From positions 1 to 35,151 of IMG/VR virus record IMGVR_UViG_3300025277_001374: a stretch of 35,151 bases of DNA; one strand, given 5' to 3'. This document shows positions 1-35,151 of this stretch, in pieces. Position numbers and translations under genes: made by a program. This DNA comes from a virus (lineage: Duplodnaviria > Caudoviricetes). The notes under the pieces are model-generated. The model was not told the DNA's origin and did no database searches. It was given only the letters and a program-made list of their open reading frames with translations. Every line of letters begins with the position of its first letter. Positions within the stretch are counted from its first letter, which is position 1.

Positions 1-732
1 ATCATCAACCTTTATGATTACATCTGCATCATTAGCCTGTGCATCGATTGTTATATTGCCAACTGTTGTAACAAGACTAGCTGCGGCATCACCTGTGCCT
101 ATATCATCTAGTGCGGTTGCTCCTGTTGCTCCTATATCTGATAGCACCTGTGTGCCTGTTCTGTAATCTACGTTACCCGAACCATCTAATACTAAGAACT
201 TATCTGTATCTGTTCCTGCCGCTGCAACGGTTGATAGCGTAAGCGTATTAGCAACAGTAACCTTACCTGCAAATGCTGCCGTAGAATCAGCTACAGTGGC
301 ATTTGGAGTAAGAGTTATGTGAGTCACATAAGCATCTATGTCTGCAATATTGTTAGCAAAGGTAACTACTCCACCATCAGCCACCGACCATCTCCACGCA
401 TCACCTGCTGTATCTCCTCGATCAGCATACAGATACATGTTAGCGGCAGCACCATTGGCTCCTCTCACCGCAAGAGTCTGGGTATCTATGGATGACAAAT
501 GGATGGCGTCATCAAACTTGATCCTTCTCTTTGAAGAACCACTTGTTACCTGGACATCAAATTCACCATTAGTTGTATGAGCAATTGCCCAGTAACCACT
601 AGAGTTTGTGGTGGTAGAGGCTCTACTGGTAGCTGTATCGTTCTTGTCAAATAAGTTGATCGTGGCTCCAGAGATTGCCGCCCCTGCATCGTCATAAACG
701 AATCCCTTGAAGTTAATCGTTGGGGTTGCCAT
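1..732 (-). CDS. Tail fibre/receptor-binding protein, N-terminal part (runs off the window)
   Basis: Not in the ORF track. ATG at 732; the parts I translated are in one frame: MATPTINFKGFVYDDAGAAISGATINLFD... and, at the window edge, ...GNITIDAQANDADVIIKVDD. N-terminus resembles a carboxypeptidase-regulatory/transthyretin-like beta-sandwich; Thr/Ala/Asp-rich; follows the tail genes. Confidence 0.7.
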   Translation of the reverse strand, partial: MATPTINFKGFVYDDAGAAISGATINLFDKNDTATSRASTTTNSSGYWAIAHTTNGEFDVQVTSGSSKRRIKFDDAIHLSSIDTQTLAVRGANGAAANMYLYADRGDTAGDAWRWSVADGGVVTFANNIADIDAYVTHITLTPNATVADSTAAFAGKVTVANTLTLSTVAAAGTDTDKFLVLDGSGNVDYRTGTQVLSDIGATGATALDDIGTGDAAASLVTTVGNITIDAQANDADVIIKVDD

Positions 733-734
733 TT

Positions 735-1133
735 CTATCTACCTCCTAATCGGGAGCGATCTTGATAATTTAACGCATCCCTTGTTATTCCTACAGGATC
801 TTGTTCTAAATCGTCCTCGTCTACAAATATTAATGTTATGCCTAAACCTGCCAGTGCCTCTCGTGCCATTATGTCACGTGCCTTAGTATCAGCACCCAGG
901 TGGTAGTGATAATACACCCCTTGCACGTTAACTGCCAAGTTTGGAGGATTAGTAAAGTCGAAGTCAAGAACCATTCCTCCCTTATCCAAGCGTCCTCCGA
1001 ACTGGCTACTCTGGTATGAGAAGTCAACTCCGTCCTCATAACCCAATTGCGCTAACGCTGCATAGAACATCCATTCAGGGAGCGATCCTGTCCATTCGTC
1101 AGGCGGAGACTGTATAACACTCTGAGTAACCAT
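735..1133 (-). CDS. Vsr/DUF559-like PD-(D/E)XK-fold protein
   Basis: Start moved to MVTQ (ATG 1133, TAATG overlap with the upstream stop). Pattern LDF...LAVNVQGVYYH...KARD...LAGLGITLIFVDE resembles Vsr/DUF559. Confidence 0.55.
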   Translation of the reverse strand: MVTQSVIQSPPDEWTGSLPEWMFYAALAQLGYEDGVDFSYQSSQFGGRLDKGGMVLDFDFTNPPNLAVNVQGVYYHYHLGADTKARDIMAREALAGLGITLIFVDEDDLEQDPVGITRDALNYQDRSRLGGR

Positions 1134-1426
1134 TAGCCGTCCAGTATCACCACCCAAGAAACTTTGTCGCCATTACTTGCCACGTCTACATAGAACGTAG
1201 AAAAGGGAATAGTCCCGCCCACGTCAGCAAAGTTAATTTCTAATTCATTCCCAGCAGATAGTTCATATCCGTTGGTAGTAGTAATATCGCTAACACCAAA
1301 GTAAGCAATCCCTGAATTGGCAGCGAGTGCTTTAACCTTGATCCAACGAACACGATTAGCAGTGTTACTAAGCTGTTGCTCAGTTCCTGATGTAGCGACT
1401 GTAGTTGTTCCTGCGTCAAATATCAT
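1133..1426 (-). CDS. Small beta-rich virion (tail-associated) protein
   Basis: 97 aa, coupled to both neighbours (ATGA and TAATG overlaps), beta-strand-like composition, in the tail module. Confidence 0.55.
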   Translation of the reverse strand: MIFDAGTTTVATSGTEQQLSNTANRVRWIKVKALAANSGIAYFGVSDITTTNGYELSAGNELEINFADVGGTIPFSTFYVDVASNGDKVSWVVILDG

Positions 1427-3372
1427 GGCTCCACCAGTGAGATCCTACTCACGCCTCTCTCGTCCATACCTGTATACTCTATACCTGTAGCACTCACAAC
1501 ATCAACGTAGTAATTGCGTGTGCCTCCGCTATCGTCACGGAAAGTGAATTCCACCAGGGTGTTAGACTCTATTGCGCTTATAAGATTAGAGCGAAGTCCT
1601 TTTGGATTGTTACCTTTATAAGATTCGTTTAATGATACTTCAACTGAGTGTCCATACTTAGCGGGTAGCTTCTTGCGATACTCAAGCGTCAAGCTAACTA
1701 CGTCTGGAGACTTTTTCATAATTGCTGTGGTAGTTCCTGCTTCCCTTGCCAGTGTTAACTTAAATTTTATTGATCGGAAAGTCGTTCCTACGTTAGATCC
1801 AAAGGTATAAGTAGTAGTGCCGTCAGACGTAATAGTCCCCATAGACGTATACGAATCAGAATAATCTATCGCATACTGGACCACTACAGTTTCATTAGAA
1901 CCGGCATCCTCAACCTCAACCTTCAACTTCAATGCCAGCTTGTCTACCTCAGACTGGCTTGCGTCAAACCAGGGAGACTCTATATAACCAGTGGTTTCAT
2001 ACTCCATGTTTACTAGCTGAGTAGGATTGATAACATCAGGCGGAAGCATCTGATGATACACCACACCGTTCCATCCCCAGAATAATCTATAGTCTCCCTC
2101 TCCCGCACTAGTAACTAGCATCTCGGTGATAGGTTGACCTGCTGATGGTGCAGACCAAAGTGTCTGCCATCCCACGTCATTCCATGCAACTATAGAAGAA
2201 GTTCCCGAACTATCAGGAATAGCAGGAGAACTATGTCCTACCATACCAGCAGTTGCACCAGACTGATAAGCCATAGCAGGAGCCGGAGTAGCAGGTGCAG
2301 CCGTAGCATCGACTGCTGCTATCAGTTCCGTATGACTACCAATCAGCCTCTTGATAGTTCCTCGATTAGCTTCAGGTAAACCGTCATCTTTGTCAGGACC
2401 TGTTACGGTGATAACCGCAGACTGCGCTCCGTTAATATACTTGTAGATCCCTAGCCCTGACGGGAGATATATAGCATCCCTCCACCTAGTCGTTCCCGAT
2501 CCATTGAATTCATGTAATGGTAATTTAAATTCTGTCTCTACCCACCTGGCATTAGCAGAATCATGTGCGTATAGTCCTGTCTTAGTACTTGCATATAAGA
2601 TCAAATCACCAGTAGCGTCACGTCCTACAAATAATGCGGTGACATATCCGCTTTGGACAGGCAACTGTGCGTCATCCACCTTTGTTCCGTTCAAGGTTAG
2701 GGTATACCAAAGGAGTCCTGCGGAATCTATTCCCCATAACCGATCATCCCAATAGGCAATAAACTTAACACCATCTGTAGTCTTTGTAGGCACAGAGGCA
2801 TAAGACACATCCGTTACTGTTGTCGAAGAAGCAAAGTAAGAATACCCTGCCTCATGTGCGACAACTACGTTATCAGTGCCACCCATTCTTGTCGTAAGGC
2901 TGTCGTTAGGACTACCAGGGAAAGTGTAGTCACTTCCACCGTGCTGAACCCTCTCCCACTTTGAATTACCATTTGTGTAGAAGTAAGGCACTGTTCCGTA
3001 CCCTGCATATAGTGTCGATCCTAGTTCTGCAATGAATGTGATCTCTCCATCTATAGCCGTACCTGCTGCTGTCTCTGCTGTAGTTGCATTAGCTAAAGCA
3101 GACAAGACCAAGTGATGCCTGTGTCTCAGGTTAAGAGTGCTATACCATGCTCTGTCCACATCAGCAGCCCCTTGCATACGCTCTACTCCTATACCTCCAC
3201 GCCAGTCAGACCAACTGATAACACTGGATCTAATCTGTGAGTCCTTAGTGGTATCTCCGATGGTAATCTTTGCCGGATATATAGATGCAAGCGTTGATTG
3301 AACAGGGCGAGTTAACGGGTAATACGTCCCGTTTAAATATATCTCGTTAGTTTCTACAACTTTGTTTGCCAT
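1423..3372 (-). CDS. Tail nozzle/tubular protein B-like (beta-propeller)
   Basis: 649 aa after the adaptor; N-terminal SDWRGGIG motif; C-terminal GYIESPWFD...KL...FRSIKFKLTL pattern as in P22 gp10/T7 gp12-like proteins. Confidence 0.6.
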   Translation of the reverse strand: MANKVVETNEIYLNGTYYPLTRPVQSTLASIYPAKITIGDTTKDSQIRSSVISWSDWRGGIGVERMQGAADVDRAWYSTLNLRHRHHLVLSALANATTAETAAGTAIDGEITFIAELGSTLYAGYGTVPYFYTNGNSKWERVQHGGSDYTFPGSPNDSLTTRMGGTDNVVVAHEAGYSYFASSTTVTDVSYASVPTKTTDGVKFIAYWDDRLWGIDSAGLLWYTLTLNGTKVDDAQLPVQSGYVTALFVGRDATGDLILYASTKTGLYAHDSANARWVETEFKLPLHEFNGSGTTRWRDAIYLPSGLGIYKYINGAQSAVITVTGPDKDDGLPEANRGTIKRLIGSHTELIAAVDATAAPATPAPAMAYQSGATAGMVGHSSPAIPDSSGTSSIVAWNDVGWQTLWSAPSAGQPITEMLVTSAGEGDYRLFWGWNGVVYHQMLPPDVINPTQLVNMEYETTGYIESPWFDASQSEVDKLALKLKVEVEDAGSNETVVVQYAIDYSDSYTSMGTITSDGTTTYTFGSNVGTTFRSIKFKLTLAREAGTTTAIMKKSPDVVSLTLEYRKKLPAKYGHSVEVSLNESYKGNNPKGLRSNLISAIESNTLVEFTFRDDSGGTRNYYVDVVSATGIEYTGMDERGVSRISLVEP

Positions 3373-4634
3373 TACTCAACCCATCTACCTGTAATCATAG
3401 TAGGGAACGCTCTCTTTGATTGCTCCGCAAGCCCAAACCAGAACGCTGCCTGTTGCCGTCTTTGGTCAGGATCTGTAGAAGCTCCTCCCGAATTAGCAGC
3501 AAACGCTAACGCTGTTGCTCTGGCTATTATATAGCTGTCATCTATCTCAGAAGTAGCTGTTTCTGTTGAAAGTAACGCTGGCTTGTCTCCACCCTGGATC
3601 TTGATCAATTTGTATCCCACTTCAAGACGGGCTGAGTCAGACAGTATCAAGTCTCTTGCTGAACGATCTATCCTCCATAAATGCTTTGGAAGAATCACCC
3701 AGTCGGCTGTATCGTTCTCAACCACCTTAATATCATCAAGTCTTACCTGACAGGCTCCTAACTCCGAATCATACTCCAGACCTATAGATATGATTGCCGT
3801 ATCTGTCTCCGGGTTAGCTAGAGCCATTCTTACGAAAGTCCAAGTGTTAGCTGTTAATGCAGGGACTTCTAAAGTTTCTATCGGAGATGCACAAGAAGCT
3901 GAGTCATCCAGGAGAATCTTTAAATTCCCTGCGCTTGTAGCTACGGTAGACTTGATCCAACACTCTAAGTAATCGTACTTAGATATATCTTTGCTTCCTA
4001 TGGAATCAGTAGCTATCTCGCCGCCGGTTGCTGCTCCTGCTATGACAAACTTGTTACTACCAGTTCCTCTTTTCTTGTCCTCTGTATCTACAGTAACTGT
4101 AATGTCACTATCAACTGTCTCGTCAAACGCTGCATTGCAAGAATGTAATAGGGTTGATGAAACTTTACTTCTATAGAATAGTCTGTTAATTATCGAAATA
4201 TTAGACGGGATATCAAACCGCATGTTCCTGCTGTCTGCGTGTAGTTCCACGTTCTCTGTCGGATGGTACGCTTGACCTGTGGTATCTATGATCGCCTGGT
4301 TAATGAACTCATCAATTACTTCAGGACGAAATTCGTCATCCCATATCTCAAATGTATCTCCGGCAGCCGTAGCAAATGAATATGCTTGTTGTACCGTTAA
4401 CCTGTAAGCACTTGCTGTGTAGTCACTAATGATCCTGGTTTCAGTATTGTTGGAGTTGGTGACGTCAGCAACCACGAGCCACTTACCATTATAAGAATCA
4501 TCGCCACCAACGAGCGAAAGAGATATCAATGTCGTTGTTGATCCTGCGTCATAAGCAGTACCAGTTCGAATCGCTCCTAGATTGTTTCCGATACTTTGTC
4601 GGAGTTGCTTTCTTGTTCTTCCTTGCACTGGCAT
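3372..4634 (-). CDS. Head-tail adaptor-like protein with an inserted jelly-roll/CBM-like domain
   Basis: N-terminal RTRKQLRQSI helix, 'IDEFINQAI', C-terminal 'YIIARATALA' helix; position between head and nozzle genes. Confidence 0.55.
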   Translation of the reverse strand: MPVQGRTRKQLRQSIGNNLGAIRTGTAYDAGSTTTLISLSLVGGDDSYNGKWLVVADVTNSNNTETRIISDYTASAYRLTVQQAYSFATAAGDTFEIWDDEFRPEVIDEFINQAIIDTTGQAYHPTENVELHADSRNMRFDIPSNISIINRLFYRSKVSSTLLHSCNAAFDETVDSDITVTVDTEDKKRGTGSNKFVIAGAATGGEIATDSIGSKDISKYDYLECWIKSTVATSAGNLKILLDDSASCASPIETLEVPALTANTWTFVRMALANPETDTAIISIGLEYDSELGACQVRLDDIKVVENDTADWVILPKHLWRIDRSARDLILSDSARLEVGYKLIKIQGGDKPALLSTETATSEIDDSYIIARATALAFAANSGGASTDPDQRRQQAAFWFGLAEQSKRAFPTMITGRWVE

Positions 4635-4780
4635 AATAAAGCCTCTTCTTGCAATCGAAGTACAGTTCGCTTAAGAGCCACAATCTGTACCTCATAATCA
4701 GTTATTATATTAATCTTGTCACTCAAGACAGCCTGTATGTCTTGGTTAGTTATGCTAATCTCTGTACTCTGTTCGACCAT
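4577..4780 (-). CDS. Hypothetical small coiled-coil protein
   Basis: 67 aa, TGATG coupling to the upstream gene; overlaps the adaptor start by 58 nt. Confidence 0.5.
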   Translation of the reverse strand: MVEQSTEISITNQDIQAVLSDKINIITDYEVQIVALKRTVLRLQEEALLCQCKEEQESNSDKVSETI

Positions 4781-5136
4781 CAGATACCTCTATATGTTAT
4801 TTTGTTGTTAGTAGATTCTCGCATCATTGCGGTATATTTTCTAAATTCTTCTATTGCCTTACCTATCTCCTTGAGTTCATCTCCCGTAGGCTTACGCTTC
4901 ATCTCTCGTTCCTTTTCTTCTTCTAAGAAAGTCTCGAAGGATTGCGCTGCCATGTCCTCTATGTGCGCCTTGCTAACCATAGAATCAGCAGGGATTGATA
5001 CCTCACACATTCTTCCCGTGATAGGAGACTTCATCTTGAACTGGTGAACCACCATAGACGCCCCAGACTCGCCATTAAACCCAACGTCAGTTGAGCCTAA
5101 GTAGACCATGCCTTGAGGCGTCCATAGTGCATCCAC
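4780..5136 (-). CDS. Hypothetical protein (virion module)
   Basis: 118 aa, GTG start 3 nt after the upstream stop. Confidence 0.6.
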   Translation of the reverse strand: MDALWTPQGMVYLGSTDVGFNGESGASMVVHQFKMKSPITGRMCEVSIPADSMVSKAHIEDMAAQSFETFLEEEKEREMKRKPTGDELKEIGKAIEEFRKYTAMMRESTNNKITYRGI

Positions 5137-5139
5137 TGA

Positions 5140-5910
5140 TTACGCTCGTATTTTTAACATTACTTGCTGATAGTCAGTAGAAACCGCAGCAATACTTATT
5201 GCAACACCAATTGGTTCCAAGTCAGTAGCACCTGAAGAATCATGCAAAGTAGCCATACCGCTCTGTCCTGACACTTCGCTGACCTCAATAGCATTACCTA
5301 AAGTCATAGCTGTAGTTCCGCTTACCTCAACAGAAGCAACGCCATATGTTTGAAGCCAGAAGTAGTAAGAAGCAGTTACTGGAATAGGCGTAACACCAAG
5401 TGGTCCTGTTGTCTGGGTGCCATCACCATCAATGAGTTTTACTCCTGCATAAAGGTTTTCCCTTAATCCACATAAAGAAGCAGTAGTTAATGCAGTTCTT
5501 ATTCCATCTTCTTCATCAAGCGTGATGATGACCGTGTTATCGGCAGATGCATCGTGAGCAGGATGCGACTTGATTCTATAGACTTCACCTTCGCCCGGTC
5601 CATCATTGAACATCAAGTATCCATCTGCATATTGGTCTTTGGTTAAGTCAGTAGTTGGTACTTCTATGCTAATTGTTGTATCACCAACACTATGAGCAGC
5701 AGTAGCAGCAACATCCATATCGTGTGCAGCAACTACGGCAGTACCGTCAACAATCTTTCCAGCGGTGGCAAGTGACGTTCCGTCATCCTTTGCATAATAG
5801 AACACCCTGCCGTCAGGAGTTGTAGCCCTTGTTCCTAGCTTCTGCCTTTGGTCTGAAGTCTCCACTTTTTCTTGTCCATAAGACAAGTTTACTGTTAATG
5901 GAAATGCCAT
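5140..5910 (-). CDS. Capsid decoration/cement-like protein
   Basis: 256 aa, SD AAGGAGG, two genes downstream of the MCP; LGTR...DGRVFYY and YYFWLQTYG motifs resemble post-capsid decoration proteins. Confidence 0.55.
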   Translation of the reverse strand: MAFPLTVNLSYGQEKVETSDQRQKLGTRATTPDGRVFYYAKDDGTSLATAGKIVDGTAVVAAHDMDVAATAAHSVGDTTISIEVPTTDLTKDQYADGYLMFNDGPGEGEVYRIKSHPAHDASADNTVIITLDEEDGIRTALTTASLCGLRENLYAGVKLIDGDGTQTTGPLGVTPIPVTASYYFWLQTYGVASVEVSGTTAMTLGNAIEVSEVSGQSGMATLHDSSGATDLEPIGVAISIAAVSTDYQQVMLKIRA

Positions 5911-6024
5911 TTTAAACCTCCTTAAAGGTTATTTATTTGAGCAGGTTCAAAGCCCTGCGATCAACCGTTAAGATTAGAGTAGTGGGAGGCACGGTCAATC
6001 TTTACACCTCCCATTACCCACTAA

Positions 6025-6435
6025 TTATTTATGTTCCTTTGTCTTATGGAACCTAAGTTGAGACGAAGCGGTTGCCTTGTCTTCAGCATCAGGAACAAAG
6101 TCGCACTGATCACAGGCGATTACTCGTTCCTTAACTGGATCTTCCGCAACTGTTCCATTCTTGGCTGTAGATTCCTTGCACCATTGGCAATCACACTGAT
6201 CTCCGGGTTTCCATGGGAACAAACCGATCTTTGCCTTTCTGAGTACATAGTCTGGGTTTCCTGGCACACCCTTTGTAGTTGAGCCGACAGGTTCAGATAG
6301 GTTCCCATCAACAGTATAACTTGCCTTGTGTCGATATAGGGTAGTTTTAGGTTGCCACTCGTCTATATACCGTAAAGTGAATCCTGCATTAGTTAATTCT
6401 AACTTTTGCTGGTTTCGTTCAGTTATTCCTACCAT
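6025..6435 (-). CDS. Hypothetical protein with CxCxxC and a C-terminal C2H2-type zinc finger
   Basis: CDCQWC and CDQCDF...SQLRFHKTKEH; SD AAAGGA. Confidence 0.65.
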   Translation of the reverse strand: MVGITERNQQKLELTNAGFTLRYIDEWQPKTTLYRHKASYTVDGNLSEPVGSTTKGVPGNPDYVLRKAKIGLFPWKPGDQCDCQWCKESTAKNGTVAEDPVKERVIACDQCDFVPDAEDKATASSQLRFHKTKEHK

Positions 6436-6458
6436 GAATTATTCCTTTCGATTAGTGC

Positions 6459-7334
6459 CTATGAAGTTGCAATATCACCGATTTCAAATATAACTCCTGC
6501 TCCACGACTATCATCGAGTTCAAAGACTCCATAGTCAGCAGTCAAGACAACTTCAGTAGCTCTGAGTGACGCATCTCTTTGTCGCTCAGTTCTAGTATCA
6601 ACGCTGGTAAGTGCAGCCATAGCTGTCTTATCAGCTATAACTCCAATACCAGAATCAACTCCAGATGTTTTCTCAATATTCCCATCTTCAAAAATGGAAA
6701 CGCCATTGATGGGTCGCAAGCCACTATAGAAGTTCTTTAGCAAGTCTACGCTCCATCCAGATGTAAGTTCGCCACCTACTGTGCTAGTAATAGTAGCTGA
6801 CTCTCCAGAGAGATAAGCAACTGCGTTTGGATGGTGATTGATATACAACTGATTACCAAACTTATTAGCTTTGGCGTTAGAAATAATAGCGTGAACATTT
6901 GCTGCACTCATATTTCTTCCGTCTAAACCCAGTTTAGTACCGCCATTTAAGTTGGTATACAGAGCGATGACATCAGTATCTTTCTTTCGTGCCATCCCAT
7001 CGCCCAACTGCCTCCCGATCATCGAAAAGACGTTATCAGCAGCTTGTCGAACAAGTTTATCAGTAAGAATTACCTTTGCTCCTACCTCAGATGCGGTAAG
7101 GTCAACGGTAGTCATACCAATCTCTTCCTCGTCAATTATATCCTGTCCGTCTGTCAAGTCACTCATTGTCATCTGACCGACTTTTGGAACAGTTACTTGT
7201 TTAGCCCCTTTAGGGAGCTTGAACTGCTCAATAAGAGCGATTGCCGGAGCGTTATGTTCCTCTGTATATCTGGCTGCTGAAATTATAATGCGTTGAGCAT
7301 TTTCCAGATTGCCAGTTGTAGCTGTCTGTGCCAT
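6459..7334 (-). CDS. Major capsid protein (HK97 fold)
   Basis: 291 aa after the scaffold; GAKQVTVPK, 'IGRQLGDGMARKKDTD' backbone helix, C-terminal 'ADYGVFELD'; SD AAGGAG. Confidence 0.85.
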   Translation of the reverse strand: MAQTATTGNLENAQRIIISAARYTEEHNAPAIALIEQFKLPKGAKQVTVPKVGQMTMSDLTDGQDIIDEEEIGMTTVDLTASEVGAKVILTDKLVRQAADNVFSMIGRQLGDGMARKKDTDVIALYTNLNGGTKLGLDGRNMSAANVHAIISNAKANKFGNQLYINHHPNAVAYLSGESATITSTVGGELTSGWSVDLLKNFYSGLRPINGVSIFEDGNIEKTSGVDSGIGVIADKTAMAALTSVDTRTERQRDASLRATEVVLTADYGVFELDDSRGAGVIFEIGDIATS

Positions 7335-7359
7335 TTTAAATTCTCCTTATAATATAAAT

Positions 7360-8142
7360 TTAGCCTAGCCCAGCAGCCCTTCGTGCTGCTGCTTGTGCCT
7401 GAGAAGATCGGTCACCCTGATTATATCTCTCAAGCAACCTGCCCTCATCGGTGGAAGCTGCTGGTGTCGATTGACTATCGTCAAAAGACTGCGAGGGAAC
7501 TAGCTGTGCCTTCAGCCTAGCTATTTCCGCATCCTTTTCCCTATCGGATTTCATGCGTTTCGCCGCTGCTTCCATGCTCTGAGGATCTTGATATTTCCTC
7601 AACTCTGCCAAGTCCGGCAGATTTAAGTCGTATTGTGCAGCAAAGTGTTCTGCTGCTGCTGACTGACCCTGTATATGCCTAACGTAATCTGATTGCTGTT
7701 GCTGTATCTGTGCAACCTGTGCCTGTTGCGAAGACCAGTTCTGTGCAATCTGATCAGCTTGTTCAGGTAAATAGCCCTGTTGCTCAAGCTGCTGCCTATA
7801 GTGGTCAGTCTGTTGTTGTATCTGTGTTTGGTATTGCGCCTGTGCATACTGAGCATTCTGCTGTTCAACTTCCTGTATACGCCTGGTTAAGTCGTCTATA
7901 GGCGGAGCAGCAGGAGGAGCCTCTTCAGTTACTAGCGGGGCAGTGCTTGGCGACGAAGAGGCTTCGTTAGTATCCCCCTGACCTTCTTGTGACGATGAAG
8001 GCTCTGTAGTATCCTCTGCCGGAGACGCTGATACATCCTCAAATGTATTCGCTCCTGCAAAGTCACCTGTAATATCCGTAGTAGTATTCCCTGTGTCCAC
8101 AGGTGCTTCATTCTCTATAGGTTGTTCTGCCTGATTTACCAT
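7360..8142 (-). CDS. Capsid scaffolding protein
   Basis: Acidic disordered N-terminus, Gln-rich coiled coil, basic C-terminus; directly upstream of the MCP. Confidence 0.7.
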   Translation of the reverse strand: MVNQAEQPIENEAPVDTGNTTTDITGDFAGANTFEDVSASPAEDTTEPSSSQEGQGDTNEASSSPSTAPLVTEEAPPAAPPIDDLTRRIQEVEQQNAQYAQAQYQTQIQQQTDHYRQQLEQQGYLPEQADQIAQNWSSQQAQVAQIQQQQSDYVRHIQGQSAAAEHFAAQYDLNLPDLAELRKYQDPQSMEAAAKRMKSDREKDAEIARLKAQLVPSQSFDDSQSTPAASTDEGRLLERYNQGDRSSQAQAAARRAAGLG

Positions 8143-8188
8143 ATCTTTTCCTTTCGACCTTTAAAATACTATTAGTATAGCCCAAACG

Positions 8189-11100
8189 TCAATTCGCTGT
8201 AGTCACGTTGCGTGGGATGAATCCCGATTTAGTAGTTCCGTATAACTGATTGAAAAATAGTTGCCCACGAGTTGTCTCGCCTTCATGATAGCCCCTGCCT
8301 CCATACCAGTAAACTAATAATGTATCTAAGTAAGGGAATCCTCTCTGGGCGGATTCTTGTGCGATTAGCATCTTTCTCCTGGTAGTACGAACTTTCCGTA
8401 ACGAATCAATATGAGGGTTCGCATCTACATACGCATTCTTTTGTGCCATATTAGGCAAGGCGTTATATTGATCCCATTGCTGCTGAAGTGCAGCAGAGGG
8501 ATTACTCGTTAACTTGCTAACATCCTTCCCTATGTTCCAGTAAGTAGATAGATACCTGCGGGCGTTATCATACTTTGTCTCTGTCTCAGACATACTAGCC
8601 TGTAGTTCCCGGATGAAGTCAGCGTATACATTGTTTCCTTTAGCCTCAGAGGAAATTCGCATTTTATCCAGGAACTCATCTCTAATCTGATAGAACTTTA
8701 CCCAGTCAGCAGATTCAGGGTGATCTCCTTCAGGCTCAATCGCGTAGTAACGTGCGATTAAGAGTTGCGTTCCTTGCCTTGTATCCTTTATCTGTCCCGC
8801 TGCTGTGTATAAAGACTCGTAATAAGCATCCCTGGCATCATCATCCATAGCGTGAACAGAACGATCATATACTTCGGCAAGAGCCATCTTCATTCCCATT
8901 CGCTTATAAATTTTCTTCTTACGTTCTTCTATCCACTTAGTAGGATCAATACCAGTAGTATTATCTTTCCTCCACTTATCAAGTTCCCCATCGAGTCTTT
9001 GCTGCTCAAACCTTAACTTGTCATTAACCTGCCTTGAAATGATAGCCGCGTCACGAATCTCCTTGGTAGAAATCTCAGGGAACGCTTCTTCCGTTTCCCT
9101 TCGTGCCATCTGCGCCAGTCCACCTCCACGCGCGGTAAAGTCAGAATCCTTATCAGCAGCCCCTGGAGAATAAGCGTTCATAAGTTTCGTAATGAACGGG
9201 AGTTTCAGGCGTGGTCTGCGAATCTCTTTCTGGAACTGTTCATAGTCTTTCGCATCAAGGTTAGTTACAAACTCTGTCCTGCTCGTCCGGTCCATCTCCC
9301 GGTACTCTGCTACTCGTTCCTCCATAGGTCTTGCTTCTTCTTCACGGAAACTATCCAGCATACGAACAAGATAATCAGCCATAGTTAAGGCTTCCTGTCC
9401 TACCCCACCTGTAGCACTCGTGAAGAAATGCTCTGCTCTCTTTGGGCTACTTATTCGATTCTTGATCCAGTCGGGTAGATCCGTATCATATACAGCCTGG
9501 GCAGCCCTGATTGAAGCCTCGGAGCTACGAGTATCATATTGCTCTGGAGGAAGTTCATCTCTCAATCCAAGCCCAACAACAGGCTGATCACGGAACACAT
9601 CCTGACCAGTTCTAACTTCATACAGATATCTTGCTAATTCCGGCACCGGGATACCCTCACCCAGAGGAGACTGCTCCTTGTATAAGTTATAAGCAAAAGT
9701 TTTCAAGTCAACTGGCACCTCGTTGTGCAAGTGATCAACCATAAAAGTCACAGGCTGAAACACCATGTTCCAATCACGCAACCTGTGAGGAATAACAAGG
9801 TATCTAAGTTTTGGTCTTTTAGTCGTTACGTCAAAGATGTACTCACCGTCCTCGTTCTTTGGAGGAGGCAGCATAATAATTATAGAATTGTTTCTGACAT
9901 ATTCAGGAACATCATAATATAGAGGAATTCCGTCATATTCCCATTGTTTATTCCATGACATCTGTATGAAAGCATAAACACTTGTCGCAGCACCCACGCG
10001 CAACGCAACCGACTTCGGTCCACCCAGATCCGTCCTAAAAGCCCCGGCAGTTCCTGTTTCAAATGCCTTTCCCGGTGAGCCGACACCAGCCCTAAACATG
10101 CCCTTCCCAGGTTCAAGGAACTGATACTTGGGAACGCTCTCGTGAGAAACCCGAAGACCCTTAAAAGGTCCTTCTTCAATAAGATTAGTTGTTTCGTTAA
10201 CTTTATATTGCCTCATTTTTACTTTAGGCAACAGATTGATTCCCATTGCGCGGAACGGGTATTTCATGCCTTCCATAGTAGCATTCAGAAACAGAATATA
10301 ACTATTCAGTTCCCTGATCATATCGCCACCACGCCCGAAGTCCAGAGTAGATTGCACTCCAGCTATCGAAGCTGCTTTTGCTTCAGCCGAGTCAATTAAT
10401 CCTACTCCTGTCTTGTTCCAGTTGGTATGTAGCTCATACTCCCAGTCACGCTGATCGAGTTTCATCAGGCGTTTCCACTCTGCTTTGCCTTCTTTATCTC
10501 CGAGCCTGTTTCTTAACCCCCTCCTAAAAGATTTACGTGCAATCACGTAACGAACTGACTGCTCTGCAAGTGTACCCGCCGCAGGAACAGTCTTCCATAC
10601 CTTTATCCCCGCCAGATACTTGCTATCTTTCCATGTCTGATTATCGATACCCATCATTTCCTTTGCTGAATCTTTTATCATTTTTTCTATTTCCGCTTGC
10701 CGTCCGGGTCCTTCTAGTGCCTTTACTATTTTGGCATCGTGCCGAGAGTCTGTAACGGCTTTAGAAAGTTTTCGATACTGATCTGGAGTAGGATCAAATA
10801 CCCTGGCTAGCATTCCACCACTACCCGTGAATATCTGCTCGAATCGATCCTCTGTCTTGAAAGCTATGTTTGCCGCGCTCTTTGCGAGCCTTTGCAAACT
10901 CTCATGAGGAACTTTTAATCCGGCAACCATTGTGCCAGTAAACATATCGATGAATTGGTTCTTAACAATAAAGACAGGGCTAAACGTAGTTAACGCTCCT
11001 CTGAAGAATCCGTTTGACATTGCTAATGTATTCTTTAGAAATCCCCTTGAACCTACTCCCCGAACAGCTAAAGCACCACGCCCGTATATCGTATTCCAAA

Positions 11101-14059
11101 GAGTCGGACTAACCGCACCACCCGCTTCATTTGCCGCGAAAACCATTCGTTCACCCTCGCGGAAGAACGTAATCACTCCTGATTTCATATCCTCATTGTA
11201 TCCAGGAAGATCCACCTCATCGAATTTATATTTAGGCTCCGGTCTTTTCGCGCCCGTCGCAATAACATACTGGTTCTTGTTCCCTACGGGCTTACTGAGA
11301 ATCCCCTCGTCAACCAACTTGTCCACAATAACTCTAATCTCTTTATCACCTGCTTTAATGTCATCAATCAGTAATTGTCCCTTAATACGTCCGAGTCCAA
11401 CCGTAGTTTCCCCTGGGTCTATCCGTAGCACTTTTGACACAGTGTCATAAACATGACTATCGTCAACAATCGTTTTAGTAAACTTACTGCTTACATTAAC
11501 TAAACCGTGTTCCTCAAACAAACCCATCTCAAAGAGATCGTTCAGCAAATCATTCTCAGCAGCACGCATCTCGTCTGCCATCAAATGTTTCAGCATGATC
11601 TCTCCAGTTATTGGCTTTGCTGTATAACCGATATCCTCAACCCCCTCTATTGGGATAGCAGCAAACTCATCCCATGCTCCCTTGGATAACGCGGGACCTC
11701 CACGCGCACCAGGACGGAGTAATCCGCTTCTGGTTGACGCTGCTTCTATGTAAGACATCGGCATATACCACGGCTCTCTTATCAACCTGCCTCTGGGTGT
11801 CGGTTCTAGTTTTTCCATAATCTTATTGTAACGAATAACAAGAGCATCAATCCGTTCACGAGCAGCAGCACGGGCAGCATCATCTGTCGCTCCCGCTCGT
11901 TCAAACAAGGTATTGGCTCGTTTGATTGCGTCAGGTCTTGCATTTGTAGCAGGAGCTTTCTGCAATATTCTGCGTTCTGCGTTAGTCGCTGCCTGATAGT
12001 TGTCCCATAGCTGCTTTATCTGATCAGTCTCATTGGCAGCCATTTCCGCTATCTCCTCATCTACCATGTCATATTGCTCGAAGAATTCCCTGGAAATAAC
12101 TTTGCTCTCAAACTGCCTGCGTCTTGACATTCTCATCATGTCCCGTGTGTCCCTTGCCACATCCTCAAGCCAGTCCAACTGATCCTGTGTATACTTCTTA
12201 AATAAATCAGATCCTTCGCTCACATCAGTCCATCTCTTAATCATCTCTTTATCGACCAGGACTCCCTGCTCATTTATAAGTTTCCCAGCCTCATCAAATT
12301 CATAGTCTAAGAATCTCAGAGGTCCGCGTCCCGGAACCAACGGATCTACTTGTTTCCATGCGTCATTTTCGTCATATAGATAACCTGCGCGTTTCGCAAA
12401 CACGTAACGATCAATATCGAGCCTCTTAATACCACCCTGGGACACCGCGGGGTCCAGACTGTTTTTTAGGTAATTAGCAAAGAATATCGGTGCCTTCATC
12501 TTCGCTCCCGCAGCAAGACGCCCCTTGGTCACAACGTCAAACTTGCCACCTGGCTCAAAGATTTTACCCTTAACTATCACATTAGAACGCCAGAAGTTCT
12601 CCTGAAGATTAGTCAACAAGAATTGCCCGTTGTGAAACTTGTTCATGAATACGATATAACTGTCTGCCGCTCTACCTGTATTCATTCTCTGCACAAAAGG
12701 AACCTTGCCACTAAGTTCCGTAGTTAACCTGGCAAAGCTATCCAGCATTTGAGTAGTTGTTTGTTTTGCCATAGCTATAGGATTCAACCATTTACTAGAC
12801 TCTAATCCATCAGTCACTACAGAGCTTGCAGGATCACTCGATGCTTTAGGTCCTATAGTTTCAGGAAGTATTTTGTTATCAGGAGGAGCTACCCGCCTAC
12901 CGGCAGGAGGAGGAACAGCAGGAGCATCAGTCGCAAGATCAGCAGCCGCCTCTTCAACTCGCCGCAGGTCTATATCTGCTTCGTCAAGCCTACCTAACAC
13001 TTTAGCACCCGCTGACACATTAGCCTTTGGATTTTCCCTTAGTTGATTATCCGCAGTCAGGGCAAACCTGTCAGTTATGCCCGTGGTAGTTGTTTTCGCG
13101 TAAGCCATGTTAGCATTCTTCAATACCTCTTCAGGAGGAATCCCTTCTTTAATTGCCGCTGTACCCTCAGAACGTAAATAATTGGTATGCTGACGAAGTA
13201 AGCCCCAGTCAGCAGTCTTCCTTCCTAAAGGTGCGGCAATAGCACCCACTCCTCTACCCAAACCTCTGGCTGGTACTGAAATAGCTTTCATTGCTGCACG
13301 TTCAGCAATATCTAAAGGTTTCAGTGCTGCTTCACCTACCTTTAAGGCACCTCTTGCCGCTGCTGCAACTCCAGGAGCCTGTCTTGTAAGTGTGCCTGTA
13401 GGTTGGAACCGACCCGCTCCTTCAACCCCTTTTGCTATCCTTGCTCCAGCAGGTCCAAGCATCTTCCCTGCCCGTGTTGCTGCCAAAGCTCCTCTTGCTA
13501 CTCCCGCAGGTGGAAATAAAAAGTAAGGGAATTCTTCTAAAGTTCCACGCATAAATGGAGGTAACTTATAAAGTTCCTCTCCAACCTGCCTGACCTCTGT
13601 CTTTGAAAGAGGACGACCTAACTCCTGATACTTCTGGTATAGAGCTTTTTCTATATTCGCGTAACGCCTTGTTCCGGGTGCAGCATATATAGGATCTCGC
13701 CTGCTTGTTTCATACGGAGCATACGGTCCGGGCAAAGTAGCAATATTGTGCCTAATCGCACTTGGTAGAAACTTCCCTTCGGGTGTTACCCACGCATCTG
13801 GCTTCCATGCGAAGTTAAATGCACCGGGTCCCGGCTCCCACCTAACAGGTAATGACTGGGTTAACCCTTCAACTATAGGAGCGAGGGCTTCCTGTTTCAG
13901 GAACTCGAAAGGAGCAGCAAGTTTTTCAATCCCTGCGGTAGCTCCCCGCACAGCAGGACCCAAGAAGCTAGCCCAGACGCTAGGGTCTTGCACGACTTGT
14001 TGAGCCGCCTGTTCAGCAGCTATCCGTGCTGCTTCGCTAGGGAATCGTGGCGTAGTCAT
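8189..14059 (-). CDS. Large internal virion/DNA ejection protein with an LPD38-like region
   Basis: 1956 aa; TLDFGRGG...LNSYILFLNATMEG...YYDVPEYVRNNSIII...IP pattern resembles LPD38-containing ejection proteins. Confidence 0.65.
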   Translation of the reverse strand: MTTPRFPSEAARIAAEQAAQQVVQDPSVWASFLGPAVRGATAGIEKLAAPFEFLKQEALAPIVEGLTQSLPVRWEPGPGAFNFAWKPDAWVTPEGKFLPSAIRHNIATLPGPYAPYETSRRDPIYAAPGTRRYANIEKALYQKYQELGRPLSKTEVRQVGEELYKLPPFMRGTLEEFPYFLFPPAGVARGALAATRAGKMLGPAGARIAKGVEGAGRFQPTGTLTRQAPGVAAAARGALKVGEAALKPLDIAERAAMKAISVPARGLGRGVGAIAAPLGRKTADWGLLRQHTNYLRSEGTAAIKEGIPPEEVLKNANMAYAKTTTTGITDRFALTADNQLRENPKANVSAGAKVLGRLDEADIDLRRVEEAAADLATDAPAVPPPAGRRVAPPDNKILPETIGPKASSDPASSVVTDGLESSKWLNPIAMAKQTTTQMLDSFARLTTELSGKVPFVQRMNTGRAADSYIVFMNKFHNGQFLLTNLQENFWRSNVIVKGKIFEPGGKFDVVTKGRLAAGAKMKAPIFFANYLKNSLDPAVSQGGIKRLDIDRYVFAKRAGYLYDENDAWKQVDPLVPGRGPLRFLDYEFDEAGKLINEQGVLVDKEMIKRWTDVSEGSDLFKKYTQDQLDWLEDVARDTRDMMRMSRRRQFESKVISREFFEQYDMVDEEIAEMAANETDQIKQLWDNYQAATNAERRILQKAPATNARPDAIKRANTLFERAGATDDAARAAARERIDALVIRYNKIMEKLEPTPRGRLIREPWYMPMSYIEAASTRSGLLRPGARGGPALSKGAWDEFAAIPIEGVEDIGYTAKPITGEIMLKHLMADEMRAAENDLLNDLFEMGLFEEHGLVNVSSKFTKTIVDDSHVYDTVSKVLRIDPGETTVGLGRIKGQLLIDDIKAGDKEIRVIVDKLVDEGILSKPVGNKNQYVIATGAKRPEPKYKFDEVDLPGYNEDMKSGVITFFREGERMVFAANEAGGAVSPTLWNTIYGRGALAVRGVGSRGFLKNTLAMSNGFFRGALTTFSPVFIVKNQFIDMFTGTMVAGLKVPHESLQRLAKSAANIAFKTEDRFEQIFTGSGGMLARVFDPTPDQYRKLSKAVTDSRHDAKIVKALEGPGRQAEIEKMIKDSAKEMMGIDNQTWKDSKYLAGIKVWKTVPAAGTLAEQSVRYVIARKSFRRGLRNRLGDKEGKAEWKRLMKLDQRDWEYELHTNWNKTGVGLIDSAEAKAASIAGVQSTLDFGRGGDMIRELNSYILFLNATMEGMKYPFRAMGINLLPKVKMRQYKVNETTNLIEEGPFKGLRVSHESVPKYQFLEPGKGMFRAGVGSPGKAFETGTAGAFRTDLGGPKSVALRVGAATSVYAFIQMSWNKQWEYDGIPLYYDVPEYVRNNSIIIMLPPPKNEDGEYIFDVTTKRPKLRYLVIPHRLRDWNMVFQPVTFMVDHLHNEVPVDLKTFAYNLYKEQSPLGEGIPVPELARYLYEVRTGQDVFRDQPVVGLGLRDELPPEQYDTRSSEASIRAAQAVYDTDLPDWIKNRISSPKRAEHFFTSATGGVGQEALTMADYLVRMLDSFREEEARPMEERVAEYREMDRTSRTEFVTNLDAKDYEQFQKEIRRPRLKLPFITKLMNAYSPGAADKDSDFTARGGGLAQMARRETEEAFPEISTKEIRDAAIISRQVNDKLRFEQQRLDGELDKWRKDNTTGIDPTKWIEERKKKIYKRMGMKMALAEVYDRSVHAMDDDARDAYYESLYTAAGQIKDTRQGTQLLIARYYAIEPEGDHPESADWVKFYQIRDEFLDKMRISSEAKGNNVYADFIRELQASMSETETKYDNARRYLSTYWNIGKDVSKLTSNPSAALQQQWDQYNALPNMAQKNAYVDANPHIDSLRKVRTTRRKMLIAQESAQRGFPYLDTLLVYWYGGRGYHEGETTRGQLFFNQLYGTTKSGFIPRNVTTAN

Positions 14060-14415
14060 TAGAAGTAAATGTGCCTCGTACTAGGCGCATACCTACTGGT
14101 AGTAACGCCTCTTTGATACGGAGATAACTGTGCATACCTTTGTGTAAATGGAACAGTGCTTAAGAAATCTCCAAAGGTAGACCACTGTGAAGGATCTTTC
14201 CTCTGAGATATTTCCTGCGCCCGCTTACCAAGATACTGATTGTATATATTGCTATATCTTCCAGACCAGTAATCCTGTGCGCGTTGCTGCATTGGAGCGG
14301 TTCCTCCGAACCCCTGTCTGCCCACGGCACCCATGTATGCTGTTTGCGGTTCTTCCTCTAATAAAGTCGAATAGAAATCATCAAAGGTATTTCTTCTGTT
14401 ATTTTGCATAGTCAT
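14059..14415 (-). CDS. Putative small internal virion protein
   Basis: 118 aa, Gln/Tyr-rich, TAATG coupling to the 1956-aa gene. Confidence 0.55.
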   Translation of the reverse strand: MTMQNNRRNTFDDFYSTLLEEEPQTAYMGAVGRQGFGGTAPMQQRAQDYWSGRYSNIYNQYLGKRAQEISQRKDPSQWSTFGDFLSTVPFTQRYAQLSPYQRGVTTSRYAPSTRHIYF

Positions 14416-14421
14416 AATTAA

Positions 14422-17055
14422 TCACCTTATCAAATCTAGTTGAGGGTTGTAAGGAATCGTATCGACTCCTGAAGCGAAATTGTATCGATCCCAGTCACCT
14501 TGTTGCAGACTTCCGCTAGCCAAAGCGTTTGATAAAGCATCAGACTGTTGTTGCCTTGCTCCAGCAGCGAGTCCTGTGTAATCAGTTTGGTAAGGCGACT
14601 GGATCTGAGGTGCTAACTGCGTTCCGATTCCCTGCTGATACCGGGTTGGAGTATAAGGAGTGTATGAAGGTCGCTGGTAAGCCGAACTTATCCAGTCTGC
14701 AAACCTGCTTGCACCTTGAGGTCCATATAATTCGCTCATCCTGTTATACATGCTTGTAAGCCCTGGCTGAACATACCCAGTCATTCCTGGTCTAACTCCT
14801 AATGCCGCTTGTGTCATTCCTAAGATCGATTGTTGTAATTGCCCAGCGTCCATTCCTCCTAAATACATTTCATATCTTGGGTCAATATCAGTCAAGTCAG
14901 CACCAATTGAGCCTGCCCCAACTCCTGCGCTTGCCCTCAAGTAATCACCTAGCCCTGCGTAAGTTCCCCTGATATCTCCCAGAGGTCTTCTCTGACCAGT
15001 TCCTAAGTATTGCCTGAACAATGATCCTCTGCCAAGTGGCTCGTATCCACCTGCGGTTAATCCACCTGCCATCGCCTCATCGAGAGTAGGAGCCGCTATA
15101 GTTCCTGCTCCGGGAGTAACTGGTACTCCTGCCATACCGAGTGCGCCTGTAACTCCTGCTGCACCGGGAGTAACTCCTGCTACAGCACCAGGGATTCCTG
15201 TTGCTATCTGATTTAATAAGAATCTTCCGTAAGCAGGATCGAACCCCCAACCAAGTGCTTGACCTGCTTGCTTTAATCCTGCAAGAGATAATCCAGGAAA
15301 CTGCTCCATTCGGAACCTGCGGAAAGACTGTTCTGGACCCAACGCCTCTTCCCATAATGGTAGAGGTCTGGCTGCCGGTGTTACCTGATACGCACCTGGA
15401 ACTGAAGCTGCGCCTGTTACCGTTGGCATCATGCCTGTAGATGCATCTCTGCCGGAACCAAGTAATTGCGGTCCTCCCGTCATGCCTGGAGGCATTGGTG
15501 GTCCACCGGCTTCAGGAGAAGCTACCGTTCCCGCTCCATCTGTAACGGCAACCGAATCACTTATTAATTGCGGGTACCGATCCATGAATGCTGTTCTGCT
15601 TTGATCGTATAGTGCATCTATCTCTGGAGTAACCGTGCCTCCAGCATTCGTCCACGCATCAAGTATCAACTCTTTATTAGGCATAAACCCATAAGGCGGA
15701 TTATATACTCCCTGGAACTGTTCCTCTAAGAACTGAGCAAACGTCTGTGGCTGCCCAGTGGCTTGTTGTTGTCCACCAGCTTCAGTAGTCGTATCATCAG
15801 CAGTCGTGACTTTTTTGTCATCCGGAGGTCCCGTAGGTCTACCTGCTGCTTGCCAGTTCAGGAAGCTAAGTCCTCCACCCGCAGCCTTATAACTATTCCA
15901 TAATACTCGATCAGCAGCATCGGGATCTACGACATCGGCTGCTCCTGCTTCGCCACCTGCGCCACCTGCGCCACCTGCCTCCTCGATAACCTCCGCAACT
16001 TCAACTCCACCAATTCCCGGCTCAGTGCCTAGTCCTCGTGCGGCATACAATGTTGAGTAACTAGGGTCAACAACTGATGGCTGTGCAGCCTGTGCGTCTA
16101 CGCCAGCAACTGCGGGACCCCCTGCCATGAGTCCACTTCTGGAATAATCATGTAAGTTTTCCAAAGCCCAACCAGGAATCGTACCTGGATCAACAGCACC
16201 AGGAACAGCCATTCCCAGTTGACCCTCTGTAAATCCTTGTGGAGCAACTGCGCCCGTTCCAAATTCCATAAAGCCGGGTCCTGTCCCGATTCTAGTAGGT
16301 CGGACAACCGGTGGTTGTGTTACCGGTGGTGCGCCTCCGCCTCCAAATTGCTCAAATGTAGGAACGCCGTCCGTCATCGCGTAGAAATCTTCACCCATGG
16401 GTCCATAAGAAGGAATGCCTTCTTTTGGCGCAAATAGTTCATCTAATCCGGGTAATCCATAAAACCGTGTCTTGGCGTTAGCAACATCTAACTTGAGAAG
16501 ATCGCTCTTTCGAGTTATACCCGACATCCCAGTCACCTGGTTGCGAACCGCCACTTGCTCTCCCCCTGGACCTCCGACTCCCGGTGGTCCACCCATTCCC
16601 CATAAAGTCGGGTCCTGCAAAGTCCTTTTCTGAACATCAGCAACTGACTCGCCCGTGGGAACCCAGTTATTATCAAGATTCGTTATCCCACTAGCGGTAT
16701 TAACCATGGGTGGCTCATCAGTTCCAAATTGTGCCTGATAAGGAACAGGCGGAGGAACTTTCGCTTGGGCAAGTATAGCCGCAGCCTGGGATTCCAGCAT
16801 GTTCGCCGGCAAAACAGTTTCTCCCGGAATCATAGGACCTCCGACTCCCGGTGGTCCACCTCCCGCTCCCAACGGAATAAACTGCGTAAACCCTGGCTGA
16901 TCCCTTTGGCTAAAAGCTCTAGGTACTGTCATGCCTGATTCTGGCATTGCCCCAAGATCACCAAGGTTAAGGAAATCTTCCGGACTAATAGTCTCCCTAC
17001 CAATGTATCCTCTTTCGTGTCCTATCCACGGTCTGAGCGGATCTATATGTGGCAT
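14422..17055 (-). CDS. Gly/Pro/Ala-rich low-complexity protein, putative internal virion/ejection protein
   Basis: 877 aa between the portal and the large ejection protein; composition suggests it is largely disordered. Confidence 0.55.
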   Translation of the reverse strand: MPHIDPLRPWIGHERGYIGRETISPEDFLNLGDLGAMPESGMTVPRAFSQRDQPGFTQFIPLGAGGGPPGVGGPMIPGETVLPANMLESQAAAILAQAKVPPPVPYQAQFGTDEPPMVNTASGITNLDNNWVPTGESVADVQKRTLQDPTLWGMGGPPGVGGPGGEQVAVRNQVTGMSGITRKSDLLKLDVANAKTRFYGLPGLDELFAPKEGIPSYGPMGEDFYAMTDGVPTFEQFGGGGAPPVTQPPVVRPTRIGTGPGFMEFGTGAVAPQGFTEGQLGMAVPGAVDPGTIPGWALENLHDYSRSGLMAGGPAVAGVDAQAAQPSVVDPSYSTLYAARGLGTEPGIGGVEVAEVIEEAGGAGGAGGEAGAADVVDPDAADRVLWNSYKAAGGGLSFLNWQAAGRPTGPPDDKKVTTADDTTTEAGGQQQATGQPQTFAQFLEEQFQGVYNPPYGFMPNKELILDAWTNAGGTVTPEIDALYDQSRTAFMDRYPQLISDSVAVTDGAGTVASPEAGGPPMPPGMTGGPQLLGSGRDASTGMMPTVTGAASVPGAYQVTPAARPLPLWEEALGPEQSFRRFRMEQFPGLSLAGLKQAGQALGWGFDPAYGRFLLNQIATGIPGAVAGVTPGAAGVTGALGMAGVPVTPGAGTIAAPTLDEAMAGGLTAGGYEPLGRGSLFRQYLGTGQRRPLGDIRGTYAGLGDYLRASAGVGAGSIGADLTDIDPRYEMYLGGMDAGQLQQSILGMTQAALGVRPGMTGYVQPGLTSMYNRMSELYGPQGASRFADWISSAYQRPSYTPYTPTRYQQGIGTQLAPQIQSPYQTDYTGLAAGARQQQSDALSNALASGSLQQGDWDRYNFASGVDTIPYNPQLDLIR
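16568..16860. repeat. 26-bp exact direct repeat encoding GGPPGVGGP twice
   Basis: ggacctccgactcccggtggtccacc at 16568-16593 and 16835-16860. Confidence 0.85.
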
Positions 17056-17057
17056 AA

Positions 17058-18950
17058 TTAACCTCCTGTAGACGGTATCATTCCGATACTCGCCAATCTA
17101 TTTTCTGTACTTTGTGCGCCTGGTCTTGGAGTTCCTGGTGGAACTGAAGGACCCGGAACCTGATTTGGCATAGGCGGTGGAACGCCTAATGCTGCGTTTG
17201 GCATTACTTGTGGTGGTAATCCCGGAGGACCACCCATTCCTGGCGGTGGACCCATAGGACCACCCATCATTTCGGGAGGCATTCCCGGAGGCATACCACC
17301 CTGACCCGGAGGCATACCACCCTGCCCCGGAGGAGGTCCTCCCATCATCTGCTGTTGCTCCATAGCCTTCATCATGTAAATACGGGAGAGTTCTCCCTGA
17401 TAGAAGTTAGCCATGTCTTGCCGTCCCTGCCTGATTGCAGCTTGCAACAGTTCCCAAATCTGTGCTTCGGGTAATGCTTTCTCTGCAATCTGCATCTTAA
17501 TAGAATCTTCCATTGCATCGGCAGACTGTAATCCTAAGATGTTATCTCTAATATACATATCGGGAAGCAGGGGAGTAGGACCTTCTCTTGCGATCTGTGC
17601 CATACTCATCTTGCTCATGTCATCTTGTGGCAACTGTCCTATTAAGACAACTTCCACATCACCCGAATCCTTAATCATATCCGGCGTAATTTCTTCCTGG
17701 AAATACATACGGTTCTGATCTTGCCCTGATAGTTCCATAGCCTTAAATGCGCCTGTAATATACTGGTCACACAGCAAATGGAAGATACTTCGGTAAGCTC
17801 GTTCCATTGCATGCAGCCTTGGAATAAGCATACTCTCGACTCCCTGCCTGAGAGTATTAATAGCAAAACCAGATAATTGAAATTCTAATTGTCCGTAGAT
17901 CGAATGAGGCAATCCGCCTCGCTGCATCTCACCGCTGACTAGTCCCATGAATGCGCCTGATTCCCGTGCCATTTCCAGCAAGCCAAGCGGCTCTACGTCT
18001 TCTCCCTGACCGAGTGCAATCTCGGAACCTTCCTTGTATGGATCTTCCTCAAGAGTTTTAGTTCCATCTCTGGATTTAACTTTCAGTCCTTGTTTACGGG
18101 AGCGAGCGGTAAGCTCAAGCATTACCGACATCATAAGGTTATGTTTCTCATACAAGTCTCTTGAAGATTTAAAGCAAGATTCACCGTAGTCTTCTATGGT
18201 ATCTAAGTTCCCTGTATCAGTAATTGCCTGGATCAGAGGGTTTGCGCCAACTGGTCCTAGGAATACAGGAACCTTTTCCGATCCGTGCTTAGTTGCACGT
18301 TTTAAAACTTCCTCACCGGTACAAACTATATTGTCTTCTTTGTCATAGAAGTCATAAACTTCTACCGCATCTTCTGTCCCTGAGTCTTCACCTTCGCCTT
18401 TTAAGTCAACTCCCCACATAGCTTTAATCTCTGCCGGAGTCTTCATGGTTTTATAGCAAGCCCACCCAAGCCCGTGCTTACCTTCTCCCCAGTAAGTATG
18501 TAGTGGGTCCCAAGGCTGAATATCTACGTAAGTCTCACCGTCTTCATCTTTAACTAACAACGCACGACCTGCGTACCATCCACGTAAACAGGTAAACCAC
18601 GCAAGCTGCTGCCTGACTATAGGTTGAAACCTTGAAGTAAGCCTGTCGTCTGCTGCCTTTAAGACTCCAATAAGGAATCTTTCTTTTGCGTCATTGTTTT
18701 CCCGCTCTTCTCTTTGCGAGTTATTATACGGAACCCTGATCACCATCTCTGCGGTGGTCATCCATGTAATAAGTTTATCTGCATAGACTTGTGGTTCATT
18801 AGATGTATAACTCTGGAACCCTTCACCTGCATCGTATTCTTCCAGTCGATAGATCTTATGATCGTCGTCCATACGGGTACGTAGCGGTTCCGTGAGGTCG
18901 TAGTGGTTATCAACAAGACTAATTATTTCTTCTGGTGTATAGTTTGCCAT
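17058..18950 (-). CDS. Portal protein with a Pro/Gly/Met-rich C-terminal tail
   Basis: Start MANYTPEE (ATG 18950, TAATG overlap with the TerL stop); directly after TerL; 'QLSGFAINTL', 'KHG..KVPV' and 'WDP..TY' portal-like motifs. Confidence 0.85.
   Translation of the reverse strand: MANYTPEEIISLVDNHYDLTEPLRTRMDDDHKIYRLEEYDAGEGFQSYTSNEPQVYADKLITWMTTAEMVIRVPYNNSQREERENNDAKERFLIGVLKAADDRLTSRFQPIVRQQLAWFTCLRGWYAGRALLVKDEDGETYVDIQPWDPLHTYWGEGKHGLGWACYKTMKTPAEIKAMWGVDLKGEGEDSGTEDAVEVYDFYDKEDNIVCTGEEVLKRATKHGSEKVPVFLGPVGANPLIQAITDTGNLDTIEDYGESCFKSSRDLYEKHNLMMSVMLELTARSRKQGLKVKSRDGTKTLEEDPYKEGSEIALGQGEDVEPLGLLEMARESGAFMGLVSGEMQRGGLPHSIYGQLEFQLSGFAINTLRQGVESMLIPRLHAMERAYRSIFHLLCDQYITGAFKAMELSGQDQNRMYFQEEITPDMIKDSGDVEVVLIGQLPQDDMSKMSMAQIAREGPTPLLPDMYIRDNILGLQSADAMEDSIKMQIAEKALPEAQIWELLQAAIRQGRQDMANFYQGELSRIYMMKAMEQQQMMGGPPPGQGGMPPGQGGMPPGMPPEMMGGPMGPPPGMGGPPGLPPQVMPNAALGVPPPMPNQVPGPSVPPGTPRPGAQSTENRLASIGMIPSTGG
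17284..17333. repeat. 21-bp tandem repeat (about 2.4 copies) encoding GQGGMPP in the portal tail
   Basis: cccggaggcataccaccctg(a/c) at 17284 and 17305, partial copy at 17326. Confidence 0.8.
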
Positions 18951-20308
18951 TACCAACGCCTTACTTTAATTGTGCTACCTTCAGTAACGTAGCCGTAACC
19001 GTAACGATTTATAAGCCCATAGATCACAGCTTTAACGCCATGATTATACTGATCTTGCGGAGTTTCGCCAACTATATTCCCATCTCGATCGTGTTTCCAC
19101 CTGTATGCCCGTGTCTGTCCATCGAAGGGATTTGGCTGCACACCGAACTCAGAAAGGATACCTTTACACTTTGGATTAAATACGATGCGTGGTTCTCTCT
19201 GATCTACGGGATCAGTCTTTAAGAAAGCCTTTAATCTTTCAGTTCCTTCGTTAATTCTTATTTTCTGTGAATCAAAATAGATTCCAGTTCGATCCATCCA
19301 GACTTCTGCGGGAGCAGCCATAGCCTGATGCTGATATCCTGCGATATCAATCACACCAAACTGTGCATCGCGCCACCAAGGGCGGGACTGTGCCACATCA
19401 ATAATATCATCTGTAATAAGATCACGTTCATAAATTTCATCTATAACTCTTATTTGATCATTTATTATCTGAATCACTTCACAGGCGTATGCTTCTGAGT
19501 AACCAGGATCAATCCAAATATGTACTGGTTCATCGGGTACATACTCCACATCCTGCACATGAATATCAGCACGAATCTCTGTGAATACCAGTCCGCTCGG
19601 TGGTGATGGGATTCCCTCGATCCTCTCCATAAAGAAGTCATCGGAACTTGCTCGCTCTAACGCTAAAATTTCGGGATCATCTCTACCACCTGGATAAAGA
19701 TACTGATTAGAATAGCTAGGTAAAGAGAACGATTGTTCGTCTTTTGAAGATGAGTATTCCCACGCCTGAAACATTTGAGGGTACCAGCCAAGTGAACCTT
19801 CAAAAGTACCAGATAAAAACATCCATCCGCGCTTCGGAGCGCACCTACCGCGTAATCTATGAAAGGTTTCAAGGTCTAGCTGTGACGCCTCGCACCCTAT
19901 AATACCGTCTGGCGCACGCATTGCTAATGTTCTTGGATCTTTAGCCGACTTAGTTTCTATCCTGGTCCCGTCAGCGAGAACGATTCTCCCCGGATCAACT
20001 CGTTTAGTAGCTGTATCAAGTAATCCAAGCGTAGCGAAGTCCTGCACCAGGTATTCAAATTCAGCTTTTGTTCTTTCATAATCCGCAGCTACCAGCCAGT
20101 AGAGACCCGGATCATCGTTATCAAGGAACCTACTGAGTAAATACTTAGAGGCTACCATACTCTTACCGGCTTGTTCACCGCCCGCAACGAGTATAAACCG
20201 TTTACGAGAAGCGAGTATAGGTTTCTGTAATGGAGTAGGAGAGAATCCTACCGTTTCATAGATATGATCGGTTATTTCATCTATTACCGGAGGCATGTGA
20301 GTAGTCAC
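18950..20308 (-). CDS. terL: Terminase large subunit
   Basis: RFILVAGGEQAGKS Walker A, LSGTFEG coupling motif, nuclease domain IDPGY...DEIY...YNHGVKAVIY; between TerS and portal. Confidence 0.9.
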   Translation of the reverse strand: MTTHMPPVIDEITDHIYETVGFSPTPLQKPILASRKRFILVAGGEQAGKSMVASKYLLSRFLDNDDPGLYWLVAADYERTKAEFEYLVQDFATLGLLDTATKRVDPGRIVLADGTRIETKSAKDPRTLAMRAPDGIIGCEASQLDLETFHRLRGRCAPKRGWMFLSGTFEGSLGWYPQMFQAWEYSSSKDEQSFSLPSYSNQYLYPGGRDDPEILALERASSDDFFMERIEGIPSPPSGLVFTEIRADIHVQDVEYVPDEPVHIWIDPGYSEAYACEVIQIINDQIRVIDEIYERDLITDDIIDVAQSRPWWRDAQFGVIDIAGYQHQAMAAPAEVWMDRTGIYFDSQKIRINEGTERLKAFLKTDPVDQREPRIVFNPKCKGILSEFGVQPNPFDGQTRAYRWKHDRDGNIVGETPQDQYNHGVKAVIYGLINRYGYGYVTEGSTIKVRRW

Positions 20309-20311
20309 TTA

Positions 20312-20785
20312 TCAATCATTTTTCTTGCCCCTTAGTATATCTTCTACTTGTTCTTGCGGTGTTCTGGGCGATTCTTCTTTTTCTTCGGTGCGCCTTACAA
20401 CCTTGAACTTATCTCGTAATACTTTAAGTGTATCCTTAGCGGTTTCGTCAACTCCGCTCTCTTTAGGTCTGTATTTCTCTGCCCAGTGTGCATTAAGTAA
20501 CGTAATCAGTAATACGGGATTATCTTTAGGACCCTGATCCTTAACACGATTGACTGCCAGGTCTTGTAACATTTCCCTGAAATCATGCTTTGCATCCTCG
20601 AATTTCTTAGCAAACCCCTGTATATCATCTCTAGCCCACTGATGTGGAGTAGATCTTGAAAACCCAGTTACTTCACACGCAGCCCGTATACTACCTAGTT
20701 CCGCATAATGTGACAGGAATATATTCTGTCTCAGTATAACGTCTTCTGGTTCTGTGCCTTTTGCCCGTGAATTGCTTGCGGGCAT
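20312..20785 (-). CDS. terS: Terminase small subunit (HTH)
   Basis: FL..YAELGSIRAACEVTGFSRST..QW...D..F HTH pattern and 'LLITLLNAHWAEKYR'; directly upstream of TerL. Confidence 0.8.
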   Translation of the reverse strand: MPASNSRAKGTEPEDVILRQNIFLSHYAELGSIRAACEVTGFSRSTPHQWARDDIQGFAKKFEDAKHDFREMLQDLAVNRVKDQGPKDNPVLLITLLNAHWAEKYRPKESGVDETAKDTLKVLRDKFKVVRRTEEKEESPRTPQEQVEDILRGKKND

Positions 20786-20887
20786 TTAATATTTCTTCCT
20801 GGTCATTACCAGTTTCTTGCCCGTTTTCTTGGCTGCTTTCTTAGCCCCGCTAACCGTCTTATACCTTTTCTTCCCAACTTTGGGCAT
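20786..20887 (-). CDS. 33-aa Lys-rich peptide MPKVGKKRYKTVSGAKKAAKKTGKKLVMTRKKY (internal in-frame start)
   Basis: Own SD GGAGGT 7 nt upstream of ATG 20887. Confidence 0.6.
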   Translation of the reverse strand: MPKVGKKRYKTVSGAKKAAKKTGKKLVMTRKKY

Positions 20888-21325
20888 AACACCTACCTCC
20901 AAATCATTACTAAGCCAGTAGAGTGGCTCTCCGTTTAACACCACAAGATACCATAAATGCCTTCCCATGCAAACAAACTTATAGAAATGTTCTTCTCTTT
21001 TACGCATCGCATACTCCCAAGATCGCTTGCCAAGTGTCCTGTCATTACATCCGTTAATAGGGCAGTCCATGAAATAGAAAACACGATCCAGCTTCTTCCT
21101 GGTCTGATACAGCAGAGTTATTACGGCTCCGCTTACGCCCCTGTGTTTCGGGTTCGCTCCACGGTAGGGCAAATAGAATCTATCAGCGTAAGGAACGTGA
21201 CCTGTAAGTTTCTTCAAGGGAGGGATCACATATTCAGTCCACCCACATGTAATACAACTAAAGCCATCTAAATCTTTTTTTGCGAGTTTTTTACATCTCG
21301 GACAAATTTTCGATAACATTTGCAT
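20786..21325 (-). CDS. Zn-ribbon/Cys-rich protein with an in-frame basic C-terminal tail
   Basis: CPRC...CITCG, CPINGC and C..RH.W motifs; first long ORF of the virion operon. Confidence 0.6.
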   Translation of the reverse strand: MQMLSKICPRCKKLAKKDLDGFSCITCGWTEYVIPPLKKLTGHVPYADRFYLPYRGANPKHRGVSGAVITLLYQTRKKLDRVFYFMDCPINGCNDRTLGKRSWEYAMRKREEHFYKFVCMGRHLWYLVVLNGEPLYWLSNDLEVGVMPKVGKKRYKTVSGAKKAAKKTGKKLVMTRKKY

Positions 21326-21329
21326 CGCC

Positions 21330-21473
21330 CTATGGTAGCATGACGGCGCAAGGAGAGGTAATCAGATTACGGACCTGTCTCCGTTTCGACCACCTCCAGA
21401 AACGTCTGATCTGCACTAAACTGGATTTCTCCTTGCAACAGCACAGAACCCGTGCTAAACTAATCTTATTCAT
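21330..21473 (-). CDS. Possible 47-aa leader peptide upstream of the virion operon
   Basis: TTCAAACAATCC...CTAGGAGAATAGAAC-ATG; MNKISLARVLCCCKEKSSLVQIRRFWRWSKRRQVRNLITSPCAVMLP*; stop 4 nt before ATG 21325. May only be the antisense shadow of the sRNA. Confidence 0.3.
   Translation of the reverse strand: MNKISLARVLCCCKEKSSLVQIRRFWRWSKRRQVRNLITSPCAVMLP
21433..21461 (+). promoter_or_regulatory. Sigma70-type promoter for the putative sRNA
   Basis: TTGCAA-17 bp-TAAACT with extended -10 TGn; likely +1 near A21468. Confidence 0.65.
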
Positions 21474-21585
21474 GTTCTATTCTCCTAGTGTAAAACATGG
21501 ATTGTTTGAAGAGAAAAACCTGCTCGTATCCTTAAGATTATTTGGTCGTAATGTATAGGAACAACCACGGGCAGGTCTTTCTTTT
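21468..21585 (+). ncRNA. Putative multi-target antisense small RNA
   Basis: Upstream promoter; 5' hairpin with anti-SD loop UUCUCC; linker GGAUUGUUUGAA (21499-21510) complementary to three leaders; 3' stem 21518-21527/21567-21576 followed by a U-rich tail. Confidence 0.6.
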
Positions 21586-21717
21586 GTGATATACTCTCGA
21601 TCAAGGGTCGGGTACGCTTTTAATATCTCATTTGTTCTTAATCATTCTTTTGCAGATAACTACATGCATTCACCGGTTCACTCGCCCGACCCTCATTCAG
21701 ATACATCTGTTATCGAA

Positions 21718-21966
21718 TTATGAATTTGATCTTTCTTGTTTGATCTTTCTAGCCTCGTCTCTGGCTGATTGAATTTCAGCTTTAGACTGAACAAAACTTT
21801 CCAGGTAATCGATTAAGTCAGATTTCCTAACCCTCCGGTTCCCTCCGATCTTGAGACTTATCAATTCACCATCCAAAATTAAACTCCAAATTTTCGTCTT
21901 ACTCATGCCCGTGTATTCTTGAATCTCTCCTACGGTGAGAAGGTCAATTAGTGTGTCTGATACCAT
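21718..21966 (-). CDS. HTH_17/excisionase-like (MerR-type) DNA-binding protein
   Basis: Start moved to MVSDT (SD AAGGAGG); LLTVGEIQEYTGMSKTKIWSLI..GEL.SLKIG.NRRVRKSDL is the HTH_17 pattern. Confidence 0.8.
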   Translation of the reverse strand: MVSDTLIDLLTVGEIQEYTGMSKTKIWSLILDGELISLKIGGNRRVRKSDLIDYLESFVQSKAEIQSARDEARKIKQERSNS

Positions 21967-22001
21967 TTGGTTTTCCTCCTTATGGAAACTATTATGTTGA
22001 T

Positions 22002-22030
22002 ACACTAGCATCCATCCCATACAATGTGAA
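22002..22030 (-). promoter_or_regulatory. Leftward promoter for the HTH gene
   Basis: Minus strand TTCACA-17 bp-TAGTGT with TGn extension. Confidence 0.45.
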
Positions 22031-22070
22031 TGTATCGATATCTGATCACTAAAACTAAGTATCAGATACA
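22031..22070. promoter_or_regulatory. Operator-like GTATC/GATAC inverted repeats between divergent promoters
   Basis: GTATCAGATAC (22059-22069); TATCTGAT (22039)/ATCAGATA (22061); TGTATC (22031)/GATACA (22065). Confidence 0.5.
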
Positions 22071-22071
22071 C

Positions 22072-22100
22072 TTGACAACTCCCTTTTTTACAATTAAAAT
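22072..22100 (+). promoter_or_regulatory. Near-consensus sigma70 promoter
   Basis: TTGACA-17 bp-TAAAAT. Confidence 0.75.
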
Positions 22101-22118
22101 CAAAATCCCAAACACACT

Positions 22119-22262
22119 GTTACTTGTAACTAGTAACTAGTCTCAGTAACTAAGAAGTACCTAGTATGTAATAGTAACTGTAACTGTTACTAGTAACTAG
22201 TTACTGCTTCTGTCTACTTTCTTGAAACTTCCTACTGTAATTACAGGAACTGTTACTGTTAC
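22119..22262. repeat. Cluster of 11 GTAAC/GTTAC pentamers in both orientations
   Basis: Copies at 22119, 22126, 22133, 22146, 22174, 22180, 22186, 22193, 22200, 22252, 22258; palindromes GTTACTAGTAAC (22186) and AGTAACTAGTTACT (22192). Confidence 0.85.
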
Positions 22263-22349
22263 CTGATTCTGTTCATAGAGTCCCTTTTTCTAGAATCTAA
22301 TCGTAGACGGGTATCCTGCCTTCATTAACTTGGTTGCTAAGGGATAGGG

Positions 22350-22445
22350 TACCTGCGGTGGTCAGTATCAACGCCTCTGGCGTCTAACGGTGGTTGCTCC
22401 GCAACTGATTCTAGTGACTAGTTGCGGTTACCTGCGGTGATCAGT
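22350..22445. repeat. 17-bp direct repeat flanking a hairpin
   Basis: TACCTGCGGTG(G/A)TCAGT at 22350 and 22429; CCGCAACT...AGTTGCGG between them. Confidence 0.75.
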
Positions 22446-22512
22446 GGTAGGAAAAGTGTCTGGTGGGTTTCTTGGCTTCAAAGTAAGCAACTATGGGCGC
22501 CCGGGGCGCCAT

Positions 22513-22565
22513 ACAGCCACGAGTGACAATGTAAACATAGTAACTCGTGCGCTGTTTCATTTTTT
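22513..22565 (+). terminator. Terminator-like hairpin with U-tract
   Basis: ACAGC-CACGAGT...ACTCGTG-C-GCTGT followed by TTCATTTTTT. Confidence 0.45.
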
Positions 22566-22741
22566 CCTGTGTGCGACGTCAAAATCGCGCCTACCACAAG
22601 CCACGTAGAGAGCCACGCCACAGAATGCGCACGTTAGCGAGTCTCTGAGATTCCGAGCGGTGTGCGTGGATGCGGTGTTTATCGTAGCAAATGCGCTTCA
22701 AAATCGACTGATTCATGCATCAATTTTAGTCAATTAATGTA

Positions 22742-22770
22742 TTGTGTAAGTCTGCACGTTCTGGTAAAAT
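22742..22770 (+). promoter_or_regulatory. Early promoter 1
   Basis: TTGTGT-17 bp-TAAAAT with TGn; followed by a 10-bp hairpin (22779-22802), TTCAAACAATC and the SD. Confidence 0.65.
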
Positions 22771-22831
22771 TAAGTCATGGGATTGAAAATTGTTTCAGTC
22801 TCAAAAATTCAAACAATCGGGAGGATAGAGA

Positions 22832-23092
22832 ATGGATATTTCCACAGTAGACCAAGACACGAGGGAACTACGAATAGTTCGCACATTTGATGAGGCGTAT
22901 AACTACATTACGCACAGACTGCCGCCAGGATCATTTGTGTTGGCATTAGTAGAGAAAGATTATGACGGGGCAATCGCTGCAGCTGATAGCGTTTCAATTG
23001 AATTGCTACCTGAATTGATCGAGACAGTTGAGCGGGCTAAAGATCTTCATAGGTCCCAAATTAAGAACTATACTTTTGAGGTGATAGCATGA
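22832..23092 (+). CDS. Hypothetical early protein
   Basis: 86 aa, SD GGAGG. Confidence 0.7.
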   Translation: MDISTVDQDTRELRIVRTFDEAYNYITHRLPPGSFVLALVEKDYDGAIAAADSVSIELLPELIETVERAKDLHRSQIKNYTFEVIA

Positions 23093-23457
23093 TACGCACA
23101 TACGGACGGAACACGAAGCACACAAGGTTGACGCTCGGAGAATCGAAACAACTCCGAAAGCTTGCGCAAAATGTTGATACATTAGCCCAATTGACTGATA
23201 GCACCGGATTAGATGAAAAACAATTCCAAGCTGTATTGTTTGAATTAGGGCTAGATCTCACGAAAATGCTAACGCTCCTGGAAAACAAGATTGACGGTCA
23301 ATCTCTATCAGTTGCGGGTGTGTCTAGCGGTGATCTGAAATTACCCGAAGGTATGAAAAGTACTTATAATTCCTTCGAATGGGTAGATCAATCCAATTGG
23401 CAACACCTTCAAGTTTCAGAAATTGAATTCGACACAGAAAACGGAAATTCCTACTGA
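23089..23457 (+). CDS. Hypothetical early protein (stop codon inside the ribozyme core)
   Basis: 122 aa, SD GAGGTG, ATGA overlap. Confidence 0.7.
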   Translation: MIRTYGRNTKHTRLTLGESKQLRKLAQNVDTLAQLTDSTGLDEKQFQAVLFELGLDLTKMLTLLENKIDGQSLSVAGVSSGDLKLPEGMKSTYNSFEWVDQSNWQHLQVSEIEFDTENGNSY

Positions 23458-23505
23458 AGAGACTTAGATAGTCGAAACTAGGGGCGTAAGTCCCTAGTCT
23501 AGGAA
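23448..23505 (+). ncRNA. Type I hammerhead ribozyme
   Basis: Stem I TTCCTA/TAGGAA; core CTGAAGA (23454-23460); stem II GAC-ttagata-GTC; GAAA; stem III CTAGGGGC-GTAA-GTCCCTAG; GUC cleavage triplet, cut after C23499. Confidence 0.93.
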
Positions 23506-23550
23506 AGTTTCAAACAATCCTTAAAATCTTAAATCTAGGAGTGAAAGAAT

Positions 23551-24297
23551 ATGGTTACACTATTGAAAACGCGCGGGCTACGTCCCGAAATTAGAACGGC
23601 TAATACTGTCGCGATGCAGTTTAAAAGTGAGCTTGACGGTGAGTCAATTGTGGCGTTGTTTACGGGGCTACAGAAAAACTCACAGAATAAAAAACTAGGT
23701 AGCATGGTTACGGTATATATCCTGGTAGATAATGGCAAAACGCCCCAACAAAACGCGTCAAGCGGGGCGGATAAGTCTATATGCGGTGATTGTGCTTTAC
23801 GTAACAACATTTGCTACGTTGTTAAAATTCATGGTCCAGCAGCGGTGTATCGTGGGTACTTAAATGGCAAAAGTCCCGTTGTTAGTGAATCCGAATTAAT
23901 CGCCTTGTTGATTGATCGCAATTACTCAATCCGTTGGGGCGAATATGGTGACGTTGCAGCTTTACCGTTTGAGTTTGTTGATAACGTGATGAAAAAAACG
24001 GGATTACCTCACACGTCCTATAGTCACCAGTGGGATAATGAAAATTTTGATGATCGACATTTTAATTACTCGATGGCGTCAATTGACCACGTGAAAACGT
24101 TGCCATTACTCCAGGCGTTGCATGGTGACGATGTTCGTTACTATCGTATGGACGCGGACGGTGATAACTTGCTACCTGGTGAGATTCGTTGTCCTAATAA
24201 AGACAAGGACGGCAATACTCAAGTTCAATGTCGTGATTGCTTACTGTGTCAGGGGACCACCAAACAAGCTAAAAATATTGTTGAATTAATTATATAG
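23551..24297 (+). CDS. Gp88-like (radical-SAM-related) Cys-rich phage protein
   Basis: S.NKKLG, ICGDCALRNNICYV, IRWGEYGD, YSH.W, ASID and IRCP...CRDCLLC motifs. Confidence 0.65.
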   Translation: MVTLLKTRGLRPEIRTANTVAMQFKSELDGESIVALFTGLQKNSQNKKLGSMVTVYILVDNGKTPQQNASSGADKSICGDCALRNNICYVVKIHGPAAVYRGYLNGKSPVVSESELIALLIDRNYSIRWGEYGDVAALPFEFVDNVMKKTGLPHTSYSHQWDNENFDDRHFNYSMASIDHVKTLPLLQALHGDDVRYYRMDADGDNLLPGEIRCPNKDKDGNTQVQCRDCLLCQGTTKQAKNIVELII

Positions 24298-24339
24298 GGG
24301 GGGTGATTAATTAAGATCTTAACAACTAAATAATAAATT

Positions 24340-24372
24340 AGTGCTTAGTTACTTAGTGACTAGGCACTTTTT
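24340..24372 (+). terminator. Intrinsic terminator
   Basis: 13-bp stem AGTGCTTAGTTAC-tta-GTGACTAGGCACT (2 G-U) followed by a T-run. Confidence 0.8.
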
Positions 24373-24764
24373 GCGTACGTTTTGGAAGTAGGGTAGGGAA
24401 CTACGATACACAAGCGCAATTGCTACGGGTGATCAAGTTCAATAGGTTGACGCCTTGACTCTTGCGTGCGTGTAACGTGTTCACCTTGTTGGCTTGATGT
24501 TTGTGAGCGTGTGAGTTTGACGGTAAAAATTGCTTGCCCGTAGAGCAACGAAACAATAGCGATTGATACAATCCTATTGCTTAACAATTACAAGGGGCTT
24601 AAACCTACACACCTATTTATAGAACATATAATCCAAACATTAGTACACAGGTTGCATCGACTCAAAAAAGGAACCAAGCTTATCAATATTCGTTCTTGTC
24701 CGCCCGCGACCGCGATCCTCTGCTCCCCTACCCTACCACGCTGAGACTATTTTGATACTGAGGG

Positions 24765-24793
24765 TTGTAATTAGACATCACCTGTGCTAGTAT
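24765..24793 (+). promoter_or_regulatory. Early promoter 2
   Basis: TTGTAA-17 bp-TAGTAT with TGn; TTCAAACAATC at 24805; SD AAGGAGG. Confidence 0.65.
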
Positions 24794-24837
24794 ACACATA
24801 TAGATTCAAACAATCATAACCACAAGGAGGTTTAATC

Positions 24838-25176
24838 ATGAGGCAAGCTGACAAACTGCTCGGAGCCAATATTTTCCCTGACCCAGATATGGAAACATAT
24901 TTGAGCGAAATGGCTAAGCACTACGGAATAGAGGAAGACTCTATCCCAGAATGGCAACGTGTTGCTGATCTACCAGAGAACAAGCTGGCGGCAGAGACGT
25001 TAGATAAAATCGAGACATTGCTTAAGGCAGATCGATTTCCTTGCGAGACTTATGGCTGTAATGACCACACTCTAAGCTGTAAAGTTCCGGCAACTCACAC
25101 ACTAAAATGGGTTCTTCGTTTCATCCAAGGTTCTCACGAGCATGTATACGGAGAGATCAAAGAGGTGAGAGCATGA
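24838..25176 (+). CDS. Hypothetical protein
   Basis: 112 aa, SD AAGGAGGT. Confidence 0.7.
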   Translation: MRQADKLLGANIFPDPDMETYLSEMAKHYGIEEDSIPEWQRVADLPENKLAAETLDKIETLLKADRFPCETYGCNDHTLSCKVPATHTLKWVLRFIQGSHEHVYGEIKEVRA

Positions 25177-25514
25177 AACATATTGAGGCATTTGGTAAAG
25201 GAACTAATCACTGGGTTGATGCCTACGAAGAAAAAGATATTGACCTTATACGACCTCACCTGCAAAAAGCATATGAGATATGGATGTCTACATGGATAGC
25301 TCAAGGGGAAACAGATGAGGGGACATGCACTGGTGGTAAGGGATTGCAGATCTGGTATCGAGGACCTCGAAAGCGTTCTGCCAAATTAGTAAGAGCCGTT
25401 CAAGCTCCACCAGTACAGGGAAATCTTTCTGCCGCCAGGTCATATGAACCTGCTTGGAAATATCTCAAGGATCAGGGTATAGAAAGTGAATATTATGATG
25501 GATGGATGGATTAA
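25173..25514 (+). CDS. Hypothetical protein
   Basis: Start moved to MKHIEAF (SD GAGGTG, ATGA overlap); ends YYDGWMD. Confidence 0.7.
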   Translation: MKHIEAFGKGTNHWVDAYEEKDIDLIRPHLQKAYEIWMSTWIAQGETDEGTCTGGKGLQIWYRGPRKRSAKLVRAVQAPPVQGNLSAARSYEPAWKYLKDQGIESEYYDGWMD

Positions 25515-25531
25515 AGAAAGCGAGGTTACTA

Positions 25532-25705
25532 ATGCATAGCTACGACAAACTAGAATACATACGCTTAACGCTACAGGAAATGTTATTTACTAAGGATGAC
25601 TGGGGAGACCAACTCACACCCGAACTGTTCAGGGAAATGGTTGCAGAAGTCAAACAGTCACTAAAATATATTGATGAGTTGAAATTTGAAAGCGAGGTGA
25701 ATTAG
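25532..25705 (+). CDS. Hypothetical protein
   Basis: Start moved to MHSYDKL (SD GAGGT). Confidence 0.6.
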   Translation: MHSYDKLEYIRLTLQEMLFTKDDWGDQLTPELFREMVAEVKQSLKYIDELKFESEVN

Positions 25706-25984
25706 ATGACAGCTTATCCAATAACTAATACACAAGAGTTCACCGATAAAATTAAAAACCACTTGAGGAAATATCTAGGTGAAAATTGGGATACCCACTA
25801 CGGGAGAATGGCTCAGGTTAGTGATGACTTAGTTTATTTGATTGATGATGACTACTACTTGACCGAAGAAGTAATAGCTACCTTGCACGAAGAGGGTGAC
25901 AATCAGTGTCCTGAATGCGAGAGAGTCTTGAATCCAGACTCATCCCGTTGCCATAACTGCAATCCATACGAGGTGACATTATGA
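25706..25984 (+). CDS. Hypothetical protein with a C-terminal Zn ribbon
   Basis: CPEC...CHNC; SD GAGGTG. Confidence 0.65.
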   Translation: MTAYPITNTQEFTDKIKNHLRKYLGENWDTHYGRMAQVSDDLVYLIDDDYYLTEEVIATLHEEGDNQCPECERVLNPDSSRCHNCNPYEVTL

Positions 25985-26199
25985 ACTGGTACATTCCGGA
26001 GGCGAGAATCGATCCTCCCGAACCACTTGAATGTCTCCCTGATTGCGAGAACGGAAACGTCTACTATTACTGCAAGTGGGATGGGATATGGCACAGCTAT
26101 TTTTATAACAATTACTGCCGATCCTGTGCCGAGTTCATGCCTCTTAGTGGTACGGCAGGTGTCTGTATATGTGAACACCTGGATCGAGAGGAAGGCTAA
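25981..26199 (+). CDS. Cys-rich small protein
   Basis: 72 aa with CLPDC, C..C and CIC; SD GAGGTG. Confidence 0.55.
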   Translation: MNWYIPEARIDPPEPLECLPDCENGNVYYYCKWDGIWHSYFYNNYCRSCAEFMPLSGTAGVCICEHLDREEG

Positions 26200-26234
26200 T
26201 AAAAGAATTATATGATTAGAAAGGAGGTTACTAC

Positions 26235-26492
26235 ATGGATTCTAATCTAGAGATGCTAGTCGAGTGCGAGCATTGCGGACACGAGACTCAGCTTGTCGGA
26301 ACGAAAGCGGCAGTCAAATATTTGCCAAAGTCAGTACACTTTGGTTCCCTTAACAGGTATGCCTTGCAGAAAAAAATACCTGCACTTTACACAGATGGCG
26401 GTTACCACTTCAGGATAATTGACTTAATAAATTTTATTGCCCCAGAGGGTAGAAAGAGAGTAAAGACTAATGACACAACAGCAACCAGCTAA
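26235..26492 (+). CDS. HTH_17-like DNA-binding protein with an N-terminal CxxC
   Basis: GTKAAVKYL...SLNRYA...KIPA...GGYHFRIIDL..F; SD AAGGAGG. Confidence 0.6.
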   Translation: MDSNLEMLVECEHCGHETQLVGTKAAVKYLPKSVHFGSLNRYALQKKIPALYTDGGYHFRIIDLINFIAPEGRKRVKTNDTTATS

Positions 26493-27168
26493 AGCTCCAC
26501 GAGGAGCAGACCAGGTGTGGGCGACCATGACTATCAAGCAACCTGCTCACATCACAGACGTTGATCGGGCAGGGAATAAACTAATGTCACGAGGTGACGA
26601 ACCAGGGGAGCAGTGGGCTATTCAGACATTCTATGAATGGGACGCTACGAATCTTGAGTACCCAACAGACAAACACTATATAAACAAGAGTGTTATTACT
26701 CCAAAAGCAGGTAGCTATTCTGTGCTACTCAGATGCGGTAACGTGAAACCTAACAAAGGTGGGACCTACGATAACGATTACCACTATGACATCATGGAGT
26801 GGGCAGGTGTTGAGTCAGAAGTCCAGGAGTCACATGCACAGGAAGGCACTCCAGAGCCACAGAGAAACGTCAGTCCTCCAAGTAATGTAGAAAGACGTGA
26901 CCAAACACCACCTCTTCCACGCATGGACCCAACTCAGGAGAGGATTACATATCTCTCATGCCAGCACGATGCGTCTGAAATCATGGCGTCAGCTATGGAA
27001 GAGATCCTTATAGCTTGCAGACCTCCAGATAGCTTGAGCGGATCTGAAAGAATCGAGCAGTTCATGAATAATTTTGAACGTGATGCCTTGCCTTACATTG
27101 CCAGAGTAATACCTTTACTTACTGATGCTCTTGTTGACTCAGTGAAATCAAAGAATTTATTACCCTAG
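26470..27168 (+). CDS. Hypothetical protein (possible ssDNA-binding/recombination function by position)
   Basis: 232 aa; beta-rich N-half, disordered linker, helical C-half; upstream of the exonuclease. Confidence 0.5.
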   Translation: MTQQQPAKAPRGADQVWATMTIKQPAHITDVDRAGNKLMSRGDEPGEQWAIQTFYEWDATNLEYPTDKHYINKSVITPKAGSYSVLLRCGNVKPNKGGTYDNDYHYDIMEWAGVESEVQESHAQEGTPEPQRNVSPPSNVERRDQTPPLPRMDPTQERITYLSCQHDASEIMASAMEEILIACRPPDSLSGSERIEQFMNNFERDALPYIARVIPLLTDALVDSVKSKNLLP

Positions 27169-27210
27169 TTTTTCAGAGTTAGTCGAGGGGCAAAATGAAA
27201 GGAGAAGAAA

Positions 27211-27546
27211 GTGGTAACTAGAGTTAACAAAGATAATCGTTTAGAGATAATAAAATATATCACTGAAGAACTTAATGGATTGCTAGGAGTCGTGGGAGAA
27301 GATGATTGCGACTACCTAGACATGTATGATTTTTATGAGGTTAGAAATGAAGTTCAGGAAAAGTTTAATATTTCTTGGAATATGGCTGAGAGACTAACAT
27401 TAGAAGTAATGAATACACATTGGTCAATGGAACTTACACCATTACTCCTTAAGGTAATCTTTGAGTATGGACGTTCTATCCAATATGATCTGAAGTTTTA
27501 TAGGTATGAAGTGCGTCCAACTAGTAGAAGGGTATTCAATGAGTGA
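27211..27546 (+). CDS. Hypothetical protein
   Basis: 111 aa, GTG start, SD AAGGAG. Confidence 0.6.
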   Translation: MVTRVNKDNRLEIIKYITEELNGLLGVVGEDDCDYLDMYDFYEVRNEVQEKFNISWNMAERLTLEVMNTHWSMELTPLLLKVIFEYGRSIQYDLKFYRYEVRPTSRRVFNE

Positions 27547-28405
27547 GTGTTCCATAGAATTAATTAAAAACAAATTAGATACCGTCAGGTCACAGGTATC
27601 CCTTCACGAATCAGGCAAGGGATACCAGGTGTCTGACCCAGAGATCCCTGAAGAGTATCAACTTATGACACGAGTCACTACCATACTGGATAGAGGGATT
27701 CCGAAACGTGAACTGGAGAAGTGGAAGATCCGCCAGGAAGATAGTTTCTTTTCGGACGAGTTCCGTAAACGATTCCGAACTGGTATGCCATACGAAGAGA
27801 CAGTCACAATGGCACTTGCTGTTAAGGAAGAATCCAAACAGGCGAGCATTATCATAAGAGATACTGCGGCAGACTGGGGGAGCAGAATACATCACCTGAT
27901 AGACAGACTCTCATATGACAGTAGCGTGTTTGTCCCAGAGGAATTCTCATACGCAGTGGATAAATGGTACGAATGGATCTCAGGAAACAATCTGTCCATC
28001 ATAGCAACTGAACAGCCACTATACTTTTATGATGAGGAAACTCACGTTAGATACTGCGGAACGGCAGACCTGATTGCGATGACTGAAGATGAGCGCATCC
28101 TAATAGCAGACTATAAGAGTGGGGCGAGGATCTATCCTACTCACTCATTACAAAATTCTGCATACAGTATGGCACTCAAGCAGATACTGTCTGACCTCGA
28201 TTACACAGGTCAACCCAGATGTGTGGTCATCAAGCTCCCGAAAACAACAGACGAAAAGTTTCTGGTAAGAGAATCATTTAACGTGGAGTGGCAGGAAGAA
28301 GTCTTCTATGCTATGGCTGAGAACCAGTTACTTGTTAAGTCATGGGAGTCAAACAGGAAGAAGTGGGTCCCTCTAAAGAAAGCGAAGGTGACCTCTGATG
28401 TATGA
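27539..28405 (+). CDS. PD-(D/E)XK exonuclease (RecB/Cas4-like phage family)
   Basis: RVTTIL, GSRIH, ATEQPL, YCGTADL, IADYKSG and LQNSAY motifs; start moved to MSECS. Confidence 0.85.
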   Translation: MSECSIELIKNKLDTVRSQVSLHESGKGYQVSDPEIPEEYQLMTRVTTILDRGIPKRELEKWKIRQEDSFFSDEFRKRFRTGMPYEETVTMALAVKEESKQASIIIRDTAADWGSRIHHLIDRLSYDSSVFVPEEFSYAVDKWYEWISGNNLSIIATEQPLYFYDEETHVRYCGTADLIAMTEDERILIADYKSGARIYPTHSLQNSAYSMALKQILSDLDYTGQPRCVVIKLPKTTDEKFLVRESFNVEWQEEVFYAMAENQLLVKSWESNRKKWVPLKKAKVTSDV

Positions 28406-28652
28406 CGATCCAGTGTGCAGACAGCTAGGACAATGCAAGTGGGATGTGCCGGTGGCATCAATACAGTGCTGCATGATGTATACGCCTGGCAAGCAAGTAG
28501 AGAAAAAAATTGACGAGGCTGTCCGTGAAATCAAGAGAGAAGTTCAACAGCTAAAATTCAATATGCCTGAACAAGATAAGCCCAAGAAGGTAAGTAGGGT
28601 GGAGCATGAGGATGTTGAGCCTAGACGCAGAAGTAGACGGAGGAGGAAGTAA
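28398..28652 (+). CDS. Hypothetical protein (Cys-rich N-terminus, Arg-rich C-terminus)
   Basis: 84 aa overlapping both neighbours. Confidence 0.5.
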   Translation: MYDDPVCRQLGQCKWDVPVASIQCCMMYTPGKQVEKKIDEAVREIKREVQQLKFNMPEQDKPKKVSRVEHEDVEPRRRSRRRRK

Positions 28653-30063
28653 CTTGTTCAGACCAACAATAAATAAAAAGGGAACTATCATAGACATATC
28701 CTTTGTGGATGTAGGTCTATACTTCAGGGCAGAGAGGATATCAGAATCACTGGAACGTATCTCAGCAGAGATCACAGTCTCAATGGATATCACAAGTGAC
28801 AGAGGCGTGAGACGTGAACGTATCCTCTGGTCAAGAGCGTCACTCCTGGACGACAGAAGTAAGGATGCTTTCGTTCAGTCACTCGAACATGCAACTGAAG
28901 ACAAATCCCTCAGACCTATCAGCTACGATGAAGTAACTTCTGAGGCTTTCGGATGTATCATCTCGGCACATAGAGAAGGTGAGTCTGTAGAGGAACTATC
29001 TGACTTGTCTACTGCTACTGGGCGTGTGTTCCATCTGCGTCCGTTGCTCCTGTCTAAAGTTCCTAATCTAATCTGGGCGCAAGGCGGATCATTCAAGTCT
29101 TACTTCGCTCAACTCTGCTGTGTGTTCACAGACAGAGGATACTCTGACTACGGGTTATACGTTAAGGGACCTGCTAAAGCCCTGTATCTAGATTGGGAAG
29201 AAAGTTTGGACACCTTTAAACGTAGGATATTATCTATCCAGAGAAATTTGTTCCCTAATCCAGAGACATCAGGGATCTTGTGGAAGAAGATGTATCAACC
29301 CTTTGCGTCCTCTATCGAGGAGATATCTAAGATCGTCAGAGACAGGCAGGTAGAGTTCCTTGTGATAGATTCTATGAACCCTGCTCTTGGAGGGATGTCA
29401 ATTGATTCGCAAGCAGTAGAGAAATTCTTTGAAGCACTAGGTGTTCTCAATGTCACAAGTTTAATTTTAGATCATGCTAATAGATCCCATGAGAGTAGTG
29501 CGTCAGGAACTCCTGCTATCTACGGATCTGCATTCAAGTATAACCGTAGCCGTATGGTCTATGAGATTAAAAAGAAACAGGAGTCTCTGGCAGGTGAGAT
29601 ACAGGTGGTGTTGTACCACCGCAAGACTAACGACTTTAAGATCCAGGCACCACGAGGTTTCAATATAAAGTTTGATATGAGAGAGGTTGAAGAAGAAGGT
29701 GACACAGAAGGATACAAGCTAGACCTGATTCATTCAGTCAAGTTCACTCCTCTCAGACTAGGAGAGGCAGACGATGAGTTCCTAAAGAGTCAACCACTAA
29801 GCGAGGTCGCAAGAGAACTGGTCGATGCTCATGGACCCACTGCTATAGGAGAACTTGCTGAGTCAATCGCTATGATAAAGGAACAGGAACTCTCTATGTC
29901 TGTGATGACAAACGTGGTGAGAGGTTCCAAGTTACTTGAACTGGATGACGAGGGAATAGTCAGCGTAACTTATAACCAGAACCCTCCCAGTAATGGATCA
30001 CTGGTCAACCAACTACAAAGCATGGGAGCGGAAGTGGTCGAGAGAAGGGACCGAGAGAACTAA
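28606..30063 (+). CDS. SF4/RepA-like (AAA_25) replicative helicase
   Basis: AQGGSFKS Walker A, LYLDWEES, FLVIDSM Walker B, LILDH and IYGSAFKYNRSR. Confidence 0.8.
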   Translation: MRMLSLDAEVDGGGSNLFRPTINKKGTIIDISFVDVGLYFRAERISESLERISAEITVSMDITSDRGVRRERILWSRASLLDDRSKDAFVQSLEHATEDKSLRPISYDEVTSEAFGCIISAHREGESVEELSDLSTATGRVFHLRPLLLSKVPNLIWAQGGSFKSYFAQLCCVFTDRGYSDYGLYVKGPAKALYLDWEESLDTFKRRILSIQRNLFPNPETSGILWKKMYQPFASSIEEISKIVRDRQVEFLVIDSMNPALGGMSIDSQAVEKFFEALGVLNVTSLILDHANRSHESSASGTPAIYGSAFKYNRSRMVYEIKKKQESLAGEIQVVLYHRKTNDFKIQAPRGFNIKFDMREVEEEGDTEGYKLDLIHSVKFTPLRLGEADDEFLKSQPLSEVARELVDAHGPTAIGELAESIAMIKEQELSMSVMTNVVRGSKLLELDDEGIVSVTYNQNPPSNGSLVNQLQSMGAEVVERRDREN

Positions 30064-30152
30064 CTAAGCTGTCAGGATTCGTTCCTGTGGAACCTTGAAA
30101 CAAATGCAGAGAAAGAATAGACTGTCCTAACTTTAAAGACTAGGAGTAATCA

Positions 30153-30521
30153 ATGAGAATAACAATACCAGGACTGCCGCCACGGGATGCGAGTCCTAAT
30201 GCCAGGGTGCATTTCCATAGGTTATCTAACGTCAAGCGAACCATGAAGGATGTAATGATAGCCTCTGTGCTAGAGATGCCAAGCCAGGATAGACCCAATG
30301 AACCTTGGGATAAAGCTCACTTAACAATTACATTTAGAGCCTCCGATAAGAGGCGTAGAGACTTAGACAACCTACTCAGTGCCTCCAAAGCCTACGTAGA
30401 CGGTCTGGTAGCTGCGGGTGTAATAGCAGACGACTCGTCAGATAACCTGTCTTACAGTCTCTATTACGAGAAGAGCAAGGAACATGCAGCCACCATCTTT
30501 GACATTGAGGAATCAACATGA
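30153..30521 (+). CDS. rusA: RusA-like Holliday junction resolvase
   Basis: PPRDASPNAR.H and RRRDLDNLL...KAYVDGLV.AGVIADD. Confidence 0.85.
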   Translation: MRITIPGLPPRDASPNARVHFHRLSNVKRTMKDVMIASVLEMPSQDRPNEPWDKAHLTITFRASDKRRRDLDNLLSASKAYVDGLVAAGVIADDSSDNLSYSLYYEKSKEHAATIFDIEEST

Positions 30522-30667
30522 AAAAATACCAGCCACTAATGGATATCGTTGAGGCTGGGCTTGACGAGAGGGTATCCGTAAAGAGTGTGCTTGTTACCGC
30601 AGGTGCTATAACGGTAGGAGCTATTATCTGGAGACTCGTGCAGAAGAGAAAGCGCGATGGAAACTGA
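30518..30667 (+). CDS. 49-aa single-TM membrane protein
   Basis: Below the track cutoff. MKKYQPLMDIVEAGLDERVSVKSVLVTAGAITVGAIIWRLVQKRKRDGN*; SD GAGG, ATGA overlap. Confidence 0.6.
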   Translation: MKKYQPLMDIVEAGLDERVSVKSVLVTAGAITVGAIIWRLVQKRKRDGN

Positions 30668-30851
30668 TTGTATTCATCATTGGCTAATTGAGATAGCAAC
30701 GGAACCTAAAAGCAAGGGTCGATGCAAGAGGTGCCGTGCTACTAAAACATTCTCCAACACGCCAGAAGATATCAAGAGACTGAGAATCAATTCAGTCACT
30801 GGCGCGAGGGCAATGACAAGAGATTTAACATTTGGAAGAAATAAAACATAG
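30657..30851 (+). CDS. Small Zn-binding protein (CxHHW...CxxC)
   Basis: CIHHWLIE...GRCKRC...FSN. Confidence 0.65.
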   Translation: METDCIHHWLIEIATEPKSKGRCKRCRATKTFSNTPEDIKRLRINSVTGARAMTRDLTFGRNKT

Positions 30852-30869
30852 TCGAATAAGGAGACAGGC

Positions 30870-31841
30870 ATGACTACATTATTAAAACAAACTACTTCAC
30901 TAGCGATTGGCGATGAATATAAGGTAAAAATAAACGGGAGAACCCTCTCGTTTTCGTTCAAAAATATTACTCCCTTAGAAGCTGAACATATGCTCGCAAG
31001 TTCACCAGGGAACAGAGCATCTAAGAACGAGGCTTTGAGCCGAATCATATCTGACATGGAAAGAGACGAGTATTATTCTCATCTTTGTGACCCTCTAAGA
31101 TTCACCAGCAAAGGAGAACTAATAGACGGGCATCACAGGCTAATGGCAATCGTAGAGACAGGAATCTCTCAGGTAATACATTGCATATTTGGGTACGATT
31201 ACGATGACATGATTGTTATAGACCAAAACAAATCCCGTACGATAGAAGACATTTTGAAAATCCAAGGGAAGTCTCACAGAAAACAAATAGCCCCTGCCAT
31301 AAAATGGATTTATATAATGCTCAGTACTGAGACAGGTACAACACGACGCACACGAAGAAACCCTGGAAACAAAGACGGAGATCGTATAAGCCGATTCTTT
31401 TCAGATGACACATGGAATGCCCAGGCAAGTTACTTTGAACTTAATGTGAGAAAACCATACGGTCTTCCATCAGGTCCCTTGATTGCATTGAAACTTTTAT
31501 ACGACCGTATCAATCTTAAGCAAAGCCAGAACTTTTGGGATGGATTATTCCTTGGAAAAGATAATGCGCTTTATTCCGAAGGAGATCCTAGAAGGGCGTT
31601 GATCCGTAAAATTAGGAGAGAGCATGAAAAGGCATCGGCATCTAATGCAAAGGGCAGGGTGCAGTGGGATGAGTTTCAGTTACTAGCTTGGTTTCATTAT
31701 ACGTGGAAGAGAATGGAAACAGACAAACCAATAGATGTAATGAGAGCTAACAGCGACACTTACTGGGAGTGCTGGGAAGAGTTGCATGGGCTAGCTAAAA
31801 AATATTTCCCTATAGACTTTGGAGGAAGAAAGCATGTATGA
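30870..31841 (+). CDS. ParB/Srx-like N-terminal domain protein
   Basis: ITP..A..ML...GNR and GELIDGHHRLMAIV...IDQNKSRT; SD AAGGAG. Confidence 0.75.
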   Translation: MTTLLKQTTSLAIGDEYKVKINGRTLSFSFKNITPLEAEHMLASSPGNRASKNEALSRIISDMERDEYYSHLCDPLRFTSKGELIDGHHRLMAIVETGISQVIHCIFGYDYDDMIVIDQNKSRTIEDILKIQGKSHRKQIAPAIKWIYIMLSTETGTTRRTRRNPGNKDGDRISRFFSDDTWNAQASYFELNVRKPYGLPSGPLIALKLLYDRINLKQSQNFWDGLFLGKDNALYSEGDPRRALIRKIRREHEKASASNAKGRVQWDEFQLLAWFHYTWKRMETDKPIDVMRANSDTYWECWEELHGLAKKYFPIDFGGRKHV

Positions 31842-32328
31842 ATATAAAGTAAAGATTACCCGTGTCGTTGACGGTGACACAGTGGACGCTGAAGTTGACC
31901 TGGGCTTTGATACCTTTATCAAAGACAGGATCAGACTCATGGGCATAGATACTCCTGAGTCCAGAACCCGTAACAAGAAAGAGAAGGCACTTGGCTTGGC
32001 TGCCAAGGCTCGTCTGAAAGAAATCCTAAAGGAGAACAAGGGTAATATAATTCTACGCACCTCTAAGGAAGGAAAGGGAAAATTCGGACGGATACTTGGA
32101 GGACTACTTATTCTTGATAGAGAGAGCGGGCATCTGACTAGTATTAACCAGATGCTCGTAGATCAAGGATATGCGAGGTGGTACTTTGGCGGGAACAAAG
32201 CTGAACAAGGTGAGTGGACAAAAGAAGAAGGCGATTGTAACTGCGGTGGAAGGAAAGCACGACTGAGTCAATGTACTGGAACATGGTTTCGTTGGACACA
32301 AGACGGCTACGTAGAGATAGAGGAGTAG
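31834..32328 (+). CDS. Thermonuclease (SNase-like)
   Basis: MYEY...RVVDGDTVD..VDLGF, RIRLMGIDTPESRTR and KGKFGRILG. Confidence 0.9.
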   Translation: MYEYKVKITRVVDGDTVDAEVDLGFDTFIKDRIRLMGIDTPESRTRNKKEKALGLAAKARLKEILKENKGNIILRTSKEGKGKFGRILGGLLILDRESGHLTSINQMLVDQGYARWYFGGNKAEQGEWTKEEGDCNCGGRKARLSQCTGTWFRWTQDGYVEIEE

Positions 32329-32331
32329 ATT

Positions 32332-32532
32332 ATGGCAGGATTCCCAAAAAACCTTAAGTTTTATTCACTAACTGAAACTCAGGACATACTTGGAGTCGGT
32401 CGTTCAAAACTTTGGAAAATGCTGAATGTAGATCAGGTTATCCCTAGTTACAGAATTGGCAGAAAAGTGCGAGTAAAGCATGAAGACCTAGAAGAGTTCA
32501 TGAATTCATGCTTAAAAAAATCTAAGGAGTAG
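32332..32532 (+). CDS. HTH_17/excisionase-like DNA-binding protein
   Basis: YSLTETQDILGVGRSKLWKML...IPSYRIGRKVRVKHEDLEEF. Confidence 0.8.
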   Translation: MAGFPKNLKFYSLTETQDILGVGRSKLWKMLNVDQVIPSYRIGRKVRVKHEDLEEFMNSCLKKSKE

Positions 32533-32535
32533 ATT

Positions 32536-32994
32536 ATGGTAGTTAAAGAAAATTTATCAGCAGAGGAAATGGCAGAAGACTTAGTTGAGTTCTTAGCCAC
32601 GCAATTTAATGCAGGGTCAGGTGGCTGTACGTTTATAGAACTTCAGCGCAGATACGGCTCTCAAATGAAAGGAGATATTAGACTGGCTATTGACAATGCT
32701 GTGCTTTGGAGTGACCTTTCAGAAAAGTTTTGTGATGCGTTTGATAAGCTAGGAATCATGGATAAAGAGAGGGAACTAGGGTTAAAAGAAAAGAGGGCGC
32801 ACCTACATCCTGTCCAGACCCAATTAGGTGGAATCCCGTTACCTTATCTTCTTGAAGGAGTTAGTATGTCGTTGCCCATAGCCAAAACAACAAAAGATTA
32901 CAAGAGCGAAAAACTTCATTGGTTTCCCGTACTGTTTTACGGCAATAGCAAATGCCCTAAAGGGACTAAAGGGTGTCCAGAGATAGAGGAGTAG
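32536..32994 (+). CDS. Hypothetical protein
   Basis: 152 aa bounded by junction repeats. Confidence 0.7.
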   Translation: MVVKENLSAEEMAEDLVEFLATQFNAGSGGCTFIELQRRYGSQMKGDIRLAIDNAVLWSDLSEKFCDAFDKLGIMDKERELGLKEKRAHLHPVQTQLGGIPLPYLLEGVSMSLPIAKTTKDYKSEKLHWFPVLFYGNSKCPKGTKGCPEIEE

Positions 32995-32997
32995 ATC

Positions 32998-33720
32998 ATG
33001 CAAGAACGTATGAAAGAAGCCATGAAAGAAGCTAAGAAGGCTGTTGATAAAGAATTTATGGATGTTCATAAGGTTGAGGTATCAGGCAAAGAAGGAATGT
33101 TTGAAATCAGTGTACATATGGATATGAGTTCTGTTGATCCAAAGTATTATAATATAGCCCTTCCGATAGTGCCATGGGCTGAAGCGCATGACCATTTCGA
33201 TACAAAAGAGGTGGATGGCGTAGATATTATTCACCTTGAACACTCAACGCTTGCTGAGATTGCTCCTGATGCTCCGACAAAGTATCGCAGAGCCTTGGAG
33301 AAGATAGCATATTATATCAGAAGGGAAAATGGATACTCTTTCCCTCCTTACCATGTCGCAAAACCACAGGACGACGAAGGGAACAAAGATGCCATTTTCT
33401 TCTTATGGATAGGTAAAGATATTTACACTATCCAGAGTGATGCAAAAGCATTTATGACAGGTAGTTTTTCACGTGGACTTAGAGGAAGAGTCTACGGAGC
33501 ATGTGTCTTCAGACCGGCTCCAACAGAGGATAACAGGGATTCCGTAGCCAGCCACTACTTAGATTGGATATGGATTCATCCATACGCACGAGGCGAAGGA
33601 ATCACCCATGAGGCATGGTCTTACTTTGAGGAAAGGTTTGGTAAATTTGGAGTAACAACACCAGTAACCAAAGCGATGGTTGGATTCTTAACGAAGAGAG
33701 GTTGGTTAAAAGAGGAGTAG
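32998..33720 (+). CDS. GNAT-family acetyltransferase (Eco1/ESCO-like motif A)
   Basis: YGACVFR...LDWIWIHPYARGEGIT...TPVTKAMVGFL. Confidence 0.7.
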   Translation: MQERMKEAMKEAKKAVDKEFMDVHKVEVSGKEGMFEISVHMDMSSVDPKYYNIALPIVPWAEAHDHFDTKEVDGVDIIHLEHSTLAEIAPDAPTKYRRALEKIAYYIRRENGYSFPPYHVAKPQDDEGNKDAIFFLWIGKDIYTIQSDAKAFMTGSFSRGLRGRVYGACVFRPAPTEDNRDSVASHYLDWIWIHPYARGEGITHEAWSYFEERFGKFGVTTPVTKAMVGFLTKRGWLKEE

Positions 33721-33722
33721 AT

Positions 33723-33983
33723 ATGAAAGTAGTAGAAAGAACAATCCAAGTAAGTGATGTGTATGATAGTAAAAATAATTTAATGGAAGACAAAAACCCG
33801 TTACGATTACTTTATCTTGACCTATACGGAACTGTGAGAAATGCAAGGAATCCTAGAGTGGGTATGGACGCAACAAACACCATTTGCAATGCGCTGATAA
33901 AAAAGTATGGTCCGCTTTGGATAGATAAGGAATTATTAATAAAAATGGAAGACATGAAAAAAGGAGAAGTGGATTATGATTGA
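33723..33983 (+). CDS. Hypothetical protein
   Basis: Start moved to MKVVERT after the junction repeat. Confidence 0.65.
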   Translation: MKVVERTIQVSDVYDSKNNLMEDKNPLRLLYLDLYGTVRNARNPRVGMDATNTICNALIKKYGPLWIDKELLIKMEDMKKGEVDYD

Positions 33984-34305
33984 CTTAAAAGACAAGTATT
34001 TCCATATATATAAATGGAACGCAGAAGAAAAGAGGACAAAGATTAACAGACAAGGATGGGTTAGGGATTACGACCCTGAACAACACATCGCTCTTGTGCA
34101 TTTTTTTAATTTCCTTGATGGTGACCAATCTCCGCAACAATATCTTAAAAAGGTTACAGAGGACTGGGTATTTTATGATACGGATGACGAAATGAATGAG
34201 GCTTATCTGGAGAGCCAGAGACTGAGCAAGGATGACGAAGACTGGGCGAGAAAAACCAGAGAGTCTAGGAAAAAATGGATAGAAGAAAATGCGATAGAGG
34301 AGTAG
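33976..34305 (+). CDS. Hypothetical protein
   Basis: 109 aa, SD AAGGAG, ends IEE*. Confidence 0.7.
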   Translation: MIDLKDKYFHIYKWNAEEKRTKINRQGWVRDYDPEQHIALVHFFNFLDGDQSPQQYLKKVTEDWVFYDTDDEMNEAYLESQRLSKDDEDWARKTRESRKKWIEENAIEE

Positions 34306-34308
34306 ATT

Positions 34309-34488
34309 ATGCCAACACGAAATGAACTAGCAACTCAAGATGCAGAATTTGATACTGCACCGTCTATAGAAGATTCACTAATGGAAATGGAAGAAGGGGA
34401 TATCTTATTGTGGCGTGAACTTAAAGCAATAAAATATGTCTTGGCAGACATTTCAACGCATCTATCAAAGATAGCTGACAAGGAGTAG
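34309..34488 (+). CDS. 59-aa hypothetical acidic protein
   Basis: Below the track cutoff. MPTRNELATQDAEFD...LSKIADKE*, bounded by junction repeats. Confidence 0.7.
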   Translation: MPTRNELATQDAEFDTAPSIEDSLMEMEEGDILLWRELKAIKYVLADISTHLSKIADKE

Positions 34489-34491
34489 ATT

Positions 34492-34671
34492 ATGCAAATA
34501 GGAAAGCTAAGACCACAGATACTAACCGCCATCCTGTGTGCGACTATATTCAGTATAGTGACCGTAGTAGTGGGATTGCAGATGGGAGCTATAGAAGTCA
34601 TCACCGCAATTATCGGTGGAATCTTTGGCTTCTTAGGTGGCGTGTCGCTCAAGGTTCTTGAGAACGAGTAA
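34492..34671 (+). CDS. 59-aa two-TM membrane protein (holin-like topology)
   Basis: MQIGKLRPQILTAILCATIFSIVTVVVGLQMGAIEVITAIIGGIFGFLGGVSLKVLENE*. Confidence 0.7.
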   Translation: MQIGKLRPQILTAILCATIFSIVTVVVGLQMGAIEVITAIIGGIFGFLGGVSLKVLENE

Positions 34672-34751
34672 TGTGGAGTCTATTAATACAGCTAGCAATC
34701 CTGGTTTCTATACTGGGGTTGGTAGGTGTCTTACTATACTCACTCGTTTAA
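34671..34751 (+). CDS. 26-aa hydrophobic peptide
   Basis: TAATG coupling; MWSLLIQLAILVSILGLVGVLLYSLV*; stop overlaps the stop of the convergent gene. Confidence 0.45.
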   Translation: MWSLLIQLAILVSILGLVGVLLYSLV

Positions 34752-35149
34752 TGACCAGCGGTGGCTGGTTCGGCAATAGTTACCTCAACGTTATCCTCTA
34801 TCGTGATATTGGCTCCCGTGACATTAGTGGCGATAGTAAATTCTTTAGTTGCAAACCCGTCACCCATGCCTACCTCGTTAAGTAACACCTCAAGAGTTCC
34901 AATTGTCAATTTTGAGAGGACACAATTTCCGCCTTTTGTCCACAAATTTTTCAGCCTTAAAAGCCCGACCTTCCCATTAACTCCGCTCGCAGGAGCCTGT
35001 ATCCATATGCGGTCATACGTACCACCATTAGTGATCATCGCATCAGCCTGTTGATGTCCTCCACCGATACTTAACATCCTGCTGGTACCGGGACTAGGCG
35101 AAATTGACTGACCATCTGAGGCGTTGCCTCTAACCACGATTGTATGGGC
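34748..35149 (-). CDS. C-terminal part of a beta-helix-like (probably structural) protein, 5' truncated
   Basis: Frame stays open to the window end upstream of the track's GTG; alternating hydrophobic beta-strand pattern. Confidence 0.55.
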   Translation of the reverse strand, partial: AHTIVVRGNASDGQSISPSPGTSRMLSIGGGHQQADAMITNGGTYDRIWIQAPASGVNGKVGLLRLKNLWTKGGNCVLSKLTIGTLEVLLNEVGMGDGFATKEFTIATNVTGANITIEDNVEVTIAEPATAGH

Positions 35150-35151
35150 TT

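Follow-up and report, generated by a model that had tools for sequence, protein, structure and literature searches.

A predicted family of small RNA genes that co-evolve with the ribosome-binding sites of early genes in an uncultured marine phage group

How might a phage without a recognizable CI-like repressor turn down its early genes? This question is raised by a linear virus genome of 35,151 nt (completeness 90%), the whole of which was analyzed and is referred to here as the window. The window belongs to a tailed phage. Its capsid, portal, and terminase genes occupy the minus strand up to 21325, and the plus strand from 22832 carries small early genes, followed by genes for an exonuclease, an AAA_25 ATPase, RusA, and a nuclease. 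Pfam and PHROG scans of the 45 window proteins identified two HTH_17 genes and, in agreement with the initial annotation of this DNA, no CI-like repressor. A CI-like Pfam family was also not found among 150/157 listed proteins of relatives. Neither an integrase nor a partition family turned up in these scans, whether in the window or among the listed proteins, which come from mostly incomplete and partly scanned records; an antirepressor family was also not found in the window or relatives. The initial annotation proposed that a master antisense RNA silences translation at all early entry points.

Relatives of the window were gathered with the terminases, a 179-aa protein, and DNA patterns; G030 and other pattern matches that lacked the conserved RNA described below as element A were chance matches and were excluded. 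No cultured relative was found in the phage collection searched, where the best terminase identity was below 30%, and the 179-aa protein had no usable atlas match (best 0.81). A terminase scan of GTDB genomes with a single protein gave no match, whereas an alignment-based scan did find matches. All 16 genome records with terminase relatives (identity 50–56%) are Chloroflexota, and 15 of them are Dehalococcoidia, suggesting that Dehalococcoidia are the likely hosts of this phage group. One cluster member labelled Pacearchaeota was set aside as host evidence against these 16 records. Many of the 16 relatives (L200–L215) sit inside large chromosomes.

The predicted small RNA (sRNA), also called unit B, occupies 21468..21586 on the plus strand and is composed of a 5′ hairpin, a single-stranded linker, and a long terminator hairpin with a U tail. 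Its putative promoter (21433..21461, +) has a -35 element TTGCAA, 17 nt, and an extended -10 element TGcTAAACT, and relatives carry TGnTATAAT/TGATACAAT at this position. A consensus scanner run on the window called neither this promoter nor the terminator. The intrinsic terminator (21509..21586, +) appears bidirectional because an A-run precedes its hairpin, and a U-G pair of its stem in the window is a U-A pair in L139 and L141. The region 21468–21586 folds at -36.3 kcal/mol (z=-5.0), and none of 200 shuffles equaled this value. The minus strand folds almost equally well (z=-5.2), and the plus strand folded better in only 16 of 25 units; therefore, folding energy by itself leaves the strand of the sRNA undecided.

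Two pairing elements can be recognized in the predicted RNA. Arm 1 (21471..21488, +) combines an anti-AUG and an anti-SD sequence (CAUG...UUCUCCUAG) and is the pairing element common to the whole family. Arm 2 (21499..21510, +), with the sequence GGATTGTTTGAA, is a clade-specific linker seed of 11–12 nt, in which only UGUUUG is free at rest (6 of 12 bases). The anti-SD motif UUCUCC had been described as exposed in an apical loop, which holds for CCU, the only fully open part; the rest of the motif is partly paired in the window copy. The mean unpaired probability of CUCC is 0.61 in the window versus about 0.9–1.0 in most relatives. At the sequence level, the locus has the features of a trans-acting loop-seed anti-SD sRNA (LhrC-like mode), namely its own promoter, an intrinsic terminator, and no conserved ORF, together with a CU-rich anti-SD in a hairpin loop (23/29 units, the window copy being only partly open) and several targets with co-evolving sites.

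Every coordinate and pairing in the initial annotation is present in the sequence. The site complementary to the linker, TTCAAACAATC, occurs at 22808, 23509 (12/12), and 24805 and has no other plus-strand copy. The 12-bp duplex with 22819–22830 includes three G-U pairs, and CTAGGAG (23535–41), AGAATATG (23546–53), and AGGAGG/CATG before 24838 are found as described. Among the 70,282 11-mers of the window, only that at +21500 is complementary to 3 of the 48 start regions when the repeated leaders' own mirror strands are excluded. Binding was evaluated by cofolding, as plain duplex energies that ignore accessibility were noisy. The first target leader (22742..22834, +) belongs to an 86-aa gene and consists of a promoter (22742–22770), a hairpin (22779–22802), a seed site (22808–22818), an SD, and an AUG; it cofolds with the sRNA at -18.0 kcal/mol versus a non-cognate mean of -6.4. 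The second (23477..23553, +) precedes a 248-aa gene (phrog_2554) and consists of a hairpin (23477–23498), a seed site (23509–23520), an SD, and an AUG (-18.1 kcal/mol versus a non-cognate mean of -5.2). The third (24765..24840, +) precedes a 112-aa gene, with a promoter (24765–24793), a seed site (24805–24815), an SD, and an AUG (-13.5 kcal/mol versus a non-cognate mean of -6.1, the best non-cognate RNA reaching -14.3). Among 27 plus-strand starts, these three genes gave the three best cofold energies, the next being -11.7 kcal/mol. When the 5′ part was shuffled around an unchanged anti-SD heptamer, the observed top-3 binding energy was reached in 4 of 300 cases.

Two of these targets open and close the operon 22832–24297, as its first and third genes, and this operon ends at a terminator (24340–24368); the other target is the first gene of the next operon, which sits behind its own promoter. 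The target start at 23551 is preceded by a hairpin and not by a promoter; for these reasons, the claim that all early entry points are silenced was overstated. The genes at 23089 and 25173 overlap the stops of their upstream genes. A sequence nearly identical to the seed, in the sRNA orientation, is located at 23233–23245 (+) inside a 122-aa ORF, and also in L010; it could be a coincidence of the coding sequence or could pair in cis with the leaders. Further along the plus strand (32316–34492), a leader of the AGGAGTAGAT type is common to six middle-gene starts, on which the sRNA gave -4.5 to -10.2 kcal/mol, no better than foreign RNAs.

The covariation between sRNA and targets that had been suggested as a check was found in the cognate advantage, in a swap of RNAs, and in two held-out genomes. 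Every RNA was cofolded with the start regions of every genome (8 genomes x 12 RNAs). On early genes, the top-3 advantage of the cognate RNA after double centring was -2.3 kcal/mol (p=0.0005), and -2.4 kcal/mol with one genome per clade (p=0.0014); these p-values are optimistic because the permutations treat the genomes as independent and the starts were picked by SD strength. Late genes, only 2–14 per genome, showed no cognate advantage (+0.05, p=0.54). The raw ranks of the cognate RNA among the 12 were 1, 1, 2, 1, 1, 4, 4, and 8 in the eight genomes, with G031 and G027 at 4 and G001 at 8; GC-rich RNAs such as that of G001 are probably under-scored because the cofold is blind to loop-loop kissing. 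Three genomes with only 4–5 plus-strand genes each (L036, L075, and L097) were omitted from this comparison; their raw cognate rank was 4 each, and an earlier run of ten genomes that included them gave p=0.0002. When RNAs were swapped over 47 orthologous gene pairs, the effect was modest: the cognate RNA was favoured in 25, disfavoured in 18, and neutral in 4 (p=0.025, with non-independent pairs).

The held-out genomes G032 and G033, which were collected later, both ranked first of 15 after centring, with raw ranks of 1/15 and 5/15, respectively. Their sRNA loops differ in one base flanking the anti-SD (GUUUCUCC vs GUUACUCC), and the leaders of two orthologous genes (85% and 91% identity) carry GGAGAAAC vs GGAGTAAC, which matches the swap in the sRNA. 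Among the leaders, the two octamers were counted at 3:1 for G032 and at 0:5 for G033 (Fisher p=0.048). No compensatory change was seen at the level of the 11-nt seed, because the seed was found only in the window's clade.

In relatives, element A is immediately followed by an extended -10 promoter with the same two-hairpin plan behind it, a hairpin and then a terminator, whose stems change freely. Promoter calls were obtained for 29 distinct units of relatives; 25 of these have CUCC or CCUCC within the first 40 nt, and in 23 the motif lies in an open hairpin loop. Outside these 29 units are three rows that lack a promoter call and L054, which was mis-anchored; L007/L008, L020, L075, and L079 were missed by the anchor and were observed in a separate comparison of units. 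Arm 1 is identical in L010, L137, L139, and L141, and the adjacent loop bases vary. All five changes that L141 shows within the first 51 nt of its sRNA lie outside both arms. The seed was found only in the window's clade (leaders of the window/G024, L010, and L141), so the pairing scheme of the initial annotation has to be divided: the anti-SD(/AUG) loop is a family-wide feature, and the seed is specific to one clade. L010 has four tagged leaders, one of them ahead of a gene absent from the window, and L141 carries the tag and a near-perfect complement of arm 1 ahead of an unrelated first gene. L010 and L141 keep both arms even though their first genes differ, and the sequence upstream diverges exactly at the seed edge; divergence in the leaders of orthologous genes also reaches right to this edge. 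A hairpin with a TAAACTGCTC-like 3′ arm ahead of early genes is common to several clades (G014, G020, G027, and G031).

The sRNA is missing in G005, G007, L072, and L077, where a small ORF is in place, and in L217 and L221, where nothing is in place; G018, L061, and L088 lack both the sRNA and element A. In L011, L020, and L079, the unit is present and the early anti-SD is absent. Judged from these genomes, the sRNA is dispensable within the phage group, because several clades lack the RNA or its anti-SD. One clade carries tandem arrays of 2–3 promoter-plus-sRNA units after element A; such arrays were observed in L223, L224, L225, L231, L232, and L075, and some of their units lack the anti-SD motif. 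In L069–L073 and L077, the place of the sRNA behind element A is taken by an SD and a small plus-strand ORF.

Taken together, the sequence comparisons indicate that 21468–21586 is a member of a real, conserved family of anti-RBS sRNA genes that co-evolves with the leaders, its transcript being predicted. The proposal of a separate plus-strand sRNA gene with predicted trans pairing over the SD/AUG of several of its own early genes is therefore supported by sequence. It is probable that the sRNA is transcribed, pairs in trans with the phage's own early messages, blocks their translation, and turns the early genes down.

Two structures flanking this unit, a conserved pseudoknot RNA upstream and a further sRNA unit downstream, had been overlooked. 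Element A is a double-pseudoknot RNA (21348..21436, +) located directly 5′ of the sRNA, with no terminator in between. Across 42 distinct rows, six helices with 24 pairs are paired in 92.5% of 998 cells, and two-sided change was seen in 21 of the 24 pairs. Four helices served to fit the alignment, and the two pseudoknot helices were left unfitted. Helices slid out of register were paired in only 35–48%. Unpaired bases, among them CUAA and the AA that follows the second helix, hardly vary. Element A is conserved more strongly than the sRNA and occurs even in clades without it. It had no Rfam match in three clades scanned to E<=10 and was not found at the 16 cellular (Chloroflexota) terminase loci. 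The HDV-like, twister, pistol, and hammerhead ribozymes were rejected as candidates, as its strand order is at odds with their topologies; a ribozyme or an aptamer are guesses at its identity.

A near-palindromic extended -10 box (21332..21341, both strands) points on the plus strand toward element A and on the minus strand toward a putative leaderless start, the ATG at 21325 (6 nt downstream), of the 179-aa/terS/terL operon. Its T-G-n-T-A-n-n-A-T columns are invariant in all 33 rows, and the minus-strand TG reading is present in 29 of 33. As an extended -10 can be read on both strands, the box suggests divergent promoters.

Unit C (21587..21692, +) lies downstream of the sRNA and has a promoter (21587–21595), a constant stem (21605-13/21684-92), and a variable interior. 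It exists in 10 distinct versions, with a constant GC stem and a swappable interior in the window, L010, L012, L041, L049, L050, L052, L053, L079, and L141. Unit C is swapped independently of unit B, as L141 combines a window-like B with an L012-like C, and NCCA follows the stem in L052, L053, and L079. On its own early leaders, unit C had no cognate advantage, and no target was found in its own genome. Its role as a second regulator of the early genes was rejected, as it had no cognate advantage. Beyond unit C, the HTH_17 gene at 21718–21966 (-) is part of an insert (21697–22070) between 9-bp direct repeats (21697 and 22062) that is absent in L010 and L141. The strongest sigma70-like promoter (11/12) is in 22072–22250 (+) and is directed into a TAGTAAC repeat tract, which is possibly an origin or a genome end. 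The contigs of many relatives stop a few hundred bases beyond the sRNA.

The same pairing may serve a purpose other than early shut-off. It could provide RNA-only immunity, in which the sRNA would be expressed during carriage or pseudolysogeny to silence the early genes of a resident or superinfecting sister phage. This would fit a host-type promoter that is independent of phage factors, the lack of a CI-like Pfam family among the 45 window and 150 relative proteins, the diversification of RNA/leader pairs among clades as in immunity groups, and the distant terminase relatives in Dehalococcoidia chromosomes. However, those chromosomal relatives are only 50–56% identical and lack element A, some clades have no sRNA, and the proteins scanned from the window and from the relatives' mostly incomplete, partly scanned records include no integrase or partition family; immunity is accordingly rated as unlikely. 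A generic mimic of the 16S tail, acting on host messages or any strong SD with only an incidental match to phage leaders, is rated as improbable. The plain CACCUCC loop of the GC-rich L036, L037, L049, L052, L078, L080, and L107, which resembles the 16S 3′ end, would suit such a mimic, as would the missing cognate advantage in G001 and the missing own-genome target of unit C. The cognate advantage, the base-level compensation with own leaders, and an 11-nt seed unrelated to the SD all argue against it.

The direction of the locus is also relevant, since the 11-mer may be a protein box (a DNA operator or boxA-like element) and the apparent sRNA the mirror strand of a fourth leader, serving a 47-aa ORF at 21473. 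On the minus strand, the 11-mer, AGGAG, and ATG are laid out as in the three leaders, in which case the complementarity would be automatic; the minus-strand fold equals that of the plus strand, and an HTH gene adjoins. Nevertheless, the 47-aa mirror ORF (21330..21473, -), which has no Pfam or PHROG match, was rejected as a gene and the mirror leader fails with it, because the ORF is not conserved: it is 15 aa in L139 and L141, yet their small terminase is 96–98% identical to that of the window, and elsewhere it is variable (5–49 aa) or absent. In addition, the anti-SD loop persists in many relatives that have no ATG following it, the promoter and U tail are oriented on the plus strand, and the mirror leader would sit just beyond the minus-strand side of the bidirectional-looking terminator. 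The HTH-operator reading was rejected, as L010 and L141 keep the 11-mer without the HTH insert. The protein box and mirror leader are consequently rated as very improbable. Even less probability is given to a cis antisense RNA against a late transcript crossing 21586–21468, comparable to lambda aQ or P22 sar. The position of the sRNA, just upstream of the late operon and on the other strand, would suit this, but the putative leaderless promoter of that operon (21340–21332) is downstream of the overlap, and covariation with distant early leaders would be unexplained.

An early shut-off that acts as delayed negative feedback is the most likely role of the sRNA from its sequence, and it is preferred over immunity, as neither an integrase nor a partition gene was found among the 45 window proteins and the 150 of 157 listed relative proteins. 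At the beginning of this proposed process, the host polymerase would transcribe the sRNA from 21468. The open CUCC loop would nucleate on the SD, after which the weak 5′ hairpin would unzip and arm 1 would cover the region from the SD to the AUG. In the window's clade, the free linker would also hold the 11-nt A/C-rich tag just 5′ of the SD; this tag would add selectivity, so that three messages (four in L010) are picked among all SD-bearing ones. Loading of the 30S subunit would thereby be blocked, and downstream coupled genes would also be silenced. Read-through from the two-way box, which would also start the late operon, may boost the sRNA. As a tentative and rather speculative extension, the whole locus may be an early-to-late switch of RNA alone: the two-way -10 box would drive the late operon leftwards and the double-pseudoknot RNA rightwards into a swappable array of anti-RBS sRNAs, re-tuned base by base to private early-leader tags, which would amount to a programmable code for shut-off and immunity that needs no repressor.

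Against Rfam, the window gave no match at the gathering score and only sub-threshold chance matches at E<=10; thus, the sRNA was assigned to no family. The C4 antisense RNA of P1/P7 pairs at two sites and is processed by RNase P. It resembles the sRNA as a phage RNA that represses phage genes via pairing, repression by the sRNA being predicted. C4 is catalogued as Rfam RF01695 in the available part of PMC2864571 and, in that of PMC8198154, is encoded in the c4-icd-ant operon under its control, with a role in lysogeny. In contrast, the sRNA has its own promoter and terminator and lies 1.2–3.3 kb from three separate targets. The suggested kinship with C4 is not membership, as the sRNA is a stand-alone unit with no RF01695 match, and no antirepressor, CI, or integrase family was found in the proteins scanned. 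The other proposed analogue, P4 CI, also controls phage genes by RNA alone, using two complementary sites; as outlined in the accessible portion of PMC4825925, it is processed from the regulated leader, pairs with the flanking seqA/seqC, and terminates transcription. The sRNA does not belong with P4 CI either: it is not encoded in the target operon, and its sites cover the SD/AUG of separate transcripts 1.2–3.3 kb away behind other promoters.

Closer in design are LhrC1-5 of Listeria monocytogenes, which, in the consulted sections of PMC5880928, combine a CU loop on the SD with a single-stranded second contact. However, LhrC are chromosomal stress sRNAs acting on host genes (PMC5880928, same sections), whereas the sRNA is phage-encoded, directed at phage leaders, and re-tuned per clade; membership in LhrC was rejected, as no sequence or Rfam match was found at the gathering score or E<=10. 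P22 sar, lambda OOP, and aQ are likewise phage RNAs that pair with phage mRNA and lower expression, sar by blocking translation initiation, but each has a single antisense target according to the available extracts of a 2025 review (PMC12197685), and the sRNA is trans-encoded with several imperfectly paired targets. The phage sRNAs covered in those extracts act on host genes or on a single antisense phage partner (PMC12197685). The literature search found no description of this locus, of a phage anti-RBS sRNA directed at several of the phage's own early genes, or of this phage group. The IMG/VR structured-RNA catalogue, to judge from the accessible part of its description (PMC10690425), may already contain element A or the sRNA.

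The locus also provides a double-pseudoknot RNA that is uncatalogued in Rfam, from phages that likely infect Dehalococcoidia, hosts for which the collection searched contains no cultured member of this phage group. G032 and G033 form a natural single-base compensatory pair and thus a ready-made experiment on specificity. If the proposed reading is true, the repressor of these phages would consist of RNA, in the form of a stand-alone sRNA with several targets that co-evolves with the phage's own early ribosome-binding sites, and it would allow a direct test of how phages without a CI-type protein turn their early genes down.

What the first reader, a model, noticed from the sequence alone, without database searches (positions are those of the whole stretch)
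23444..23519. Hammerhead ribozyme containing the upstream stop codon and releasing the Gp88-like mRNA
Seen: a complete type I hammerhead (CUGAAGA core, GAAA, GUC triplet, GNRA-capped 8-bp stem III, extendable stem I). The UGA of the core is the stop codon of ORF 23089-23457, so terminating ribosomes would cover the catalytic core. Cleavage after C23499 gives a 5'-OH RNA starting UAGGAAAGUUUCAAACAAUCC, with the leader 11-mer ~10 nt from the new 5' end, much as in the promoter-2 leader. Phage hammerheads are known. Inference: this one creates a third regulated 5' end in place of a promoter, and cleavage may depend on upstream translation, which the sRNA could control.
Basis: partly seen in the sequence, partly recalled or inferred. 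Interest (0 to 1): 0.85.

Follow-up and report, generated by a model that had tools for sequence, protein, structure and literature searches.

The report
Phage hammerhead beside small-RNA target
A phage gene ends on a stop codon inside a textbook hammerhead RNA motif that is predicted to cut the next gene loose, a common layout in phages; here the freed message also carries a tag that a predicted phage small RNA would bind, likely to switch that gene off.

Summary
The hammerhead is real: full type I consensus at 23448-23505, none in 300 shuffles, kept in a sister phage with two compensatory stem II pairs. Its core UGA is the stop of a real gene. That overlap is ordinary: in 108 of 121 phage hammerhead clusters the upstream stop lies within -20..+14 of the core (27 at the core UGA, none past the cut), and the sister phage stops in loop II. 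This scan noted the habit before on other DNA. Best reading: a mostly unregulated processing cassette, with the small RNA blocking translation of the product, which RNase J of the likely Dehalococcoidia host would then degrade. Modelling has the small RNA restoring stem I (0.11 to 0.79), but 53 of 120 other hammerheads look equally misfolded in that model, so gated cleavage stays unproven (about 20%). No cleavage or transcript was observed.

The parts
23448..23505 (+). Type I hammerhead motif (stem I 23448-53/23500-05, core 23454-60, stem II 23461-73, GAAA 23474-77, stem III 23477-98, predicted cut after C23499)
23455..23457 (+). UGA of the core = stop codon of the upstream ORF
23089..23457 (+). 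Upstream ORF, 122 aa, no Pfam or PHROG family; 33 homologs with swappable C-terminal tails
22832..23092 (+). First ORF of the unit, 86 aa; its stop overlaps the start of ORF 23089
22742..22770 (+). Predicted promoter 1 (-35, 17 nt, extended -10)
   Evidence: relaxed scan; not listed by the stricter scan
22808..22818 (+). 11-mer tag, leader 1
23509..23520 (+). 11/12-mer tag, 9 nt after the predicted cut
23535..23553 (+). Shine-Dalgarno (23537-41) and start codon of the downstream gene; second and third predicted pairing sites for the small RNA
23551..24297 (+). Downstream gene, 248 aa, Cys-rich, phrog_2554 / DUF7227-like, distant relative of mycobacteriophage L5 gp88
24340..24375 (+). Intrinsic-terminator-like hairpin and U run closing the unit
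24765..24815 (+). Predicted promoter 2 (24765-93) and tagged leader 3 (24805-15)
21433..21461 (+). Predicted promoter of the small-RNA unit; a similar site is kept in relatives
21468..21585 (+). Candidate small RNA, about 118 nt: 5' hairpin with anti-AUG, anti-SD loop (21482-88) and anti-tag (21499-21510), then a hairpin and U run; no credible Rfam match

Best explanation
This is a canonical type I hammerhead motif grafted onto the end of an early phage gene, and it likely cuts the three-gene transcript after C23499 whenever no ribosome is sitting on it, so that the Gp88-like gene would get its own message, with a predicted small RNA likely acting on that message's translation rather than on the cut. 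Steps. (1) Shown: motif, stop overlap, tag, SD and start codon in that order, a terminator behind the gene. (2) Inferred: the stop sits in the core because the cassette is packed against the gene end and the stop must come before the cut (a message cut before its stop would strand ribosomes); the invariant UGA is a free stop. (3) Inferred: the cut leaves the upstream piece capped by stems II and III and the downstream piece with a 5'-OH end. (4) Inferred: the likely host class has RNase J and RNase Y and no RNase E/G, so the 5'-OH piece would be a 5'-to-3' decay substrate, as with glmS, unless a ribosome at the SD or the small 5' hairpin shields it. (5) Predicted: the 21468-21585 RNA pairs with tag, SD and start codon of this and two other early leaders, blocks initiation and so would let the cut message be cleared quickly.
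For: Motif and covariation: (38 of 38 cells paired, 2 compensatory pairs in 2 sequences). Layout is general: 108 of 121 called clusters stop at -20..+14, 27 at the core UGA, 13 further inside, 0 past the cut; non-ribozyme CUGANGA control 4 of 84 at +1 and 38 of 84 read past. Cassette behaviour: sister phage has the same ribozyme behind an unrelated gene; the upstream protein family is conserved up to a fixed point and then has six kinds of tail, 16 of 34 the one written by the ribozyme strand; relatives hold a pistol-like match, a type III hammerhead motif, hairpins or a small pseudoknot between early genes. Processing of phage polycistrons by hammerheads was shown in vitro and in E. coli (PMC3088659, section 6). 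Host: 24 of 24 capsid matches in genomes are Dehalococcoidia/Chloroflexota; RNase J and Y in 5 of 5, RNase E/G in 0 of 5 genomes tested. Small RNA: unit in five lineages; top 3 of 39 window leaders are the tagged ones (-18.7, -17.4, -13.8 kcal/mol; next -11.2); the L278 unit binds 19 of 19 of its own leaders better than the window's unit does.
Against: No cleavage, transcript or 5' end was observed. The motif scores below both Rfam gathering thresholds and no loop-loop contact could be assigned. In the folding model stem I is outcompeted once the tag is transcribed (0.73 to 0.10 in the window, 0.91 to 0.01 in L002), which, if real, would make cleavage conditional. Covariation rests on two genomes. 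The match between the window's RNA and its tags is how the RNA was found, so it is not independent; the L305 unit shows no preference for its own leaders, the L330 unit scores as well as L278's own on L278 leaders in duplex-only energies, and no early region was available for L330 or L335. Host assignment rests on capsid similarity of 45-78%.
Confidence: 0.55

Rival explanations
1. Gated cleavage. Ribosomes terminating on the core, and a downstream hairpin formed by the tag, hold the ribozyme off. The small RNA switches it on twice: by silencing leader 1, which stops translation of the two coupled upstream ORFs, and by pairing with tag and SD, which frees both strands of stem I. The cut, ribosome-free message is then degraded.
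For: Cofolding restores stem I from 0.11 to 0.79 (window) and 0.01 to 0.87 (L277 = L002 contig). The competing hairpin forms in both phages; in L002 only 5 of 300 linker shuffles misfold as badly. Both stop positions (core, loop II) would put a terminating ribosome on the ribozyme. A 1997 paper title reports an influence of translating ribosomes on an engineered cis-cleaving ribozyme (PMC147047; title seen in a reference list only).
Against: 53 of 120 surveyed hammerheads fall to 0.11 or lower in the same model, and 16 of the 58 that fold well when short collapse the same way; window shuffles do as badly in 52 and 86 of 300. 5'-end hairpins on cut products are not enriched (39 of 123 against 31% in shuffles). 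Blocking the tag alone does not rescue the window's fold (0.14). The model ignores core and tertiary stabilisation. The upstream gene and the stop position change freely.
Confidence: 0.2
2. Plain insulator cassette and no small RNA: the ribozyme cuts constitutively and the 11-mer is only an A/C-rich translation leader that the phage has copied between genes; the reversed copy at 21500 is a fourth leader on the minus strand.
For: A/C-rich linkers follow most phage hammerheads (51% A; AAC in 100 of 123). On the minus strand the copy is followed by an SD, a start codon and a 47-codon frame, and relatives keep an SD and ATG there. A fifth copy flanks an inserted gene in L002.
Against: The 47-codon frame is not conserved (frame change in L305). 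A promoter-like site before and a hairpin with a run of 8 U after point in the + direction in L278, L305 and L335. The late operon appears to have its own promoter downstream of that frame, 6 nt before its first ATG in all 14 sequences shown.
Confidence: 0.15
3. The ribozyme is trapped or decayed in vivo and no longer cuts at a useful rate.
For: Predicted competing folds; no tertiary contact assigned; below Rfam thresholds.
Against: All core bases and all 19 pairs kept, with compensatory changes, while flanks diverge; Perreault et al. found such phage motifs active.
Confidence: 0.07

Closest known systems
Hammerheads flanking genes in prophages and phages (Perreault et al. 2011, PMC3088659; passages and section 6 read)
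   Same: Canonical core, between genes of a phage transcript, neighbouring genes not constant; proposed there to cut long transcripts into operon- or single-gene messages.
   Different: Single copy in this window, not a cluster. The paper's main text has no occurrence of 'stop codon' or 'ribosome'; a small-RNA target next to the cut is not described in the parts read.
Type I hammerhead, Rfam RF00163; RAGATH-1-hammerhead, RF03152
   Same: Core, GAAA, GUC and three stems align.
   Different: Below both gathering scores; longer stem III than RF00163; 4-bp stem II and no proper 5' hairpin, unlike the RAGATH-1 consensus.
glmS ribozyme / RNase J1 (PMC10907184 and bioRxiv 10.1101/2023.03.12.532304; passages read)
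   Same: Self-cleavage ahead of a gene leaves a 5'-OH end that RNase J1 degrades; the likely host here has RNase J.
   Different: Different ribozyme class, metabolite-gated; here no ligand site, and the fate of the product is untested.
C4 antisense RNA of phages P1/P7 (RF01695; table row and reference title seen in PMC2864571; mechanism recalled)
   Same: A phage RNA acting in trans on the phage's own messages by short complementary boxes.
   Different: No Rfam match to C4; here a two-hairpin unit mirrors tag, SD and start codon of three separate leaders.
Engineered sRNA-sensing 'regazymes' (PMC4446421; abstract and passages)
   Same: An sRNA restores the active fold of a ribozyme by strand displacement, as in rival 1.
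   Different: Synthetic; a natural case was not found in my searches and is not shown here.

Membership tests
Type I hammerhead | Core C3-U4-G5-A6-N7-G8-A9 | tested here: met
   23454-60; only N7 differs in L002
Type I hammerhead | G12-A13-A14-A15.1 and an NUH triplet | tested here: met
   23474-77 and GUC 23497-99, identical in L002
Type I hammerhead | Stems II and III closed by loops, stem I open | tested here: met
   6, 4 and 9 pairs, all kept in both genomes, 2 compensatory
Type I hammerhead | Tertiary contact between loop II and stem I or its 3' tail | tested here: inconclusive
   By eye only a weak 3-4 bp pairing of loop II with the bases after stem I, in different register in the two phages
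Type I hammerhead | Site-specific self-cleavage | not testable with these tools
   Needs in vitro transcription or end mapping
Rfam RF00163 as curated | Score at or above gathering (34 bits) | tested here: not met
   30.2 bits, E 1.1e-4; 16 nt of stem III fall outside the model. Filed by consensus, not as an Rfam member
RAGATH-1-hammerhead RF03152 | Gathering score 56.3; 5' hairpin and one-pair stem II of the consensus | tested here: not met
   40.6 bits; 2 of 4 hairpin pairs non-standard; stem II has 4 pairs
Clustered phage hammerheads (PMC3088659) | Between genes of a phage transcript | tested here: met
   Capsid, terminase, portal matches; junction position
Clustered phage hammerheads (PMC3088659) | Several ribozymes in tandem | tested here: not met
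   One type I, no type II or III descriptor hit in the window
C4 antisense RNA RF01695 (for the small RNA) | Match to the covariance model | tested here: not met
   No C4 match at E up to 10
C4 antisense RNA RF01695 (for the small RNA) | Repression in trans by pairing | not testable with these tools
   Only predicted pairing
GP88, Pfam PF17338 (downstream protein) | Match to the profile | tested here: not met
   No hit at E up to 10, 0 of 14 aligned homologs; distant kinship only: both hit phrog_2554, hhalign probability 65%, E 6e-5 over 73 columns
Radical SAM fold (downstream protein) | Partial TIM barrel with Fe-S cysteine motif | tested here: inconclusive
   Best Z about 4, rmsd about 5 to PFL activating enzyme and QueE; no Foldseek match at E 0.001

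The most novel reading that the evidence does not exclude
A natural RNA-gated hammerhead: one phage small RNA silences the upstream leader, clears ribosomes off the catalytic core, displaces an attenuating hairpin and covers the downstream SD, so that it both triggers self-cleavage and hands the 5'-OH message to RNase J, an all-RNA off switch for an early operon.
Probability: 0.2. Interest if true: 0.8.

Novelty: new member of a known kind. Interest (0 to 1): 0.45.

Why it matters
What phage hammerheads are for is still open (PMC6765202, passages). The motif and its stop overlap add little alone. This locus is useful because it is small and offers a natural pair (stop in the core against stop in loop II) plus a candidate trans-acting RNA whose predicted site begins 9 nt from the cut. 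One set of constructs can therefore test whether ribosomes or a small RNA gate a natural hammerhead, and whether the cut raises or lowers expression in an RNase J host. A positive result would be, as far as my searches reach, an undescribed natural control mode.

Tried and rejected
No RNA holder was listed for 22700-24400, so no reads were laid. A tie between the ribozyme and the Gp88-like family was rejected: of 80 distant loci a canonical type I motif lay directly upstream in 1 and downstream in 2, plus one core variant seen by eye; many loci had little upstream DNA. More close relatives were sought: only the L001 and L002 contigs carry the module among viral contigs and among 80 terminase loci, of which 16 reach 5 kb or more upstream; none in GenBank phages. 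The extended stem I is not kept in L002. My first reading of the reversed 11-mer as a fourth leader was weakened and is now rival 2. The tag is not a general companion of hammerheads (0 of 120 tag-pattern loci have one directly upstream). A crude terminator scan of 12 sequences for small-RNA units missed the window's own unit and gave clear leader matches only for L278. Terminase found no relative in genomes; the capsid did. A pattern search of the genome holding L611 gave 12 matches against 18 in the control, none followed up. Structure searches for the downstream protein were inconclusive. Weinberg et al. 2015 and Zhang et al. 1997 were not held; no supplement was read, and those of PMC3088659 and PMC5737381 may comment on stop overlap or list these motifs.

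Full report
Setting. The window is a 35,151-base virus record of a tailed phage: capsid, terminase and portal matches on the minus strand, small unknown genes and then replication genes on the plus strand. The capsid protein has relatives (45-78% identity) in 24 genome contigs, all 24 labelled Dehalococcoidia or Chloroflexota; the terminase found none. Five of those genomes were tested: RNase J and RNase Y in 5 of 5, RNase E/G in 0 of 5 (completeness not given).

The observation. The segment folds as a hammerhead, is the only descriptor hit in the window, and none arose in 300 shuffles. Rfam scores fall short of the gathering thresholds. The sister contig L002 (downstream protein 85% identical) keeps all core bases and all 19 pairs, with two compensatory changes in stem II and a GNRA-preserving loop change, while the DNA just upstream is unrelated. 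With two sequences the shuffle control is weak (118 of 500 reach the observed values).

The stop in the core. The upstream ORF is a real gene: 33 homologs at 67-97% identity. They are conserved up to a fixed point and then carry six kinds of tail: 16 of 34 end as the window does, in residues written by the ribozyme's 5' strand; 1 of 34 (P0045) has a tail that fits reading through the core in another frame; 17 of 34 have other tails whose DNA I could not see (one search found no new contig). In L002 an unrelated 61-aa gene reads through the core and stops in loop II. For a wider view I took type I motifs from two viral pattern scans (the second covered 7 of 64 parts of the collection, and both fix bases at the 3' end) and the other loci then held. 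Of 274 loci, 146 distinct motifs with at least 250 nt upstream formed 123 clusters, two of them this phage and L002. With one representative each and a heuristic gene caller, 121 had an upstream gene: stop further than 20 nt before the core 13, at -20..-7 57, at -6..0 11, at the core UGA 27, further inside 13, past the cut 0. Among genes that reach the core, 27 of 40 stop there, against one third by frame alone (p = 1e-5). Of 90 non-ribozyme CUGANGA sites on the same strands, 84 were called: 4 at +1, 38 read past. The next start codon follows the cut at a median of 28 nt (119 of 123). The layout stop, ribozyme, A-rich linker, SD, start is thus the rule. Tight packing plus the need to stop before the cut explains it without regulation, though it also means most of these ribozymes are brushed by terminating ribosomes. 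Earlier notes of this scan reached the same view on other DNA (seen after my survey).

A swappable slot. The ribozyme and the Gp88-like gene occur only in the L001 and L002 contigs among 80 terminase loci, 16 of which reach 5 kb upstream. Between early genes relatives carry a pistol-like match (L286, 32.7 bits against 34.5), a type III hammerhead motif (L308), GC hairpins or a small pseudoknot. Only 1 of 80 distant Gp88-like loci has a canonical motif directly upstream. This fits the processing role proposed and partly shown by Perreault et al. (PMC3088659) and called unresolved in PMC6765202 (passages). The unit here would run from promoter 1 to the terminator at 24340; no convincing promoter lies in front of the downstream gene.

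The tag and the small RNA. The 11-mer occurs four times where 0.03 are expected for a given word. I first read the reversed copy as a minus-strand leader. Against that: a promoter-like site precedes it on the plus strand (21433-61), and in the window and 13 loci, which make five sequence lineages, the same place holds a promoter-like site, a hairpin and a terminator hairpin with a U run on the plus strand, 72-118 nt, with an anti-SD loop in four of the five, while the late operon shows its own -10 element 6 nt before its first ATG. With opening costs the window's unit binds the three tagged leaders best of 39, pairing with tag, SD and start region. That match is partly circular. The independent part is L278, whose different unit has 9-10 nt matches at eight of its own ribosome sites and binds 19 of 19 own leaders better than the window's unit. 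L305 shows no such preference, L330's unit scores as well on L278 leaders in duplex-only energies, and L330 and L335 lack early DNA. I rate the RNA likely real and its repression of tagged leaders plausible but untested; similar units were noted by this scan in other phages.

Does it control the cut? In the model, stem I dominates until about 20 nt past the cut site are made; then the 3' strand pairs with the end of the tag, and in the window the freed 5' strand pairs with the SD. The small RNA reverses this in both phages. The control undercuts the inference: 53 of 120 surveyed hammerheads drop as low in the same context, and shuffled downstream sequence does as badly in 52 and 86 of 300 trials for the window (18 and 5 of 300 for L002). 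The model has no term for the core or tertiary contacts. So gating is possible and coherent, since silencing leader 1, freeing stem I and covering the SD all push towards loss of the message, but it is not shown.

Fate of the product. By analogy with glmS (PMC10907184; bioRxiv 10.1101/2023.03.12.532304; passages), a 5'-OH end in an RNase J host invites decay, so the cut may make the message easy to clear rather than 'release' it. A small hairpin over the new 5' end is predicted in both phages, but such hairpins are no commoner than chance in the survey. Ribosome shielding and the ribosome footprint are from general knowledge, not from a call.

The downstream protein is a Cys-rich phrog_2554 member with 151 matching GenBank phage records, the 20 listed without a named function, a distant relative but not a member of GP88; its fold is unresolved.

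Verdict. Observation confirmed, interpretation partly supported. A new member of a known kind, with a testable twist in the adjacent small-RNA target. I found no paper on stop overlap or small-RNA control of natural phage hammerheads in ten searches (listings and abstract starts only, apart from the papers named), but key subscription papers and all supplements were unseen. Interest 0.45; gated-cleavage case 20% likely, 0.8 if true.

Noticed in passing
window 21332-21461: Conserved non-coding element between two divergent promoter-like sites: an inverted repeat with inner stems that covary, matched in 15 of 80 terminase loci at 80-100%. The leftward -10 lies 6 nt before the ATG at 21325, suggesting a leaderless late message. 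Could be a DNA switch region or a structured RNA; no Rfam match.
   Followed up: partly
window 21468-21585; L278, L305, L330, L335 equivalents: Candidate family of phage small RNAs with an anti-SD loop; deserves its own study with longer contigs.
   Followed up: partly
L278, L317, L331, L333, L334 early regions; L474-L610: Small H-type pseudoknot 11-15 nt after stop codons, sometimes just before tRNAs; about 2900 stretches estimated in viral contigs, 71 clusters in the sample, P1 of 3-7 pairs; no Rfam hit, no paper hit. Absent from the window. Earlier scan notes call it coremin-like (not tested by me).
   Followed up: partly
L286 3664-3737 (-); L308 early region; L093 upstream of match: Pistol-like match just under threshold, a type III hammerhead motif, and a type I motif with a changed core base.
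   Followed up: no
L002 2183-2470: A 77-aa gene inserted after leader 1, followed by a further copy of tag plus SD.
   Followed up: partly
window 32300-34500: A second repeated leader word (SD plus spacer, four exact copies of several 11-mers) ahead of a later block of plus-strand genes.
   Followed up: no
window 21718-22071 (-): HTH_17 / excisionase-like gene present in the window, absent from L002; no integrase match among the 44 ORFs scanned.
   Followed up: no
window 22107-22330: Long non-coding stretch of short GTAAC/GTTAC repeats behind a near-consensus promoter (22072-22100), with weak matches in relatives; possibly a genome end or origin.
   Followed up: no
window 8189-14059 (-): 1956-aa protein with an LPD38 domain in the virion module.
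   Followed up: no
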